From NCBI GenBank assembly GCA_031459535.1, contig JAVKIJ010000078.1, positions 1-15,157 of the forward strand: a stretch of DNA of 15,157 bases, written 5' to 3'. A program made the translations under genes and the position numbers. Shown one piece after another: positions 1-15,157 of this stretch (the first letter of the stretch is position 1; each line of letters opens with the position of its first letter). This DNA is from Candidatus Fervidifonticultor quintus. Its GTDB lineage: Bacteria; Sysuimicrobiota; Sysuimicrobiia; Sysuimicrobiales; Humicultoraceae. Below the pieces are notes generated by a model. It saw only the letters and a list, made by a program, of their open reading frames with translations. It ran no database searches and was not told the DNA's origin.

Positions 1-248
1 CCATCGGGGCGAGGCCAAAGTCAACTGGGTCTTTGTCTTCACCACCGCCGTCTACAATCTGATCCGCATCCGCACCATCAGCGCGGCCCTGACATGAAGG
101 ACGCAGCCCCCGGCCGAGGGGGACGAAAGCAACAGAGCACCGCCAGACGGCTGGAGGAGAGAGGCTCGGCCAGCCCGTAGAAGGAAAGCCAGAGGTCGGA
201 GTGAGCATCATGCTGTGCATTAACATTCGAATTTCAGCATCCTGCTAG
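1..248 (+). mobile_element. Right end of an IS5-like insertion sequence: putative terminal inverted repeat at ~229-244 followed by a CTAG target site at 245-248
   Basis: The transposase tail is followed ~130 nt later by TTTCAGCATCCTG|CTAG, resembling the TTCAGCAGCCTG-CTAG ends of this IS group. The left end is outside the window, so the repeat pair and target duplication cannot be confirmed. Confidence 0.65.
2..97 (+). CDS. C-terminal fragment of an IS5-like (IS5/IS1182-type DDE) transposase, 5'-truncated by the window edge
   Basis: Manual translation from position 2 gives HRGEAKVNWVFVFTTAVYNLIRIRTISAALT*, matching the (R)HRG..V.W.F....YNL.R C-terminus typical of IS5-group transposases. Not in the ORF track. 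Confidence 0.75.
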   Translation, partial: HRGEAKVNWVFVFTTAVYNLIRIRTISAALT

Positions 249-309
249 GCAACTCTCGGCGTTGGCGTGCCAACCTCCGCCTGTGCGACGGGTGTGAAGG
301 CTTGTGGAG

Positions 310-2412
310 ATGATGGTGCTCGGGCGGGCTCGCATAGAGTCTTGGCTTCGAAGCGTGCTCCCGTCGGGCACCAAGCGTTGGATCAAGCGGACAATATTCC
401 GCACTCCTCCAGACCCCTGGAAGCGCCCGCCTCAGTGGAGACCGTTTGAGGTTGTCCCTGCTACCGGGGGCGCTGTCGCTCCTTCAGCCCCACGGCATCC
501 GGACGTGCTCCTGTTTTCCGCCATCGACTGGAGTACCCGCATTCAACGCCCTCAGCACCTGGCTTCGCGGTTTGCCGCAAACGGCCACCGCGTCTTCTAC
601 GTCAACCCGTCCTTTGCTCCTTCGGACCAAGCCAGGGGAGCCGGCGCGGTTGTGAACGACATTGCCCCCCGTCTCTTCCAAGTGTGGTTGCGTGCCCCGG
701 CTTGGGTCAGCGCGTACCGGCAGGCGATGGACGACGCACTGCTTGCGCGCTTTCTCGGCGCACTTTCGGTATTGGAGGAAGAACAGGGTATCACGACCGG
801 CATCCTGTTTGTCCAACTGCCGTTCTGGACGCCTCTGGTCCTGGCCCTGCGCGAACGGAAGGGGTGGAAGCTCGTATACGACTGCATGGACCTCCACAGT
901 GGTTTTGCGACCAATGAGGCTACCATGTGGACCCAGGAGGGCCGATTGGCCACGGCCAGCGACCTCATTGTGACGAGTTCCCGCCTCCTTCGAGCCAAGA
1001 TGGCTGCCCTGAACCCCCGCACTCTCTTGGTGCCCAATGCAGCGGAATTTGCAAGGTTTCATGGCTTTACGGGTGAAGCACCGGATGCTCTCCGCGGGTT
1101 GCAGAGGCCCATCATTGGCTATGTGGGCGCCGTCGCGGCGTGGTTTGATGCGCGGCTTCTTGCTGATGTGGCTCGGGCGCGGCCGGACTGGACCTTTGTC
1201 CTTGTGGGCGGTACTGATACTGCCGACCTTAACCCCCTTCGCGGCCTTCGGAACGTGGTGCTCACCGGTGAGAAGGCTTATGAGGAGGTGCCGGGGTACC
1301 TGTACACATTCGACGTGTGTGTGATACCGTTCCGCCGCCTTCCGCTCACCGACGCAACGAACCCGGTGAAGTTCTACGAGTATCTGAGCGCAGGGAAGCC
1401 GGTAGTTGCGGTTCCGTTACCAGAACTGGAGCCCTATGCTGCGGCCGGTTTAGTCTACTTGGCCGAGGGCCCAGGGGCGTTCACCGCCGCGATTGAACGT
1501 GCCTTGTCTGACAACTCGCCAGAACGCAGACGACAGCGCCTGGATTTCGCCCGTCGGCATACCTGGGATGATCGCTTTCGCTCGTTGAGCCGAGCGATCG
1601 CCTCAGTCTATCCTAGGGTGACCGTCATCATCCCCACCATGGACAACCTGCCCCTTCTGAGGCTGTGCCTCGATGGACTTCTTCGAAACACCGCCTGGCC
1701 CAACTATTCGGTCGTCGTCGTCGACAACGGCTCCAATGACGGGACCGTCACCTACCTGAAGGAGTTGGCTGAGCAGTTCTGCCACATCCAATACATCTCG
1801 AGCGAATTCAACGAAGGGTTCGCTGGCGCTGTCAATCGGGGCATCACCTCTTCTTGGGGTGAGTACGTGGTCCCGCTCAACGATGACACCATTGTCACAG
1901 AGGGATGGCTGGAGGCCTTGCTCCGTCACCTGGAGGCCGGTCGTGACGTGGGGATGGTTGGTCCGGTGACGAATGAAGCCGGCAACGAGGCGAAGATAGC
2001 CACGGCGTACAGCAATGTCACCGAGATGGAGGCATTTGCCAGGAAGTATGTCAGGGCCCACGCTGGTCGCGCGTTTGAGGTCCCTGTGCTGGGCTTCTTT
2101 TGTGTGGCGATTCCGCGCCGTGTCCTCGATGCCGTGGGCCTCCTCGACGAACGGTTCGGCGTAGGCATGTTTGAGGACGACGACCTGTGTCACCGCGTGC
2201 GTCTCGCAGGCTACCGGCTCTTGTGCGCGGAGGACGCGTTTGTTCATCACTTCCACAGCGCCACATTTCGCCGACTGCCTGAAGAGGAGTATTGGCGCAC
2301 TTTTGAGGCGAACCGCACCGGGTTCGAGCGCAAGTGGAATCTCCGATGGGTACCACACCAGTACCGTGCACGCCATGAAGGCAACCCCGCTGCGGTGGGA
2401 GCGACCCAATGA
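310..2412 (+). CDS. Two-domain glycosyltransferase (N-terminal GT-B/GT4-like domain plus C-terminal GT-A/GT2 domain)
   Basis: N-half has IDW..RIQRPQHLA, YDCMD, VPNAAEF, IGYVGA...WFD and NPVKFYEYLSAGKPVVA. C-half has VTVIIPT, VVVDNGSNDGT, NEGFAGAVNRG, LNDD, LDERFGVGMFEDDDLC and FVHH. Start is ambiguous (GTG 304, ATG 310 or ATG 313). Confidence 0.9.
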   Translation: MMVLGRARIESWLRSVLPSGTKRWIKRTIFRTPPDPWKRPPQWRPFEVVPATGGAVAPSAPRHPDVLLFSAIDWSTRIQRPQHLASRFAANGHRVFYVNPSFAPSDQARGAGAVVNDIAPRLFQVWLRAPAWVSAYRQAMDDALLARFLGALSVLEEEQGITTGILFVQLPFWTPLVLALRERKGWKLVYDCMDLHSGFATNEATMWTQEGRLATASDLIVTSSRLLRAKMAALNPRTLLVPNAAEFARFHGFTGEAPDALRGLQRPIIGYVGAVAAWFDARLLADVARARPDWTFVLVGGTDTADLNPLRGLRNVVLTGEKAYEEVPGYLYTFDVCVIPFRRLPLTDATNPVKFYEYLSAGKPVVAVPLPELEPYAAAGLVYLAEGPGAFTAAIERALSDNSPERRRQRLDFARRHTWDDRFRSLSRAIASVYPRVTVIIPTMDNLPLLRLCLDGLLRNTAWPNYSVVVVDNGSNDGTVTYLKELAEQFCHIQYISSEFNEGFAGAVNRGITSSWGEYVVPLNDDTIVTEGWLEALLRHLEAGRDVGMVGPVTNEAGNEAKIATAYSNVTEMEAFARKYVRAHAGRAFEVPVLGFFCVAIPRRVLDAVGLLDERFGVGMFEDDDLCHRVRLAGYRLLCAEDAFVHHFHSATFRRLPEEEYWRTFEANRTGFERKWNLRWVPHQYRARHEGNPAAVGATQ

Positions 2413-3266
2413 GAGTTGTCGTCTTGGGGGCCGGCGGGCAGCTGGGGCGCGAAGTCACGGAGGCCTTTCGCCGGGACGACGTCATCGGCCTGAGCAGGTT
2501 GGAGCTCGACATTTGTGACTTTGGATATGCCCGTCGGGTGCTGACGGATCTCCGTCCTGATGTGGTTGTCAACGCCGCGGCGTTCACGCGGGTGGACCAG
2601 TGCGAGGTTGAGCCGGGGCGCGCGTTCTGGGTGAATGCGTTTGCGGTTCGGAACCTGGCCGCGGTCTGTGCTGAACTGAGCGCGGCGCTTGTCCACGTGA
2701 GTACGGGATATGTCTTTGATGGACACAAGATGACGCCCTACGTGGAGGACGACCTGCCTGCGCCGCTCTCGGTTTACGGGGTCTCAAAGCTGGCGGGCGA
2801 GCACTTTGCGCGGAGCCTGGCTCCACGACACCTGATCGTCCGCACCTCGGGCCTCTACGGCGAGTCGGCGTCAGGCAGGCATGCAAACTTCGTCGAGAAG
2901 ATGTTGCGCCTGGCGGATGCAGGGCACCCCATCCGCGCTGTGGCGGATCAGGTGCTGACACCTAGTTCGGCCACGGATGTCGCTGCCAAGATTGCCGAAC
3001 TGGTCCGCCGTGAGTGCAGTGGCCTGTACCACGTGACCAATACCGGACAGTGTTCGTGGTTCGAGTTTGCGGCGGAGATCTTCCGGCTGACGGGCCTCAC
3101 CCCAGAACTGGTTCCCGTAAGCTCGGACGAGTGCGACGCTCGGGCCCGCCGGCCCAGGTACTCGGTCCTGGCGCACAAACGGCTGGTTGAGTCGGGTCTC
3201 GACGACCTTCCGCCTTGGCAGGAGGCACTGGCGCGGTACCTGCGCGCCCGAGGAAATCTGACATAG
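2409..3266 (+). CDS. rfbD: dTDP-4-dehydrorhamnose reductase (RmlD/RfbD, extended SDR)
   Basis: Motifs GAGGQLG, NAAAFTRVDQCE, HVSTGYVFDG, catalytic YGVSK, DQ..TP, G.YH.TN.G.CSWFEFA and RRPRYSVL. ATGA overlap with the upstream gene. Confidence 0.9.
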   Translation: MRVVVLGAGGQLGREVTEAFRRDDVIGLSRLELDICDFGYARRVLTDLRPDVVVNAAAFTRVDQCEVEPGRAFWVNAFAVRNLAAVCAELSAALVHVSTGYVFDGHKMTPYVEDDLPAPLSVYGVSKLAGEHFARSLAPRHLIVRTSGLYGESASGRHANFVEKMLRLADAGHPIRAVADQVLTPSSATDVAAKIAELVRRECSGLYHVTNTGQCSWFEFAAEIFRLTGLTPELVPVSSDECDARARRPRYSVLAHKRLVESGLDDLPPWQEALARYLRARGNLT

Positions 3267-3321
3267 CCAGCCGCTGGCGACCGGGCGTCTCCGTGGGCAC
3301 ACGTCGCCATTCCCGCCCACC

Positions 3322-4482
3322 ATGCGCATCCTCCTCTCCTACGTAGTCGTCGGCCGGGGCGGCGACGCCGTCCAGATGCTGGCCCTCGCCCGCGCCATGC
3401 GCGACCGCGGCCACACCGTGGCCATGGCCGGTGGGCACGAGCTGGCGCCGTACGCGTTTGCGACCCCGGGTTCGCGCCTGCGGGCAGTGGCCCGACGGCT
3501 GCCATGGTGGACGAAGGACATACTGGAGCTGGGCCTGGGTCTGGCCGCCGCCCGGCGCGCCGCGCGCGCCTGTCGGACGGTGCGTCCCGATCTCATCGTG
3601 CATCGTCCTGGCCTCTATGACGCGGTGATCTCGCAACTGGCCGACCGCTGGCGGATACCGCTGGCACTCTACCTGGACTCTCACGTGGAGGCCGAGCGGG
3701 CGTTCCGCAGGCAGCGGTACTGGCGCGCCCTCCACCGGCGTGCGATGTGGACGCTGGCGCAGCGGGCCACGGTGGCGGTGGTGCCCTCGCGGGCCGTGGC
3801 CGAGTACTACGCCCGACTCGGCATCGCCCAACACAAGATTGAGGTAGCGCGCAATGCGGTGAGCGAGCGTCACCTGCAATGGGGCGCTGACCCCGCGGTC
3901 GCACCGCCTCCCCTTACGGATCCTGACCGGTGCGCTGTCGGGTTCGTGGGGAGCCTCTCACGCTGGCACCGCGTGGACCTGTTGCTGGACGCCCTGGCGC
4001 TCCTGGTGCGAGGGCAGATCGGAGCACGCCGGCGCTATGAGCTCGTCGTCGTCGGGCATGGGGAGGAAGCTCACGCACTGGAGGCGCGGGTGGCAGCGTG
4101 GGGGCTGGGGGCGGTGGTGAACTGGCGGGGGCCGATGGGGCACGATGATGCCGTGCGCGCTGCGGGGACGTTTGACGTGGCCGTGCTTCCGGACACGCTG
4201 GACACCGGCGCGCCGATGAAGCTTGCGGAGTACGCGGCGATGGGACGCCCCATGGTCGCGCCCGACCGTCCCAACATCCGCGAACTGTTCGTCCCGGGCC
4301 AGGAGATTACCCTGGTGCCGCCGGGCGACGCCCGCGCGTTGGCGGAAGCGATCTGGGCGCTGGCGCAGGATCCCGAGGCCGCGCGGCGGATGGCAGCCGC
4401 GGCTCGGGCGCGGGTGCTCGGGTGCACGTGGGAGGCCCTGGTCGATCTGCTGGTGGCCCGCGCAACGGCGTCGCCGCCTTGA
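3322..4482 (+). CDS. Family 4 (GT-B) glycosyltransferase
   Basis: Motifs VGFVGSLSRWHRVDLLLDA, LVVVGHG, PMKLAEYAAMGRPMVA and LVPPGDARALAEAI. Confidence 0.88.
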   Translation: MRILLSYVVVGRGGDAVQMLALARAMRDRGHTVAMAGGHELAPYAFATPGSRLRAVARRLPWWTKDILELGLGLAAARRAARACRTVRPDLIVHRPGLYDAVISQLADRWRIPLALYLDSHVEAERAFRRQRYWRALHRRAMWTLAQRATVAVVPSRAVAEYYARLGIAQHKIEVARNAVSERHLQWGADPAVAPPPLTDPDRCAVGFVGSLSRWHRVDLLLDALALLVRGQIGARRRYELVVVGHGEEAHALEARVAAWGLGAVVNWRGPMGHDDAVRAAGTFDVAVLPDTLDTGAPMKLAEYAAMGRPMVAPDRPNIRELFVPGQEITLVPPGDARALAEAIWALAQDPEAARRMAAAARARVLGCTWEALVDLLVARATASPP

Positions 4483-4508
4483 CAGTGGCGCAGCGCCCAT
4501 ATTAGACT
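4479..4508 (+). promoter_or_regulatory. Sigma70-type promoter for the rplM-rpsI operon
   Basis: TTGACA (4479-4484, overlapping the GT4 stop codon), 18-nt spacer, TAGACT (4503-4508), ~80 nt upstream of the rplM ATG. Confidence 0.8.
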
Positions 4509-4514
4509 ACCCCG

Positions 4515-4586
4515 TGGCTCGCTCGCCGGGTGACCGCGTGGTCCCCGGCGTTCTTGACGCCATGCGCCGGTGTCAGAGAGGACTCC
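4515..4586 (+). promoter_or_regulatory. Structured rplM 5' leader, candidate L13-type autoregulatory element
   Basis: Hairpin 4524-4550 (CGCCGGG-T-GACC-gcgt-GGTC-CCCGGCG) and hairpin 4555-4575 (TGACGCC/GGTGTCA) abutting the SD-like GAGAGGA at 4576-4582. Confidence 0.4.
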
Positions 4587-5015
4587 ATGAAGACCTACGT
4601 GCCAACCGCTGCCGAGGTCAAGCCTCGGTGGCACGTCATCGATGCCGATGGGAAGGTGCTCGGCCGGCTGGCCGCCAGGGTGGCGACGCTGTTGCGGGGC
4701 AAGCACAAGCCCACGTACCAGCCGCACATGGACACCGGCGACTTCGTCATCGTCGTCAACGCGGCCGGCGTCCGCCTGACGGGGCGCAAGCGACACCAGA
4801 AGGAGCTGATCCGGCACTCCGGTTTTCCAGGAGGCCTCAAGCGCATCCCCTACGACGTGCTGCTCAAGACGCATCCCGAGCGGGTGATCACCGAGGCGGT
4901 GCGGGGGATGCTGCCCAAGACCCGTCAGGGCCGCATGCTGGTCAAGAAGTTGAAGGTCTATCGGGGCGCCCAGCATCCACACCAGGCCCAGCAGCCGACG
5001 GTACTGGAGCTGTAA
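4587..5015 (+). CDS. rplM: 50S ribosomal protein L13
   Basis: MKTYVP...[15 protein letters not shown]...[24 protein letters not shown]...VRGMLPK...[17 protein letters not shown]. True start is ATG 4587 after GAGAGGA, not the ORF-track start at 4530. Confidence 0.98.
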
Positions 5016-5055
5016 GCCCGGCCAGGTCGAGTAGCGCGAGAGCGAGGGATTGGAC

Positions 5056-5454
5056 GTGGCAGCGACGCAGGTGCTGGCTCTAACATCGGGTAGCCGGAAA
5101 GAGGCGATCGCCCGCGTGAGGCTTGTGGCGGGCAGCGGAACCATTACGATCAACAACAGGCCGCTGGAAGCGTACTTCACCACCGCGCCTCTCCAGACCC
5201 TGGTGCGCCAGCCGCTGGTCGCGACCGGCGCCGACGCCCGCTTCGACGTCATCGCCACCGTCTCAGGTGGCGGCATCTCCGGGCAGGCTGGAGCGGTCCG
5301 ACACGGGATCGCTCGGGCCCTGCTGACGACCGACGAAGGGCTGCGTCCGGCCCTGCGCGCGGGCGGGTTCCTGACCCGCGATCCTCGGGAGAAGGAACGC
5401 AAGAAGTACGGGCGCAAGCGGGCGCGCAAGGGCTTCCAGTACAGCAAGCGCTAG
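5056..5454 (+). CDS. rpsI: 30S ribosomal protein S9
   Basis: [45 protein letters not shown]...[13 protein letters not shown] 5056 has the better spacing from GAGGG (5044-5048); TTG 5050 is the alternative. Confidence 0.98.
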
Positions 5455-5462
5455 GTTTCGGC

Positions 5463-5522
5463 AACGCGGATGGGCCGCACGCGCGTGGCGACTCTCAGGC
5501 GCGGGCGGCCCCGGCGTTTCTT
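5463..5522 (+). terminator. Long imperfect GC-rich hairpin after rpsI (weak terminator or processing/stability element)
   Basis: Pairings AACGC 5463-5467/GCGTT 5514-5518, GGGCCGC 5472-5478/GCGGCCC 5505-5511 and CGCGC 5480-5484/GCGCG 5499-5503. Only a short TTTCTT tail. Confidence 0.4.
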
Positions 5523-5533
5523 GAGGAGGGCAT

Positions 5534-6460
5534 ATGCGACTGTCCGGCCGTGACTACCTGTCTGTCGACGACTTGGCGCCCGACGAGCTGTGGGGCGTGC
5601 TCGAGTTCGCGCGCCACCTCAAGGCGCGGGCTGCAGCGGGTGACCGGCCGCCGCTACTGGCGGGCAAGACGCTGGCCATGGTCTTCGAGAAACCGTCGCT
5701 GCGCACCCGCGTCAGCTTCGAGGTGGGCATGTTCCAGCTCGGTGGCATGGCGGTCTACCTGGGGCCCCAGGATATCCAACTGGGCGTGCGCGAGTCGGTG
5801 GCCGACGCGGCCCGCAATCTTGAGCGCATGGCCGACGGGATCATGGCCCGCACGTTCGCCCACGCCACGGTCGTCGGCCTGGCCGAGAGCGCGGGTTGCC
5901 CGGTCATCAACGGTCTGTCTGACCTCGAACATCCATGCCAGGCCCTGGGGGACCTCCTGACCATCATCGAGCGCTTTCCCCGCCTTTCGGACGTGCGGAT
6001 CGCCTGGGTCGGTGATGGCAACAACGTCTGCCACTCGCTGATCCTGGGCGCGGCCAAACTCGGGTTGGCCCTGACGGTGGCGACCCCGCCGGGCTACGCG
6101 CCGTCCGAGTCCATCGTGGCCCGGGCGCGGGCCATCGCATCCACGACCGGCGCGGAGCTGGCACTCACCACAGATCCCGGCGGGGCTGTCCAAGACGCCG
6201 ATGTGGTGTACACCGACGTGTGGGCCAGCATGGGTCAGGAGGCCGAGCGCGAGGAGCGGGCCAGGATCTTCCGGCCCTATCAGGTCAACGCCACCCTCCT
6301 GGCGCGGGCCCGGCTCACCACGGTGGTGATGCACTGCCTGCCGGCCCACCGCGGAGAAGAGATTACCGACGACGTGCTCGACGGTCCCCGCTCCATCGTC
6401 TACGATCAGGCTGAGAACCGTCTGCATGCACAGAAGGCCTTGTTGGCCATGATCCTATAG
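5534..6460 (+). CDS. argF: Ornithine carbamoyltransferase
   Basis: Motifs [46 protein letters not shown] and QAENRLH. Strong SD GAGGAGG upstream. Confidence 0.97.
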
Positions 6461-6466
6461 AGGGCC

Positions 6467-7273
6467 ATGCCGATTCGACCGGTTGACCTGCTGGACATCG
6501 CCATCGTCACCATCCTGGTCTATCAGGTCCTGCTCCTGGTGCGCGGGACCCGTGCGGTCCAGCTGACCATCGGGATCGCGGTCCTCGTGTTAGTCTACGT
6601 CGCCAGCCGTATCTTCAAGCTGAGCACGCTGCAGTGGGTGCTCTCGGGCCTCCCGGTGGCGATCCCCCTGGCCCTGCTCGTCATCTTCCAGCCCGAGCTC
6701 CGGCGCATGCTGGAGCAACTGGGTCGCGGCGGCGTATTTGCCGCCGGGTTCGGGCAGAGCCTGGGACGGGAAGAGACGATCCGGCTGGTCAACGATGTGG
6801 CCCGGGCGTGCCGCATCCTGTCCGGTCGCCGCACCGGCGCCCTGATCGTGCTCGAACGCCGCACCGGGCTCAACGACGTCATCGAGTCCGGTATCAAGGT
6901 CGATGCGCTGGTGACGGTGCAGTTGCTCATCACCACGTTCTTCCCCAACACGCCGCTGCACGACGGCGCGGTGGTCATCCGCGGGAACCGCCTGATGGCC
7001 GCGGGCTGCCTGCTGCCGCTCAGCGAGAACCCCAACCTCTCACGCACGCTAGGCACCCGACACCGCGCGGCGCTGGGGATCAGCGAGGTGACCGATGCCG
7101 TGGCGGTGGTCGTGTCCGAGGAGACCGGTGGCATCTCGGTGGCCAGCGAGGGCCGTCTCTTGCGCGGGCTCAGCGAGGAAGAGCTGAAGGTGACCCTCCT
7201 CGATCTGCTCGCGCAGGGAGGGACCCGGGGCGCGGCAATCTGGCCGTGGCGGCGCACGCAGCCCACCGCATGA
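6467..7273 (+). CDS. cdaA: Membrane-bound diadenylate cyclase CdaA/DacA
   Basis: Three N-terminal hydrophobic segments, IFQPELRR.LE.LG, and DAC catalytic motifs PLHDGA, LGTRHRAA and VSEETG. Confidence 0.95.
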   Translation: MPIRPVDLLDIAIVTILVYQVLLLVRGTRAVQLTIGIAVLVLVYVASRIFKLSTLQWVLSGLPVAIPLALLVIFQPELRRMLEQLGRGGVFAAGFGQSLGREETIRLVNDVARACRILSGRRTGALIVLERRTGLNDVIESGIKVDALVTVQLLITTFFPNTPLHDGAVVIRGNRLMAAGCLLPLSENPNLSRTLGTRHRAALGISEVTDAVAVVVSEETGGISVASEGRLLRGLSEEELKVTLLDLLAQGGTRGAAIWPWRRTQPTA

Positions 7274-7671
7274 GGGCGTGGTTGGGCGCGTTCCTCTCAG
7301 AGCGCGCCCGGCTCCTGTTGCTGTCCCTGGGCATCGCCGTGGCCCTGTGGTTCTATGTGGGGTCCACCGGCCGGCCGCCCCGGGAGGGTGCGCCGGTCGC
7401 TGCGCTGCGCCTCTACAACGTGGAGGTGACGTTTGTCGGGCTCGATGAGGGGGTCAAGGCCGTTGCCGCGCCTGCCGCCGTGGACATCGAGATGCGATGG
7501 CCCGCGACTGAAGTGCTGGCCGTGCGCCCAACCGACGTCCGCGCGGTGGCCGACCTGACCGCGCTTCAGCCGGGCTTCCACCGCGTCAGCCTGCGCATCC
7601 AGGTTCCTGCTGGCGTCACATCGGTGCAGGCCAGCCCGCCGGAAGTGCTGGTGACCCTCTCGAGGCCCTGA
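7270..7671 (+). CDS. cdaR: Short CdaR/YbbR-like regulator of CdaA (one TM helix plus about one YbbR domain, 133 aa)
   Basis: ATG 7270 overlaps the cdaA stop (ATGA). N-terminus LLLSLGIAVALWFYV, C-terminus VRAVADLTALQPGFHRVSLRIQVPAGV...PPEVLVTL is YbbR-like. Lies between cdaA and glmM. Corresponds to the 3' part of track ORF 6634..7671. Confidence 0.8.
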   Translation: MRAWLGAFLSERARLLLLSLGIAVALWFYVGSTGRPPREGAPVAALRLYNVEVTFVGLDEGVKAVAAPAAVDIEMRWPATEVLAVRPTDVRAVADLTALQPGFHRVSLRIQVPAGVTSVQASPPEVLVTLSRP

Positions 7672-7677
7672 TGAGAC

Positions 7678-9015
7678 GTGGGACGCTACTTCGGCACCGA
7701 CGGCATTCGAGGGGTCGCCAACGTGGACCTGACGCCGGAGCTGGTCTTCCGGGTGGGCCGTGCGGCCGGAGCGGAACTGCGGGGCGAAGGTGGGCTGTTC
7801 TTCGTGGGCCGCGACAGCCGGCTCTCAGGCCCCATGCTCGAGGCCGCGCTGGCGGCTGGCCTGTGCTCGACCGGCGCGTCCGTGGAGCTGGGCGGCCTGC
7901 TGCCCACGCCGGCGGTCGCCTACCTGGCTCGGATGCGCGGGGCGGCGGTCGGTGTCGTGATCTCAGCGTCGCACAATCCCGTTGAGGACAACGGCATCAA
8001 GTTCTTCGGCGGCGATGGCTATAAGTTGCTCGACGCCCATGAGGAGGCCATCGAGGCCCTCCTGGACCGGGACGACCTGCCCAGGCCGAGCGGGACGGCC
8101 ATCGGCACGATCCGCGCCGTGCCAGAGGCCGAGGGGCGCTATCTCGAGTATCTGATGGGCCTGGCGCTGGCCCCGCTGCGCGGGGTGCGGGTGGTCGTGG
8201 ATTGCGCGTACGGGGCAGCGGCCCGTCTGGCCCCGCGGCTCTGGGAAGCCCTGGGCAGCACGGTCATCCCCCTCCACGCCGAGCCGGACGGCTCCCGGAT
8301 CAACGTGCAGTGCGGCTCGACGCACCTCGAGCCGCTGCGGGCGGCGGTACTGGCCGAGGGCGCGGACCTGGGGTTCGCGCACGACGGCGACGCCGACCGC
8401 GTGCTGGCCGTCGACGAGCAGGGCAACGAGGTCGACGGCGACGCCATTATGGGGATGTGCGCTCTCGACCGTCATCGCCGGGGGGTGCTGCCGGCGAGTA
8501 CCGTGGTGGCCACGGTCATGAGCAACGCCGGGCTCGAGCGGGCGCTGCAGGCAGTCGGGATCCGGATGGAACGCACCAGGGTCGGAGACCGGTATGTGCT
8601 GGAGCGCATGCGCCAGATCGGCGCCGCCCTGGGCGGCGAGCAGAGCGGCCACATCGTCTTCCTGGATCGCGCCACGACCGGTGACGGCCTCCTGACAGCC
8701 ATAGAGGTGACCAACGTCATGACGCGCACCGGGAAGCGCCTCTCGGAGCTGCGCGCCGCGATCCCCCGCTTTCCCCAGGTCCTCCGCAACGTCCGTGTCG
8801 CAGACCGCAACGATATCATGGACGCGCCGGAAGTGGTCCGCGCCGTGGCGGCTGCCCAGGACCGCCTGGCCGGCCGCGGGCGCATCCTCGTGCGGCCGTC
8901 GGGGACCGAGCCCCTGGTGCGCATCATGGTCGAAGCCGAGGGCCAGGACGAGGCCGAGGCGATCGCCGCCGAGGTGGCCGAGGTCATTCGTCGCCGCTTT
9001 GGGGAGCCGCCGTGA
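7678..9015 (+). CDS. glmM: Phosphoglucosamine mutase
   Basis: Motifs YFGTDGIRG, GRDSRLSG, ISASHNP (phospho-Ser), DGDADR, GGEQSGH and RPSGTEP.VR.MVE. Confidence 0.97.
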   Translation: MGRYFGTDGIRGVANVDLTPELVFRVGRAAGAELRGEGGLFFVGRDSRLSGPMLEAALAAGLCSTGASVELGGLLPTPAVAYLARMRGAAVGVVISASHNPVEDNGIKFFGGDGYKLLDAHEEAIEALLDRDDLPRPSGTAIGTIRAVPEAEGRYLEYLMGLALAPLRGVRVVVDCAYGAAARLAPRLWEALGSTVIPLHAEPDGSRINVQCGSTHLEPLRAAVLAEGADLGFAHDGDADRVLAVDEQGNEVDGDAIMGMCALDRHRRGVLPASTVVATVMSNAGLERALQAVGIRMERTRVGDRYVLERMRQIGAALGGEQSGHIVFLDRATTGDGLLTAIEVTNVMTRTGKRLSELRAAIPRFPQVLRNVRVADRNDIMDAPEVVRAVAAAQDRLAGRGRILVRPSGTEPLVRIMVEAEGQDEAEAIAAEVAEVIRRRFGEPP

Positions 9016-9806
9016 CCGTGCCGGTCGGTGGACCACCCCAACGCTTCGTCCTCGGCGCCCAGGTTCACGCCGTGGACCTGGAGGGTGCGCTGGCGTGGAT
9101 TCAGAGACGGATTGCCGCCCGCGTGCCCGGCTACGTGGTCACCCTGAACGGCGCGTTACTGGTGCAGGCGGCGCGCCAACCCGATCTCAGAGATTTGGTA
9201 AACGGCGCGGGGCTGGTCACAGCCGATGGCGTCGGCGTGCTGCTGACCGCCCGGATCCTCGGTGTCGATCTCCGCGGGAGGGTCGCGGGGATTGACCTGA
9301 CCCTGGCGCTGCTCGAGCTGGCCGCGGCGGCCGGGTATCGGGTCTTCCTGCTGGGGGGTGCCCCAGGGGTGGCCGAGGCTGCCGCCGCCGAGATGCGGCG
9401 TCGTCACCCGGCGTTGCGTGTCGTGGGCACGCGGCATGGCTACTTTGCGCCCGACGATGAACCTCGCCTGGTGGACGAGATCCGAGCCGCGGCCCCAGAC
9501 GTGCTCCTGGTCGCCCTGGGCGCGCCGCGCCAGGAACGCTGGATGCAACGCTGGTGCGCGGAGCTGGGTGTGCCTGTGTCCATTGGCGTCGGCGGCTCGC
9601 TCGACGTCATCGCCGGGCGCCTGCCGCGGGCGCCGATGTGGATGCAGCGCGCTGGGCTCGAGTGGCTGCACCGGGCGCTGCGGGAACCCAGGCGGTGGGC
9701 AGTCGTCCGCACCATCCCGCCGCTGTTCCTGCTCGCCGCGCGCGACCGACTCCGCAAAGCGGCACGGAACTCGGCGGGGCTGCCCGGCGGCAGGGAGCCC
9801 GGGTGA
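9012..9806 (+). CDS. WecB/TagA/CpsF-family (GT26) glycosyltransferase, TagA-like ManNAc transferase
   Basis: Motifs VVTLN, ADGVGV, RVAGIDL, VFLLGG.PGVAE, HGYF, VALGAPRQERW, GVGGSLDV.AG...RAP and GLEWL.R...EPRRW. GTGA overlap with glmM. Confidence 0.92.
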   Translation: MTVPVGGPPQRFVLGAQVHAVDLEGALAWIQRRIAARVPGYVVTLNGALLVQAARQPDLRDLVNGAGLVTADGVGVLLTARILGVDLRGRVAGIDLTLALLELAAAAGYRVFLLGGAPGVAEAAAAEMRRRHPALRVVGTRHGYFAPDDEPRLVDEIRAAAPDVLLVALGAPRQERWMQRWCAELGVPVSIGVGGSLDVIAGRLPRAPMWMQRAGLEWLHRALREPRRWAVVRTIPPLFLLAARDRLRKAARNSAGLPGGREPG

Positions 9807-9869
9807 GTGGAGCGAACTGAATCGCACACCGGATAGCAGGGGGAGGTGAGGCCGCACAGCCTGTGCCCT

Positions 9870-10045
9870 AGCGCCCGGACCCGGCTCCGTGATGCCGGGT
9901 TGACGAGGGAGGGGAGCTCGGAGTATCGGCGGGTGACCCTAGGCGCCATCCGCGCCTGCACAGCCTCAGCCCTGATCCCACGTGACTGAGGCCAAGGACG
10001 CCGACAAACCCCGGAGGCGACTCCGGGCCAAAAGGCGTTCCAGGA
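9870..10045 (+). ncRNA. glmS ribozyme (GlcN6P-activated self-cleaving riboswitch), variant
   Basis: A^GCGCC cleavage motif (A9870/G9871). P1 ACCCGGC 9879-9885/GCCGGGT 9894-9900. Core TGACGAGG 9901-9908 and TCGGCGGGTG 9926-9935. P2 AGGG 9910-9913/CCCT 9937-9940. P3 AGGCGC 9941-9946/GCGCCT 9952-9957. P4 GGACGCC 9996-10002/GGCGTTC 10034-10040 with an A-rich internal loop. P4.1 CCCGGAG-GCGA-CTCCGGG 10010-10027. Directly upstream of glmS. Confidence 0.93.
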
Positions 10046-10149
10046 CCCAGCGGTACCGACTCATTTTACCCGCGCCTGGGAACGACCAGGTCAGCGGTCT
10101 GTGCGCGCCGTTCCCGGTTCGGGCATCTCGATGCGTGCGGAGGTCTACC

Positions 10150-11997
<1,848 letters not shown>

Positions 11998-12012
11998 GCT
12001 GGGGATATGAGC

Positions 12013-12177
12013 ATGAATATCGACGACGAATTGCTTGCGATCCTGGCCTGTCCGGTGGATCACGCGCCTGTGAGACGGGAGGGCGACCGTATTGTGTGCA
12101 CGCAGTGCGGCCGGCGCTACCCTATTCGTGACGAGATTCCGATCATGCTCATCGAGGAGGCCGAGCTGCCCGGATGA
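12013..12177 (+). CDS. Trm112-like (YcaR/UPF0434) small protein, 54 aa
   Basis: Manual translation gives MNIDDELLAILACPVDHAPVRREGDRIVCTQCGRRYPIRDEIPIMLIEEAELPG*, the classic LL.IL.CP...C..C...YPI...IP.ML..EA pattern. Below the ORF-track size cut-off. Alternative ATG at 12007. Confidence 0.9.
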   Translation: MNIDDELLAILACPVDHAPVRREGDRIVCTQCGRRYPIRDEIPIMLIEEAELPG

Positions 12178-12554
12178 GCGTGTTGGGGATCGGCGTTGAT
12201 GTGGTCGAAGTCGGCCGCATTGCCCGTGCCCTCGATCGCTGGGGCGAGGCCTTCGTGCGCCGCATCTACACTCCGGCGGAGATCGCCCGCACAGAAGCCG
12301 GCGTGGCGCGCACAGCCCGCCTGGCCGCGCGCTTTGCCGCTAAAGAGGCGGTCATGAAAGCGCTGGGCGTGGGGTGGCGCGCCCTGGCCTGGCGCGACAT
12401 CGAGATCACCAGCGATCCGACCGGCCGGCCCGTCGTGCGCCTGCACGGCGCGGCCAGGCGCCTGGCGGAAGAACGCGGCATCCGCTGTGTGCTGGTGGCG
12501 TTGTCGCACACGCACGCCCACGCGGTCGCCAGTGCCGTCGCGCTCGGACCTTAG
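12174..12554 (+). CDS. acpS: Holo-[acyl-carrier-protein] synthase
   Basis: Motifs GIGVDVVEVGRI, LAARFAAKEAVMKALG.G, W.DIEI....GRP and V.LSH. ATGA overlap with the Trm112-like gene. Confidence 0.96.
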   Translation: MSVLGIGVDVVEVGRIARALDRWGEAFVRRIYTPAEIARTEAGVARTARLAARFAAKEAVMKALGVGWRALAWRDIEITSDPTGRPVVRLHGAARRLAEERGIRCVLVALSHTHAHAVASAVALGP

Positions 12555-12576
12555 GGACCCACCGGGAGCAAGACGA

Positions 12577-12745
12577 AGAGAGGCGCTGGCTTTGTCCGAC
12601 TTTTCACCGTCTTCGGTCGCGCCGCCGGTTCTTACCGCCACGTGGCTGATCTCGGGAGTTACCTCCCAAGAAGACCTTGCAGCTCTCAGAGTCCACGTGC
12701 GCGACGTTTGACTCGGCTACTTCGCCGTTAGGCTCGCGCCTCTCT
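12577..12745 (-). ncRNA. Putative ~170-nt multi-stem structured non-coding RNA of unassigned family
   Basis: Perfect 10-bp closing stem (12577-12586/12736-12745) enclosing nested stems 12616-12622/12699-12705, 12640-12645/12693-12698 and 12646-12649/12686-12689. Hairpins with GUAA, GCAA, UAAC and AAGA loops on the minus strand. Dedicated promoter immediately upstream. No credible ORF. Confidence 0.72.
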
Positions 12746-12752
12746 GGCCCTC

Positions 12753-12782
12753 ACCCTAGCATCGCCGCCCTGGCAGCGTCAA
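12753..12782 (-). promoter_or_regulatory. Sigma70-type promoter with extended -10 driving the minus-strand structured RNA
   Basis: Minus strand reads TTGACG (12782-12777), 18-nt spacer, TGc-TAGGGT (-10 at 12758-12753). An A at 12745, 7 nt after the -10, is the first base of the closing stem. Confidence 0.65.
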
Positions 12783-12861
12783 TCCCCAACGCTCGTTCTG
12801 GGGGTGTGGATACTGTGGGCAAGCGACAGGAAACTGCAGATGCGGACAAGAAGCCTCGATC

Positions 12862-14451
12862 GTGCGCCTTCCCACGAACGAGGAGATGGCCGCCCTCGAC
12901 CGGCGCGCCGAGGAGGAGTTCGGGGTACCCACGCTGCTCCTCATGGAGGCCGCCGGGCGCGGGGTGTTCGAGGCTGCCCTCCGTCTGGCCTCCCGGGCCT
13001 CGCCCCGGGTCGTCGTGGTCTGTGGCAAGGGTAACAACGGCGGAGACGGGCTGGTGGCGGCCCGCCTGATGCTCGCGGCAGGCTGGCGGGTGTCCGTCGT
13101 ACTGGTGGCGCGGGATGCCGAAGTGAGTGGAGACGCCGCCGTCAACCTGCGAGCCGCGCGCCGGGCAGGGGTCGAGGTCATCAACCTGGACAGCACCGCG
13201 ATTCCGGCGCTGGGGGGGCTGCTGGCCTCGGCGGACCTGATCGTGGACGGTCTGTTCGGAACCGGCTTTCGGGGTCCCGCCGCGGGCCTCGCTGCCAAGA
13301 CCATCGAGCTCATCAACAGCGCCGGGCGGCCGGCGCTGGCGATCGACATACCCTCCGGCGTCCACGGCGACACCGGGGCTGTGGACGGTCCAGCGGTCCG
13401 GGCCACGGCCACGGTGACCATGGGCCTTCCTAAGATCGGCCTCCTGCTGCCACCGGGCGCCGAGTACGCTGGCCGCATCTGGGTGGCGGACGTCGGCCAT
13501 CCTCGCCGGCTGGTGGATGCGTCGGGCGTACGGACCTTTCTGCTCACCCGGCAGGCCGTGGACCAGGCGATCCTCAGGCGCCCCCTGGCCGCCCACAAGG
13601 GGAACTTCGGCCGCGTGCTCGTCATCGCCGGGTCGGTGGGGCACTCCGGTGCCGCGGTCCTGGCAGCGCTGGGTGCGATGCGGGCCGGGGCGGGTCTGGT
13701 GACACTCGGAGTCCCGGCGGCCATCTATCCGGTCGTCGGGCCGGCGGTGATCGAGGGCATGCCGGTACCGCTGCCTGATGACCAGGGCGCACTCGCCGCC
13801 GAGGCTGCGGCCCGGGTCCTGGAGATGGCCGCGTCGGCCGACGTGGTCGCCTGCGGCCCCGGCCTGTCCACCCTGCTCGGGCCGCGGGCCGTCGTCTTGG
13901 GCCTGCTCGCCGAGAGCTCGCGGCCGCTCGTGCTCGACGCGGACGCGCTGAACATCCTGGCGGGGCTACGCGGGCCCTGGCCTCAGAGGCAGTCGCCGGT
14001 GATCCTGACCCCGCACCCGGGGGAGATGGCCAGGCTCCTGGGGAAGACAGTCGAGGGCATTCAGCAGCAACGGATCCAGGTCGCCCGGGCGGCTGCCGAG
14101 CGCTTCGGCGCCGTCGTCCTGCTCAAAGGGGCGCGCAGCGTCGTGGCTGATCCGTCCGGCGACGTCGTGGTCGTGCCGACCGGGAATCCGGCTATGGCGA
14201 GCGGCGGCATGGGTGACGTGCTCACTGGCGCAGTGGCGGCCTTCGTGGGCCAGGGGCTTCAGCCGGCCGCTGCCGCCGGCGTGGCTGCTTACCTGCACGG
14301 CCTCGCGGGGGACCTGGTTGCGGCCGCCTCAGGGCCCGCAGGGATCCTCGCGGGCGAGGTGGCAGCCGCCCTGCCCAGGGCGCTCGCCGCGGTGCGCGCG
14401 TCCGCGGTGGAAGAACTCGTCACGCCGCTGGCTCCGGCCCCAGACGCCTGA
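12862..14451 (+). CDS. nnr: Bifunctional NAD(P)HX epimerase / ADP-dependent NAD(P)HX dehydratase (NnrE-NnrD, YjeF)
   Basis: Motifs LLMEAAG, CGKGNNGGDG, DGLFGTG, DIPSG, HKGNFG, GAGLV, LDADAL, LTPHPGEMARL, LLKG and GGMGDVLTG. Confidence 0.96.
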   Translation: MRLPTNEEMAALDRRAEEEFGVPTLLLMEAAGRGVFEAALRLASRASPRVVVVCGKGNNGGDGLVAARLMLAAGWRVSVVLVARDAEVSGDAAVNLRAARRAGVEVINLDSTAIPALGGLLASADLIVDGLFGTGFRGPAAGLAAKTIELINSAGRPALAIDIPSGVHGDTGAVDGPAVRATATVTMGLPKIGLLLPPGAEYAGRIWVADVGHPRRLVDASGVRTFLLTRQAVDQAILRRPLAAHKGNFGRVLVIAGSVGHSGAAVLAALGAMRAGAGLVTLGVPAAIYPVVGPAVIEGMPVPLPDDQGALAAEAAARVLEMAASADVVACGPGLSTLLGPRAVVLGLLAESSRPLVLDADALNILAGLRGPWPQRQSPVILTPHPGEMARLLGKTVEGIQQQRIQVARAAAERFGAVVLLKGARSVVADPSGDVVVVPTGNPAMASGGMGDVLTGAVAAFVGQGLQPAAAAGVAAYLHGLAGDLVAAASGPAGILAGEVAAALPRALAAVRASAVEELVTPLAPAPDA

Positions 14452-14484
14452 CGGGGTGGCGGCATCGTCGAAGGAGGACCGTAC

Positions 14485-15157
14485 GTGGCTGCGATCGCCT
14501 ACGTAAATGGCACGATCAGTTCCATTGAAGACGCCCGGGTCTCTGTCGAGGATCGCGGCCTGCAGTTCGGCCACAGCGTGTACGAGGTCGTCTACGCCAT
14601 CAATGGGGCGTACTTCCGGCTGGCGGAGCACCTGGCCCGGCTGGAGCGGAGCCGCCGGGCCGCGGAGATCCCGCCGCCCGCGGCCCCCGACGAGATCGCG
14701 GCAGTCGCGCGGCGCCTCCTGGAGATGTCGGCCGAACGCGAAGGTGCCCTCTACGTCCAGATCACCGCGGGGACCGCACCGCGCCAGCACGTGCGTGTGG
14801 CGCCGGTGGCGCCCACGCTGATCATGACGTTTCGGCCTCTGGCCCGGGCTCAAGAGGGGGCGGGCGGAGACGGCGTGCGGCTCATCACGCACCCGGACCT
14901 GCGCTGGGTCCGCCGCGACATCAAAGCGACCACGCTGTTGCCCAACGTCCTCGCGCGTGAGGAGGCTGCGCGGCGAGGAGCCTACGAAGCGCTCCTCTAC
15001 GAGCCCAACGGTGTGATCACGGAGTGTTCGGCCGCGAACTTCTTCGCGGTCGTAGACGGACAGCTGCGCACGCACCCGTCTGACGGGAAGATTCTCGAAG
15101 GCGTGACCCGTGCCGCCGTTCTGGAGCTGTGCGGGGCGCTGGGCCTGGTCTGCGACG
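14485..15157 (+). CDS. Fold-type IV PLP aminotransferase, D-amino-acid (D-alanine) aminotransferase-like, 3'-truncated by the window edge
   Basis: GTG 14485 after SD AAGGAGG. Open frame to the window end: MAAIAYVNG...VSVEDRGLQFGHSVYEV...EHLARLERS...YVQITAGTAPRQH...DLRWVRRDIKATTLLPNVLA...ITECSAANFF...ILEGVTR. The RxH and RW.R.DIK...LL.NVLA motifs favour Dat over IlvE/PabC. Absent from the ORF track because it has no stop in the window. Confidence 0.85.
   Translation, partial: MAAIAYVNGTISSIEDARVSVEDRGLQFGHSVYEVVYAINGAYFRLAEHLARLERSRRAAEIPPPAAPDEIAAVARRLLEMSAEREGALYVQITAGTAPRQHVRVAPVAPTLIMTFRPLARAQEGAGGDGVRLITHPDLRWVRRDIKATTLLPNVLAREEAARRGAYEALLYEPNGVITECSAANFFAVVDGQLRTHPSDGKILEGVTRAAVLELCGALGLVCD

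Follow-up and report, generated by a model that had tools for sequence, protein, structure and literature searches.

The acpS and nnr genes in the stretch of DNA analysed here (15,157 nt, hereafter the window) are separated by a region whose minus strand had been singled out in an earlier note as a possible RNA gene. The question is whether this region contains a real noncoding RNA (ncRNA) gene, whether the RNA belongs to a known class, and what it might do. The minus-strand sequence quoted in the note is present as given, and its core proposal, a stand-alone ncRNA gene on that strand with its own promoter and so far undescribed, holds at the level of sequence comparison. On this evidence, 12745..12577 on the minus strand is a real, stand-alone structured ncRNA gene that was previously undescribed. 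We named it RNA-1.

The RNA-1 locus

RNA-1 is 169 nt long, and its position p is found at window base 12746-p (Table 1). The gene is located in between acpS (12174-12554, plus strand), whose end lies 22 nt from the 3' end of RNA-1 in convergent orientation, and nnr, which starts at 12862 (plus strand) on the other side. The predicted fold of the RNA-1 sequence has an energy of -80.6 kcal/mol (z = -5.4), and none of 200 shuffled sequences was equally stable; the plus-strand fold gave z = -3.8. The covariance model scored 200 bits on the sense strand versus 27.3 bits on the antisense strand. In addition, RNA-1 contains conserved G-U pairs at 29/140 (GU 74), 51/121 (UG 73) and 78/93 (UG 75). Because these would become A-C mismatches on the opposite strand, the functional strand is the minus strand, as had been proposed. 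No conserved ORF was found in the RNA-1 copies, whose longest ORFs have a median of 16 aa and lengths spread across all three residues modulo 3.

Table 1. Coordinates of RNA-1, its parts and its flanking signals in the window
Feature	Position	Strand	Remarks
DnaA-box-like 9-mers, two in tandem, TTGCCCACA and GTATCCACA	12805..12822	-	Upstream of the inverted repeat
Inverted repeat GAACGAGCGTTG (GAAC-N4-GTTG), LexA-box-like	12787..12798	-	4 nt upstream of the -35 element
-35 element, TTGACG	12777..12782	-	18-nt spacer to the -10 element; layout kept in relatives
-10 element, TAGGGT, preceded by TGc	12753..12761 (TAGGGT 12758..12753)	-	TAnnnT form conserved in alignments
RNA-1 gene	12577..12745	-	Covariance-model match over model positions 1-170, 200 bits
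P1, 5' strand (RNA 1-10)	12736..12745	-	Pairs with 12577-12586 (RNA 160-169)
P1b, 5' strand CGGC (RNA 19-22)	12724..12727	-	Pairs with GUCG, 12597-12600 (RNA 146-149)
Internal loop GAAGUA (RNA 23-28)	12718..12723	-	Faces GAAAA, 12601-12605 (RNA 141-145)
P2, 5' strand GCCG, 2-nt bulge (A33, N34), UC (RNA 29-36)	12710..12717	-	Pairs with GACGGU, 12606-12611 (RNA 135-140)
Internal loop AAAC (RNA 37-40)	12706..12709	-	Faces CGAA, 12612-12615 (RNA 131-134)
P3, 5' strand GUCGCGC (RNA 41-47)	12699..12705	-	Pairs with 12616-12622 (RNA 124-130)
P4 (RNA 49-53 with 118-123, G120 bulged) and P4b (56-58 with 114-116)	12688..12697; 3' strands 12623-12632	-	From covariation
Internal loop GAGA (RNA 59-62)	12684..12687	-	Faces GGUA, 12633-12636 (RNA 110-113)
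Distal arm (RNA 63-109)	12637..12683	-	P5 (63-64 with 108-109), variable stem, hairpin H1 (76-83 with 88-95)
U-rich tail UCGUCUUGCUCCC	12564..12576	-	Immediately 3' of P1

Covariation and the fold of RNA-1

An alignment of 100 copies resolves RNA-1 by covariation as a single irregular hairpin, long and without branches, in which 53 pairs are interrupted by conserved internal loops and one GUAA loop is present. The helices follow in the order P1, P1a, P1b, P2, P3, P4, P4b, P5 and the apical hairpin bearing GUAA. At the 53 pairs, 91.2% of cells are paired versus 83.6% in shuffles, and both-sided changes occur in 35 pairs versus 24.4, a value that 0 of 500 shuffles reached, with the proviso that sequence kinship inflates such statistics. 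When the pairing was slid as a control, 35-52% of cells were paired. P1b, P2, P4b and P5 lie outside the model that built the alignment.

In the closing stem P1, 93.3% of cells are paired and 7 of the 10 pairs show both-sided changes (for example, 5/165: GC 52, AU 41; 6/164: GC 60, AU 28, CG 4). P1b, to which the alignment was not fitted, is 95.7% paired (19/149: CG 77, UA 6, GC 2, AU 1), and P2 98.3% (29/140: GU 74, GC 13, AU 4; 31/138: CG 94, UA 3). P3 varies at 44/127 (GC 54, CG 32) and 42/129 (CG 62, UA 21), P4b at 56/116 (GC 47, UA 33) and 57/115 (CG 83, UG 7, UA 4), and P5 at 64/108 (CG 66, UA 25). P4 is near-invariant in the main type, and by eye other complementary pairs substitute for it in divergent copies. 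The apical hairpin H1 is 98.9% paired with both-sided changes in 6 of 8 pairs, and its GUAA cap (RNA 84-87, 12659-12662) is found in 71/100 copies. The distal stem between P5 and H1 is poorly defined; positions 65-72 and 100-107 are only 71-75% paired, in a clade-dependent manner.

Part of the fold drawn by eye in the earlier note is recovered in this way. Relatives preserve the 10-bp closing stem through compensatory changes. Covariation also supports the helix GUCGCGC/GCGCGAC (RNA 41-47 and 124-130) as well as the hairpin CUUGGGAG-GUAA-CUCCCGAG (76-95), so that the covariation expected among homologues is seen. Other elements had to be redrawn. The 3' partner in the ACGUGG/CCACGU helix is not conserved, and ACGUGG pairs with the CCGGCG segment to form P4. 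Instead of closing a GCC(UAAC)GGC hairpin, CGGC pairs over a long range with GUCG. The hairpins CGGU(AAGA)ACCG and GAGCU(GCAA)GGUCUU are replaced by the long-range pairs 56-58/114-116 and 63-64/108-109. The CUGA/UCAG pairing also conflicts with these pairs and, as judged by eye, has a C-A mismatch in the most frequent type. Of the several GNRA loops, just the GUAA loop is conserved.

The most conserved bases of RNA-1 lie in the internal loops and bulges. Conservation (of 100 copies) reaches A24 88, G26 82, U27 83, A28 81 and G141 90 in the loop 23-28/141-145, A37 92, A38 96, A39 95, A133 96 and A134 99 in the loop 37-40/131-134, and G59 99, A60 96, G111 97, U112 90 and A113 96 in the loop 59-62/110-113. 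The bulged A33 and G120 are each kept in 98/100 copies. We take the first of these loops, which is purine-rich, to be a loop-E-like AGUA/GAA arrangement, and the third presumably is a second loop-E-like module.

The fold bears directly on two possible functions. With its stand-alone gene, a putative promoter of its own that looks stress-related and a U-rich 3' tail, RNA-1 might be a small RNA that base-pairs in trans with mRNAs. This is improbable, given that 53 covarying pairs in 169 nt lock almost the whole molecule. Nearly all conserved bases lie within helices or short purine-rich internal loops, the conserved unpaired runs are just 4-6 nt long and sit inside those loops, and a long single-stranded seed is absent; the size and structure would also be unusual for a seed-type sRNA.

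A ligand-binding or catalytic role, as an orphan trans-acting aptamer or a ribozyme, is close to what the earlier note favoured, a compact fold with multi-way junctions that would be ribozyme-like or an RNP scaffold. Covariation gives an unbranched rod in their place, and neither a multi-way junction nor a covariation-supported pseudoknot was detected in RNA-1. Hence, even though near-invariant loop bases, the bulged A33 and G120, and a conserved GNRA loop that could dock back on the rod would suit such a role, we regard it as having little probability; nor did any Rfam ribozyme or riboswitch match RNA-1, or any gene class hint at a ligand.

Promoter, 3' end and upstream control region

The predicted start site is A12745, about 7 nt downstream of the -10 element. 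As proposed before, the elements TTGACG-18-TGcTAGGGT are present and would place the start on the first base of the closing stem, and this layout is conserved, although a generic sigma-70 scan of 12300-13000 called no promoter, because TAGGGT fits only three of the six positions. The alignments indicate that RNA-1 has a conserved promoter of the sigma-70 type. At the other end, at least 6 Ts are present within 12 nt past the model end in 46/100 copies; a generic terminator scan of 12300-13000 called no terminator. We infer that RNA-1 is an independent transcript whose 3' end lies at the U-rich tail following P1.

In one metatranscriptome run, which contained 48% of the sampled words, coverage came from two contigs and was limited to 12300-12614 and 12807-13100. 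DNA assemblies are likewise broken across RNA-1, and such flank-only contigs are uninformative on transcription, either way.

The promoter is preceded by an inverted repeat, which in the form GAAC-N4-KTTN is present at -49 to -54 in 61/97 copies (background, 1.5% per 110 nt). The extended pattern GAAC-N4-KTT-N4-ATTG-N-S, in which the repeat is followed by ATTGAC or ATTGCG, gave 178 matches in 80/94 genomes, and its backwards control gave 4. In the window's own genome, CGAAC-N4-GTTCG with mostly AT-rich spacers precedes lexA, ruvC, a radical-SAM gene and one further gene. The repeat before RNA-1 is unlike these SOS-type boxes in that its spacer is GC-rich and the flanking C...G is absent. Throughout family f4 the repeat is GAAC-N4-TTTC. 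The promoters of a second LexA paralogue contain GAACA-NN-TGTTTGC in 20/20 cases fetched; this paralogue, found in 89/94 genomes including those of the RNA-1-negative family f5, does not co-occur with RNA-1.

Upstream of the repeat, at least one DnaA-like box (with at most one mismatch to the consensus) is present in 53/97 copies, always in the same orientation, and absent from 44/97; the background is 2.0%. Inverted repeat and DnaA-like box occur together in 47/97 copies. The dnaA-rnpA intergenic cluster of the same organism (C9:1447-1573) contains four boxes of the same 9-mer types as those before RNA-1, and another box, near C9:1700, matches TTGCCCACA exactly. The region upstream of RNA-1 thus carries candidate DnaA boxes resembling those in the oriC region of the organism. 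The LexA-type boxes and the DnaA-box cluster elsewhere in the genome share their core sequences with this region, and we propose that RNA-1 may be under LexA-type and DnaA-type control.

A second RNA with the same control region

A second RNA of about 86 nt (RNA-2), on contig C80, has the same composite control region as RNA-1. In the window's own genome, the full composite is present only at these two loci and the 6S RNA gene lacks it, so that a general promoter for stable RNAs can be rejected in this genome. RNA-2 had no match in Rfam at E <= 1. No homology between RNA-1 and RNA-2 was detected, and neither model matched RNA-2. Four of the five f2 promoters of RNA-2 that were fetched lack DnaA-like boxes. 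Two sRNAs per genome under one dedicated promoter architecture are also found in the case of GlmY/GlmZ, from which RNA-1 and RNA-2 differ in that their mutual homology is not detectable. The sharing of this unusual control region hints at a role of RNA-1 in replication or DNA-damage control.

Comparison with known RNAs

At the gathering score, none of the 4227 models of Rfam 15 matched RNA-1, and the sole match in the window was glmS (9859-10050). Relaxing the threshold to E <= 10 for 12450-12900 gave only four matches, all at chance level: Ms_AS-1 (16.9 bits), sucC (13.8), EBER1 (12.5) and VEGF IRES (9.1). These searches bear out the suggestion that the RNA is undescribed. No ncRNA paper was found in the literature on CSP1-3, and a combination of DnaA box, LexA, noncoding RNA and promoter retrieved nothing. 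Titles and opening parts of abstracts of the Sysuimicrobiota papers listed do not point to work on RNAs, and a term search of PMC11604079 gave 0 occurrences of ncRNA, riboswitch, LexA and DnaA.

The earlier view that RNA-1 is none of the standard housekeeping RNAs was correct, as these are all located elsewhere in the genome: the canonical 6S RNA at C24:32688-32868 (69.5 bits), SRP RNA at C53:23483-23582 (69.6 bits) and tmRNA at C37:1334-1683 (148 bits). Short look-alike stretches in RNA-1 and RNA-2 raised the possibility of a split or minimal RNase P, which was rejected in view of a full-length RNase P RNA at C85:1305-1674 (258 bits).

The possibility that RNA-1 is a second, divergent 6S paralogue that binds RNA polymerase is more specific. 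Like RNA-1, 6S RNA (RF00013) is about 170-185 nt long, a rod with its ends paired in a long closing stem, and encoded by a stand-alone gene. RNA-1 itself combines a closing stem of some 35 pairs, internal loops and a distal stem of some 20 pairs, and several paralogues per genome are found, as they can be for 6S RNA; Bacillus carries 6S-1 and 6S-2. However, RF00013 does not match even at E <= 10, the promoter of the canonical 6S RNA lacks the composite, and the large central bubble between long stems by which 6S RNA mimics an open promoter is missing, the largest internal loops being 6x5 and 4x4 nt. Moreover, 6S RNA is conserved in structure only, and the conservation of the loop sequences of RNA-1 is far above that. 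A 6S-like function is therefore quite unlikely.

Other RNAs resemble RNA-1 in parts. Y RNAs and YrlA have their ends paired in a stem and often occur several per genome; Y RNAs are protein scaffolds and have been linked to UV and DNA-damage responses. RNA-1 lacks the branched, tRNA-like module that such RNAs carry beside the Ro-binding stem, is unbranched and has no Rfam match, and a Y RNA was rejected given that TROVE/Ro (PF05731) is found in 0/94 genomes of the phylum, with the control search positive in Deinococcus and Bacteroides. The 4.5S SRP RNA (RF00169), a protein-binding platform, is likewise one extended hairpin whose internal loops are conserved and whose cap is a tetraloop of the GNRA type, but RNA-1 has other loop sequences, is absent from one of the phylum's families and is multi-copy in another. 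Finally, raiA-type orphan motifs are highly conserved, covarying, stand-alone RNAs of about 200 nt from Gram-positive-type lineages with no assigned function. Rfam 15 would contain such motifs; RNA-1 has no match there at E <= 10, and differs from them in architecture, distribution and promoter.

Distribution, copies and neighbours

Covariance-model searches found RNA-1 in 74/94 genomes of CSP1-3 / Sysuimicrobiota, a phylum label taken from MAG names, and BLAST found it in 35/41 relatives. It was not found in family f5 (0/12 genomes); a more sensitive model (R2) detected nothing in four f5 genomes, and in f3 its score was only 24 bits (E = 0.08). As far as searched, the family is restricted to this one uncultured phylum, and the copy in the window is its founding example. 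Genomes contain one to eight diverged copies, with up to eight, including tandem pairs, in family f4, each paralogue having its own putative promoter at a fixed distance.

In family f1, to which the window belongs, a convergent acpS lies downstream of RNA-1 within about 2-46 nt in 25 loci, and nnr flanks RNA-1 in 30 loci, some of them in f2. Elsewhere the neighbours encode a DUF255 thioredoxin-domain protein, a solute-binding protein or a histidine kinase. No same-strand downstream gene class recurs across the RNA-1 loci and there is no consistent neighbour. For these flank analyses only Pfam-confirmed clusters were used, as crude ORF calling gave many spurious ORFs in these high-GC genomes, among them some that begin within the conserved boxes, always at 83 nt.

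Because the downstream genes vary and acpS is convergent, RNA-1 is not a cis-regulatory leader, which agrees with the earlier exclusion of a riboswitch leader. It might still be a cis element of the acpS-nnr locus, as an antisense regulator or terminator: in f1 it always lies between these genes on the opposite strand, so that acpS to nnr read-through would be antisense to it. Such a role is very unlikely, considering that the same RNA and promoter are found in unrelated contexts with two to eight copies in other families, and that the minus strand is identified as the functional strand by both the G-U pairs and the model scores.

The remaining alternative, that RNA-1 is a MITE-like repeat, another mobile element or a DNA-level DnaA-binding locus whose structure is a by-product, would account for the terminal 10-bp inverted repeat, the f4 copies and the accompanying DnaA-like boxes but is the hardest to believe, in view of the single copy in the window's genome, the within-genome identity of 41-99% (medians 50-82%) among paralogues, which are not near-identical, the compensatory changes that preserve pairing rather than sequence, the fixed promoter in each copy and searches of phage and plasmid collections that returned no match. 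Many near-identical copies had been named in advance as a sign of such a repeat: multiple copies do occur in one family, but their divergence and individual promoters do not resemble a repeat burst.

Discussion

Judging from its fold and its upstream motifs, RNA-1 is most likely a regulatory RNA that binds protein, acts in trans and is linked to the state of replication or DNA damage. The explanation that we favour, with about as much doubt as confidence in its full form, is a stand-alone, phylum-restricted ncRNA of about 169 nt with a rod fold that would bind protein in trans and be subject to LexA-type and DnaA control. The near-invariant internal loops would provide the platform for the protein, with RNA-1 acting either in a ribonucleoprotein (RNP) or by sequestering its partner. 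A LexA-type repressor and DnaA would set the level of RNA-1 according to DNA damage or replication status, and paralogues with a different upstream motif may be under other control.

An extension of this explanation, which we put forward tentatively and consider doubtful, is that a system specific to the phylum and connected to DnaA and a LexA-type repressor has RNA-1 and RNA-2 as its two RNA arms. Their RNPs would exert feedback on the initiation of replication or on the SOS response, one conceivable route being the titration or remodelling of a protein for replication or repair, and the differing promoters of the paralogues would serve as several inputs. If true, this two-RNA system would be an RNA-based control of replication or DNA damage without a described counterpart.

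Large, highly conserved structured RNAs with no assigned function are rare, and new biochemistry has in the past come from the study of such RNAs, among them 6S, OLE, raiA and Y RNAs. That RNA-1 was missed shows that Rfam-based annotation overlooks abundant RNA genes in candidate phyla. With a covarying fold that is well resolved, a set of paralogues and a dedicated control region common to a second RNA, RNA-1 is amenable to testing, and specific hypotheses can be drawn up on its induction by a replication block or by DNA damage and on the named regulators that would bind. RNA-1 may thereby open a way into cell-cycle and stress control in this phylum, which is widespread and lacks pure cultures.

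Sense strand and relation to known RNAs

The window is a complete contig of 15,157 bases from a high-GC MAG (GC 68.7%, completeness 88.9%, contamination 5.2%). RNA-1, the feature under study, lies between acpS and nnr, and its minus-strand sequence is identical to that transcribed in the earlier note. Its folding energy is -80.6 kcal/mol (z = -5.4; none of 200 dinucleotide shuffles was as stable), and the plus-strand fold of the region gives z = -3.8. The minus-strand orientation proposed earlier is upheld in two ways: conserved G-U pairs (29/140 GU 74, 51/121 UG 73, 78/93 UG 75) become A-C mismatches on the opposite strand, and a covariance model scores the locus at 200 bits in sense versus 27.3 bits in antisense. 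No conserved ORF was seen in the RNA-1 copies, in which the longest ORF has a median of 16 aa.

The earlier note had also proposed a search of Rfam. At gathering scores, Rfam 15 gave no match to RNA-1 (and only the glmS ribozyme in the whole window), and a permissive scan of 12450-12900 (E <= 10) returned four chance-level matches of 9-17 bits. The genes for 6S, RNase P, SRP and tmRNA of the window's own genome (G000) are all located on other contigs, and none of the 94 genomes of the phylum yielded a gene for a Ro/TROVE protein. Therefore, RNA-1 is neither a housekeeping RNA nor a Y RNA, in line with the previous judgement that it is not a tRNA, tmRNA, SRP, RNase P or 6S RNA.

The called glmS ribozyme extends into the longest ORF of the glmS-like gene that follows, and translation of this gene therefore probably starts further downstream. 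G000 contains two full-length tmRNA genes, so the bin (5% estimated contamination) may include a second strain or a contaminant contig.

Features of the window, of RNA-1 (RNA position p is window base 12746-p) and of related loci
Feature	Position	Strand	Remark
glmS ribozyme RF00234	9859-10050	+	48.9 bits
glmS-like gene, longest ORF	9982-11997
acpS	12174-12554	+	PF01648
RNA-1	12745..12577	-	169 nt
-10 TAGGGT	12758..12753	-	7 nt further downstream: A12745, first P1 base
-35 TTGACG	12782..12777	-	18-nt spacer downstream
Inverted repeat GAACGAGCGTTG	12798..12787	-	four bases upstream of -35
Tandem 9-mers TTGCCCACA, GTATCCACA	12822..12805	-	DnaA-box-like
nnr	12862-14451	+	PF03853 and PF01256
P1	RNA 1-10 with 160-169
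P1a	RNA 13-14 with 156-157
P1b	RNA 19-22 with 146-149
P2	RNA 29-32 with 137-140, 35-36 with 135-136		bulge A33, N34 between
P3	RNA 41-47 with 124-130
P4	RNA 49-53 with 118-123		G120 bulged
P4b	RNA 56-58 with 114-116
P5 and variable stem	RNA 63-72 with 100-109
H1	RNA 76-83 with 88-95		loop GUAA
RNA-2, ~86 nt	G000 C80 about 13235-13425; locus L185:1690-1925	-	behind composite
tmRNA genes	G000 C37:1334-1683; C52:45-391		148 bits; 135 bits
First lexA paralogue	G000 C18:2035-2664
Paralogues with second promoter type	L125, L138, L139, L143, L145, L147, L148, L154-L158, L160, L162-L165, L167-L170, others		60 nt upstream
AT-rich motif upstream of lexA2	L219, L224, L225, L227, L228, L237

RNA-1 as a predicted unbranched rod

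The structure was analyzed on alignment A3, which holds 100 sense-strand copies from 98 of 173 loci and leaves out L018, 21 duplicate loci, 52 pattern-scan loci and the 6S locus. The copies were aligned to R1, a covariance model built from 30 sequences that contains three safe helices only (P1, P3 and the apical hairpin), and because R1 knew only those three, the other helices were tested independently. RNA-1 is predicted to be a single unbranched rod with 53 proposed pairs. Standard pairs occupy 91.2% of the cells versus 83.6% in shuffles, and 35 pairs are changed on both sides versus 24.4 in shuffles, a value reached by 0 of 500 shuffles; when the 3' partners were slid by 1-3 columns, 35-52% paired. 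The slid controls and the independent helices weigh most, because the kinship of the sequences inflates the shuffle statistics. Telling pairs are 19/149 (CG 77, UA 6, GC 2, AU 1), 44/127 (GC 54, CG 32), 56/116 (GC 47, UA 33), 64/108 (CG 66, UA 25) and 79/92 (CG 65, GC 26). Pairing of 65-72 with 100-107 is weak (71-75%) and clade-dependent, and in two clades the distal arm forms, by eye, one long perfect hairpin.

This covariation analysis, also proposed in the earlier note, confirms its closing stem, P3 helix and GUAA hairpin. Of its remaining helices, GCC(UAAC)GGC, ACGUGG/CCACGU, GAGCU(GCAA)GGUCUU and CGGU(AAGA)ACCG do not hold, since sequences of relatives speak against them or long-range pairs take their place; a fifth, CUGA/UCAG, was checked by eye, clashes with supported pairs and, in the commonest type, contains a C-A mismatch. 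The compact multi-junction fold drawn from them thus gives way to the predicted rod.

The best-conserved bases in the 100 copies are those of short internal loops and bulges, namely GAAGUA opposite GAAAA, AAAC opposite CGAA, GAGA opposite GGUA (G59 in 99, A60 in 96, G111 in 97, U112 in 90 and A113 in 96 copies), and the bulged A33 and G120 (98 each). Two of these loops, with AGUA or GGUA opposite GA-rich strands, read like loop-E or bulged-G modules.

Distribution, copy number and neighbouring genes

BLAST detected the RNA-1 region in 35 of 41 related genomes, and R1 found RNA-1 in 74 of the 94 genomes of the class, which in this set equals the order and the phylum. Leaving aside the window's genome, R1 found it in 31/33 genomes of the home family f1, 17/22 of f2, 23/23 of f4, 1/1 of f6 and 1/1 of f7. 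The same search found none in families f5 (0/12) and f3 (0/1), and a fuller model, R2, run on four f5 genomes of 96-100% completeness, again gave no match at E <= 1. An exact two-gap pattern of invariant columns, scanned against one genome each for 185,579 species, matched 52 stretches, every one in a MAG; this pattern is strict, and distant homologues in other phyla could escape it. These MAGs were deposited under various labels (Armatimonadota, Bacillota, 'bacterium', Ca. Fervidifonticultor, Geohabitans and others), and the five that were checked are all identical to genomes of the CSP1-3 / Sysuimicrobiota set. The paper naming CSP1-3 as Sysuimicrobiota contains two of the depositors' genus names (PMC11604079). 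The counts and alignments take in two unpublished genomes (G013, G022), and no claim depends on these alone.

G000 has one copy of RNA-1, and f4 genomes have up to eight, including tandem pairs. The earlier note regarded many near-identical copies as the mark of a MITE or repeat; multiple copies do occur in f4, but copies within any one genome share 41-99% identity and each has its own promoter. Hence, the copies form a gene family that has been duplicated both long ago and recently, and not a repeat burst, which argues against a mobile or DNA-level element; phage and plasmid collections gave no match to RNA-1.

An unlikely reading, that RNA-1 is a cis element of acpS-nnr, would fit its neighbours in f1 and part of f2. 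Elsewhere, it is followed by a DUF255 thioredoxin-domain gene (nine f4 loci) or accompanied by genes for a solute-binding protein, a histidine kinase, a PGA_cap protein or a dehydrogenase. These variable neighbours and the convergent orientation of acpS, 22 nt from RNA-1, oppose a leader or riboswitch, as previously argued. The contigs of one metatranscriptome run that contains part of the stretch cover the flanks of RNA-1 only, and DNA assemblies also break inside it; we therefore infer its transcription.

A control region shared with a second small RNA

The promoter elements recognized in the earlier note are present and conserved in relatives, but a generic E. coli-type scan called neither promoter nor terminator at the locus. 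The scan missed the promoter because the -10 matches 3 of 6 positions, and the case for it therefore rests on conservation. Upstream sequence of 100 nt or more is available for 97 copies, of which 61 have GAAC-N4-KTTN at -49 to -54 (versus a background of 1.5% per 110 nt), and 53 have, in a single orientation, one or more 9-mers that differ from the DnaA-box consensus by no more than one base (versus 2.0%). Both occur together in 47 copies, and DnaA-like boxes are absent from 44.

Reference sites in the phylum allow comparison. In G000, CGAAC-N4-GTTCG precedes lexA (TIGR00498, 195 bits), ruvC, a radical-SAM gene and a further gene, the last three named from translations, and these lexA-type boxes are like the RNA-1 inverted repeat in core sequence. 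In the RNA-1 repeat, the spacer is GC-rich and there is no flanking C...G, and the f4 version is GAAC-N4-TTTC throughout. The dnaA-rnpA intergenic region has a four-box cluster and a fifth box identical to TTGCCCACA. A second LexA paralogue is present in 89 of 94 genomes, with GAACA-NN-TGTTTGC in 20 of 20 fetched lexA2 promoters. Because of the GC-rich spacer, the f4 variant, the differing box of the second LexA and the copies that lack DnaA-like boxes, we put the inverted repeat at about even odds of being a LexA-type operator, and consider the 9-mers likely DnaA boxes.

Most genomes of the phylum have two LexA paralogues with ~47-53% mutual identity (L177-L184, L218-L237), and the G000 assembly contains the first only. 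The box of the first, CG(A/T)AC-N4-GTTCG, is unlike that of lexA2; in several families, an AT-rich conserved motif of ~25 nt, TTAACATAA..ACATTATGCGAAGT, lies 60-110 nt upstream of the lexA2 box. C9:1-2400 of G000 is a likely oriC region: next to the dnaA N-terminus at the contig end is a small HATPase_c/HTH gene, beyond which DnaA boxes are clustered at 1447-1573 and about 1700; the genes after these boxes are rnpA, yidC, jag, rsmG and parA.

Only two sites in G000 combine the boxes, the inverted repeat and GGATTGAC into the full composite: one at RNA-1 and one at C80 ~13410 (-), in front of RNA-2. The closing stem of this second small RNA covaries (2/87 UA 26, CG 3; 4/85 AU 25, GC 4), its core is almost invariant and its tail is U-rich; Rfam offers no match to RNA-2 at E <= 1, and RNA-2 has no detectable homology to RNA-1. 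BLAST found RNA-2 in 24/24 f1 genomes, and orthologues are also present in f2, f4, f5 and f7. The pattern GAAC-N4-KTT-N4-ATTG-N-S matched 178 times across 80 of 94 genomes, compared with four times for the backwards control, and its f1 matches are the RNA-1 and RNA-2 loci. Eighteen further matches were fetched: eight precede RNA-2 orthologues or paralogues (f1, f2, f4), two short RNA-1 variants and two another small RNA with an RNA-2-like closing stem; two are ordinary SOS-type promoters, and four are ambiguous or inside coding sequence. The two families thus have a dedicated control region in common.

At locus L166 (G017:C32:19992-20368), an RNA-2 gene and a weak RNA-1-like copy are convergent, ~64 nt apart. 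Behind a GAACACCTGTTGGCGATTGAC promoter, loci L244 and L245 (G007:C19, G023:C92) contain another candidate RNA, of ~100 nt, with a closing stem similar to that of RNA-2.

At least 24 low-scoring RNA-1 paralogues lack the GAAC and DnaA-like elements and share AATAC, ~10 nt and CCGAT(A/G)G at about -50, which argues that the family is under at least two kinds of control; judging from these motifs, the paralogues appear to be differently regulated.

Discussion

Conservation, strand specificity and covariation mark RNA-1 as a gene for a rod-shaped RNA; its promoter is conserved too, and its upstream composite recurs at RNA-2. The literature searched yielded nothing on RNAs of this phylum and no RNA gene with such a promoter make-up. 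We are highly confident that RNA-1 represents a genuine, undescribed structured ncRNA family; as a family it is new, without a matching described one, and stand-alone structured regulatory RNAs, the general kind to which it belongs, are already familiar.

Other roles are each considered unlikely. That of a 6S-like polymerase binder would suit a rod, but a separate 6S gene is present in the same genome; against a base-pairing sRNA speak the conserved unpaired bases, which are confined to loops and bulges within the rod; and against a ligand-binding or catalytic RNA, a reading to which the ribozyme-like multi-junction fold had belonged, speaks the unbranched structure. The reading that we favour, which we hold as a whole to be equally likely right or wrong, is that RNA-1 would be made as a discrete ~170-nt transcript and act in trans, binding or sequestering a protein via its invariant internal loops, and that a LexA-type repressor and DnaA would control its level, tying it to DNA damage or to the state of replication.
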